Shown here in pieces: positions 1-37,642 of a DNA stretch of 37,642 nucleotides. Source of the stretch: a virus (Duplodnaviria; Caudoviricetes). Below the pieces are notes generated by a model. That model searched no databases. It worked only from the letters and a program-made list of their open reading frames with translations, and had not been told where the DNA came from. Within the stretch, counting starts at the first letter, position 1, and each line of letters starts with the position of its first letter. The stretch is from positions 1 to 37,642 of IMG/VR virus record IMGVR_UViG_3300031953_000063; one strand, given 5' to 3'. The position numbers and the translations under genes are program-made.

Positions 1-42
1 TTTCTTTTCTAAAAACACTTACAATTCCGTCCTACCCCCCAC

Positions 43-150
43 AAAACAAATAATACAAAAGCATAGCAGTATATTTTTGGCCGTTTTTTCAATGTTTACG
101 TAGCATAGGGCTATTTTTGGCCGATCTCTTCTAAAAATTCAAAAAGTACA
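43..150 (+). repeat. Left-end putative transposase binding sites (43-57, 136-150)
   Basis: AAAACAAATAATACA and AATTCAAAAAGTACA are inverted copies (2 and 1 mismatches) of the right-end repeats. Confidence 0.65.
61..123 (+). repeat. Imperfect direct repeat GCATAG-n-TATTTTTGGCCG (61-83, 103-123)
   Basis: Seen directly in the left-end non-coding DNA. Confidence 0.6.
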
Positions 151-360
151 AAGGTGGTGGTTTACTACTGTTTCACTACTACGTCACTAGATAGTTATAC
201 ACCGTTTTCTACTGTCCTATTAGCCGTTTGGCTTAATATTCCCTTATACGAGTATTTATATGGCTTTAAAAGGCTTTTAATTCTGTTTTAAAGGTCCATT
301 GTTTGGCTTTAGAATGTGGATAACTGGAAAATTACCTTTCCCTTAAAATTTGGCTGCTTA

Positions 361-388
361 TTCAGTTGGTTGTTCAGTTGGTTATTCA
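361..388 (+). repeat. 12-bp-period tandem repeat TTCAGTTGGTT(G/A)
   Basis: TTCAGTTGGTT at 361-371 and 373-383, with a partial third copy. Confidence 0.65.
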
Positions 389-642
389 TTTTCGTGTTAA
401 ATTTATGTCTATAACCATACATAAACTACCGCTTTAATACACATTAAGGCATAAAAACAACCGATTGAAGGGGGGTTAATACCCTAAAATACGCCCTTTT
501 TATACTTAAAAACCCAACAATAACGCCACCTACAGGAATATTACCATAAAAAACACACGCATTTTTGCTAAATATGGCTTATTATTTTTATATTCGATTT
601 CCTCAATTGATTTACTTTTTATACCAAAAATTCTCCCCACCA

Positions 643-681
643 ATCAATAAATAGTTTATATTTGATAAACAATTTATTGAT
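643..681 (+). promoter_or_regulatory. Bacteroidota -7 promoter element (TATATTTG, 657-664) inside a 17-bp inverted repeat (putative double operator)
   Basis: ATCAATAAATAGTTTAT-atttg-ATAAACAATTTATTGAT, one mismatch; matches the TAnnTTTG consensus. Confidence 0.65.
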
Positions 682-785
682 AATCAAATTTTTTCGTTAA
701 TAGTCTGTGCAAAACTTCTCATGTAGCGTTTATGTATAGCGCTGGTTTTAAAGTATCTTTATTTCAACTTTAAAATTATATACCA

Positions 786-935
786 ATGAAAAAATTTAAA
801 ACGGCTTTTATAGCCTTTGCAATGATCTGCGCATTCGCAGCTTCGTGCACACCAGAAAAAATTACAGGAGATGGACAACAAGACGACGTTGACAAAACAA
901 AAATTGAGCGACCCGGTAACCAGGGCAACGGTTAG
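786..935 (+). CDS. Small secreted lipopeptide, 49 aa (not in ORF track)
   Basis: MKKFKTAFIAFAMICAFAAS-C-TPEKITGDGQQDDVDKTKIERPGNQGNG; basic N-terminus, hydrophobic core, lipobox AASC (Cys21); preceded by an AT-rich leader and promoter. Confidence 0.8.
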   Translation: MKKFKTAFIAFAMICAFAASCTPEKITGDGQQDDVDKTKIERPGNQGNG

Positions 936-1362
936 AATATTCGCTTCGCTATTAATTATCTTATCTGCGATTATGCTATTCGCAGATAAGATTTTTTATT
1001 TCAACTTCTCTAACACCCACGGCTTTGCAGACTCGCAAACCTTTATTTGGGTACTAACACAATCACTTTCGCCATTAATTATCGTTTTAGGTGCTTTAAT
1101 GCGTCCTTACAAAATAACTTACCTGGTACCGGTGTACTATTACACCATCCAACTCTACTGGATATTCGACCCACAACTTACACTAGACGACTCACTACTG
1201 CATGTATATGCCGGTGGCGTTTGCGTTTTTGTAGCGTTGGCCAGTGTTATTATAAACAATTTCTTTAACAGATCTATACAAAATCGAGCTACCAAGATAA
1301 ACGTGCTCGAAGAAATGCTGGATCTATCAATGAATATTAAAAATAAAAGGGCAGATGAGTAA
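871..1362 (+). CDS. Four-TM inner-membrane protein, unknown function
   Basis: Four hydrophobic segments and a basic C-terminal tail; 5' end overlaps the lipopeptide gene. Confidence 0.75.
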   Translation: MDNKTTLTKQKLSDPVTRATVRIFASLLIILSAIMLFADKIFYFNFSNTHGFADSQTFIWVLTQSLSPLIIVLGALMRPYKITYLVPVYYYTIQLYWIFDPQLTLDDSLLHVYAGGVCVFVALASVIINNFFNRSIQNRATKINVLEEMLDLSMNIKNKRADE

Positions 1363-1570
1363 GTATCGTAAACTTATATTGATAGTCCGGGATGCACGCG
1401 AGCAGCTTAATGACGAATGCATAACCAAGGAAGAGGCTAATGTTATCTTAAAAAACGTTTGGAGCGAATACCAACTACTGGCAGCAGACGATAAAACCGC
1501 CTCACTTGAAGATTTAATAAAGGGATTGTTTAACCAGGAACAGAAAACAGATTTTAATTTTCTTGCTTAG
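1355..1570 (+). CDS. Small helical cytoplasmic protein
   Basis: 71-aa ORF overlapping the upstream stop by 8 nt; its 3' end overlaps the repressor 3' end. Confidence 0.6.
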   Translation: MSKYRKLILIVRDAREQLNDECITKEEANVILKNVWSEYQLLAADDKTASLEDLIKGLFNQEQKTDFNFLA

Positions 1571-2003
1571 GCAATACGGCAGATCTTTTTTTAATTTCAC
1601 TCTTCAAAGCTTCCATTTCTTCTTTTAATGAAATACGGTCCGAGACTTCTTTAATATTTTTATCCTGTGCATCTAGCCTAGGCTTTAGCAGTTTTACCAC
1701 CTCTTCAGCAAATAAACCAATCAAACCACCTTCCGTATTTTTATATGTCTGTGCAGGCTCTGCTACCTTATAAAGATTTTCTTTATACTGCAATGAAATT
1801 CCTTTAGCTTCGGGCAAATCGTGTAGAAAATAATCTAAATCTTTATCTAAAAAGCGTGCTACATCCAGTAATAAGTCAACTTTTACAGTATCACTCTTAA
1901 ACTTACTATTCAAATTTTGCGGCGTAATACCAAGCGCAGCGGCTACTTCTGCCGCTGTAATGCCAGTATCTTCAATTTTCTTCTTTAAAAAATCGCCTTT
2001 CAT
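1554..2003 (-). CDS. XRE-family HTH repressor (CI/c-like) with C-terminal coiled coil and no S24 peptidase domain
   Basis: HTH 'ITAAEVAAALGITPQNLNSKF'; divergent from Ner and the transposase. Confidence 0.85.
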   Translation of the reverse strand: MKGDFLKKKIEDTGITAAEVAAALGITPQNLNSKFKSDTVKVDLLLDVARFLDKDLDYFLHDLPEAKGISLQYKENLYKVAEPAQTYKNTEGGLIGLFAEEVVKLLKPRLDAQDKNIKEVSDRISLKEEMEALKSEIKKRSAVLPKQEN

Positions 2004-2005
2004 TA

Positions 2006-2068
2006 TAAATAATTTGTTTATTAATAAAGAATTTGTTTATATTTGTTTAATATTTCAAACCAAAACTA
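2006..2068. promoter_or_regulatory. Lysis/lysogeny switch: early promoter (+; TTTG 2013-2016, TATATTTG 2038-2045), repressor promoter (-; TAGTTTTG 2061-2068), operators 2006-2020 and 2025-2039
   Basis: TTTG-N21-TAnnTTTG consensus; near-palindromes TAAATAATTTGTTTA and TAAAGAATTTGTTTA. Confidence 0.7.
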
Positions 2069-2298
2069 TGAAAAAAGAATTGATTTTTTCTGAAATTCAG
2101 ATAAAAAAGATAAATAAAGAAGCGCTAGGCAATAAAAATGGCGTCTCTGGGGCCTATGTAGGCCAAGTGTTAAGGGGTGAAAAAGGAAAGGGCCGAACTG
2201 CTCGCGCAATTCGTGAAGACGCAAAAGCACTTTTAGGCATTCTGGGCGATCCTATTTTAGACATAGAAGTTATTGACGCAGAAATACTAACAGCATAA
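2068..2298 (+). CDS. Ner/Cro-like HTH regulator
   Basis: Likely start ATG 2068 (MKKELIF); HTH 'LGNKNGVSGAYVGQVLRG'; stop overlaps the transposase start. Confidence 0.75.
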   Translation: MKKELIFSEIQIKKINKEALGNKNGVSGAYVGQVLRGEKGKGRTARAIREDAKALLGILGDPILDIEVIDAEILTA

Positions 2299-4268
2299 TG
2301 TACGAGATCTATCAAAATACGGTATGTGTTAACGGTGGCCTCCTGTACCAAGACGACCCCCAGCCAATTATGAAAATGAGCGATTACCGCAACCTGGTTA
2401 ATCGCTACGCAAAAACCCTGCGCACAGGAGGCAATGGCCGCACCGCCTTAATAGACTTCAACAGTATTCCAGATAGATGGAAAAAAGCAATCGTTAAACA
2501 ATATGGCGATCCATTCCAAAAAGACCACACAGATTATATTACTTCCCAATTAGAGCCAGACCATAAAGCCTCAGATTATTTTGCAGCTTTTAAACTCCCC
2601 GATGGCCGTAACCTTCCCGAAAGCACCCAGCGCGAATATTTTACCAATGCGCAGATCCTTAACCTAGTTGATAAACTGGTTAGCCTGCAGCGCACCCAAC
2701 AACGTGTTTTCGGGAAAACACGGCTTACTGCCCTTTGGCAAAAATTGGCAGATGCCATTCACCTATTAGATACAGATCTGTACCCACATACCTTACCTAG
2801 CAATCCAAGATCGTTGGAGCGCAAACTAAAACAATACAAAAATAAAGGCTGTGCCGCTCTAGTTCATAAAAACTTTGGCAATGGCCACGCTGCAAAAATT
2901 GAAGGCGATGTGGCAGACTGGATACTAGCAACGTATTGCCTACCGGTTAAAATTAACATACCAGTACTACATAACCAGTATATGAAACTTCACAAAGGCA
3001 ACCAATGGCCTAGTCTTACCGAAAGTGCAATTGCAATGTGGCTAGACAAACCCGAAGTAAAACGAGTTTGGACCCTAGCACGCCACGGCAAAGATGCTTT
3101 TGTAAATCAGTTTCAGCATCACACAAAACGCGATCGCTCACGTTGGTTCCCAAATGCTTACTGGGCAGTGGATGGTACCAAACTAGATTGGGTACATATT
3201 GAAGACAACAATCTTGGTATGGCCGCAAAATTAAAGATCAACCTTATTATAGATGTGTTTTCTGAAAAGGTTCTGGGATGGTCCTATTCTGAAAGTGAAG
3301 ATCACACAGACCATTTCACATCACTTAAACACGCTTTTAAAACTTCATCTGCAAAACCTTACCTATTAACATACGATAATCAATCTGGACACAAATCCAG
3401 CCGTATGCAGGAACTTTATACTAAAGCCGTTGCCAAAGATGGTGGCACCCACCACCCGCACCGTGCATACGCAAAAAACAACCCAATAGAACAGGTATTT
3501 AACCGTCTGCAGCAGCAGTGTATAAACCAGTGGTGGTTTAACGACGGCCAAACCATTAAAGCGCGTAGTGCAGACAATCGCCCAAATATGGATTTCCTTA
3601 TGGACAATAAGGCGAAAATGCTTACCAAAGAAAAACTAGAAAAAGCGTGGGCAATTACCGTAGACCAATGGAATAACGGCATCCACCCACATTTTGAAAG
3701 CCTTACTCGTAACGATGTGTACAACCAACCCGCACCAATGTTTGAGTCTGTTAGCTTCTTAGATATGATAGACATGTTCTGGATTGCCACCCCAAAACCA
3801 ATCACTTACAAACGCGGTGGTTTACTAATGCGCCTGGCGAATAAGGAATACGAGTTTGAAGTGTACGATAACGATGGCCATATAGATAGCAATTTCCGCT
3901 CTAAATACACCGGTGCTAAGTTTACTGTAAAGTACGATCCCGAAGAAATGGACAACTACATACGCCTATACATTACCAAGCCAGACGGCAAAATGGAGTA
4001 TGTGGCAAACGCCCAACCAAAACGCGCACACGAAAGCATTCCCGCACTTATGCAACCAGGCGATAAAGCAGCGTGGTACGATGATTATGAAGTGCGTGGC
4101 GAAGAGCTGGCAACAGTAGAAAAAGATTTGCAGGCATTAAGAGCTCGCACAGGCATTACGCCAGAAAAACTAATAGAAGACCAAGACCTTCTTATTAAAA
4201 TGGGCGGCAGATTGCCCAAAGAACACCGCAACAAAGTAGAAGCAGACGATTTTTTAAGCAGATTATAA
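2298..4268 (+). CDS. Mu-like DDE transposase (MuA-like)
   Basis: 656 aa; 'WAVDGTKLD', 'IIDVFSEKVLG', 'TYDNQSGH', 'NPIEQVF' RNase H/DDE motifs. Confidence 0.92.
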   Translation: MYEIYQNTVCVNGGLLYQDDPQPIMKMSDYRNLVNRYAKTLRTGGNGRTALIDFNSIPDRWKKAIVKQYGDPFQKDHTDYITSQLEPDHKASDYFAAFKLPDGRNLPESTQREYFTNAQILNLVDKLVSLQRTQQRVFGKTRLTALWQKLADAIHLLDTDLYPHTLPSNPRSLERKLKQYKNKGCAALVHKNFGNGHAAKIEGDVADWILATYCLPVKINIPVLHNQYMKLHKGNQWPSLTESAIAMWLDKPEVKRVWTLARHGKDAFVNQFQHHTKRDRSRWFPNAYWAVDGTKLDWVHIEDNNLGMAAKLKINLIIDVFSEKVLGWSYSESEDHTDHFTSLKHAFKTSSAKPYLLTYDNQSGHKSSRMQELYTKAVAKDGGTHHPHRAYAKNNPIEQVFNRLQQQCINQWWFNDGQTIKARSADNRPNMDFLMDNKAKMLTKEKLEKAWAITVDQWNNGIHPHFESLTRNDVYNQPAPMFESVSFLDMIDMFWIATPKPITYKRGGLLMRLANKEYEFEVYDNDGHIDSNFRSKYTGAKFTVKYDPEEMDNYIRLYITKPDGKMEYVANAQPKRAHESIPALMQPGDKAAWYDDYEVRGEELATVEKDLQALRARTGITPEKLIEDQDLLIKMGGRLPKEHRNKVEADDFLSRL

Positions 4269-4288
4269 ACAACTAAAACCCGTTCAAA

Positions 4289-4495
4289 ATGAGTGCAAAC
4301 AACAACAACAGTAGCAATGGAATAGGATTCTTAGGATTACTAACAGTCTTGTTCGTAGGATTAAAACTAACCAATTTTATTGATTGGTCTTGGTGGTGGA
4401 TTCTTGCCCCTATTTGGGCGCCGATTATAATCTTTCTATTAGGCGGATTAGTCGTTTTATTAATTGCTTTAATAGCAGGAATATTCAAATTATGA
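4289..4495 (+). CDS. Small two-TM phage membrane protein
   Basis: 'LFVGLKLTNFIDWSWWWILAPIW' motif of a common phage membrane family; ATGA overlap with MuB. Confidence 0.75.
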   Translation: MSANNNNSSNGIGFLGLLTVLFVGLKLTNFIDWSWWWILAPIWAPIIIFLLGGLVVLLIALIAGIFKL

Positions 4496-5571
4496 CACTA
4501 ATAGAACACCAAAAACACACCATTGCCGAAGAGGTTGCAAGGCTTACCGCTAAAACCAGCCAAATGCGCGTAGCATACAATGCTGGCGTTAGTAATGCCA
4601 CTATTAGTAATATAGTGCGCAATAATTGGGACTATATCTCTACCGAAATGTGGCGACGTGTACAGGCAAATCTCCGCATAGATTTTGACTGGAACCACGC
4701 CGAAACTACCAATTCAAAAATACTTAATGGCCTTTGCCGTACCGCACAAAACAACCACCTGTCTATTGCCATAAGCGAAGATGCCGGACGTGGTAAAAGT
4801 CAGAGTTACACCACATACGACCGCTTAAACCCAAACGTGGTTTACATAGAGTGCAAAAACTACTGGACCAAAAAGCAATACATAACCACTTTAGTTGCAG
4901 CGGTTGGGCTAAATACCAACGGCACCACTTCCGAACTTATAGAGCGCTTTATAAAACATATGAAAGGACTACACGCGCCGCTCATTATTATAGACCAGTT
5001 CGATAAGCTTAAAGACCCGCAACTAGATCTGTTTATGGATTTCTATAACGACCTATCGCAAAACTGTGGCTTTGTTTTAAGTGGCGTTAAAGCACTAGAA
5101 AAACGCATTTTAAGTGGCGTAAACAAAAACAAAATTGGCTACAGCGAAATCTACAGCCGCATAGGTAGAAAGTTCATAAATCTGGAACCTATAAAATTGG
5201 TAGATGTACAAGCCATCTGCAATGTAAATGGCGTGCATGATGCAGACTATATACATTTCGTTTTCAACAATTGCGAGCAGGATTTACGCCGTGTGCGCCG
5301 CGATGTAGAAAAATACCACCTGCAGACGCTCCAAACCAAAGACATTGAATTTGATGTTGTAAAACCAAAAGCCACTAAGCCTAATGAATCTATTCCAACT
5401 GAAGTATTGGAAGCAGCTGCAAAAGCAAAGAACAATCCTGTAAAAAGACATACAGATAAAGATCTTGTTGATCTTACTAAGGCATTGTATCCAGAAACCA
5501 CACTTAATGATAAAAAGATTCTTGAAATAATTGAAATATTCAGTAGTAAAAAGGAAACAGTAACCGCATAA
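4492..5571 (+). CDS. Transposition AAA+ ATPase (MuB-like) with N-terminal HTH
   Basis: Start ATG 4492; HTH 'VAYNAGVSNATISNI', Walker A 'EDAGRGKS', Walker B 'LIIIDQ'. Confidence 0.88.
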   Translation: MTLIEHQKHTIAEEVARLTAKTSQMRVAYNAGVSNATISNIVRNNWDYISTEMWRRVQANLRIDFDWNHAETTNSKILNGLCRTAQNNHLSIAISEDAGRGKSQSYTTYDRLNPNVVYIECKNYWTKKQYITTLVAAVGLNTNGTTSELIERFIKHMKGLHAPLIIIDQFDKLKDPQLDLFMDFYNDLSQNCGFVLSGVKALEKRILSGVNKNKIGYSEIYSRIGRKFINLEPIKLVDVQAICNVNGVHDADYIHFVFNNCEQDLRRVRRDVEKYHLQTLQTKDIEFDVVKPKATKPNESIPTEVLEAAAKAKNNPVKRHTDKDLVDLTKALYPETTLNDKKILEIIEIFSSKKETVTA

Positions 5572-5580
5572 GCCGCCCCT

Positions 5581-6246
5581 ATGCAGAAGTTAAAACGAGC
5601 TGTATCAGTAGACCAGCTAATCAAAAAAAAGTTCATTGACATTCCCCTACCCGAAGGGCCTTTAAAAGATCTAATTGGCACACCAGAACGTTCCGGCAGT
5701 TGGTTTGTATATGGCGAGTCTGGAAACGGTAAAACCACCTTTTTAATGCAAATGGCAAAAGTACTGGCAAGCCTATCCAAAACAAAAGTAGCCTACAACA
5801 CACTAGAAGAGGGCGCACGCAAAAGTATGCAGGCAGCCGTAGAAGAAAACTTTATGTGGCACGTAAAAAATAGCTTTATGATTTTGGACCGCGAACCCAT
5901 ACCCGAGCTTCGCACGCGGCTAGCAATGCGTAAAAGTCCGAACGTAATTATTATAGATAGTATTCAATATGCCTATTTAGATAAACGAAGCTATAAAGCG
6001 CTGCTGGCAGATTTTCCTAAAAAGCTTTTCATTTTTAATGGCCACGCAAAAGGAAAACGCGCAAAACACGCAATTGGCGAAGACATAGAATTTGATGCCG
6101 ACGTAAAAATTAGAGTAGAAGGCTTTGTGGCATTTTCAGTAAGCCGAATGAGCCGGGGAATACAAACCAAACCATACATAATATGGCACGAAGGTGCCAG
6201 AAAATGTTGGGGCGACACACAAGTAGACGAATGGTTAAAAGCATAA
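5581..6246 (+). CDS. Second P-loop ATPase (RecA/KaiC-like)
   Basis: 'GESGNGKTT', 'IIIDSIQ', 'DADVKIRV'. Confidence 0.85.
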   Translation: MQKLKRAVSVDQLIKKKFIDIPLPEGPLKDLIGTPERSGSWFVYGESGNGKTTFLMQMAKVLASLSKTKVAYNTLEEGARKSMQAAVEENFMWHVKNSFMILDREPIPELRTRLAMRKSPNVIIIDSIQYAYLDKRSYKALLADFPKKLFIFNGHAKGKRAKHAIGEDIEFDADVKIRVEGFVAFSVSRMSRGIQTKPYIIWHEGARKCWGDTQVDEWLKA

Positions 6247-6248
6247 AT

Positions 6249-6626
6249 ATGGAAGCAATCCAACAATTACTAAAAATTACTAAAGACAGCTACGAGCGCA
6301 TTGTCTTTAAACAGTGGTTTCATTACTGCGAGCAGTACGCATTAAAAGATGTGCACACAGATAGGTACGGCAATACCGAAACCGAAACCAATCTGGAAGA
6401 TTTCCAAAAGCTATTGGCAAACGCTGCCCTGTTTAATTACTGGCAAGCCGCCTACCGCAACTACGAAATAATGTTTATAGCCCAGGCGAAGCCATTTTAT
6501 AATAAGGCAGCCCCGGCAGATCTAAAAAAGCTATACGAAAGCACCGTGTGGGAAGTAAAACACCACTACAGCCTTCCGCTAGTAAAGAACGCCCGTAAAC
6601 TAAACCTTAACCCAATACTTAACTAA
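6249..6626 (+). CDS. Hypothetical protein
   Basis: ATG 6249 directly after the ATPase stop; phage-like codon usage. Confidence 0.65.
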   Translation: MEAIQQLLKITKDSYERIVFKQWFHYCEQYALKDVHTDRYGNTETETNLEDFQKLLANAALFNYWQAAYRNYEIMFIAQAKPFYNKAAPADLKKLYESTVWEVKHHYSLPLVKNARKLNLNPILN

Positions 6627-6628
6627 TT

Positions 6629-6850
6629 ATGCCAGAGCCACACAACCGTTTTGACGATTTAACCGAAGTGCTAAGCTACGCAGACCGCAACCCCAGCAAA
6701 TTTACAGCAGGCGAGCGCATAATGATGCACCAAGAACGCGGCCGCCTACTAGCCGTACTAGCAAACACCACAGACACCCGCCCCCCCTATAAAGTGCCTG
6801 CAAAAATTGAAAATAAAATCCGTGAAGCTTTGGCTTGGATAAGAAGATAA
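6629..6850 (+). CDS. Hypothetical protein
   Basis: Tightly packed 73-aa ORF. Confidence 0.6.
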   Translation: MPEPHNRFDDLTEVLSYADRNPSKFTAGERIMMHQERGRLLAVLANTTDTRPPYKVPAKIENKIREALAWIRR

Positions 6851-6873
6851 TTAACCTTTTAAACAATCGAAAA

Positions 6874-7197
6874 ATGCAAGAAATAATAGAATATTCACAA
6901 GGAAACCCTGGCGCTTTAAATTTCCTATTGACAGTCTTTTCTAATCCAAAAGGAAATATCGACCAGAAAGCTGCAATTCTAATTAGGCTAAGAGCTTGCC
7001 CAACTCTTAGAGGAACAAATCTCTATGTTCTTTATTCCGATTTATGTGATAAAGACATAGAAAAAGTTGTGAAACTCTGCACTTATTGTCCAAATGATAT
7101 TTTGGAAGACGCTTGCAGCCGTCAAGATTATTCGGGCAGAGAATTAGTAGCAGTTTATTTAGAAAACCCATCAAATGTAATTTCCAAAACCACTTAA
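6874..7197 (+). CDS. Hypothetical phage protein ('SQGNPGA' motif), AT-rich
   Basis: ATG 6874 after an A-rich leader. Confidence 0.6.
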   Translation: MQEIIEYSQGNPGALNFLLTVFSNPKGNIDQKAAILIRLRACPTLRGTNLYVLYSDLCDKDIEKVVKLCTYCPNDILEDACSRQDYSGRELVAVYLENPSNVISKTT

Positions 7198-7199
7198 AT

Positions 7200-7832
7200 A
7201 TGAAAACAGAAACAATTCAACAAAAAGCAAAAGACGGCCTATGGGTCGATGAGTCCGGGGTGCAAATTCCTTACAGTCGCATAACCACTGCCGAAAGGTT
7301 AATGGAGCGCCACAGCTGGAAGATCTTAAAAGGAGCGCTAGACATTAACAAACGCCTAGCAGACTTTAAAGACCAAATACGCGAGCTGTGCCAAGAAGCC
7401 CACGACGCTTTTATGAAGGAGCAAAACATTGCCCGCGAAACAAAAGGCAATTTTAGCTGGTTCAACTTTAATCGCACCATTAAAATTGAAATCAACGTAA
7501 ACGAGCCCATCCAGTTCGACGATATGACCATTACTGCCGCCAAAGCAAAGTTTGATGAATTTCTGGACGAAAACATAACCAGCAAAAACGAATTTGTAAA
7601 AGCAATGATAATCGATGCTTTTGAAACACAGCGCAATGGCCAGCTAGACACCAAAGCAGTTATGAAAATAACCCGATACGAAAAGCGTATAGACGACGCC
7701 AAGTTTTCTGCAGCTGTAGATCTAATCAACAGCGCCATTCGCCGCCCAAAAAGTAAAAGCTACTTCCGCGTTTCCGTAAGGAATGAAGAGGGTGGCTATG
7801 ATAATGTAGATCTTAATTTTTCTTCAATATAA
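7200..7832 (+). CDS. DUF3164-like Mu-type early protein
   Basis: Start ATG 7200; 'KGNFSWFNFNRTIKIE', 'RPKSKSYFRV...YDNVDLNFS'. Confidence 0.75.
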   Translation: MKTETIQQKAKDGLWVDESGVQIPYSRITTAERLMERHSWKILKGALDINKRLADFKDQIRELCQEAHDAFMKEQNIARETKGNFSWFNFNRTIKIEINVNEPIQFDDMTITAAKAKFDEFLDENITSKNEFVKAMIIDAFETQRNGQLDTKAVMKITRYEKRIDDAKFSAAVDLINSAIRRPKSKSYFRVSVRNEEGGYDNVDLNFSSI

Positions 7833-7834
7833 TT

Positions 7835-8176
7835 ATGGAAAAGCTAGAAAAAAGTATAAAAATAGTGAACTGGATCTTGGCAATTGCATTGTTCATAACC
7901 GTAATTCTTATGCTTTGGAATCCAACATTTTATAAGGCTAAGGTTATGATTACAATTTTACTGCTAATGTTTGGAGCATTTCTAGTAAAAACAAACTTAA
8001 CCGACGACGACGACACAGACGACTACGACCAAGGCACCACCACACAACCCAAAACCTGTGGCAAGTGCGACAAAGGCGTACTAAATACAGATTTCAGCTA
8101 TCAATACGAAGAGTGTCCGTGTGTAAAACCCCAACCACCTGCCACCTTTCGCCTAAAACCTACTACCTACCTATGA
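7835..8176 (+). CDS. Two-TM protein with acidic linker and Cys-rich (CxxC...CxC) tail
   Basis: Translation. Confidence 0.6.
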   Translation: MEKLEKSIKIVNWILAIALFITVILMLWNPTFYKAKVMITILLLMFGAFLVKTNLTDDDDTDDYDQGTTTQPKTCGKCDKGVLNTDFSYQYEECPCVKPQPPATFRLKPTTYL

Positions 8177-8403
8177 AACTACAGCAAATGCTAAACGATG
8201 CCACGGCAAGTATAAACCACCACGAAATAAAGAAAAAAATGGCAGTAACAATAACAGCACCACAAGACGACCAGTTGCTAATAAACGGCAAATTGGTGTA
8301 CCAGGATAGCAACGAAAAATGGATTGCAAGCGAAGAGCTTACCACGGCAGAAAACACCGCCTTCCGTACGCACTTGCAATCTAAAAGTAGAGTAAACGGG
8401 TGA
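8173..8403 (+). CDS. Hypothetical protein
   Basis: ATGA overlap at 8173; 'INGKLVYQDSNEKW'. Confidence 0.6.
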   Translation: MKLQQMLNDATASINHHEIKKKMAVTITAPQDDQLLINGKLVYQDSNEKWIASEELTTAENTAFRTHLQSKSRVNG

Positions 8404-8580
8404 GCGCGGGATGAAAAAGACCCAGAACAGGGACCTCAAAAGGCCAATCTGTAGCTTCATAAACTGAGCCCGTGCCGGAAACGGTTATAAAACAGTTTAG
8501 AAGTGGTAAGCGGGCCGCGCTCGGCAAGCATACATTACCCGTAAGATTGGCAAAAGCCGCGACCACTGCGTAAAGTGGTA
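8396..8580 (+). ncRNA. Putative structured ncRNA upstream of the tRNA-like element
   Basis: GAGCGCGG/CCGCGCTC closing stem, GNRA hairpin, several internal stems; GC-rich and non-coding. Confidence 0.5.
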
Positions 8581-8583
8581 AAA

Positions 8584-8701
8584 GACCGGATGGCGGAATT
8601 GGTAGACGCTACCCCTATTGTTGGGGAAGACTAACGGAAGGTGCAAATCCTTTATTCCTAAGTTGAGGAAAGTCGTGCAGGTTCAATTCCTGCTCCGGGC
8701 A
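8584..8701 (+). tRNA. Atypical tRNA-Leu-like element (pseudo or undetermined tRNA) with branched variable region
   Basis: Acceptor GACCGGA/TCCGGGC, D-arm GGCGGAATTGGTAGACGC, T-arm GCAGGTTCAATTCCTGC; non-canonical anticodon loop; no encoded CCA. Confidence 0.7.
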
Positions 8702-8716
8702 CTATCAAAAGCAAAA

Positions 8717-8741
8717 TGTCACACTGAGCGCAGTCGAAGTG
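8717..8741 (+). repeat. Host-type REP-like element TGTCACACTGAGCGCAGTCGAAGTG
   Basis: Resembles the CTGAGCGnAGTCGAAG repeat I recall as common in Flavobacterial genomes. Confidence 0.55.
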
Positions 8742-8840
8742 CTGCCGAAGACGAAAAGCTAATAAATTAATGTTCAATAGCCTTAAAAAGACCACATAGC
8801 AGGCTATTTTTTAAACAAATTGTTATGTGGCGTTATTATT

Positions 8841-9038
8841 ATGATTGAAGTAGGTTTTATAAAAAAAGTAAACAATAAAGGGCTTGAATTTGATTTACAA
8901 GCTATTGATGAAGAATTTTTAGTGCTGCCAGAAGATGGCTCAAAAGCAAGAATTAGAAGATTAGGAATTGTTATATCCGAAGTTCCCGAAAATCACTATG
9001 GAATTAAGAAAGGAACTAAAATGTTGATGGCTGAATAA
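8841..9038 (+). CDS. Hypothetical protein in an inverted-repeat-bounded cassette
   Basis: ATG 8841; AT-rich; flanked by a 15-bp inverted repeat. Confidence 0.55.
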   Translation: MIEVGFIKKVNNKGLEFDLQAIDEEFLVLPEDGSKARIRRLGIVISEVPENHYGIKKGTKMLMAE

Positions 9039-9091
9039 TGCCACATAAAAAGCTAATAAACACCCTTTATAACCTTAAACACTAATAAATT

Positions 9092-9502
9092 ATGACATCA
9101 ACCGCAGATCAACGTCGCCGCATCCACATACTCACCAACTTCGACCCAGAGCTGAAAGCAGCCTATGTGCAGGAAATTACCCAAAACCCAAAAAAGACCA
9201 GCACAAAAGACCTAACGCCCACACAGGCGCAAAGTATCATCAACAAACTATCCACCAATTGGGCAGCTTTTGATAAAGCAGATAAAAGGCACCTGTTTAT
9301 CCTTTCGCTATTAATGCAAATGGGTTGGACGGTAAACAATGGCCGTTTTGGCGAAGTGGCAGATTTAGCCCGTTTTAATGCCTTTTTAAAGTCGCTTAAA
9401 AGCCCCGTTAGAAAACCTTTAAAAGATATGACCCCCACAGAAGTTTCGCAAAAACTTATCCCGTGTCTGGAAAGTATGATTGGTAAAGCGTATGCAAAAT
9501 GA
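9092..9502 (+). CDS. GemA/Gp16-like (DUF1018-like) Mu-type protein
   Basis: 'QRRRIHIL...KTSTKDLTPTQAQSII...KPLKDMTPTE' pattern; position in the early region. Confidence 0.6.
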   Translation: MTSTADQRRRIHILTNFDPELKAAYVQEITQNPKKTSTKDLTPTQAQSIINKLSTNWAAFDKADKRHLFILSLLMQMGWTVNNGRFGEVADLARFNAFLKSLKSPVRKPLKDMTPTEVSQKLIPCLESMIGKAYAK

Positions 9503-9666
9503 AAATACCGCAAAAGCCCCCTTTGGGGGTTGGGGGACCTTGCCAGCATCCAGAAGATAACCTCATAACAAAAGTAGTAGGCGGCACCGTAAACTGCGAA
9601 ACCACCAGAACCCAATGCACCCTGTGCAAAGAATTTTTAACCGAACCAGAAACAGATTGTCGATGA
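9499..9666 (+). CDS. Small Cys-rich putative zinc-binding protein, 55 aa (not in ORF track)
   Basis: MKIPQKPPLGVGGPCQHPEDNLITKVVGGTVNCETTRTQCTLCKEFLTEPETDCR; ATGA overlaps at both ends. Confidence 0.65.
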   Translation: MKIPQKPPLGVGGPCQHPEDNLITKVVGGTVNCETTRTQCTLCKEFLTEPETDCR

Positions 9667-9869
9667 AAATAGAAACTTTTACTAAAGCCCAATATCTTCA
9701 AGATGAATTGAAGACGGAAGAAAAAGTAACTCAAACCATAAAAGAGTTATATATAAAACATAAAGCCAAACAGCTCACCAGCGATGAAATTACATGGCTT
9801 TTAAATTTAGCTATTGGCTATAATAGCTCAGCGCTAGTTTTAGTGAACAAGCAATTTGAAGAACTATGA
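9663..9869 (+). CDS. Hypothetical protein
   Basis: ATGA-coupled start at 9663. Confidence 0.6.
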   Translation: MKIETFTKAQYLQDELKTEEKVTQTIKELYIKHKAKQLTSDEITWLLNLAIGYNSSALVLVNKQFEEL

Positions 9870-10156
9870 CCGTCCGCCAAAAATACCAAGAAAACCTAAG
9901 CCTAATAGCAGCATACAAAGACTTCTACGAAGTGCGCCACTATCAAGAAGAGCAACAGCATCCAGGAGCAAAGCGCATAGACGAAAACGACGAACATGAG
10001 TTAATGACAGAAATCGCGCGATTACTAAATGAAAACAAAGAAATACGCCACGAAGCAATTGTACAACCTTCCTCATTAGATAATGAATACTACGATTACA
10101 GCATTCCAATAACGTCCAATTTTGAAATTATAGAAACTCATGTGCCAACCCATTAA
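9866..10156 (+). CDS. Hypothetical protein
   Basis: ATGA-coupled ORF. Confidence 0.6.
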   Translation: MTVRQKYQENLSLIAAYKDFYEVRHYQEEQQHPGAKRIDENDEHELMTEIARLLNENKEIRHEAIVQPSSLDNEYYDYSIPITSNFEIIETHVPTH

Positions 10157-10445
10157 ACTAGAAATAAAGCCAACGGTGCTGTTCGAATTGTGTAAAGCAC
10201 TTGATTTCGACGTTCCACCCGTAAACGATAAGCAAGCAAAAAGCTACGTTAGTTTATTAACGCACGTGCTTTTAAAACTTTCAAAAAAAGAGCTCAGCAA
10301 CCGTGGTAGCGAAAAACCAATAAAAATAAAGCTAGAATATTTTGAGGCTTTCTGCTTAGAAAAAACGCTAGAAGTTATCCTGGTTAAAACCCCCGCCCGA
10401 AATATCCAAAACGTCTTCGATCAACTCAATCAAAAAACCACATAA
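10140..10445 (+). CDS. Hypothetical protein
   Basis: ORF within the early operon. Confidence 0.6.
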   Translation: MCQPIKLEIKPTVLFELCKALDFDVPPVNDKQAKSYVSLLTHVLLKLSKKELSNRGSEKPIKIKLEYFEAFCLEKTLEVILVKTPARNIQNVFDQLNQKTT

Positions 10446-10448
10446 GTA

Positions 10449-10895
10449 ATGGCCGAACTAGAAACCACATACACCGTAATAGGCACCACCTTCACTGGTA
10501 CAATGATTTTTAAATACGATTTAGAAGGCTTTTTAACCCACTTTGAACTGGTAGATGCCCAACTAAACGAAGTGCAGCGCAACTGGTTGTACACGCAAAA
10601 ATTCCCCTATAAAGCAGAGCGCCTAAAGCATTTTTATGCCATCAATAACTTCACCGTAACCAAAGGTTTGCCAGATGTAAGTTTTGAAGCATTTTACAAC
10701 CTATACGCCTACAAAGTAAAGCGCACCCGCGCAGAAGGACTTTGGGCCAAATTAAACCAAACCGAAAAAATAAACTGCCTTGCCAGCATAAAACCATACA
10801 ACAATTGGCTACGTAGGCAAAACGGAATAGCAAAACAACAACCAGACACCTACATAAGCCAAAAACGCTGGCTGGACGATTTCCGCAGCATGTAA
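10449..10895 (+). CDS. Conserved phage protein with replication-protein-like C-terminus
   Basis: 'SFEAFYNLYAYKVKRTRAEGLW...PDTYISQKRWLD'. Confidence 0.7.
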   Translation: MAELETTYTVIGTTFTGTMIFKYDLEGFLTHFELVDAQLNEVQRNWLYTQKFPYKAERLKHFYAINNFTVTKGLPDVSFEAFYNLYAYKVKRTRAEGLWAKLNQTEKINCLASIKPYNNWLRRQNGIAKQQPDTYISQKRWLDDFRSM

Positions 10896-10930
10896 ATTTT
10901 GAATGAATAATGTTTAATTAATAATGAATA

Positions 10931-11269
10931 ATGAAAATATCAAAGAAAACACTTGTAAAAGAAGCTAAAGAAGCAGGCGTAAAACCTGAATTGTATATTA
11001 ACTGGATAAGATATAACAATTTCATTTTTGAGCGCAATAATGAGGATAAATCTATTCAATATAAATGGGATGGTTCCACTCACTTCATTAGAGGATTAAA
11101 ACTTCAAATTCATTTTATGAATAATTCCTATTTGGAATTAAAAATTATCGCTGGAAAAGATAATGAGATTATGACTTTATTATTATTCTCTTTTTCTGAA
11201 AATAACGCGTCGCTACTTTATGTAGTTATGGTTGCAGTAATTGAAAACTTCTTAAACAACAACAAATGA
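10931..11269 (+). CDS. AT-rich hypothetical protein (moron-like)
   Basis: Visibly lower GC than neighbours; ATGA overlap with the next gene. Confidence 0.55.
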   Translation: MKISKKTLVKEAKEAGVKPELYINWIRYNNFIFERNNEDKSIQYKWDGSTHFIRGLKLQIHFMNNSYLELKIIAGKDNEIMTLLLFSFSENNASLLYVVMVAVIENFLNNNK

Positions 11270-11571
11270 AAATCTACATCACAGGAAAAGTAACCGGCGA
11301 ACCAATTGCAGAATGCACCATAAAGTTTGGCACCGCCCAAAAGCAATTAGAAGCCCTAGGCCACCAAGCCATAAACCCGCTTGCCGTAGTAAACGATTTT
11401 AAAGCCACTTGGCAGGATGCAATGAAACTTTGCATAAAAGCATTAATGGACGCAGATGCCATTTATCTACTAGCCTGCAGCAACAACAGCAAAGGCGCAG
11501 CGGTAGAAATAGAACTTGCAAAACACTTGCAAATACCAATGTTTAATAACCTTAAAAATATACCAAAATGA
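11266..11571 (+). CDS. DUF4406 family (nucleoside 2-deoxyribosyltransferase-like) protein
   Basis: 'KIYITGKVTG...INP...DADAIYLL...SKGAAVEIELA'. Confidence 0.85.
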   Translation: MKIYITGKVTGEPIAECTIKFGTAQKQLEALGHQAINPLAVVNDFKATWQDAMKLCIKALMDADAIYLLACSNNSKGAAVEIELAKHLQIPMFNNLKNIPK

Positions 11572-11807
11572 CAGATTTCCCTATTCTTTTCGCAATGCTA
11601 CTGGTGCTACTCGTATTTTTAGCCATACTTGGCCTTGGCATATTAGTAGGCGTTTATTGCTTTAAAGTAGCCGAATTTAAAGGCAACCTTAACCCAACAG
11701 ATCCCGAAATAGAAGCATTACCCCGCTGCAGCTGTTTTGACGTAAACGACTGCGATACCCAATGCCGTGCAAAGGCACTGTTTGCAAAATTTCCACCAGA
11801 AGCATAA
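11568..11807 (+). CDS. Single-TM protein with Cys-rich C-terminus
   Basis: Translation. Confidence 0.55.
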   Translation: MTDFPILFAMLLVLLVFLAILGLGILVGVYCFKVAEFKGNLNPTDPEIEALPRCSCFDVNDCDTQCRAKALFAKFPPEA

Positions 11808-11813
11808 CCCATT

Positions 11814-11948
11814 ATGGCGTATAAAAAAGCACCTAGTATAGAACATTTGCAGAAAAAGCAGCACCAAACCAGAATGAAACGAATGTTTTCAAAACCACGC
11901 ATTCTTGGCTATAAAGACATATTCGGAAAAAAGAAACCAGAAGCATAA
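11814..11948 (+). CDS. Small basic protein, 44 aa (not in ORF track)
   Basis: MAYKKAPSIEHLQKKQHQTRMKRMFSKPRILGYKDIFGKKKPEA fills the gap exactly. Confidence 0.55.
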   Translation: MAYKKAPSIEHLQKKQHQTRMKRMFSKPRILGYKDIFGKKKPEA

Positions 11949-11952
11949 CACT

Positions 11953-12240
11953 ATGAAATACACGCTCACACCCACCCAAAAGCAATATGTAATAGACAAC
12001 CGGTTTAATATGTCTATGAAGTTAATGGCAGCCAATTTAGGCATACCCTTTTCGCGCGTTCGCAATTATATGCAAGTAGATAAGCTAATGTTAACCCACG
12101 AACAAGTACAAAAACTAAAATACCAAAACCGTACTGGCGCCCCCAGACCAGAAAAAAGAAACGACTACCTACGCCCCCCACACGTACCAGAACCGTGGAA
12201 CCATTTTCTAAACCTTGTTACTATGCAAACTACGGTGTAA
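11953..12240 (+). CDS. HTH-containing protein
   Basis: Start ATG 11953; 'MSMKLMAANLGIPFSRVRNY'. Confidence 0.6.
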   Translation: MKYTLTPTQKQYVIDNRFNMSMKLMAANLGIPFSRVRNYMQVDKLMLTHEQVQKLKYQNRTGAPRPEKRNDYLRPPHVPEPWNHFLNLVTMQTTV

Positions 12241-12463
12241 TTAAGATAATTTAAAAAGGGATATAATGCAGAAATTAGTGGGTTTACCAACAGCAGAAAA
12301 GATAGTAAAATTGAAGGTGTCCAAAGCCTGTTTTCTGTTCCTAACGAGGGGGCTTAGGCTTGACCCAAAAGGAATATCGTTTAGTTGGACTGCAACCCTT
12401 TTTTATTAATTATAACGTTCAAGGCTATGCGTAGTTGCGGAATAATAACTAAAATTAATAGAT

Positions 12464-12724
12464 ATGGATATTGACCAAATAATTAAAAAGTACAACCTAA
12501 ATGTTGGGTCTAAAGACGGAATTTTGACAACAGACAGGGGTGAATTAGAAACCATTTTAAAAGAGTACCATACCGAGCAATTACGTATAGGTGGTGTTAG
12601 CCAACAACGTGAACTGTTATTAGATTTTACTGACAAGGTTATCAAATCACCACCTAGTTGTTTGTTGTATGGGAAACATATAGAGTTTATTGAAGATTAT
12701 TTAAAATATAATAATTGTGGCTAA
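12464..12724 (+). CDS. Hypothetical protein spanning an attC-like junction
   Basis: 86 aa; junction encodes 'QLRIGGVS'; stop lies within GGCTAAC. Confidence 0.65.
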   Translation: MDIDQIIKKYNLNVGSKDGILTTDRGELETILKEYHTEQLRIGGVSQQRELLLDFTDKVIKSPPSCLLYGKHIEFIEDYLKYNNCG

Positions 12725-12769
12725 CGTTCACTGGGTATAATTAGTTTTTTAACGATTAAATAAACAAAA

Positions 12770-13072
12770 ATGGAATTAAAGACAGCAATAGAGATATTAG
12801 ATTATCATCAAGAATGGAGACTTGGCAAACGAGACGATATGATTCACAAACCTAAAAAATTAACACAGGCTTTGGATATTGTGCTATTTGAAGTTAAAAA
12901 ATTAATTATACCCGTTGTTGTAAGTAGTGCTTCAGAATGCAGGCATAATAGCCAACAAGAAAAACTAAACATAGTACACTGGTATGATTTTGCAGAAAAT
13001 GAAATTGCCAATGGTAGAAAGCAGGAACAATGTATGAAGTGTAAAAAATGGTACTTCCCATCGGAATTATAG
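12770..13072 (+). CDS. Hypothetical protein spanning an attC-like junction, Cys-rich C-terminal half
   Basis: 100 aa; junction encodes 'KLIIPVVVS'; CxH...CxxC in the C-terminal half. Confidence 0.65.
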   Translation: MELKTAIEILDYHQEWRLGKRDDMIHKPKKLTQALDIVLFEVKKLIIPVVVSSASECRHNSQQEKLNIVHWYDFAENEIANGRKQEQCMKCKKWYFPSEL

Positions 13073-13214
13073 CATTACTTACAACATGTGTATATACGCC
13101 ACTCCCCAAAAAAAGTGTCGTATATACCCCCAAATAGACGTATATACGTCATAAAATTTTCCTATAAACAAAATATTTATTACCTTTAATTAACTCCCTT
13201 TAAAACCGTTCATT

Positions 13215-13703
13215 ATGAAAACCATGTTAACCATTTTTGGAACCATTTTAGGCATCTTTCTATTTTTCTTATTTGTAGGCAACATATCGTCCAGCAAACG
13301 CGAAAGGGAAAACACCCAATTAACAGAAAAACACTGCCAGATAGATTGGAGTGAAACCACTCGCCCTGGTCGTGCTGCAATATTAGAAGAGTTTGCAGAC
13401 AATTACATTCTACAAGACAACGGCAATGGCCTTAATATTTCGCAAACGGCCACTAATTTGCTTAAACCACATTTAAAGTACCCAAATACCCTAAAGGTAA
13501 ATGGCGAAAAACCAACGTATAACACCGTGCGCCTTTCCCTTCGTAATGTAACCGACAATACAGACGATGGAAACCTTACATTTTCAGAAGTTTTTACCTC
13601 CGAAAATAAACTTGGAATGCCAGTAAAAGGCCAGTTTTGGTTTACCGTAAATTATAACGCAGGATGCCAACCATTTAAAATTATTGATTTTCAAGTAGAA
13701 TAA
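13215..13703 (+). CDS. N-terminally anchored periplasmic/membrane protein (moron)
   Basis: Signal anchor; 'LKYPNT...SENKLG' motif; candidate own promoter and operator upstream. Confidence 0.7.
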   Translation: MKTMLTIFGTILGIFLFFLFVGNISSSKRERENTQLTEKHCQIDWSETTRPGRAAILEEFADNYILQDNGNGLNISQTATNLLKPHLKYPNTLKVNGEKPTYNTVRLSLRNVTDNTDDGNLTFSEVFTSENKLGMPVKGQFWFTVNYNAGCQPFKIIDFQVE

Positions 13704-13891
13704 TGATAAAACTACGCTACGACTTAATTACCGCCCATAAATGTGGCGAAACCGAACACCCGCAAAAAGTACTGCAAGATCTAGGCTATAATCTTCTAAG
13801 TTATGAAGGTGTGCCAATTGGCGACTGCGTACTTGTAGAAGTTGAAAAACCTATAGAACCGCTCCCCCGCTTTTTAACAATAGTTAAATAA
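13703..13891 (+). CDS. Hypothetical protein
   Basis: TAATG overlap with the upstream gene. Confidence 0.6.
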   Translation: MIKLRYDLITAHKCGETEHPQKVLQDLGYNLLSYEGVPIGDCVLVEVEKPIEPLPRFLTIVK

Positions 13892-13895
13892 CTTT

Positions 13896-13922
13896 AAACC
13901 ACCCTTAAAACAGTGGTTTTTT
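13896..13922 (+). terminator. Intrinsic terminator ending the early/accessory operon
   Basis: AAACCAC-loop-GTGGTTT followed by a T-run. Confidence 0.55.
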
Positions 13923-13963
13923 TGTGTTAACAACCTGTGAACTTCCACCCCCTGCTAATGGGT

Positions 13964-13993
13964 TGACATCTGCGTTATTTGGCGTTATATTTG
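13964..13993 (+). promoter_or_regulatory. Promoter for the Mor/C-like gene
   Basis: TTG upstream and TATATTTG at 13986-13993, 15 nt before ATG. Confidence 0.6.
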
Positions 13994-14008
13994 TTTTAAA
14001 CGTCCACA

Positions 14009-14212
14009 ATGAGCCAGCCTACTACAGCCAACACACTCCGTAAGCACAAAGATGCCGTGGCGCTCTACCATAAATTATCTTCAAAAACCGAGACGTTTAA
14101 CAACAGCAAAGTAAAAATACACAGCGACGCATGGTGCCTCGCTAAAGCAGCACACAAACACTACCTTTCCCCAGCTACACTGGAAAGTATTCTTTATAAA
14201 GTTTCAGTTTAA
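14009..14212 (+). CDS. Mor/C-like late transcription activator (putative)
   Basis: C-terminal HTH-like 'AAHKHYLSPATLESIL'; last regulatory gene before the morphogenesis block. Confidence 0.5.
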   Translation: MSQPTTANTLRKHKDAVALYHKLSSKTETFNNSKVKIHSDAWCLAKAAHKHYLSPATLESILYKVSV

Positions 14213-14242
14213 TATTTTATATTTACATAAACAATCGCAAAA

Positions 14243-14527
14243 ATGGAAAACAATAAACACTTCACCTTCGAAGAGCTGTTAGGTAAATTTAAAAACGGCC
14301 AAGAGCTTTACGAAAAAAGCGCACTTTTCAACAGAGTAGTACGAACGCTTGCAGCTGGCCAATCACCTTATGAATTACTAGAAGAGGTAATTGTAATTGC
14401 AGATGCTATTCAAGAAAATTTCACAGAATACGCTAAAAGCGATACTAGAAATTTAAGTATCACTGTTTCTAAGGAATCTTATAACCGCCTTCTGCAGGAA
14501 GTTCCGGCACCGACGGATCTTCCCTAA
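14243..14527 (+). CDS. Hypothetical protein
   Basis: 94 aa; converges on and overlaps the minus-strand late operon by 59 nt. Confidence 0.55.
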   Translation: MENNKHFTFEELLGKFKNGQELYEKSALFNRVVRTLAAGQSPYELLEEVIVIADAIQENFTEYAKSDTRNLSITVSKESYNRLLQEVPAPTDLP

Positions 14528-15026
14528 CAATACGAACCTCGTTTGGCGTAACCTCTACCCAACTGTCCATTGCGCTCAGGTCGCGTAATTTGCACACAAA
14601 GCTTTGGCGGTATAAGTTGCCTGCGCTTCCGGTATCTACGGGCGTAAAGGCTACGCGGCGCATTTCGCTGTAGGTATTGCCTGTGGTGCCGTGAAATAAC
14701 TGGTGCGCTTTGTTGGCGTTTCTTAAAAAGTTGAGTGCATCTTCTTGGTTGTAGCTTCCGGCATAGGTATCGCTAAAGGTTTCAAAGAAGTGATAAATAT
14801 CTACTTGCACATCGCAATCCTGCGCTTTTTCGGCTGCGTCTTCGGTGTTTAAAATTCGGATAGCATAAAACCACGCGGGTGTGGGGAATGGGTGTTCCTC
14901 TTCCAAAAAGTTTACTTGGTTATGCCACAGATCCTGCCATTCCACTTCTGGAATTTTGGCGGCTACAGCTTCGCACATTTCCAAATACAATCCTGTAAAA
15001 TCTTGTTTATAGTTTTCTGTTACCAT
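14469..15026 (-). CDS. Tail completion/terminator-like protein (Gp37-like)
   Basis: 'WQDLWHNQV...PFPTPAWF'; position after gpG. Confidence 0.6.
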   Translation of the reverse strand: MVTENYKQDFTGLYLEMCEAVAAKIPEVEWQDLWHNQVNFLEEEHPFPTPAWFYAIRILNTEDAAEKAQDCDVQVDIYHFFETFSDTYAGSYNQEDALNFLRNANKAHQLFHGTTGNTYSEMRRVAFTPVDTGSAGNLYRQSFVCKLRDLSAMDSWVEVTPNEVRIVREDPSVPELPAEGGYKIP

Positions 15027-15050
15027 AACATTTGGTCGTTTATTATTTAA

Positions 15051-15563
15051 TTAAGATTTAAAGCGTTTTAAAATGGTATTTAAAAGCCATTCGTCTAGGT
15101 TACTCATTAAGGTTTCTGAGTGGCCCAAAAATTGCCGTTTTGGAATGGTTACGGTAAACATATCTTTTTTGGTAAGTGCCATATTTTTCCAAAACTGCTT
15201 TTTTGTTTTGTAGTACATATACCAAAAATACTTCCGGCTTTTTTCGGTAACGCGAATGTTTATAACGCCACCGTTGTTATGGATGTCTGCATATTCGGCA
15301 TCGCTGAAATAGATTATTTTCATTCCATTTAATTCATATTCAACGGAATTTTCAAGAAATGCACTTTTCGTCAATATTCGTCTTCCTGGATCTATATCGC
15401 CTGCTCGTTCTTCCCACTTCTGAAAGCTCTTATCAGTAAAACCTTGATTTGGAAAACTATCTTTGAAAAAATTCTTTCCAGTCACTCCTGCATAACGCAA
15501 CGCGTCATAAACGAGCTTGGCGCCCATTGCATTAAAGTCTGGTGCTTTTTCGAATTTACTCAT
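15051..15563 (-). CDS. Virion morphogenesis protein (Mu gpG-like)
   Basis: 'YADIHNNGG...IPKRQFLG'. Confidence 0.85.
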   Translation of the reverse strand: MSKFEKAPDFNAMGAKLVYDALRYAGVTGKNFFKDSFPNQGFTDKSFQKWEERAGDIDPGRRILTKSAFLENSVEYELNGMKIIYFSDAEYADIHNNGGVINIRVTEKSRKYFWYMYYKTKKQFWKNMALTKKDMFTVTIPKRQFLGHSETLMSNLDEWLLNTILKRFKS

Positions 15564-16308
15564 CTGCAGGTTTCTTCTTTTTCAGTTTGTCTAGCTGCTC
15601 TTTGTCCATTGCAAAATAGGGGTGCCCTTCCGGATTAAAAACCATTCCACTTTTGCCAACGTTGTTTTCAAACCCACGTTCCACGGTTACCTTTGGAACT
15701 CCCTTTGTGGGCGTTGCATCGCTTTGGCGAACCGAGCAACGGCAGCGCCATCCGTTTGGCGGGTAGTGGCTATCCCAAAATTTGTCGTTTATTGGTTTTA
15801 TAACACCTTCCAGTTTTTCGTGTTCGTCTCGCACGCGCTCATCGCCCACGGTTCTATATTCTAAGTTTGGAAATAGATCTGCGTCTGCTACAAATTTCTG
15901 CCATTGTTTGGCGGCTTGGCTGCTACGTTTGGCGGTTTGGTATTCGGCGGGTAGATATTTTACATTATAGGTTTCATGTAAAGCCATAACCTTTCTTCGG
16001 AAATCTGTAAAGCTTCTTATTTTGCCGTCCTCATCAACTAGCATCGAATTAAAATCTAAAAGTTCTTGGTAGCATTTTGCTGCGCTGAAGTAGTACAGAT
16101 TATTCTGAATTTCGGTTACAATGGCGTCGCCGTCTTTTTTCAGTTTATCCCAATCTTTTCCCCAACCATCTTTGGCACCTTGGTTTAATTCGGTAAAGGT
16201 TTTATCTAAAAGTTCCTGGTCTAAGTCTTCGGGCTTTAAAGTGCCTGCGTGCAATAATTTTGCAATCCGCACAATCATTTTTACCCATTTAGACAGGTCT
16301 AAAGCCAC
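15556..16308 (-). CDS. Head morphogenesis protein (MuF/SPP1 gp7-like); probably made as a portal fusion
   Basis: 'YRTVGDERVRDEH...YPPNGWRCRC'; frame is open upstream to the A10 run. Confidence 0.9.
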   Translation of the reverse strand: MALDLSKWVKMIVRIAKLLHAGTLKPEDLDQELLDKTFTELNQGAKDGWGKDWDKLKKDGDAIVTEIQNNLYYFSAAKCYQELLDFNSMLVDEDGKIRSFTDFRRKVMALHETYNVKYLPAEYQTAKRSSQAAKQWQKFVADADLFPNLEYRTVGDERVRDEHEKLEGVIKPINDKFWDSHYPPNGWRCRCSVRQSDATPTKGVPKVTVERGFENNVGKSGMVFNPEGHPYFAMDKEQLDKLKKKKPADE

Positions 16309-16373
16309 GGGCCCTTCGTCGTGTGAATGTCCGCAACCTTCGGCCGTATAAAATGCGTTAATTGCCGCCTTAT

Positions 16374-17702
16374 TTACTTTTGGACTGGATTTTTTTTTTC
16401 CACGACTGGATCTGTAGGAGCGTTTCCAAAGGGAGCTTTAAAGCCTTTTATTGTAATGCCTGTGCGTGTGCTCAGTTCTTCAATGTCTAACTCATAACCT
16501 GCCTCTGTGAGACTCACCGCGCTTTTCACGTAGTCTGCCTGCTCCATTTCGTCGCTCTCGTCCCAATCAAAGTAAAGTCCGTTTAAAGGAGCGTAAAAAC
16601 TGTTAATTTTGGGTAGCCTTGGCAACAGCTCTTTGTTAATTACATTTTGTACAAACAGTTTATCGCTTTCGTGGCGATCGTCTGCCACGCCTTGCATAAT
16701 TTTAAGACTTCCGTAGGTTCCGGCACCGTCTTTGTTTTCGGTGGTACCGTCTTGGCCTAGCACTGCTTTAGATATTTCTGAATTCATTAATTTAATAAAA
16801 TCGAAAAACAAGGTTGTGCTTCCACCAGCTGGCACGTCGCCAAGTGTAAACGTTTCGTTGCCTTGTGTAACCATAACGTGGTTATTGTGCATTTCAATAC
16901 CCATTTGTAACAGTTCCGCTTGGCGGGTTGCGTCGTAGTTATCGGTATTTATAATAATTGGTGGCACTCCATATTTGTGCAGATAGTCCAGGAATGCGCC
17001 CATTGCTTTTTTCTTTGCTAAAATGTAAGTCGCAATCTGGCTGAGCAAACCAAGATCTTCCATTTCGCCAACTTCCACATAGTAGTTTGCCAATTGCCCG
17101 GATACGTAGCTAACTCCATTTTCGCCACCTACTTCTTTTGCAATTTCTTGGCGCATTGGTAAAAGGTGACCTTTCGGAATGTCTTTACAGCGAATGAGCT
17201 CGCCATTAATATCTACATCAAAAATCTCTAGGACTTTAATACCTTCAAATTTTGTCATAACCACTGCTTCCACAAAGCTTTCAAACCAAGGGCTGTGCAG
17301 CAGTTTTTTTGCATCTTTGTTAACCTCGCCAGATTGTGTTACAAGATCGTATTTTGAACGCAGCACTCTTTTAACGCGACTTTCAATAACACTTTGCACG
17401 TGTGCGTCTAGCATTAAGTTTTCGTAAAGCTCCTGCAGAAATTGAAAGTTTGGCCTTTCGGGATCTGTGGCAGATTGCACGGCACTGTTCCAATCTTTTA
17501 TGGTTTTAGGAGTGAAAAACGTAGCGTTACCTGTAAGGCTTGCAGTAATGTTTTTACCACCACCGCCACGGTTGCCGCTTCGCGTTGCCATTTCAATACG
17601 CAGTAGATCTTCTGGCAATAGCCGAAGCACATCCTGCGAAAGTTCGCGATTGCTAATTACCTCAGTTTTTGAACGGTTTTGAAACCAGCTTTTAAGTCCC
17701 AT
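16374..17702 (-). CDS. Portal protein (Mu gp29/DUF935-like)
   Basis: 'DAHVQSVIESR', 'KYGVP', 'EISKAVLGQDGT'. Confidence 0.9.
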   Translation of the reverse strand: MGLKSWFQNRSKTEVISNRELSQDVLRLLPEDLLRIEMATRSGNRGGGGKNITASLTGNATFFTPKTIKDWNSAVQSATDPERPNFQFLQELYENLMLDAHVQSVIESRVKRVLRSKYDLVTQSGEVNKDAKKLLHSPWFESFVEAVVMTKFEGIKVLEIFDVDINGELIRCKDIPKGHLLPMRQEIAKEVGGENGVSYVSGQLANYYVEVGEMEDLGLLSQIATYILAKKKAMGAFLDYLHKYGVPPIIINTDNYDATRQAELLQMGIEMHNNHVMVTQGNETFTLGDVPAGGSTTLFFDFIKLMNSEISKAVLGQDGTTENKDGAGTYGSLKIMQGVADDRHESDKLFVQNVINKELLPRLPKINSFYAPLNGLYFDWDESDEMEQADYVKSAVSLTEAGYELDIEELSTRTGITIKGFKAPFGNAPTDPVVEKKNPVQK

Positions 17703-17708
17703 ATTTTT

Positions 17709-18137
17709 TTAAATGTAGTTATCGTTGTTAGTTGTGTTTGCCCAAATTGGCTTTGCAATTTCTTCACCTTCACCATCTTTGTACGGTGGCAGATCTGCGT
17801 AACTAAAACCACCTTGCAGTTTTTCCAGTTCTTTGATGGCCCAGTTGTAGTCTTCGCGATAATCGTCCGGCACTTTTCGCGCTGCATTCCTACGAATGAA
17901 ATCATAAAGGCACATGCGAAGCAGTATTTTTAAAATTACCTGGTTGCGGTCGTCACCTGTTTCTATAAAAACAGGATCCATATCATAACGCCCGGAAAGC
18001 TTGGAACGGATGAAAGCGATGTTTTGCTTTTCAATTGGTTCCATTATGGTCGCAATCGGGTTCTCGCTGTTTGCAGTGAGCAGTTTGCTTTGTATGTGCG
18101 GTTCAAAATCTTCCGCGGCTAAAAAGATATAGGCCAT
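17709..18137 (-). CDS. Head-tail adaptor (Mu gp36/DUF1320-like)
   Basis: 'SKLSGRYD...REDYNWAIKELEKLQGG'. Confidence 0.8.
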   Translation of the reverse strand: MAYIFLAAEDFEPHIQSKLLTANSENPIATIMEPIEKQNIAFIRSKLSGRYDMDPVFIETGDDRNQVILKILLRMCLYDFIRRNAARKVPDDYREDYNWAIKELEKLQGGFSYADLPPYKDGEGEEIAKPIWANTTNNDNYI

Positions 18138-18139
18138 AA

Positions 18140-18319
18140 TTAAAAATATTTTACTGCGGTGAATACAATTGAAAACACGGCAATTACTATTAAAATAATT
18201 TTGAAATTTAACCTTCTTTCAGCCAAAGCTTCATAATGTATTATACCTTTCCAATTGCCATCGTACTTCTGGTATGGTTCAAAAAAATAATTCAGAAAAT
18301 TTTTGATGTAATTATACAT
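18140..18319 (-). CDS. Small C-terminal-TM protein, 59 aa (not in ORF track)
   Basis: MYNYIKNFLNYFFEPYQKYDGNWKGIIHYEALAERRLNFKIILIVIAVFSIVFTAVKYF fills the TerL-gp36 gap with 2-nt spacers; AT-rich. Confidence 0.6.
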   Translation of the reverse strand: MYNYIKNFLNYFFEPYQKYDGNWKGIIHYEALAERRLNFKIILIVIAVFSIVFTAVKYF

Positions 18320-18321
18320 AA

Positions 18322-19833
18322 TTAAAAATGTGTTTCGCGTTTAATATTTGCGGTTAATGTTGTGCCACGGCTTCCGGTATATAACCAACTTGAAAGCCAT
18401 TTGATAGCTTGTTGATCTGCATCTGGTGCATCGTCGTGGGTTTTATAACCCGGTTCAATTCCTAACAGCTGTGCAATACCTTCCTGCGTGCTGTGGTGGC
18501 TTTTTTTGGCATCGTTGTAATATATTCGACCATTCTGGTAGTACGGTTGTAGGCTTAAAATACGGTCGTATTTGTGCGACGATGGCGTGTCAACTTCAAC
18601 AAGGTTTAAATAAATTCTGTGAGATTCTTCCACCTCTTTAATGGTACGCTTGATTTCGTCATTCCAAAACTGTGATTCATATTTCCAGTGCACAATAACT
18701 GTCTCTGGCAATGCCATTTGGAATGCTGCCATCCACTCCAAAGCCGCTCTAATTTTAGATTGCTTTACAAAACTGTCTATGTACCAAAAATCTTTATCCT
18801 TTAAACCCCAAACGCGGATTGCGTTAAAATCGGCAGTTTGTGTGCCAGCAAATGCAATATCCCAAAAGCCGGTTATCACTTTAAAGTGGTTTAATTTTGG
18901 CATTGGCGCCCATTGAATGTCTTCCTGCTTAAATATGGTACCTTCAATATGTGGCTGGTTGTTGTATTCGGCTTTGGCTGCTAAAACGCCAATATCTTCC
19001 TCTACAACTTTATAGTATTCGTCGTCGTACTTTTGAAACCAGGTAGGCTTGTAGGTTACAGGATCGTAGGCATTAATTTCGAACACACGCCATTTTGGGT
19101 GGCGTTCCTGTAGCAGTGTTTGTATCATTGTAGGCGCAAAGCGGTTGTTTGCATATTTAAAGCGGCGTATTGGTCCATCCATAGTTGGGATAAGATCGCG
19201 CTCCACCCATTTTGCAAGTTTTAACTGGCGTTTTGGGTTTGCAATAAGTTCTTTGGTTTCCAAATCGTCAATTACTATATAATCTGGCCTTTGGTGTTTT
19301 ACACGCAAACCACGCACGTTTTGGCCTGCGCCAAGTGCTTTGCCAATAAACCCACTTTTGGTAATAAAGAAACTCTTTTCCCACTGTCCGGTTCCAGCCT
19401 GCTCGCCAAAATCTGCAATAATACGCGGATTGCCTTCAAACTCTGCGCGAATATCTTCTAGCAGTTCGCCTGCACGGTCTTTAGAAGTGGTAACAATTGC
19501 CATGTAGTTGCATTCGCCATTTATCCACATCCAAAAAGGTGTAATTAGATCTGCCCAAACCGATTTTGCAAGTCCACGGCCCCACTGGTCAAACGATCTG
19601 TCTAAACGGTTATTTAAGGTTGCTTTAGCGCCTTTTATATGAAAGTCTGCCGCTTCGGAAGTTGCGAAATGTGGAAAATAATACTCCGCACAAAACTTAG
19701 GATCCTTTTTCGCTCTGGCAATACGCGCAGCTTTTTCGCTTGCAGTTTCATAGACGTTTATGGGTCCAGAACTGCGTGCAAATTCAAGTTTTTTGCGGTA
19801 TGCGAGTAGCGCTTTTTTATCTTCGGCCTTCAT
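18322..19833 (-). CDS. Terminase large subunit
   Basis: 'GRGLAKS', 'RPDYIVIDDLE', nuclease 'WDIA...DF', 'HDDAPDA'. Confidence 0.92.
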   Translation of the reverse strand: MKAEDKKALLAYRKKLEFARSSGPINVYETASEKAARIARAKKDPKFCAEYYFPHFATSEAADFHIKGAKATLNNRLDRSFDQWGRGLAKSVWADLITPFWMWINGECNYMAIVTTSKDRAGELLEDIRAEFEGNPRIIADFGEQAGTGQWEKSFFITKSGFIGKALGAGQNVRGLRVKHQRPDYIVIDDLETKELIANPKRQLKLAKWVERDLIPTMDGPIRRFKYANNRFAPTMIQTLLQERHPKWRVFEINAYDPVTYKPTWFQKYDDEYYKVVEEDIGVLAAKAEYNNQPHIEGTIFKQEDIQWAPMPKLNHFKVITGFWDIAFAGTQTADFNAIRVWGLKDKDFWYIDSFVKQSKIRAALEWMAAFQMALPETVIVHWKYESQFWNDEIKRTIKEVEESHRIYLNLVEVDTPSSHKYDRILSLQPYYQNGRIYYNDAKKSHHSTQEGIAQLLGIEPGYKTHDDAPDADQQAIKWLSSWLYTGSRGTTLTANIKRETHF

Positions 19834-20158
19834 TCTTTTTGATTGTATGAGGTTTATCCGTGTAACTGGCTGTTACTTTATTTTGCCCGAAATTGTAATA
19901 CAGATTTCGCACAAATGCGGTGCGGCTATCTTGGGTGCGGCCTTTTTGCAATTTTACAGGATCGCCAATTTTTACACCTGCGCCTGCGCGCATAAACTGA
20001 CTGCCAAGATTCATATAAACCTGCCGTGCCGAAATGTTTCTAAAAATGGAAATCCAGCAATGCAAAAGCACGCCACCTGGCACCAACAGAAAAAGGGTTA
20101 TAAGTCTTCGTAAAAAGATATAAATGCTATTAATCCAGTATTTAAGGGCTTTGTTCAT
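19817..20158 (-). CDS. Hypothetical protein with hydrophobic N-terminus
   Basis: Fills the gap between TerS and TerL on the coding strand. Confidence 0.55.
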   Translation of the reverse strand: MNKALKYWINSIYIFLRRLITLFLLVPGGVLLHCWISIFRNISARQVYMNLGSQFMRAGAGVKIGDPVKLQKGRTQDSRTAFVRNLYYNFGQNKVTASYTDKPHTIKKNEGRR

Positions 20159-20161
20159 ATA

Positions 20162-20653
20162 TCAATATTTGAGTGATACGCCGTTGATGTGCTCGTCTTG
20201 AAAGTCTACCAATTGCATATAAATTTTGGGGTAACGTTTTTGTAGGTCGTGGAAAATTTGATCCATCACATCCAGATAGACGGTTAATGGTATTTTTTTA
20301 TCCTGGTCTAAGTTTTCCAGCGCCTTGCTGTACATAGCCACTTCATTCGCTATTTGGTTTGCGCGTTTAGTGTATTCGGCCAGTAGTTCTTTATCGGCTG
20401 CTTTTTCGGCCTCTTTAATTTTGTCTACCAGTTCCAGGCGTTCGTCTGTAAAAACACCAATTAGCTTTTTAAGGTTATCCACCCGCTCTTTGTTGCCATT
20501 AAGTTTGGCATCCAATTGCTGTTTCCAGCCATAATTTTTACACCACTGGTTTACAGTCTTTTCCTGCACACCAACAATGCTGGCAATTTCTTTTTGATTC
20601 CTGCCTTGCAGAAACAGTGCTTTTGCCGTCGCCCGTTCTTTGTCTTTTGCCAT
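20162..20653 (-). CDS. Terminase small subunit-like HTH protein (DUF1804-like)
   Basis: Likely start ATG 20653 (MAKDKE); HTH 'QKEIASIVGVQEKTVNQW...W'. Confidence 0.8.
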   Translation of the reverse strand: MAKDKERATAKALFLQGRNQKEIASIVGVQEKTVNQWCKNYGWKQQLDAKLNGNKERVDNLKKLIGVFTDERLELVDKIKEAEKAADKELLAEYTKRANQIANEVAMYSKALENLDQDKKIPLTVYLDVMDQIFHDLQKRYPKIYMQLVDFQDEHINGVSLKY

Positions 20654-20812
20654 AGTACAAATTTGGAACAATGGCTTGGCGTAGTAAAAACTACTGTTTA
20701 TTTCACCAGACATTTACTGGTATTTTACCGCCGTAGCGCCTGTATTTTATAATGGTTTTTTTCAAAGCTTCCAAACCCGTCGCATTTTTGTTACTCGAAA
20801 CAGTACTAAACG
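20654..20812. promoter_or_regulatory. Divergent late-promoter region
   Basis: Degenerate -7 elements CAAATTTG (minus, 4 nt before the TerS ATG) and CATTTTTG (plus, upstream of the protease gene). Confidence 0.45.
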
Positions 20813-21985
20813 ATGCGTAAAACCCTCTTACAATTACCAGCCACAAAAGACAACGGTGCTTTGCTAATCACTGCAGAAGTGAAAAACAAGGTGGCCGAAC
20901 TTTCTATTGATGGTTACATACATCCTTGGGCAGACGCATCTGCTAAAAACTTGAAGAATGAAATAGCCAAACTTAAAAACGAGGGAGCTACAAGCGCACG
21001 CCTTTACATTAATAGTGAAGGCGGTGTTTGTTTCCAGGCGAATGAAATGGTTAATAACCTAGATGAAGCGTTTGGTGCTGAAAATGTAAATATTTCTGTA
21101 GGTGCTTTAGCGGCGTCTGCAGCTTCTTTTATTGTAGCAAAATATAATGTAAGAGCAATCGGCAAACGCAATAGCCAGTATATGATCCATCCACCAAAAG
21201 GCGGTTTGCACGGCACAGCCAAGCAAATTAAAAAAGAGGTGAAGCTTTTGGAAAATATGGAAGCAATGTATTTAACTGAATACGCACGTGCTTTTAATAT
21301 GACCGAAGCCGAAGTGGAAGCACTTTGGGCAGATGGCGATCACTGGATGAACGCAAAAGAGGCTTTAAAAATAGGACTTATTGCATCCATTGAAGATGAA
21401 GATGCAGAATTAACAAACCAAGCACAAATGGCGTTAGTGGCCGCCGCACGTATTACGCCACCACAAGAACCCGAAACAAATCCAAAAACCGAGAATATGA
21501 ACAAAGAAGTATTGGCAGCCAGCTTAGGATTGCCATCCACAGCAACTGAGGCGGAAATTAACGCCAAAATTGCAGACAACAAGGCTAAAGCTGAACAAGC
21601 TGTTCAACTTCAGGCCAAACTGGACCAACAGGAAACAGACGGAAAAGCCGCCAAAATTACAGCAATGCTGAATAAAGGTGAAACCGACAAAAAGTTTACT
21701 GGCGACCAGCGTGCACATTTACAAGCAATGGCAGAGGCTAACCTTGAAGCAACTGAAAAGTTTATTGAAGGTATGACGCCAATTGCAAAAATTGAAACCA
21801 AAGCCGACGGTAAAAACCCAGCAGCTTCTGGACAGGATCCAGAAACCAAAGGTTGGAAGTACGAAGACTACGCAAACGCAGGTGCGAAAGGTGCCGATTT
21901 GTTAGCGAAGTTGGAAGTAGAAGATCCAGCGGCACACAACGCTTTAATTGAAGCGGCAATGCCGGAACAAAACCCTGTAGGCTAA
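20813..21985 (+). CDS. ClpP-like prohead protease fused to a scaffold region
   Basis: 'INSEGG', 'LAASAAS', 'YMIHPP', 'DHWMNAKEALKIGL'; helical C-terminus. Confidence 0.9.
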   Translation: MRKTLLQLPATKDNGALLITAEVKNKVAELSIDGYIHPWADASAKNLKNEIAKLKNEGATSARLYINSEGGVCFQANEMVNNLDEAFGAENVNISVGALAASAASFIVAKYNVRAIGKRNSQYMIHPPKGGLHGTAKQIKKEVKLLENMEAMYLTEYARAFNMTEAEVEALWADGDHWMNAKEALKIGLIASIEDEDAELTNQAQMALVAAARITPPQEPETNPKTENMNKEVLAASLGLPSTATEAEINAKIADNKAKAEQAVQLQAKLDQQETDGKAAKITAMLNKGETDKKFTGDQRAHLQAMAEANLEATEKFIEGMTPIAKIETKADGKNPAASGQDPETKGWKYEDYANAGAKGADLLAKLEVEDPAAHNALIEAAMPEQNPVG

Positions 21986-22035
21986 GCGGCTACTTTAAAT
22001 CACTTTTAAAACACTTTTAAAACCATAAAAAGAAG

Positions 22036-23061
22036 ATGAAAAATCTAAATTACAAAAAACTGTTTGGCTTCCTGGTAATCATAGCTGCAGTTCTCACCTT
22101 TAACGCGGTGAGCGGACATACATTAGGAAGCTCTGGCGATGTTGCCGGACCTACCACAATGATGGCAGCGGTAGCGAAAACCGAATTGATAGAGCGCGAG
22201 CTTATCAATAAATTTCGCCACGAAGCAACTTGGCTAACTCAAGTGCCTTCAAAAAACCAGTGGGTAAACGTAAATGTTATTAGGCTAAACGAAATTGGAG
22301 CAGATCCTACCGTTTTAGTAGATAACACCTCTTATCCAATATCTATTTCGGCACGTACAGATACCAGTGCTCCTATTTCTTTGTATAAATACGATACTAC
22401 TAATACAAAGATTACGGACGATGAGTTGTATGCCTTGCCTTATGATAAAATAGGAAGTGTACAACGTCAGCACCGCGAAACTTTAGAAGAGCAAACCCAA
22501 TGGCACGCACTTTGGAATTTAGCACCAGCAGCTAATGCTACCAGCACTCCGGTTATAGAAACTACAGGAGAAGCAGTAGGTGTAACTGCGGGCGATCGTA
22601 AAAGATTGTGCTCTGCAGATCTTGTGAACTTGAAGAAAAAACTAGACGCGCTATTGATTCCTGCACAGGGACGTGTGTTAGTGCTTTCACCAGATCACGT
22701 TGCAGATTTACTTTTAGAAGATAAAGCCTTATTGGTTCAATACCAAAACCATACTAATGGAATGATTTCCAAAATGTACTACGGTTTTGAAATTTACGAA
22801 CACCAAAACGAGGTGAAGTACGATGCATCTGGCGACAAACTAGCATTTAAATCTGCAACTGCAGGCCGTAATGCTTCAGTGTTATTTCACAAGAAAACCA
22901 CTGCAAAAGCACGTGGATCTGTAGCAGCTTACGCAGCATTAGCAAAAGACGATCCAACTAACAGACAGACTGTATTAGGTATGCGCCTATGGTTTATCTG
23001 TGTACCAACACAAGCCAAAGGACAGGGTGCCATCATTGATGGACTTGTAGCAGGAGCATAA
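22036..23061 (+). CDS. Major capsid protein
   Basis: 341 aa after the protease; 'IPAQGRVLVL...MYYGFEIYE'; hydrophobic N-terminal leader. Confidence 0.8.
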   Translation: MKNLNYKKLFGFLVIIAAVLTFNAVSGHTLGSSGDVAGPTTMMAAVAKTELIERELINKFRHEATWLTQVPSKNQWVNVNVIRLNEIGADPTVLVDNTSYPISISARTDTSAPISLYKYDTTNTKITDDELYALPYDKIGSVQRQHRETLEEQTQWHALWNLAPAANATSTPVIETTGEAVGVTAGDRKRLCSADLVNLKKKLDALLIPAQGRVLVLSPDHVADLLLEDKALLVQYQNHTNGMISKMYYGFEIYEHQNEVKYDASGDKLAFKSATAGRNASVLFHKKTTAKARGSVAAYAALAKDDPTNRQTVLGMRLWFICVPTQAKGQGAIIDGLVAGA

Positions 23062-23067
23062 AACAAA

Positions 23068-23190
23068 CTCGCGGTTAGGTCTCACGGAACACACAGTGTA
23101 GACTACCGGGTAAAGAGCCGGGATATCTGCTACGGCAGATAACCGGCACCCTACGGGGGTAACATCCCACTAGCCCGCCGCGGCGGGGAA
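23068..23190 (+). ncRNA. Putative structured RNA between the capsid and lysin genes
   Basis: Two C-UACG-G tetraloop hairpins plus other stems; GC-rich. Confidence 0.55.
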
Positions 23191-23209
23191 AACTTAAAAA
23201 ACAAATATT

Positions 23210-23614
23210 TTGGAACTAGCTATTAACAGACAACCTTCAAGTAAAAAGCAGACATTGGGCGAATTTCGTTTAATAGACGATAACTGCAAGGTGTTATTTA
23301 CTGGCAAAACACTTGAACTGCCTTGGTTAAATAACCAAACGCAAAAGAGCTGCATCCCTACTGGAACGTACCAAGTAGTGCCGCGTTTTTCGCCTAAGTT
23401 TAAAAACCACTTTCACGTGCTAGATGTTCCGGGACGTTCTTACATTCTTATTCACCCAGGTAATTACTTCACCCAAATATTAGGGTGCATTTTAGTGGGC
23501 GAAAATCACACAGATATTAACAAAGATGGTTACAAAGACGTAACCAACTCAAAAACCACTTTGGCGAAGCTTTTAAAGCTGGCACCAGAAGGTTTTAAAT
23601 TAACGATAGTATGA
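23210..23614 (+). CDS. DUF5675-like protein, putative endolysin
   Basis: TTG start; 'TLELPW...SCIPTGTY...ILIHPGN...GCILVG'. Confidence 0.8.
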   Translation: MELAINRQPSSKKQTLGEFRLIDDNCKVLFTGKTLELPWLNNQTQKSCIPTGTYQVVPRFSPKFKNHFHVLDVPGRSYILIHPGNYFTQILGCILVGENHTDINKDGYKDVTNSKTTLAKLLKLAPEGFKLTIV

Positions 23615-24087
23615 AGCGTATCATCCTCATAACGATTGCGATTGTTTGTTTAACCTTGGTCGGCTGCGGGACGGGCAGAATGGCCAAGGAAACAATCCGC
23701 ACCGTTAAGGATAGCACGGTTACAGAAGTAACCTACCACACCCGCGATACTATTATTACCGTTCCCGGAGACACCACACGTATAAGTGTGCCATTCACCG
23801 AGATTACAAACGTACCAATACGTAAAACAACCGGACGCACCACAGCCATTATTAGCCGCGATGGCGATAATGTAAACGTGGAGTGCATTACAGAAGAGCT
23901 TCAGCAACGTTTAGAACTTTTTGATAAAGTGATCCAACAATTACGGACCATTCAGGAAAGTGAAAAAACCACTATTGAAGTGCCAGTAAAGTACGTGCCC
24001 TGGCTTACAAAAATATTAGCCTGGATAGGCGGCGTTGCCATAGGTGCAATTGGCGTTTTGGTAGGCATTAAATTTCTAAAACCTTAA
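23611..24087 (+). CDS. Lipoprotein with C-terminal TM (putative unimolecular spanin)
   Basis: Lipobox LVGC, beta-rich middle, C-terminal hydrophobic helix; follows the lysin gene. Confidence 0.7.
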   Translation: MKRIILITIAIVCLTLVGCGTGRMAKETIRTVKDSTVTEVTYHTRDTIITVPGDTTRISVPFTEITNVPIRKTTGRTTAIISRDGDNVNVECITEELQQRLELFDKVIQQLRTIQESEKTTIEVPVKYVPWLTKILAWIGGVAIGAIGVLVGIKFLKP

Positions 24088-24089
24088 CG

Positions 24090-24581
24090 ATGAAAAAATC
24101 GGAAATACAAAAAGAAGCTGAAAAGCTTATGAAAAACAAAGGCGTAGACATTGTACACGCCACCAGCGATGGACAATTGTTTTTTGAGCAAAACGCAGCC
24201 GAATTACACCGAGACTCTAATGCCAAAGGCGAAAAGTTAACGGTATTTACTTTTGGTGAAGCTGAAACTGCAGCAGAAGATGAAACGGATGCTACAGCCG
24301 TAAAGCCAAAAAAGGCAGCGAAAAAAAAGGTAAAAACACCTAAAGCAGACACGGGCGCAACTGAAACGCCTTTACAAATTTCTGCACGCGAAGCTCGCGA
24401 AGACAAAGCTAAAATTGCAACCATTGAAGACGTGGCAGAGTTGAACAAACTTGAAGCGGCAGAAAATGAACGCGAAAAACCACGCACGAGCATCATAAAA
24501 GCCATTGGAGCACGTAACGCAGCTTTACAAGCTGACGGTGGAGAAAAGACAGACGAACAACGTAAAGCAGACGATAAATAA
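24090..24581 (+). CDS. Hypothetical virion-associated protein
   Basis: 'TSDGQLFF...A.LH' N-terminus; low-complexity linker; 'PRTSIIKAI' tail. Confidence 0.65.
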   Translation: MKKSEIQKEAEKLMKNKGVDIVHATSDGQLFFEQNAAELHRDSNAKGEKLTVFTFGEAETAAEDETDATAVKPKKAAKKKVKTPKADTGATETPLQISAREAREDKAKIATIEDVAELNKLEAAENEREKPRTSIIKAIGARNAALQADGGEKTDEQRKADDK

Positions 24582-25801
24582 TGGGACAGTTTGACGGAGT
24601 AACAGTAAATCAGCTAAACGGTGGCCTTGGTCGTCGCAATCCTTCCAGTGATGGTGTGATGCTTTTAGTTGCAATGGGAGCGGTTGCCGCTACAGGTTTG
24701 GCCGTAAACACTGCCACAAAATTGCTAAGCCTTCAGAATGCTGAAGACTTAGGGATAGATGCCAGCTATGACGATACAAACGACATTTTGGCCCATTACC
24801 ATATAGACGAGTTTTTCCGCTTAAACCCGGATGGCACACTTTACGTGGTATTGGCAAATGCCAGTTTTACAAATACATTGCTAAAAACGGCAATCCGTAC
24901 CAACAGCGATATTCGTTGTGTGGGCGTTGCCCGAAATAGCGCAGTAGCTGTAGAAGATTTTTCTGCCTACATAGGTGGGTACCAAAATGCAGTGGACGAA
25001 CTAAAACTGGAACACGTTTTTGTAGATGCCATTCTTTTAGAAGGTAACGAGTTTAGCGGTGCAACAACAGTAGGAGACTACGACGATATGAGACTGGAAG
25101 ACGCACCAAACATTAGTGTAATTGCAGTTCAAGATCCTGCCATTCGCGCTTTAAAAGCAGAATATGCCGGACACGCTGCCATAGGTAGTGCTTTGGGTAT
25201 GTTAAGCGTTCGCGGAGTGAATGAACAGTTAGGATCTGTAAACGTAAACAACAAACCAGCCTTTGCAAAAGGCGATAGCACCTACCCACTTACCAATACA
25301 GGCAGAGGCCGTTGGTTAAGTGCAGTGCTTCAAAACGGTGTTTTGGTTTCCAGTTTATCTGGAACCGAAAAAACAGCACTAACCGCAAAAGGATATGTAT
25401 TTGCAGGTAGCTACGCTGGCCTTGCTGGTGTTTTCTTTAGCTCTTCGCCTACAGCCACGTTGGCAAGTAGCGATTATGCTTTTATTGAAAACAACCGAGT
25501 TTGGAACAAAGCAGCTCGCGCCCTTCGTTTGGCTTTATTGCCACGCGTAAAAGGCAACTTACTTAAAGATGCCGACTCAGGAAACATACGTGCCACAGAA
25601 GTTAAAGAACTTGAGCAATTGGGAAAAAACGCCCTGTCCGCTATGGAAGCTTCGGAAGAAATTAGCGGCAGCAACGTATATATAGATCCTGCGCAAAACC
25701 CACAGGAAGACACGCCACTGGTTGTAAAAGCCCAGATAGTGGCAAACGGAATTATCTATGATATTTCTGTAGATCTAGGACTAACAAATTCAATAGGATA
25801 A
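24581..25801 (+). CDS. Tail sheath protein (DUF2586-like)
   Basis: 'NGGLGR', 'YHIDEFFR.NP', 'SDYAFIENNRVWNKAAR'. Confidence 0.88.
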   Translation: MGQFDGVTVNQLNGGLGRRNPSSDGVMLLVAMGAVAATGLAVNTATKLLSLQNAEDLGIDASYDDTNDILAHYHIDEFFRLNPDGTLYVVLANASFTNTLLKTAIRTNSDIRCVGVARNSAVAVEDFSAYIGGYQNAVDELKLEHVFVDAILLEGNEFSGATTVGDYDDMRLEDAPNISVIAVQDPAIRALKAEYAGHAAIGSALGMLSVRGVNEQLGSVNVNNKPAFAKGDSTYPLTNTGRGRWLSAVLQNGVLVSSLSGTEKTALTAKGYVFAGSYAGLAGVFFSSSPTATLASSDYAFIENNRVWNKAARALRLALLPRVKGNLLKDADSGNIRATEVKELEQLGKNALSAMEASEEISGSNVYIDPAQNPQEDTPLVVKAQIVANGIIYDISVDLGLTNSIG

Positions 25802-25803
25802 TT

Positions 25804-26232
25804 ATGCCACAAGTAGTAAATAGTTTAGGAAAATTAACCGGATGGAATTCTGTAACTGCCCGAATTTTAGGGCGGGACGTTGTAGGGATTTCCAAAGTAG
25901 CTTATAGCGACGAGCAGGTAAGCAACAATGCAATGGGTGCCGGATCTATGCCAGTAGGTATTGAAGGTGGTAATTATACTGCTAATGCCAGCGTCGATTT
26001 GTTTGAAGAGGAAGTACGCGCCATACAAACTGCAATGCCTGCAGGGGTTAGAGTACAGGACATTTTACCGTTCGACGTTATTGTAAGTTATGCTTTGCCA
26101 GGCGGTGGTCGTACAACAGACGTAATACACAACTGCCGTTTTTTAAATAACGGTATTGAAGTTAAACAGGGCGATGGCAAAATAGTAAGGTCTTTCAACC
26201 TTGCCGTTTCGCACATTAGCCACAATATTTAA
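25804..26232 (+). CDS. Tail tube protein
   Basis: 142 aa after the sheath gene; 'PFDVIVSY...DVIHNCRF'. Confidence 0.85.
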   Translation: MPQVVNSLGKLTGWNSVTARILGRDVVGISKVAYSDEQVSNNAMGAGSMPVGIEGGNYTANASVDLFEEEVRAIQTAMPAGVRVQDILPFDVIVSYALPGGGRTTDVIHNCRFLNNGIEVKQGDGKIVRSFNLAVSHISHNI

Positions 26233-26235
26233 AAA

Positions 26236-26577
26236 ATGACAAAACAATCGCAAAAAGTGCCAGCCGTAATTGGCGAGCACACCCAACCAGACATTAACAA
26301 GTGGAAAACGCAACACGGCGACGTGCGCAAATTCACCCAAAAGGACGAAGAGGGCAACACCCACGTTACGTACTTCCGACCACCAAATTTTGAAGATCTG
26401 GACTATGCCCGCTCAGTGGGCGATGGTGACGGAACCAAGATAGGAATAGCAATGGCAAATGCCGTGCGCCTTGGTGGAAGTGATCAAGTAATGGACAACT
26501 TCCGGTTAAAACACGGCTATATGAAAACCGTTTTAAAACTGGCAACTGCCATTGAAGGGGAAGTGGAAAAGCTGTAA
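26236..26577 (+). CDS. Tail assembly chaperone (G-like)
   Basis: Between tube and tape measure; slippery GGAAAAG before the stop. Confidence 0.8.
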   Translation: MTKQSQKVPAVIGEHTQPDINKWKTQHGDVRKFTQKDEEGNTHVTYFRPPNFEDLDYARSVGDGDGTKIGIAMANAVRLGGSDQVMDNFRLKHGYMKTVLKLATAIEGEVEKL

Positions 26578-26783
26578 ACGGAGTCTGTGACGATGCGGCA
26601 GACTTCGGAATAATAAAAAAAGGAAACGCACTCATTAGGGGTGCGTTTTTTATTGATGCCCAGGCATTAATGCAAAAAGACGAAAAACAGTGGCTTTCCC
26701 TTGTAAAGCAAGCATCTTGGGTAGAACAAAACCGCGCCAAATTAGTAGCGCTGGAAATTGCAAAGTTAATAACACCTAAATAA
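26565..26783 (+). CDS. -1 frameshift extension of the tail chaperone (T-like)
   Basis: Open -1 frame ...KAVNGVCDDAADFGIIKKGNALIRGAFFIDAQALMQKDEKQWLSLVKQASWVEQ...ITPK*. Confidence 0.7.
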   Translation, partial: GKAVNGVCDDAADFGIIKKGNALIRGAFFIDAQALMQKDEKQWLSLVKQASWVEQNRAKLVALEIAKLITPK

Positions 26784-26810
26784 GAGATTACCGCCTTCGC
26801 GGGGAATGTT

Positions 26811-28784
26811 ATGGCCGACAAAACAACAAAATGGATCTTAGAGCTGGTAGACCAGATAACCGCGCCCTTAAAAGGAATTGAGGCCGAGGCTAAACTGGTT
26901 ACAGATGTTGGCGTAGATCTTGGCGATAGTTTTGACAAAGCAGGCAAAGAGGCGGCACAATCTGGTGCAACCTACACAAAATTAGGGCAGCAACTACACG
27001 ACCAACGTCTGGAAGCTGCAAAAGCCGCCCAAGACATTGACGATCTTGGCAAAGCTGCAGACCGTTCCAAAACCGATATGGATGGTTTGGGAAAAGAAGC
27101 TGTGAATACCAGTACAGACGTTCGCGAACTTGGCGACGAAGTAGAAGTTTCAGAAAAAGCAATTAAAGATTTTACAGCCAGCTTTAAAGATCTGTTTGAA
27201 GGTTTCCAAACTGGCAATCTAGCACAAATAAGCGATGGTTTTAAAGGCGTAGCCAACAACATTGGCACAATGACGCGAAGTGCCTTGGCATTTATAGCCA
27301 CGCCATTGGGCGCCACCCTTGCGGGCCTTGCAATAGTGGGAATGATAGCCACAGACTTTGTGCGCTATAATGAAGCCGCGCGGGAAACTAATGTTATTGT
27401 GGCCCAAATGACGCAACTGGAAGGCGATGCCGTAAGCCAGATGCGTGTGCGTGCCCAAGTAATGGAAGAGGTTTTTGGACAAGATTTAAAAGACACGCTT
27501 ACCATTGCTAAAAATAATGTTCAGGCTTTCGGTATTACTTATGAAGAGGCAATGGACAATATTGGCGACGCCTTAGTTCGTGGTGGCGCCGCAAATGATG
27601 AATATCTGGACAGTATGCGCGAATATCCACGGATGTTTGCAAATGCAGGTTTCAACATGCAGGAGTTTCAGAAAATTATAGATACTGGTTTTGACCTTGG
27701 TATGTATTCTGACAAACTTCCAGATGCAATTAAGGAATTAGATATTTCATTAAAAGAACGAACCCAATCATCACAAGATGCTTTGGAAAATGCCTTTGGT
27801 AAGAAGTTTACCGATGAGCTTTTTCAAAATATTACTAATGGCAGTATTACTACTAAAGAAGCGCTTCGGCAAATTTCAGAAGAGACAGAACGCGTTGGTG
27901 TAAATACTCAGGAAGCTGCGGCCCTTACTGCAGATCTATTTCGTGGCGCAGGTGAAGATGCTGGTGGTTACATTGAAATTATTAATGCCGTAAATATTGC
28001 ACTAGATGACGAAGTAACTGCTTTAACAGGAGTTGAAAACCAATTAAACAAGGTTTACGAAGCAACAGAAGCATTTCGCGAAGCACAACAGGCTGCGCTA
28101 GAAAGCGATAGTTATGTAGCTTTTGCGCAGGAAATGGAGCTGTTTTGGTTAGATATAAAAACAGGCTACTACTACGGCCTTGTTTGGGCGCAGGAGTGGT
28201 TTGATGGCACAACTAGCTTTTACACCCAATTGGTAGCGGTGGCAGCTGTATTACCACAAACTATTAACGAGTCGTGGGTTAACATTCTTGAAGATTTGGG
28301 TGTGTTAACCAAAACCTTTATGAGTGCCGGCGACATTATAAACGACGCTTTACATTTCCGTTTTGACGATGCTGCCGCACGGTTTAGGCTTTTCAAAATG
28401 GATTTAGAGGAAGATTTAACCAACCTCGGAAAAGACATTGTAATAGATCCTTATGTAAAGTTAGGAAACGCATATGTGGACCAAGGGAAGGACGTGGATG
28501 CCTACCGCGAAAGTCTCGCTTATTACGCCAAACAAGGCGATGGTAAAACCGCCAGACCAAAAGTAGACGCCACCGGTATAAACGACCCTACAAAAGATAA
28601 AAAAGACGATCCTAAAAAAGAGCGTACAGGTGGTGGTAGTGGCGCTGGCAAAAGCATAACAATGACGCTAAACATAGTGCAAAACTTTGCCGTGGCAAAA
28701 GGGCAGGATATTGAGGAAGTGGCAAGAGAAACAGTGCGATTAATTAACGACCAGCTGCGCGATGCAGTTATAACTTTAAACTAA
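26811..28784 (+). CDS. Tape measure protein
   Basis: 657 aa, helical and Ala/Gly-rich; 'YSDKLPDAIKE', 'LFRGAGEDAG'. Confidence 0.88.
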   Translation: MADKTTKWILELVDQITAPLKGIEAEAKLVTDVGVDLGDSFDKAGKEAAQSGATYTKLGQQLHDQRLEAAKAAQDIDDLGKAADRSKTDMDGLGKEAVNTSTDVRELGDEVEVSEKAIKDFTASFKDLFEGFQTGNLAQISDGFKGVANNIGTMTRSALAFIATPLGATLAGLAIVGMIATDFVRYNEAARETNVIVAQMTQLEGDAVSQMRVRAQVMEEVFGQDLKDTLTIAKNNVQAFGITYEEAMDNIGDALVRGGAANDEYLDSMREYPRMFANAGFNMQEFQKIIDTGFDLGMYSDKLPDAIKELDISLKERTQSSQDALENAFGKKFTDELFQNITNGSITTKEALRQISEETERVGVNTQEAAALTADLFRGAGEDAGGYIEIINAVNIALDDEVTALTGVENQLNKVYEATEAFREAQQAALESDSYVAFAQEMELFWLDIKTGYYYGLVWAQEWFDGTTSFYTQLVAVAAVLPQTINESWVNILEDLGVLTKTFMSAGDIINDALHFRFDDAAARFRLFKMDLEEDLTNLGKDIVIDPYVKLGNAYVDQGKDVDAYRESLAYYAKQGDGKTARPKVDATGINDPTKDKKDDPKKERTGGGSGAGKSITMTLNIVQNFAVAKGQDIEEVARETVRLINDQLRDAVITLN

Positions 28785-29386
28785 TGGCAGGTATAAAATT
28801 TAACATAGGCGAATTGCTAAACACGGCTTTTGGAGTAACAAATGTTATTGCTCCACCATCTGCTTTGGTGAGTATTCAGGCTATTGAGGAAGCCAGCCAG
28901 ATTGCACGTTTAAGTTATTTGGGTACGCCTGTTTTGCACCCAATTGTTTTTGGTGGGCAGAATTACAACGTTTACGACGATAATGGCGAAATAACACAAG
29001 TAGCCTTGGCGCCTTTTGAATTGCCAGTTACAACGCTCAGCTCCTTCACCCGAAATAAAAACTCCACTACTACAGATTTGGCTGCTGGTTATGGCAATGT
29101 AACAGAAATGTACAGCTTTCGCCCTTGGCGTATAGAAATACGCGGACTTTGCCTGTTCGATCCTGTAAAGGTGAACGCAATAACCGCCAACGAACAACAT
29201 TTGCGATTGTTGGAATTCGAAAAAGTGGCAGACAGTATTCCTGTCTTCAGCAAATTGTATAACGATAAAGGCATAGATGCCATAAACATACTAAGAATTT
29301 ATTTTGATCAAATAGAAGGTCGCCCAGGTGTTATTCCGTTTTGGATAAGTGCCGAAAGCACCCGACCACAAGAACTTATATTATGA
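28784..29386 (+). CDS. Tail tube initiator/baseplate protein (DUF6046-like)
   Basis: Position after TMP; 'GNVTEMYSFRPWRIEIRG'. Confidence 0.7.
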   Translation: MAGIKFNIGELLNTAFGVTNVIAPPSALVSIQAIEEASQIARLSYLGTPVLHPIVFGGQNYNVYDDNGEITQVALAPFELPVTTLSSFTRNKNSTTTDLAAGYGNVTEMYSFRPWRIEIRGLCLFDPVKVNAITANEQHLRLLEFEKVADSIPVFSKLYNDKGIDAINILRIYFDQIEGRPGVIPFWISAESTRPQELIL

Positions 29387-29411
29387 GAAACGATATAATT
29401 GCAGGATAACA

Positions 29412-30377
29412 ATGTTAGCAATGTGCGCACATATAGAATTTGGAGCTTCGCGGGAACGTGAGGCCATTGTGTTGCGTAGACCCAACAGTGTTATTATTAA
29501 TAAAAGTTGGAAGCTGTTAACAGATACTGCCGAAATAACCATACCACGCAACGTGCGCGATTTTGATAAACAGAAAGTCCGCGACGTTTTTCGCCCTGGC
29601 GATCCTGTTACAATTTCGCTGGGTTACAATGGCATTTTGTACAAAGAATTTACAGGGTTTATTAGTCGCGTTTCGGCAGATATACCTATTACCATTTGGT
29701 GCGAAGATGCAATGTGGAAACTGAAGCAACAACCAGTAAACATTAGCAAGCCTTCCACCACTTTAAAAGCGTTGATGGACGATGTGGTAAGCGGTTACAC
29801 CATAGATGCTGCTGAATATGAAATTGGTCCTGTGCGCTACCCAAATTTTACGGTGGCCACTGTGTTGGACGATCTTAAAAAACGCTTCAACTTTTATAGT
29901 TATATGCGTGGTGAAACTTTGGTAGTTGGTAAAATCTATGCAGATGATACTAATGTGGAACCGGTTAACCTTCACCTAGAAAAAGACGTGTATGCCAATA
30001 ATTTGGAATACCGCAATGCCGACGATGTACGCATAAAAGTAAAAGCCGTTTCCACCTTAAACAACGGCAAAAAACTGAGTGTAGAAGTGGGCGAAGATGG
30101 TGGCGAAACAAGGCAATTAACGTATTTCGGCATTACTGCAGAAGCAGATTTAAAAAAGTTTGCGCAGGCCGATTATGATAAATATAAAGTAGATAGGTAT
30201 AAAGGTGGCATAACCACATTTGGCACGCCAGCAATAGAGCACGGATGGAAGGTAAATTTAACCAGCGATCTGTATCCAGAACGTTCCGGACTTTATTATA
30301 CAGACAGTATTAGGGTAAGTTTTGGCCCCAGTAATAGATACGCCAGAACCGCAACATTAGGAGACATTGCACAATGA
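29412..30377 (+). CDS. Baseplate hub (late control D/Mu gp44-like)
   Basis: Likely start ATG 29412; 'LTDTAEITIP...LGY...FTGFI...CED', 'GGITTFGTP'. Confidence 0.8.
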   Translation: MLAMCAHIEFGASREREAIVLRRPNSVIINKSWKLLTDTAEITIPRNVRDFDKQKVRDVFRPGDPVTISLGYNGILYKEFTGFISRVSADIPITIWCEDAMWKLKQQPVNISKPSTTLKALMDDVVSGYTIDAAEYEIGPVRYPNFTVATVLDDLKKRFNFYSYMRGETLVVGKIYADDTNVEPVNLHLEKDVYANNLEYRNADDVRIKVKAVSTLNNGKKLSVEVGEDGGETRQLTYFGITAEADLKKFAQADYDKYKVDRYKGGITTFGTPAIEHGWKVNLTSDLYPERSGLYYTDSIRVSFGPSNRYARTATLGDIAQ

Positions 30378-30904
30378 GTTTAACAGACGAAATAGCGGAA
30401 TTTCAACAACTGCAGCAAAGACAGGTGCGAGGTGCTTTAACGCCCGGTTGCGTTTGGGCAACGGTTAAAAATGTGGATTGGACTAAAAAAACAATGACTG
30501 CCACGGGTGTAGATGACGAGCTGGACTACTTTAATGTACAACTAGGTTTGGGTGCATATTACCGTAAACCCGAAGTAGGCACATTGGTTATGCTTGGCGT
30601 TCCTGGTCTGCAGGGTAGCGACACATTTTTAATTGAATGTGAAGCATTTGAAGAGGCAATATATGTAAGTGGCGAAACCACTTTTGTTATTAAAGAAGCG
30701 GGATTTATAGTGAAGCAAGGCAACGAAAACCTGCGCACCATTATGGACGACTACGACAAACAATTTGGAAAGCTCTGTGATGAGATAAAAAAAATATATG
30801 TAAGTATTGGTACAACCGTAAATATTCCTGCTGTAGAAGCAATAAAATTGGAAGTAACCCAAAATATTAACACCCGCATGAAGACGGTTTTAAAAGAGAA
30901 TTAA
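30374..30904 (+). CDS. Baseplate spike (gpV/Mu gp45-like)
   Basis: OB-fold-like N-terminus 'YFNVQL...PEVGTLV'. Confidence 0.65.
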   Translation: MSLTDEIAEFQQLQQRQVRGALTPGCVWATVKNVDWTKKTMTATGVDDELDYFNVQLGLGAYYRKPEVGTLVMLGVPGLQGSDTFLIECEAFEEAIYVSGETTFVIKEAGFIVKQGNENLRTIMDDYDKQFGKLCDEIKKIYVSIGTTVNIPAVEAIKLEVTQNINTRMKTVLKEN

Positions 30905-30905
30905 A

Positions 30906-31094
30906 ATGGCTTTAAATAAGGCACAATTAGAAGCACAATTGGTTACCATATTAAGTAACCCAACCACAGAAAGCAATGTACAGGCAGTTGCCTCAGCAAT
31001 TGCAACAGCGGTAGATGCTTATGTAAAAGGTGGATTAGTAACTGGAACCTGCCCTAATGGTGGCGGACCATTAACCCTTGGAAAAGTAACCTAA
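30906..31094 (+). CDS. Small baseplate/spike-tip protein
   Basis: 'IATAVDAYVKGG'; gene order. Confidence 0.55.
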   Translation: MALNKAQLEAQLVTILSNPTTESNVQAVASAIATAVDAYVKGGLVTGTCPNGGGPLTLGKVT

Positions 31095-31378
31095 TGGCAA
31101 ACGATATTCTTTTAGACGAAAACGACGATTTACTGTTTGACAGCAATGGCGAACTGGTTATTGGCGAAAGCGAGCTGCAGGAAGTGGGTATAATTGCCAG
31201 GATAAACAAAGGCGAAGTAAAAAGCGATCCGTTGTTAGGTCCGAATTTAATTGAATTGATAAATGCAAATGGTGGAGCTGCAGAAGTTAAGCAACGAATG
31301 AAAATAGCATTAGCCCGCGATGGTAAAAATTTTGAAGCCCTTCGCGAAATGATAAACTTAAAAGTAAGAAATGAATAA
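31094..31378 (+). CDS. Baseplate wedge/sheath initiator (gp25/Mu gp46-like)
   Basis: 'DILLDENDDL...GE.K.DPLLG...LARDG'. Confidence 0.7.
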   Translation: MANDILLDENDDLLFDSNGELVIGESELQEVGIIARINKGEVKSDPLLGPNLIELINANGGAAEVKQRMKIALARDGKNFEALREMINLKVRNE

Positions 31379-31652
31379 AGTAGTTACAGCAGAGTTTCAG
31401 AATATTATGGATCTGTCCATACAGGAATGTGGTGGCATCGCTTCCATTTTTGATGTGGCCCTGCTAAATGGCTACGGCATAAGCGACGACCCAGAAATAG
31501 GTGCAAAGCTACAAGTGCCAACCCTAAAGGCAGACGTTGCAATTGCAATGTTTTTAAAAAAGAAGGGCAATAGTATTGCCACTAATTACACCATCGACCA
31601 GTGGCAATCACTGTTTGAAAACGGCCTATTTCAATATGGATTATTTGAATAA
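31371..31652 (+). CDS. LysM/tail-X-like baseplate protein
   Basis: 'QNIMDLSIQECG...VALLNG.GISDD...GAKLQVP'. Confidence 0.65.
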   Translation: MNKVVTAEFQNIMDLSIQECGGIASIFDVALLNGYGISDDPEIGAKLQVPTLKADVAIAMFLKKKGNSIATNYTIDQWQSLFENGLFQYGLFE

Positions 31653-31658
31653 CTAACT

Positions 31659-34349
31659 ATGGAACAAAAAAATATTAGACCTTATAATGGGTTGCAGTAC
31701 AGCACAGTAGAAGGCGCTGAAATTATTAAGGAATTAGACGACCGTACCAAATATGCGGATGCGGAGCTAAATTCCATGCAGTCCCAAGCTGAAGCTATAA
31801 AGGACCTACGCCCACGAATATATGAAACCATTGCTTTAATGTTAGTGCAACAACACACGCATACTTCAATGCATGAGTTAATTGTGCTGGACGCTAGTGC
31901 GGACAATAATATTACCTTTCCTGATGGCGAGGCTAGAAAGCAAGCTACGTATCGTTATAAGGGTATTGCTACAAATAGTGTTGCAGATTATAGGTTGGAG
32001 GCTGTGCCTTATGGCAATATAGGAGGTAGCGAAGCAGATATAGTAGCACTTCAAGAGGGAAAATTAGATAGAGGTACTTATACAACAGGAACGGCAGGAG
32101 ATTTAAAAACCCTAGTTGATGGTACTGTTAGTGGCTATAAAGGCTACGTAGCTATTGCAGCATTACCAACAGAAGATGGTATGTATTCTCCCCAAGCAGG
32201 AATACACACCAATAAAGGTGGTTTAGTTTACGCACCCGAAGGAGCAGATAAAGGTTTTGATGTTAAGTTTATTAAAACTGGTGCAAGTTGGGTAAAGGAT
32301 AGTGTGAAAATAGATACTTCCGCATTTGATGATGCGCTAAGACGTTCAAAAACCACCACAGAACCTCTGTCTGGCACATACGCAACCAAACCACTTTTAA
32401 CTGCCGCTTTTCCATCGGGAAACTCTAATCTCTATTTAGTTGTAGGCGATATTAAAGAGGTTGATACCTTAACTATAACAGGAGCAGCAACAGCAAACGG
32501 TAATTTCGGTGTTGTGTTAAACGGCGTTACTGTATATACGGCAGTAATTTCAGGAGATAGCCCAGAAGTTGTGGCGGGTAAAATTAGGGCTAATACACAA
32601 TTTCAAGGCTGGGTTATTTCGGGAACTGGGGCATCTGTAATATTTACAGATTCAACAAGTAGAGTGGTTTCTGCACCAACAGCAAATCCAACAGCTACAG
32701 GGATTACTTATACATTGATAAGGACAACAACGGGAGTTGCGCCAGATGGCAATTGGTATTATTGGAGTGTTTCAGCTTGGGTAAGCGGTGGCACTTATTT
32801 AGCTTTATTAAATAGCATTCAAGATTCTAAACTAGAAACGCTAAATAAAACACATACGGCAGCGGTAAATGAATTAAATGCCGCTAAAAATAAACTGGAC
32901 TTGCAAGTTGAAAAATTAGAAGAAAAGCAACAACCATTTTATATAGAAATGGGGGCTTATACAATGGCGGCAGATGCTCCATCCACAAATGCCAATGCTA
33001 TAATTGCAGTTACAGATACCACTAGTAATATATTAACAGGTGATTTTTCAGTATGGGGCGCAACAAAGCAAATAGCTGGAGTAGTTGAATATACAGATGG
33101 CACTTATGGGACAAATTTAATTAATTCATACAACACCACTACCGCTACTTTTGCAAAACCGTTTACTAAAGACGTAGCAAAAGCAAGTTGTATGCACGAT
33201 GCCGTAAATGGTCAACACCTTTCAGATATAGGATTTTATGCAATGGCGCAACACTTATTTAACTACCCTAAGCGAACTGCATTTAGGCAAGAATTAGTGA
33301 AGGGTATGAATATGCAAAACCACGCACGTTTAAGCGTATCGGGAAATCACGTAATTTTTAAAAATACTTTAACCAACAAAACATCTTTAGAGATTGATGC
33401 TCTTGGGAGTTATAATCCAGCGTTTATAAATGTTGCAAATTCCTCTTTAGCGTATTTTAAACTAAGTGCTTTGTGCTTAGAATTAAGCAATACATTTCCT
33501 GCGATAATTGGTGGTGGGTACGAAATTACTCATAATGCAGATTATACAGGTTACGTAGAATTATTTTTAGGAACTGATTTGTCTTTGTCTGGTAAAATTT
33601 GTGAAGTAAAATTACTGAAAGATGGTGTGGCAATTGAAACTATACAATTTTCTGGCGGAACAAAGCAAATAATATTAAACCACGAAGTTGGAAATTACAA
33701 GATACAAGTAGTAGCCGTTGAAGCCGCTGCCAATCCAAAATTATCTGGAATTTTCTTTTGGAAAAAAAGAGAAACTATTACACCGATTTGGAAGAAAAGT
33801 GATAGGATTTTATTTTTAACAGATAGTTGGGGCGCATATCCCGAAGCTGTTGATCCAGAATTAAAACCAAAACAATTTGATGGCACACGTTCAAGTGGTA
33901 TGAGTTATATGCCTATAAAATTCAAAGAGTATTTTGAAGAAATGGGGGGTAATCCCAACAATGTTTTCTTAGCTACAAGAGGCGGGCAAACTTCTGAATG
34001 GGCGCAGTATTGGCTTCCTTTCGCAATTAGAGAAACAATGCCTACTAAGATTGTTTTCAATTTTGGAGTAAATGATTTAAACTCGACAGATGAATATGCA
34101 GGAGGTATTCCTTCTTCTTATGATTTTGATCCAGATGTAATGTTTGCAAGTATGATGAGCAACGCTGGTGGCGTGTTTGGTTCGGTAGATAAGCAGCGCT
34201 ATGCCGATAATATTAAATTTCTCGCTGATTATTGCGTGAGTAAAGGGATAACACCAATTTTCTTTATGCCTCCAAAAGTAGCGTCTGTTGCGCAAACATT
34301 AAATCTTCAGAAATGGGCTTTGGAAATCTATGCAGAAGGGCTAAAATAA
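31659..34349 (+). CDS. Large tail spike/receptor-binding protein with SGNH/GDSL esterase-like domain
   Basis: 896 aa, Thr/Gly-rich beta N-terminal half, coiled coil, 'ILFLTDSW', 'RGGQTS', 'NFGVND'. Confidence 0.7.
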   Translation: MEQKNIRPYNGLQYSTVEGAEIIKELDDRTKYADAELNSMQSQAEAIKDLRPRIYETIALMLVQQHTHTSMHELIVLDASADNNITFPDGEARKQATYRYKGIATNSVADYRLEAVPYGNIGGSEADIVALQEGKLDRGTYTTGTAGDLKTLVDGTVSGYKGYVAIAALPTEDGMYSPQAGIHTNKGGLVYAPEGADKGFDVKFIKTGASWVKDSVKIDTSAFDDALRRSKTTTEPLSGTYATKPLLTAAFPSGNSNLYLVVGDIKEVDTLTITGAATANGNFGVVLNGVTVYTAVISGDSPEVVAGKIRANTQFQGWVISGTGASVIFTDSTSRVVSAPTANPTATGITYTLIRTTTGVAPDGNWYYWSVSAWVSGGTYLALLNSIQDSKLETLNKTHTAAVNELNAAKNKLDLQVEKLEEKQQPFYIEMGAYTMAADAPSTNANAIIAVTDTTSNILTGDFSVWGATKQIAGVVEYTDGTYGTNLINSYNTTTATFAKPFTKDVAKASCMHDAVNGQHLSDIGFYAMAQHLFNYPKRTAFRQELVKGMNMQNHARLSVSGNHVIFKNTLTNKTSLEIDALGSYNPAFINVANSSLAYFKLSALCLELSNTFPAIIGGGYEITHNADYTGYVELFLGTDLSLSGKICEVKLLKDGVAIETIQFSGGTKQIILNHEVGNYKIQVVAVEAAANPKLSGIFFWKKRETITPIWKKSDRILFLTDSWGAYPEAVDPELKPKQFDGTRSSGMSYMPIKFKEYFEEMGGNPNNVFLATRGGQTSEWAQYWLPFAIRETMPTKIVFNFGVNDLNSTDEYAGGIPSSYDFDPDVMFASMMSNAGGVFGSVDKQRYADNIKFLADYCVSKGITPIFFMPPKVASVAQTLNLQKWALEIYAEGLK

Positions 34350-34412
34350 AAATAAAAGAGAGGTAAAAAACCCCACATTCCATACATAGCACTACTAATA
34401 ATTAAATAGCTA

Positions 34413-35324
34413 ATGACACCAACAATAAACGAAATCCAAACCGAAATACTAGAAACAGCTGCAGGCGCAGACGCCCTTCCAGCAACTGCAGTATTAACGG
34501 AAAATGAGCAGGCTACACTGGCCAATCTAACCAGCACCAGCAAAGTAAGTGTTTTTAGGTTATTTGTGTTTGTAGTGGCTATGGTAGCGTGGACATTGCG
34601 CCAACTTTGGGCTATCCTTAGCGCAGACATAGATGAGCGCATTGCCGTTTCGCGGCCGTTTAGTCGCGGGTGGTACACCCAAACCGCACTAAACTACCAA
34701 CACGGTCAAGAACTGCCAGAAACAGGTGTGTACGATAATACAGGCTTAACCATTGCGCAAATAGCCGCAAAAAAGATAGTAGCTAAAGCCGCTGTGGTGG
34801 AAGGCACTATAAACGCCCACGGTATATTAAGGATAAAAGTAGCCAAAGACAATGCCGGGGTTCTGGCGCCACTTAGCTCTGGTGAGCTTATAGGTTTTAC
34901 TAAATATATAAATTTAATGGGTGCAGGAGGCATAAGCTTGGCAACCAGCAGTGCCGAGGCAGACAAACTGAAAGTGGTTTACAAATTATATTACGATCCA
35001 ACCATCTTAAACAACTTAGGGAAACGTCTGGACGGCACCAATGACACCCCTGTTAAAGATGCTTTAAAAGCGTATTTAAAAGATAAAAACAGCCGCGATT
35101 TTAACGGCGAACTTTCACTGGACCAATTGAACGATGTGGTAGAAAATGTACCAGGCATTACAGATGTGTTTATTCAGTTAGCTTCCAGCAGCTATAACGC
35201 TTTTGATTATGACAGCACCAATCCACAGGGCAACGTGGGACCATTCACCGAATTTAGACAACCACAATCTGGTTATTTTAAACTAGATGAAGCAAACAGC
35301 ACTTTTACATACATAGCGCGATAA
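34413..35324 (+). CDS. Baseplate wedge J-like protein
   Basis: 'STSKVSVFRL', 'LRIKVAK', 'FNGEL...VPGITD', 'SGYF'. Confidence 0.8.
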   Translation: MTPTINEIQTEILETAAGADALPATAVLTENEQATLANLTSTSKVSVFRLFVFVVAMVAWTLRQLWAILSADIDERIAVSRPFSRGWYTQTALNYQHGQELPETGVYDNTGLTIAQIAAKKIVAKAAVVEGTINAHGILRIKVAKDNAGVLAPLSSGELIGFTKYINLMGAGGISLATSSAEADKLKVVYKLYYDPTILNNLGKRLDGTNDTPVKDALKAYLKDKNSRDFNGELSLDQLNDVVENVPGITDVFIQLASSSYNAFDYDSTNPQGNVGPFTEFRQPQSGYFKLDEANSTFTYIAR

Positions 35325-35842
35325 TGATAAACGGCAACATTTATAGAGTTAATTACGAAAGTTTTAAGGAGCAGCTGCTGCCTATTTTAATGCGTCGACC
35401 AAAAACGTTGGCGTATTTAAGCGCGTTGCTTTCGCCTTTCGTTACGTTGTATTTTGATTTTGTAGACTTTAAAGATAAAGCCATCTACAAAACAGAACAC
35501 AATGCCGCTATTACGTTGCTTCAAAAAATGTTGAACGATGGCTACGACGATGTGGAGCGCCGTATTTACATAAACAATGCCGAAATAACCGCCACCCAAC
35601 ACTATTACGATACAGATGCTGGCGACCCGTTAGAATTTTACGATGTAGGCGAAGGAGATCCGCAATGGTTTTTTAACCAGGAAACCTTTAATGTTTACGG
35701 TAGCGATTTTACGGTGTTTCTACCTGCAGGAATTCGCCCAATATTACAGGCAGACGAAGAGCGATTGATTACAAAAATTAAAGCAGATTTAGATTATTAC
35801 AAAATGTTTGGAACCAAATACACAATAATATGGTTGAGTTAA
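35324..35842 (+). CDS. Baseplate wedge I-like protein
   Basis: 'LQKMLNDGYD...RIYI', 'DFTVFLP', 'YYKMFGTKY'. Confidence 0.75.
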   Translation: MINGNIYRVNYESFKEQLLPILMRRPKTLAYLSALLSPFVTLYFDFVDFKDKAIYKTEHNAAITLLQKMLNDGYDDVERRIYINNAEITATQHYYDTDAGDPLEFYDVGEGDPQWFFNQETFNVYGSDFTVFLPAGIRPILQADEERLITKIKADLDYYKMFGTKYTIIWLS

Positions 35843-36549
35843 TTATAGAAGAAACAGGCTTTCCAAAGAACCGGGAAACCTTAAAAGAAATGCAGGACAG
35901 TTTTAAACTGCCTATACAGGAATTATTAGGCATATTGCCCGGCAACCGTATTTTTAGCGGTTTTGAAGTAACCACAAACGGTGGTGGCGGAATGATTTCT
36001 ACTGAAGGTAGACTAATCTGGAAGGGTAAAATGTGGACTATTGAAGCCTTTAACGGTCTTACGGGTAACGGCAACTATATTTCATTTTTTGAAGAAACTA
36101 TTAACCTTAGTTTTAACGTAGGAACGCAGGAAAATCCCGTTTATGAAGCGAGGCCGGGTAAAATACGTCGCTATGCGCAGATAGGTAACAATCTGGCTGG
36201 CAATGTAGGTGTAGCTTTACGTTCAACATTTATGCGTGGCCGTAAACTCTTAGAATATTTGAGAGCGGGTAGTATTTATGTGGGGCTGGTGGTAACAGAT
36301 CTTAACACAGCTATTTACCACGTCGATTTTCGCGGCAATATTGGCACGCAGGACTACCAAGTGTTAGGCAACTTTAGAGCGGCAAACGCTGAGCTTAGTT
36401 TTTCGCGCGCTTTTACGTGGGATATTAATAACCGCACTAAATATGGGTTTGATGTTTATATCCAGCAAGCTACAGCCAACAGCATTGCGTTGATTTTTGA
36501 CTATACAGTAATCCCAATTAACAGAACTTCCACCGCCACCGAAGGGTAA
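35830..36549 (+). CDS. Short tail fibre protein with lectin-like C-terminal domain
   Basis: 'GFP...ETLKEMQ' N-terminus; beta-rich C-terminus 'VDF...DYQV...RTKYGFDV'. Confidence 0.6.
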   Translation: MVELIIEETGFPKNRETLKEMQDSFKLPIQELLGILPGNRIFSGFEVTTNGGGGMISTEGRLIWKGKMWTIEAFNGLTGNGNYISFFEETINLSFNVGTQENPVYEARPGKIRRYAQIGNNLAGNVGVALRSTFMRGRKLLEYLRAGSIYVGLVVTDLNTAIYHVDFRGNIGTQDYQVLGNFRAANAELSFSRAFTWDINNRTKYGFDVYIQQATANSIALIFDYTVIPINRTSTATEG

Positions 36550-36560
36550 AAATTGAATTT

Positions 36561-37073
36561 ATGAGATATTATAGAGCATACGAAACCGACAACAGGCCAT
36601 TCCTTCTTTTTGAATTGGTTGCAGACAGCCTGCAGGAACTTGAAGAAATAGGACTAGATGCAGATCCGTTGGTAGTAACCGAGGATCAATTGATGAACCC
36701 AGCAGACCCAGATTACATTAGCTACGAGTATGGCATATGCCATAAGCGCATTTTTGGCGGTGTTATAGCAGATAGGCTCACTGGCGAAATTACCGCCCAG
36801 CAGACGGCTTTAAATGCAGCCACGCAATTAGTAAAAACCAAAGAGGTTGAAGCCGCACTGGAAGTGGAAACATTTACTTATGCTAGTAGAAAGTTTCCGT
36901 TAACGCCATCTGCCAGAAGTGTGTATACGGCCATTGTAGATGGTAATCCAGCAAGTACAAACTTAATAACTACAACAGGTAGTTATACCTTGTTGCAGGC
37001 GAGTATTCCCGCTTTTAAAGCAGCTTATTACGCTGCCCTTTTTGCAGTTAACGATACAGAACTACCGGAATGA
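36561..37073 (+). CDS. Tail fibre assembly-like protein
   Basis: Follows the fibre gene; 'FTYASRKF' C-terminal region. Confidence 0.5.
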   Translation: MRYYRAYETDNRPFLLFELVADSLQELEEIGLDADPLVVTEDQLMNPADPDYISYEYGICHKRIFGGVIADRLTGEITAQQTALNAATQLVKTKEVEAALEVETFTYASRKFPLTPSARSVYTAIVDGNPASTNLITTTGSYTLLQASIPAFKAAYYAALFAVNDTELPE

Positions 37074-37531
37074 TACAAATTATAATAGAAAATTGGGAAG
37101 CAATATCGGGTATAATCCTATTTCTTTTTGGCGGTGGGTTTTTCGCGTGGAAGCTTAAAAGGGTTGAAGTGAAGGAAGCAACATCTTCTGCTGAGCATAA
37201 AGATACTGAAGCGGTGAAAGCTATCCGGGATCTCTACGGCTCGTTTGTTGACGATTATAAACAACAGTATGAAGAGCTGAAGCAGCAAATGAAGCAAGAG
37301 CGCGAACAATTTAATTCGCAATTAGGTATAATCCGCGAAGATTTAAACGCTGTTAAAAAGGAAAACATAGAGCAACGAAAAGACCTGCGTATACTGCATA
37401 AGGAGAATAAAGAACTACGTACAGATATAAACAACTGGCGGGAAAAGTACAACGCCCTAAAGCTAGAGTTTGATCTCTACAAAGCTAAAGACGAGCAGCT
37501 AAAGAAGATATCCAGCGACGGCACAGCATAG
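37070..37531 (+). CDS. Holin-like protein: N-terminal TM plus long coiled coil
   Basis: 'WEAISGIILFLFGGGFFAW' followed by heptad-rich sequence. Confidence 0.55.
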   Translation: MIQIIIENWEAISGIILFLFGGGFFAWKLKRVEVKEATSSAEHKDTEAVKAIRDLYGSFVDDYKQQYEELKQQMKQEREQFNSQLGIIREDLNAVKKENIEQRKDLRILHKENKELRTDINNWREKYNALKLEFDLYKAKDEQLKKISSDGTA

Positions 37532-37591
37532 TATCTGCACCTTTAAACCTCTTTTAAACCAACTTTAAAGTACCTTGCAAAAATATTTTTT

Positions 37592-37642
37592 TGTACTATT
37601 TGATTTGAATTTGTGTACTTTTTGATTTTGCGATTATATACA
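37592..37642 (-). repeat. Right end (attR): two tandem transposase sites and terminal CA
   Basis: TGTACTATTTGATTT 37592-37606 and TGTACTTTTTGATTT 37614-37628 (22-bp period); window ends in TACA. Confidence 0.8.

Follow-up and report, generated by a model that had tools for sequence, protein, structure and literature searches.

A Mu-like phage carries, at its left end, overlapping genes for an exported peptide, a membrane protein with four transmembrane helices (4-TM) and a 71-aa protein, which converge on the gene for the phage repressor. We tentatively read this cassette, from sequence and predicted structure, as a peptide ligand, its 4-TM receptor and a small adaptor acting on the repressor, which would likely tune the decision between lysis and lysogeny. 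Peptide and 4-TM protein are probably ligand and receptor, because of their constant pairing, the motif repeats and exchangeable leaders of the precursors, the +1 overlap of the two genes, the fusions to an AraC domain and to the small protein, and the small protein and repressor of the mobile clade. Given such a pair, we lean towards the repressor as its output; control of lysogeny by the cassette we only infer.

The phage

The window, that is the whole stretch of DNA analysed, is a complete virus record of 37,642 bases. Profile scans gave matches to a Mu-type transposase, an AAA protein, the Mu portal, Mu F and gp36, and the gene order repressor, ner-like gene, transposase and AAA B protein, together with the Mu-type portal and head genes, places the phage among the Mu-like transposable phages. 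The ner/cro-like small gene (2068..2298, plus strand), which has weak PHROG repressor matches only, sits between the repressor and the transposase gene (2298..4268, plus strand; phrog_310, E 5e-66; rve). The left end, where the cassette lies, is a common site for accessory genes in Mu-like phages. The host family is likely Flavobacteriaceae, because every named relative of the cassette belongs to it. An ORF check bore out the four reading frames that an earlier note on this DNA had described, namely those of the peptide, the 4-TM protein, the 71-aa protein and the convergent repressor.

Distribution of the gene family

Searched with a profile built from 17 close homologues, the 50%-identity representatives yielded 137 proteins; the profile also gave 15 genome, 4 viral and 14 metagenome loci, one of the last being the window's own record. 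The cassette arrangement recurs at 19 of 19 homologue loci (18 distinct) and is thus more than chance. With a broader profile (31 sequences), matches were found in 156 of 201 Flavobacteriaceae genomes and in 9 of 301 genomes of a phylum-wide sample; in the Flavobacteriaceae most copies are chromosomal, at porX-tsaE. A gene for an exported peptide lies upstream at all 62 single-domain 4-TM loci examined, 58 of these being recognized with a strict filter and four more with a looser one, so the upstream peptide that the earlier note proposed to look for at homologues is indeed there. The pair counts exclude four more distantly related proteins, which have two domains and no peptide.

A quick tree of the 62 single-domain 4-TM proteins splits them into clades of 30 and 32 (SH-aLRT 100). 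The former is chromosomal (core); the latter, which includes the window phage, is mobile or accessory, and 11 of its 32 copies sit among housekeeping genes. Where neighbours were read, core loci lie between porX-tsaE and alanine dehydrogenase, a few of them (L071, L191) with pairs in tandem; the order porX, tsaE, peptide, 4-TM, alanine dehydrogenase is seen at L039-L042, L045-L049, L054, L065-L084 and L182-L199, the peptide genes being unnamed. In Porphyromonas the gene after porX is described as a kinase of PorX (PMC13241743). Judged by sequence, the peptide/4-TM pair is real, conserved and without a named family, and the module, taken by the earlier note as a phage module as such, is a variant of this near-core host locus rather than phage-specific.

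No tblastn match to two family members was obtained among GenBank phages, and scans of viral sequences with single or loose queries gave no matches. Full-text literature searches, judged by titles and the beginnings of abstracts and with supplements aside, returned no description of the module, and no cassette term was found in the available text of two papers on transposable Bacteroidota phages (PMC7761591, PMC12135933).

The exported peptide

The peptide gene (786..935, plus strand) is unannotated, as the earlier note had pointed out, and encodes a 49-residue precursor consisting of a lipoprotein-type signal, an acidic linker and one copy of a C-terminal motif. A basic N-terminus is followed by a hydrophobic core and an A-A-S-C lipobox-like box at Cys21, with 28 residues C-terminal of the cysteine. 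The -3 residue of a lipobox is usually aliphatic; here it is Ala. The motif, [VI]D-x-x-K-[IV]-x-R-P-G-x-Q-G, spans approximately 13 residues. The window peptide has no match above cut-off in Pfam, PHROGs or NCBIfam.

Among relatives, conservation is limited to the general character of the signal and to the motif, which occurs in one to four copies per precursor; L005-L007, L009, L010, L013, L018, L023 and L046 have two to four, L046 itself four. Prophage peptides are unlike the chromosomal peptides of their own host genomes. A lipobox-like Cys is present in 43 of the 58 peptides and missing from 15, and in L181 and L201, which come from the sample of another genus, the cassette gene order is kept and the peptide leader ends in GG (L181:1948-2100, minus strand; L201:1339-1494, plus strand), in both cases with no overlap with the 4-TM gene. 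The L181 leader scored 13.6 bits against models of bacteriocin and pheromone leaders (cut-off 15.7), and below-cut-off matches of one double-glycine-like leader were to EntF, ComC and bacteriocin leaders; the L201 leader matched none of the leader models, though it is visibly like that of L181. The window's own peptide has no leader ending in GG. Since 15 of 58 peptides lack the Cys and two more have another leader, the lipid anchor is dispensable in the family. Repeated motifs and exchangeable leaders are what one would expect of a pheromone precursor. The ligand-receptor proposal of the earlier note is thus in keeping with the conserved and repeated motif, the interchangeable leaders and the AraC fusion described below; the lipid anchor that belonged to it is not essential.

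The dispensable anchor also bears on superinfection exclusion, in which the entry of related phages would be blocked by two proteins, a small lipoprotein of the outer membrane and a protein of the inner one. The cassette does lie in the immunity region, and overlapping exclusion genes adjoin the repressor of Pseudomonas phage Fc02 in the account of that phage (PMC9936078). Most of the lipoprotein-type peptides, moreover, resemble the Bacteroidetes surface-export signal as outlined in PMC5080379, i.e., acidic residues after the Cys: 41 of 43 carry a net negative charge there, the window's own peptide being only weakly acidic. A conserved lipid anchor, however, is found in the window and not throughout the family; the family is near-core in hosts, and neither the motif repeats nor the AraC fusion would be explained, so that we consider exclusion quite improbable.

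Overlap of the peptide and 4-TM genes

The 4-TM gene (871..1362, plus strand) starts within the peptide gene, with a 65-nt overlap in the +1 frame. Of 58 pairs, 50 share this arrangement, each with the 4-TM frame at +1 (50/50), and in 49 of them an ATG for that frame lies within the peptide gene; the remaining eight pairs do not overlap. In peptide codons -16 to -9, a region not fixed by the selection of pairs, only 2 stops were observed in the +1 frame versus 22.9 expected from codon usage (z = -5.4, which overstates independence because the loci are related). The controls showed no anomaly: observed and expected stops were 64 and 66.5 for the +2 frame, 96 and 81.7 for the signal region, and 4 and 4.1 for the eight non-overlapping pairs. 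The creation of ATG codons in the +1 frame showed no significant excess (50 vs 45.6). On codon statistics, then, the +1 overlap is under selection, and the depletion of stops makes the start at 871 likely to be real. At L008 the second copy of the motif is broken in the peptide frame and the 4-TM frame is intact. More generally, at L008, L088, L094 and L095 (Gillisia/Antarcticibacterium-type) the second motif copy is decayed or truncated and the overlapping 4-TM frame is open.

A programmed frameshift fusing peptide and 4-TM protein was considered and rejected: 49 of the 50 overlapping pairs have their own ATG, eight pairs do not overlap, and the deletions corresponding to the one database "fusion" of the two (P0018) are confined to a single run. 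The runs containing the window stretch are brine metagenomes, two of which may be the source of the record. Over the covered parts of positions 1-2600, contigs of runs X4 and X5 are identical to the window; only run X3 has single-base deletions, at 856 and 992, and since these explain P0018, that protein is likely a homopolymer error.

Translational coupling would also fix the ratio of peptide to receptor, as might be wanted in an envelope-stress sensor, where a peptide tethered in the same cell is mislocalized or degraded, the 4-TM protein reads this, and the phage senses the condition of its host rather than its neighbours. The lipid anchor of 43 of 58 peptides and the position of the core locus beside the envelope regulator porX would suit this. 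Leaders that would release the peptide (Cys-free or double-glycine-like) and multi-copy precursors, however, fit a diffusible signal better, and we regard such a sensor as very improbable.

The 4-TM membrane protein

The predicted receptor is 163 aa in length. Its AlphaFold2 model (pLDDT 90.5) consists of four long helices, the last of which extends as a long C-terminal helix, and the charge bias suggests that both tails and loop 2 are inside, with the acidic loops 1 and 3 outside. Nothing above cut-off was found in Pfam, PHROGs or NCBIfam. Searches of the PDB and BFVD with the model gave no match at E 0.001, which need not mean a new fold; the best Z-score, against VIA, was 6.5 and came nearly entirely from the long C-terminal helix. 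Matches in the ESM Atlas are restricted to three unnamed Bacteroidota clusters. Conserved polar and aromatic residues (D54, W60, Y91, Q94, D107, Y113) lie mostly in the predicted outer half, and the alignment holds no conserved His, Cys or Ser-Lys set of the peptidase type.

In the mobile clade conservation is higher outside than inside (0.47/0.26), the reverse of the core clade (0.42/0.61), which suggests a new output in the former. Loci with similar motifs also tend to resemble each other on the outer face of the 4-TM protein (r 0.58), and less so on the inner face (r 0.45); within the mobile clade this preference for the outer face is found for the motif and not for the signal peptide (partial r 0.46 vs 0.05). 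The covariation of peptide and putative receptor that the earlier note proposed to test is a weak hint: a difference as large arose in 14 of 300 random column splits, and in 31 of 300 after removal of 10 close relatives.

P0072, a single sequence on a 39-kb contig, joins a 4-TM domain (E 1.4e-21) to an AraC HTH_18 domain (E 7e-12). Two tandem 4-TM domains without an upstream peptide are encoded at L043, L050, L051 and L189 and are present in P0048, P0146 and P0153, which suggests that the single-domain form may dimerize. A weak search for longer fused forms of 397-2000 aa found none.

The AraC fusion would point to a sensory role. Such a fusion is not expected of a toxin-immunity pair, in which the peptide would be a toxin of the bacteriocin-like or addiction type, the 4-TM protein would confer immunity to it, and SdpI-like signalling might come in as a side function. 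Toxin loci are patchy in distribution, unlike the single near-core copy seen here at a fixed locus in most genomes, and the sequence of the mature peptide shows a short, charged and hydrophilic chain that lacks an amphipathic or modified core. The strict coupling of the two genes, the double-glycine-like leaders of two loci and tandem arrays of different pairs (three at L071, two at L191) would nevertheless agree with toxin and immunity, as would the SdpC-SdpI-SdpR system, where one membrane protein is described as both immunity factor and receptor (PMC1626106). On balance we judge this explanation improbable and retain a ligand and its receptor as the probable roles.

The 71-aa small protein

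The gene for the 71-aa protein (1355..1570, plus strand) overlaps the 4-TM stop by 8 nt at its start. Its product is modelled as three helices, is weakly SHOCT-like and is predicted to be an adaptor. The SHOCT likeness comes from relatives, where PF22746 was matched in 2 of 11 (best E 8.5e-6) and PF09851 in 2 of 11 (best E 0.013); the window protein itself matches neither PF09851 nor PF22746. It gave nothing above cut-off in Pfam, PHROGs or NCBIfam and no fold match. Small protein and 4-TM protein are fused in P0105 (E 2e-5), P0023 (E 1e-3; missed by the larger profile) and P0104, which may be a frameshift; reversed sequences, used as controls, gave best E values of 0.03-0.2. The coupled small ORF is present at 26 of 32 mobile-clade loci and at none of the 30 core loci.

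The repressor

The repressor gene (1554..2003, minus strand) encodes 149 aa with an N-terminal HTH_3 domain and a helical C-terminal part. Its end overlaps that of the 71-aa gene by 17 nt in convergent orientation, and transcription into the repressor gene could, as a prediction, add interference. A short repressor-like ORF lies nearby at 20 of 32 mobile-clade loci, 17 of them convergent within 700 nt and three within approximately 1 kb; 12 of the 20 were recognized by a Pfam HTH match and the others by alignment, and L032 is cut off. No repressor is nearby at 11 of the 32. Wherever the repressor is present the small ORF is too (20/20), and the six mobile-clade loci without the small ORF, from three lineages, lack the repressor as well. 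The synteny of small ORF and repressor that the earlier note proposed to test therefore holds in the mobile clade (26/32 and 20/32) and fails at the 30 core loci, which have neither. Because these 30 loci and 11 of the mobile ones have no repressor, the peptide/4-TM pair works without the switch. Elements that are unrelated and repressors of different types show the same convergent arrangement. Cassette-adjacent repressors share only about 21% column identity, a value that is difficult to reconcile with a single binding mode.

A signal and receptor with an output other than the phage switch must therefore be weighed. The cassette would then be an accessory copy of a host system that alters physiology or jams the chromosomal peptide channel, and its place beside the repressor would merely be a site for accessory genes expressed in lysogens. 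On host chromosomes the pair is near-core and has neither small protein nor repressor beside it, 11 of the 32 mobile-clade copies sit among housekeeping genes, the core TACGG/CCGTA palindrome recurs (by eye) before some mobile copies (L011, L016, L020, L027), and the cassette is rare among related phages (3 of 47, from the best 80 of 267 matches). We nonetheless hold this to be unlikely: the small protein is confined to the mobile clade and accompanies the repressor in 20 of 20 cases, the convergent layout persists across unrelated elements, and the reversed conservation of the mobile 4-TM protein, outside rather than inside, suggests a new output. Action on the repressor remains our preferred reading.

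As the earlier note had stated, the repressor lacks an S24 peptidase domain, HTH_3 being all that the domain scan detected, and none was found in the 20 other repressor-like ORFs beside cassettes. The earlier note had argued from this absence that RecA-type induction is unlikely; as a pointer to the role of the cassette it carries little weight, since it is ordinary in the phage group. Among 82 related-transposase loci (one scan keeping the best 80 of 267 matches), 47 were distinct with a readable adjacent repressor; S24 is present in 27 of these (24 by Pfam, three by motif) and absent in 20. Within the same best 80 of 267 matches, the cassette occurs in only three of the 47 phages, all S24-less, and 17 of the 44 cassette-free relatives have a short S24-less repressor, so a missing S24 says little about the cassette. 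For the window and loci with flanking room, the association of cassette and S24 was not significant (4/20 vs 0/15, p 0.09; best 80 of 267 matches). The argument that a repressor without S24 needs a special trigger was rejected on the same 17 of 44 cassette-free relatives, and on this sequence comparison uncleavable repressors do not require the cassette as a trigger; it is an add-on. Among Bacteroidota Mu-like phages that share one transposase family (L099-L180), repressors with S24 (27) and short ones lacking it (20) are about equally common (best 80 of 267).

Upstream of the peptide gene an inverted repeat with 17-nt arms (643..681) flanks a TAnnTTTG sequence (657-664), which we take to be the Bacteroidetes -7 promoter element; the repeat is a candidate operator. 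The gap between the repressor and ner-like genes (2004..2067), i.e., the switch region, contains an 11-nt word at 2011 and 2030 and TAnnTTTG at 2038. In the whole window this word, which was chosen post hoc, is found only at 675, 1262, 2011 and 2030. An operator common to the cassette promoter and the switch region was significant in none of 17 loci (window p 0.11), and a scan for sigma-70 promoters and terminators performed at chance level. Core peptide genes have a conserved TACGG/CCGTA palindrome 130-180 nt upstream (e.g. L069, L072, L073, L074, L079, L082), with TTTTAACA direct repeats 11 nt apart followed by a TAnnTTTG element; these are candidate regulator sites.

Comparison with known systems

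Phage peptide communication, as treated in two reviews (PMC13389391, PMC11323111), is the arbitrium of SPbeta-like Bacillus phages, comprising AimP, AimR and AimX with a cytoplasmic receptor. In the present cassette, as in arbitrium, a short exported precursor is encoded close to the control of lysis and lysogeny, with a small gene and the gene of a putative receptor as neighbours. Unlike arbitrium as described there, the cassette has a Gram-negative host, its receptor candidate is a four-helix membrane protein rather than the DNA-binding AimR, there is no sign that the peptide needs re-import, and the pair occurs as a near-core locus in hosts as well. In the family scan neither the 4-TM nor the 71-aa protein matched AimR or TPR models, in agreement with the distinction drawn in the earlier note from a cytoplasmic RRNPP receptor, and the window peptide, which does have an export signal and a conserved C-terminal motif, had no AimP match. 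The repressor matches AimR over the HTH only (15.8 bits, cut-off 70), and no other sequence relation was seen. The cassette is not arbitrium.

The closest working logic is by analogy that of SdpC-SdpI-SdpR of Bacillus subtilis, described as an exported peptide, a polytopic membrane protein and a repressor held at the membrane (PMC1626106). Both have a non-catalytic polytopic membrane protein and a convergent repressor; as regards holding the repressor at the membrane, the likeness is one of gene order. In the cassette, however, peptide and membrane protein are encoded together, where the Sdp peptide in that description is encoded with processing enzymes, and there is an extra small protein and a repressor that is the phage immunity repressor; the peptide is not known to be toxic. 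The 4-TM protein had no Pfam or NCBIfam match to the SdpI family at E up to 0.01-1, and no Sdp homology was found.

Peptide pheromones paired with membrane histidine kinases are typified by agr and ComC-ComD. The exported precursor, with its double-glycine-like leader in two loci, and the putative membrane sensor domain are reminiscent of these, but the cassette has no kinase domain, response regulator or processing transporter. In vibriophage VP882, as summarized in PMC11323111, VqmA-phage is a cytoplasmic transcription-factor receptor for a small-molecule host signal, and Qtip is a 79-aa protein; a signal receptor with a small protein (79 aa in VP882, 71 aa in the cassette) directed at a phage repressor would be analogous, but the cassette encodes its own peptide, its receptor candidate is a membrane protein, and the antirepressor role is putative. 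The Mu-like phage Fc02 has overlapping exclusion genes beside the repressor and a repressor-ner switch (PMC9936078); the likeness, overlapping small genes adjoining a temperate-phage repressor, is one of description alone, and those genes are not described there as an exported peptide and a membrane protein. On the features tested the cassette thus lies outside the arbitrium/RRNPP, Sdp and kinase-peptide systems, and if our reading is right it would, by analogy, work like the first two.

Proposed mode of action

The three cassette genes are coupled by overlaps, and the precursor combines an export signal with the motif of approximately 13 residues as its conserved part. The repeats and interchangeable leaders suggest that proteolysis would release the motif. 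On the producing cell or on one next to it, the motif would then meet the 4-TM protein of the inner membrane from the periplasmic side and likely bind its outer face. The cytoplasmic helix of the 4-TM protein and the SHOCT-like protein may form one unit, which could hold the repressor at the membrane or release it in the fashion of SdpI and SdpR. As to direction, our guess, modelled on arbitrium, is that accumulated peptide would favour lysogeny. Arbitrium peptides are diversified; as a counterpoint, the motif described here is alike across unrelated elements.

We offer as a doubtful extension that there exists an unrecognized, Flavobacteriaceae-wide form of peptide signalling from which prophages have captured a private channel, adding an adaptor to the repressor and thereby gaining membrane-sensed, phage-to-phage communication in a Gram-negative host. 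The main text of a 2026 review on phage communication contains none of the terms Gram-negative, Bacteroid or Flavobact. If true, membrane-sensed peptide communication of phages would extend to the Bacteroidota, a major marine Gram-negative group. Quite apart from phages, this nameless pair, with matches in 156 of the 201 Flavobacteriaceae genomes searched, offers these bacteria a concrete candidate for a peptide signal. To keep two genes together by a selected overlap, in which the beginning of the partner gene is read in the +1 frame across the motif, would be unusual.

Other features of the genome

Terminase, portal and head-morphogenesis genes occupy 14469-20713 on the minus strand, and a Clp-type protease/capsid block begins at 20813, divergent from them. 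Near the left genome end, three imperfect repeats with a 12-nt period (355-402) are possibly transposase binding sites; a related repeat is present on another contig of run X4.

What the first reader, a model, noticed from the sequence alone, without database searches (positions are those of the whole stretch)
12234..13150. Array of abutting attC-like hairpins that split genes in frame: candidate combinatorial protein-shuffling system
Seen: two module types alternate. Type 1 runs TAACGTTCA..stem..[start codon and N-terminal half]..stem..GTT (12425-38/12577-90; 21-bp 12733-53/12893-913). Type 2 runs GTTR..[C-terminal half and stop]..YAAC with complementary ends (12596-607/12715-25; 12917-31/13071-85; degenerate 12234-44/12406-16). 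In both ORFs the junction GTT is an in-frame Val codon (LRIGG-V-S; LIIPV-V-VS), so exchange at G|TT would join any N-half to any C-half in frame. Substitution mismatches in the long stems are G.T on the sense strand. Established: integron attC sites are RYYYAAC...GTTRRRY ssDNA hairpins recombined at G|TT by IntI. Unlike canonical attC, the loop here holds half a gene and no integrase is encoded in the window. Inference: a cassette system that builds chimeric small proteins using a host or helper recombinase.
Basis: partly seen in the sequence, partly recalled or inferred. Interest (0 to 1): 0.87.

Follow-up and report, generated by a model that had tools for sequence, protein, structure and literature searches.

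The report
Phage cassettes that remix protein halves
This Mu-like phage carries two tiny genes whose front halves sit inside integron-like DNA hairpin sites, and related phages show the same front half joined to dozens of unrelated back halves at one valine codon; the genes are likely moved whole by a small recombinase borrowed from another phage or the host, with rarer exchange at the valine likely building the hybrid proteins.

Summary
The stems and both in-frame GTT(Val) junctions are confirmed. The window is a Mu-like phage of Bacteroidota with no tyrosine recombinase hit. Its two genes are integron-like cassettes read on the attC bottom strand: sense AA|C is the routine crossover and moves whole genes; sense GTT is the far box (R''), where halves are re-paired more slowly. 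ORF2's front half has 56 unrelated tails in homologues; its tail has four other front halves. The array ends in an attI-like site; 65 of 68 related platforms put this site just upstream of a ~265-aa tyrosine recombinase lacking the IntI insertion, also in cultured Polaribacter and Cellulophaga phages. The 'degenerate type 2' module is a decayed hairpin site holding an undescribed structured non-coding element. The frame lock is partly built into the site consensus, and about half of front-half homologues lack the junction. How GTT re-pairing happens is untested. Nine literature searches found attC clusters in phages (Qi 2023) but not the read-through or this enzyme. This scan noted the same system earlier on other genomes.

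The parts
12231..12416 (+). Decayed hairpin site 0 (type 1, not type 2): worn AAC box, left arm, non-coding loop, right arm fused directly to the AAC of cassette 1; its back half is gone
   Evidence: 85% identical over 168 nt to L303:3475-3643, where the same sequence is the loop of an intact AAC-stem-stem-GTT site
12267..12394 (+). Candidate structured non-coding RNA (or ssDNA) carried in the loop of site 0
   Evidence: 5 copies aligned incl. one in the tRNA cluster of Cellulophaga phage phi4:1; 13 of 30 predicted pairs show a two-sided change; no Rfam match over it; 47-codon ORF not kept in 3 of 5 copies
12410..12598 (+). Hairpin site 1 (attC-like, bottom strand = sense): R' box with AAC 12414-16, left arm 12425-38, loop with start codon and 44-aa front half, right arm 12577-90, R'' GTT 12596-98
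   Evidence: same stem family around another loop and body in Polaribacter phage Freya_10
12416..12724 (+). Cassette 1 (309 bp) as cut at AA|C; inferred mobile unit
   Evidence: junction linkage in relatives
12464..12724 (+). ORF1, 86 aa; Val45 on the GTT; stop codon TAA lies in the next AAC box; back half of the VSQQRELL family
   Evidence: VSQQRELL-type back halves follow many unrelated front halves
12596..12725 (+). Body 1 (back half), own ends complementary
12719..12919 (+). Hairpin site 2: AAC 12723-25, arms 12733-53 and 12893-913, loop with 49-aa front half, R'' GTT 12917-19
   Evidence: arms co-vary among relatives with the same loop
12725..13084 (+). Cassette 2 (360 bp) as cut at AA|C; next to attI, so likely the newest
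12770..13072 (+). ORF2, 100 aa; helical front half under purifying selection, Val50 on the GTT, Cys/His-rich back half (likely zinc-binding)
   Evidence: (pN/pS 0.15 over 23 relatives)
12917..13085 (+). Body 2; same head and tail sequence follow a different hairpin and front half in L018
13070..13101 (+). attI-like entry site (AAC 13083-85, 5 nt, TATATAC); the recombinase gene that follows it in relatives is absent here
   Evidence: best hit in the whole window for a matrix built from 65 recombinase-linked sites: 11.4 bits, next 6.5; below the training minimum 19.9, near Freya_10's 13.5

Best explanation
The region is a short orphan array of integron-like cassettes whose genes run along the hairpin's bottom strand and start inside the hairpin loop; a small tyrosine recombinase supplied in trans likely inserts and excises whole genes at AA|C, and rarer exchange at the in-frame GTT, likely by the same enzyme acting on the opposite strand, would re-pair front and back halves. 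Shown by sequence comparison: site geometry (AAC, 7-9 nt, stem ... stem, 5 nt, GTT), strand asymmetry, sharp breakpoints at both boxes, an attI-like site, and tight linkage of such arrays to one recombinase family. Inferred: that this enzyme does the cutting, that folded single-stranded DNA is the substrate, and that it reaches this phage from a co-infecting phage or the host. Least certain: the GTT step. If two sites are cut on the top strand, the excised circle is the upstream back half plus the downstream hairpin, which is itself a valid new cassette with paired ends, and the array keeps the reciprocal hybrid; one event would make two chimeric genes.
For: Front half fixed, tail free: 116 of 120 listed ORF2 homologues share the front half, 90 of the 116 have Val at codon 50, 87 tails fall into 56 clusters; the other 4 share only the tail from that Val. 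DNA proof for this window's own body: L018. Whole-gene mobility: one gene sits behind 9 different upstream ends; hairpins at least 97/90/80% identical share the upstream neighbour in 0/32, 0/104, 0/317 pairs and the downstream half in 26/32, 32/104, 37/317. Platform: 65 of 68 recombinase loci have YAAC-N5-YATR 40-58 nt before the start (control 58 of 2474); 233 site hits upstream (158 kb) against 11 downstream (204 kb); G.T 329 against A.C 22 on the sense strand. Six of 6 pairs of near-identical platforms (4 pairs 100% over 300 nt) differ left of the AAC. Freya_10 and Danklef_1 share a 1169-bp block at 99.6% bounded by AAC at both ends. Host arrays of the same site type carry ordinary co-oriented genes in 12 of 13 cases, which fixes the orientation; Qi et al.'s bottom-strand oligo for P12002L_attC1 has this geometry and is the gene-sense strand. 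Top-strand cutting at R'' exists for IntI1 and rises when extrahelical bases are removed (PMC5027507, passages).
Against: No experiment on this enzyme; no recombinase in the window; contigs of four runs showed no joint at a cassette end. Only 35 of 80 front-half loci have GTT at codon 50, and 37 of 69 have no GTTR in codons 45-53: the front half also occurs alone or inside a body, so other routes of fusion exist. In same-hairpin, different-body pairs the first mismatch lay at +4,+4,+4,+6,+6,+11,+11,+13 from the G (8 pairs; 2 artefact rows dropped), which fits G|TT but also short-homology exchange. The Freya/Danklef breakpoint at GTT has no intact hairpin upstream. For IntI1 the top strand is about 1000-10000 times less used. 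Loops also vary within one stem family and both arms change together, which box-level cutting does not explain. Pair counts are not independent, and exact duplicate contexts were removed before counting. The detector has false hits (one is an ordinary CoaE gene) and sees only ungapped stems.
Confidence: 0.7

Rival explanations
1. Cassettes move by the recombinase at AA|C, but the joining of hairpin to body at GTT is a separate process (new-cassette genesis, template switching on folded DNA, or phage annealing proteins using the short shared stem and head sequences); chimeras are its by-product.
For: One hairpin type with many bodies is also the pattern of sedentary integrons (recalled), and no reliable model of cassette genesis exists (PMC4792948, passage). 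Some pairs stay identical 11-13 nt past the G. Both arms of a stem and both ends of a body change in step. Carrier phages encode RecT-type proteins.
Against: Same-body, different-hairpin pairs become identical right at the GTT (9 DNA pairs; L018); one-sided homologous exchange inside an arm would leave mismatched stems, yet stems are near perfect (though the detector selects for this).
Confidence: 0.3
2. One reading: two equally mobile module types are routinely swapped at G|TT, as a device selected to build chimeric proteins.
For: Many chimeras at one codon; read-through from a loop ATG is in frame 0 in 57 of 172 sites against 12 and 5 and 19 of 49 against 1 and 2.
Against: Near-identical bodies keep their hairpin (15 of 15 at 97%, 18 of 25 at 90%) while upstream neighbours never stay. 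Short non-coding sites are also stop-free mainly in frame 0 (87 of 112 against 44 and 49), so the frame needs no selection for shuffling.
Confidence: 0.1
3. The stems are mRNA structures that regulate translation, and the mosaic is ordinary phage recombination.
For: G.T on the sense strand fits RNA as well as DNA; starts lie in the loops.
Against: Breakpoints at AAC, attI-like site and recombinase linkage; the same sites in host chromosomes lie antisense to the genes.
Confidence: 0.03

Closest known systems
Integrons (IntI, attI, attC cassettes; VchIntIA PDB 2A3V)
   Same: AAC/GTT boxes, hairpin sites with G.T on the recombined strand, cassettes with complementary ends, attI-like site next to a divergent tyrosine recombinase with a SAM_4 domain, insertion next to the enzyme.
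   Different: Enzyme about 44 aa shorter in the IntI insertion region and below the TIGR02249 cut-off; spacers 7-9/5 nt instead of 6/5; in phages the genes run on the bottom strand, start inside the site and read through R''; new cassettes land at the 3' end of the gene row; loops up to about 190 nt carry protein domains or a structured RNA.
CALINs in phages, incl. Polaribacter phage P12002L (Qi et al. 2023, PMC9892861)
   Same: attC clusters without integrase in phages; P12002L_attC1 has exactly this geometry and orientation.
   Different: In the parts I read the paper does not describe read-through genes, chimeras, the attI-like site or the short recombinase; P12002L_attC1 was the one of six sites that IntI1 did not integrate; a read-through site in the same phage (40948-40762) is not among those tested.
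Reverse integrons of Treponema
   Same: Some host arrays of this family lie downstream of a co-oriented recombinase.
   Different: Label taken from a search listing and recall; it concerns integrase direction, not genes translated through attC.
Shufflons (Rci/sfx) and diversity-generating retroelements
   Same: Fixed front half with exchangeable back half in frame (recalled).
   Different: Shufflons invert a few segments at one locus; here cassettes are inserted and exchanged between genomes through folded sites, with an open-ended pool; no reverse transcriptase hit in the window.

Membership tests
Integron | Integrase gene in the element | tested here: not met
   No tyrosine recombinase among 61 window ORFs; present in relatives
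Integron | Integrase carries the IntI-specific C-terminal insertion | tested here: not met
   51 aa in Freya enzyme against 95 aa in VchIntIA between the matched blocks; 92-156 bits against TIGR02249 cut-off 265 for 7 enzymes; spacing fixed at 60 aa in 68 of 71
Integron | attI site beside the integrase where cassettes enter | tested here: met
   65 of 68 loci; variable left, constant right of AAC; degenerate copy at 13070-13101. Met by comparison, not by assay
Integron | attC hairpin with AAC/GTT boxes and bottom-strand G.T bias | tested here: met
Integron | Canonical attC spacing and extrahelical bases | tested here: not met
   Spacer difference +2 to +4 nt and unbroken stems; detector cannot see bulged stems, but pattern-anchored sites mostly fit too
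Integron | Cassette ends complementary to each other | tested here: met
   5.41 of 6 nt for own end against 3.31 for neighbour, 148 bodies
Integron | Cassette gene co-oriented with and ending before attC | tested here: not met
   Window and phage genes are antisense and overlap the site; host genes are canonical
Integron | Recombination of folded single strand by the enzyme | not testable with these tools
   needs an assay
CALIN | At least two attC sites, no integrase | tested here: inconclusive
   Two attC-like sites and no enzyme, but IntegronFinder/HattCI could not be run
Shufflon | Invertible segments with an adjacent invertase | tested here: not met
   All modules co-oriented; no recombinase in window

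The most novel reading that the evidence does not exclude
Bacteroidota phages run a proto-integron: a minimal tyrosine recombinase without the IntI insertion that cuts folded sites on both strands, so one strand moves genes and the other creates new cassettes by re-pairing hairpin-encoded N-terminal domains with zinc-ribbon and enzyme bodies. This would be a natural domain-shuffling engine, a working route of cassette genesis, and a living model of the integron's ancestor.
Probability: 0.4. Interest if true: 0.93.

Novelty: new variant of a known kind. Interest (0 to 1): 0.8.

Why it matters
Complete integrons are reported as nearly absent from Bacteroidetes (PMC9024848, passage), yet a parallel system is common there: a close enzyme homologue in 53 of 201 genomes sampled and 278 matching viral stretches. 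It bears on two open questions: how a gene becomes joined to an attC site, and how a recombinase handles folded DNA without the IntI insertion. It also gives a source for many tiny 'hypothetical' phage proteins: mosaics cut at one codon, 23 of 56 tail types with a CxxC motif against 0 of 183 control pieces. Cultured carriers (Freya, Danklef, Ingeline, phi13:2, P12002L) make it testable now.

Tried and rejected
Rfam: nothing over the array (one weak SurA hit elsewhere, below cut-off). No tRNA. Promoter/terminator scan near chance. Close relatives of this phage's flanking genes: none in viral contigs, so no empty-site genome for this exact locus. Sequencing runs: no RNA holder listed; contigs of 4 runs gave no joint at cassette ends, and depth differences between short contigs were not used. 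Freya isolate length differences looked like cassette loss, but one of two record ends checked falls mid-gene and the other at an AAC; not used. My early idea that both junctions are equally free was dropped. The Freya/Danklef GTT breakpoint was downgraded: no intact left arm. Atlas searches for both halves gave only unnamed clusters and sub-threshold zinc-finger leads. A pseudoknot count for the loop RNA was not obtained; only the RNAalifold result is used. L373/L374 were dropped from the RNA alignment as chance pattern hits (2 of 6). Of 104 distinct 14-mer hits, only those translating as VSQQR-EL/EM/KL were used.

Full report
Observation. The mismatches in the long stems are G.T on the sense strand, which folds 7.6 and 3.4 kcal/mol better than the other strand, though whole-module z-scores are weak (-0.36, -2.0) because the loops are long. 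The window is the whole held record, a Mu-like transposable phage whose best transposase match among 39 records is Winogradskyella phage Peternella_1 at 47%. No tyrosine recombinase was found among 61 ORFs.

The halves are reassorted. Of 442 ORF2 homologues, 120 were listed: 116 share the front half, with most of residues 3-44 at 81-100% identity and a collapse after Val50; 90 of the 116 have that Val; 87 tails form 56 clusters; the other 4 share only the tail, from the same Val. In L018 the head and tail of this window's body 2 follow a different hairpin and front half. ORF1's VSQQRELL-type tail follows many unrelated front halves. The ORF2 front half is under purifying selection (pN/pS 0.15, 23 relatives). 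Against a strict rule: only 35 of 80 front-half loci have GTT at codon 50 and 37 of 69 have no GTTR nearby.

Geometry. In 67 loci chosen for holding one anchored site, stems between YAAC and GTTR peak at a spacer excess of +2 to +4 nt (110 hits, about 14 in shuffles; G.T 160, A.C 12). In an independent set chosen by the recombinase, the peak holds (233 hits upstream in 158 kb, 11 downstream in 204 kb; G.T 329, A.C 22). G.T pairs mark the attC bottom strand in integrons (PMC5027507, passages). The bottom-strand oligo that Qi et al. give for P12002L_attC1 has this geometry and is the gene-sense strand of that phage. Host arrays of the same site type carry long genes in the ordinary direction in 12 of 13 cases, 10 stopping within 15 nt of the box (18 regions). 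So the phage genes run backwards through attC: sense AAC is R', sense GTT is R''.

Which junction moves. One gene sits behind nine different upstream ends. Among 334 sites from 144 loci, pairs with hairpins at least 97, 90 or 80% identical shared the upstream neighbour in 0 of 32, 0 of 104, 0 of 317 and the downstream body in 26, 32 and 37; bodies at least 97, 90 or 80% identical kept their hairpin in 15 of 15, 18 of 25, 29 of 41 (exact duplicate contexts removed first; pairs not independent). Identity switches on at the AAC and off just after the GTT. Bodies pair with their own end (5.41 of 6 nt, neighbour 3.31; 148 bodies). Whole genes therefore move at AA|C, and halves are re-paired at GTT on a slower clock.

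The platform. Cultured Freya_10 and Ingeline_1 have a 263-271-aa tyrosine recombinase right after such cassettes. It has SAM_4 and integrase domains, is about 44 aa shorter than VchIntIA in the insertion region and stays below the integron-integrase cut-off; that insertion is called essential for integron function (PMC8138268, passage). Of 278 matching viral stretches 80 were kept, 72 distinct; 65 of 68 with enough flank have YAAC-N5-YATR 40-58 nt before the start, against 58 of 2474 control windows. Six of 6 near-identical platform pairs differ left of the AAC. A matrix of these sites finds its best match in the window exactly at the array's end, 13070-13101, with a degenerate score. Freya_10 and Danklef_1 share a 99.6% block bounded by AAC, and their shared backbone ends at a GTT, without an intact hairpin there. 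Homologues occur in 53 of 201 genomes drawn from the phylum of G001.

The frame. Read-through from a loop ATG is frame 0 in 57 of 172 sites against 12 and 5; by length class 4 of 112 short, 79 of 159 middle, 42 of 56 long sites, the last including anchors. But short, non-coding sites are also stop-free mostly in frame 0 (87 against 44 and 49): the consensus blocks the other frames, so the lock need not have been selected for shuffling. Among 13 long read-through proteins, one is a DNA methylase, one a 3'-5' exonuclease, one a false hit.

The third module. 12234-12416 matches the loop of an intact hairpin site in L303. It is a decayed type-1 site whose loop is a conserved non-coding element, also found among tRNA genes of phi4:1, with two-sided changes at 13 of 30 predicted pairs in 5 copies and no Rfam match.

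Mechanism. Inferred: the enzyme, in trans, recombines the folded sense strand with attI at AA|C; cassette 2 came last. Less certain: top-strand cutting at R'', which IntI1 does rarely and more often without extrahelical bases, would excise body 1 with hairpin 2 as a valid new cassette and leave the reciprocal hybrid. A separate genesis or short-homology route remains a serious rival, and neither explains loop exchange inside one stem family.

Literature. Nine searches found no description of read-through attC sites or of this enzyme; the library lacks most subscription papers. Seen: PMC9892861, first seventh of the text, passages and part 1 of 2 of its supplement (its Dryad annotation file not seen and may mark more sites); passages only of PMC5027507, PMC4792948, PMC9024848, PMC8138268, PMC5737381; reverse integrons as listing only; shufflons and R'/R'' usage partly recalled. 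Earlier notes of this scan describe the same system on other genomes and gave me the Qi paper and the 'simpler recombinase' lead; the numbers above are my own.

Verdict. Works like an integron; not a member by the IntI and attC-geometry tests. New variant of a known kind, interest 0.8.

Noticed in passing
window 12267-12394; L371, L372, L375, L376: Conserved ~128-nt structured non-coding element with compensatory changes and possible crossing helices; no Rfam family; in an attC loop, beside cassettes, or in a phage tRNA cluster.
   Followed up: partly
L361 (G046:C33), also L360, L363, L364: Host arrays hold a repeated ORF-less unit, a symmetric 91-92-nt hairpin plus a 33-nt mini-body, five times in L361 and also next to the recombinase gene; looks like a selfish mini-cassette.
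   Followed up: no
L354, L357, L367, L368 against L360, L361, L363, L364: Two host layouts: array downstream of a co-oriented, often N-terminally extended recombinase, or upstream of a ~280-aa divergent one.
   Followed up: partly
window 13089-13147: GTATATAC occurs three times after the attI-like AAC; possible accessory binding boxes.
   Followed up: no
window 12425-12590 and L224:3791-3978; loci: The same stem surrounds unrelated loops, and the same loop is carried by different stems with both arms changed together: a third level of exchange, unexplained.
   Followed up: partly
L225 (Peternella_1) 11444-11954: The related Mu-like phage has two site hits in the same slot between early and neck genes, with no tyrosine recombinase annotated.
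   Followed up: no
L004, L009, L016 and similar; L006, L012: The ORF2 front half also occurs wholly inside a cassette body or as a stand-alone 48-50-aa gene.
   Followed up: partly
L235 (Danklef_1) 7728-8492: The array-linked recombinase matches only from residue 96 and is annotated in pieces, while the array differs from Freya's.
   Followed up: no
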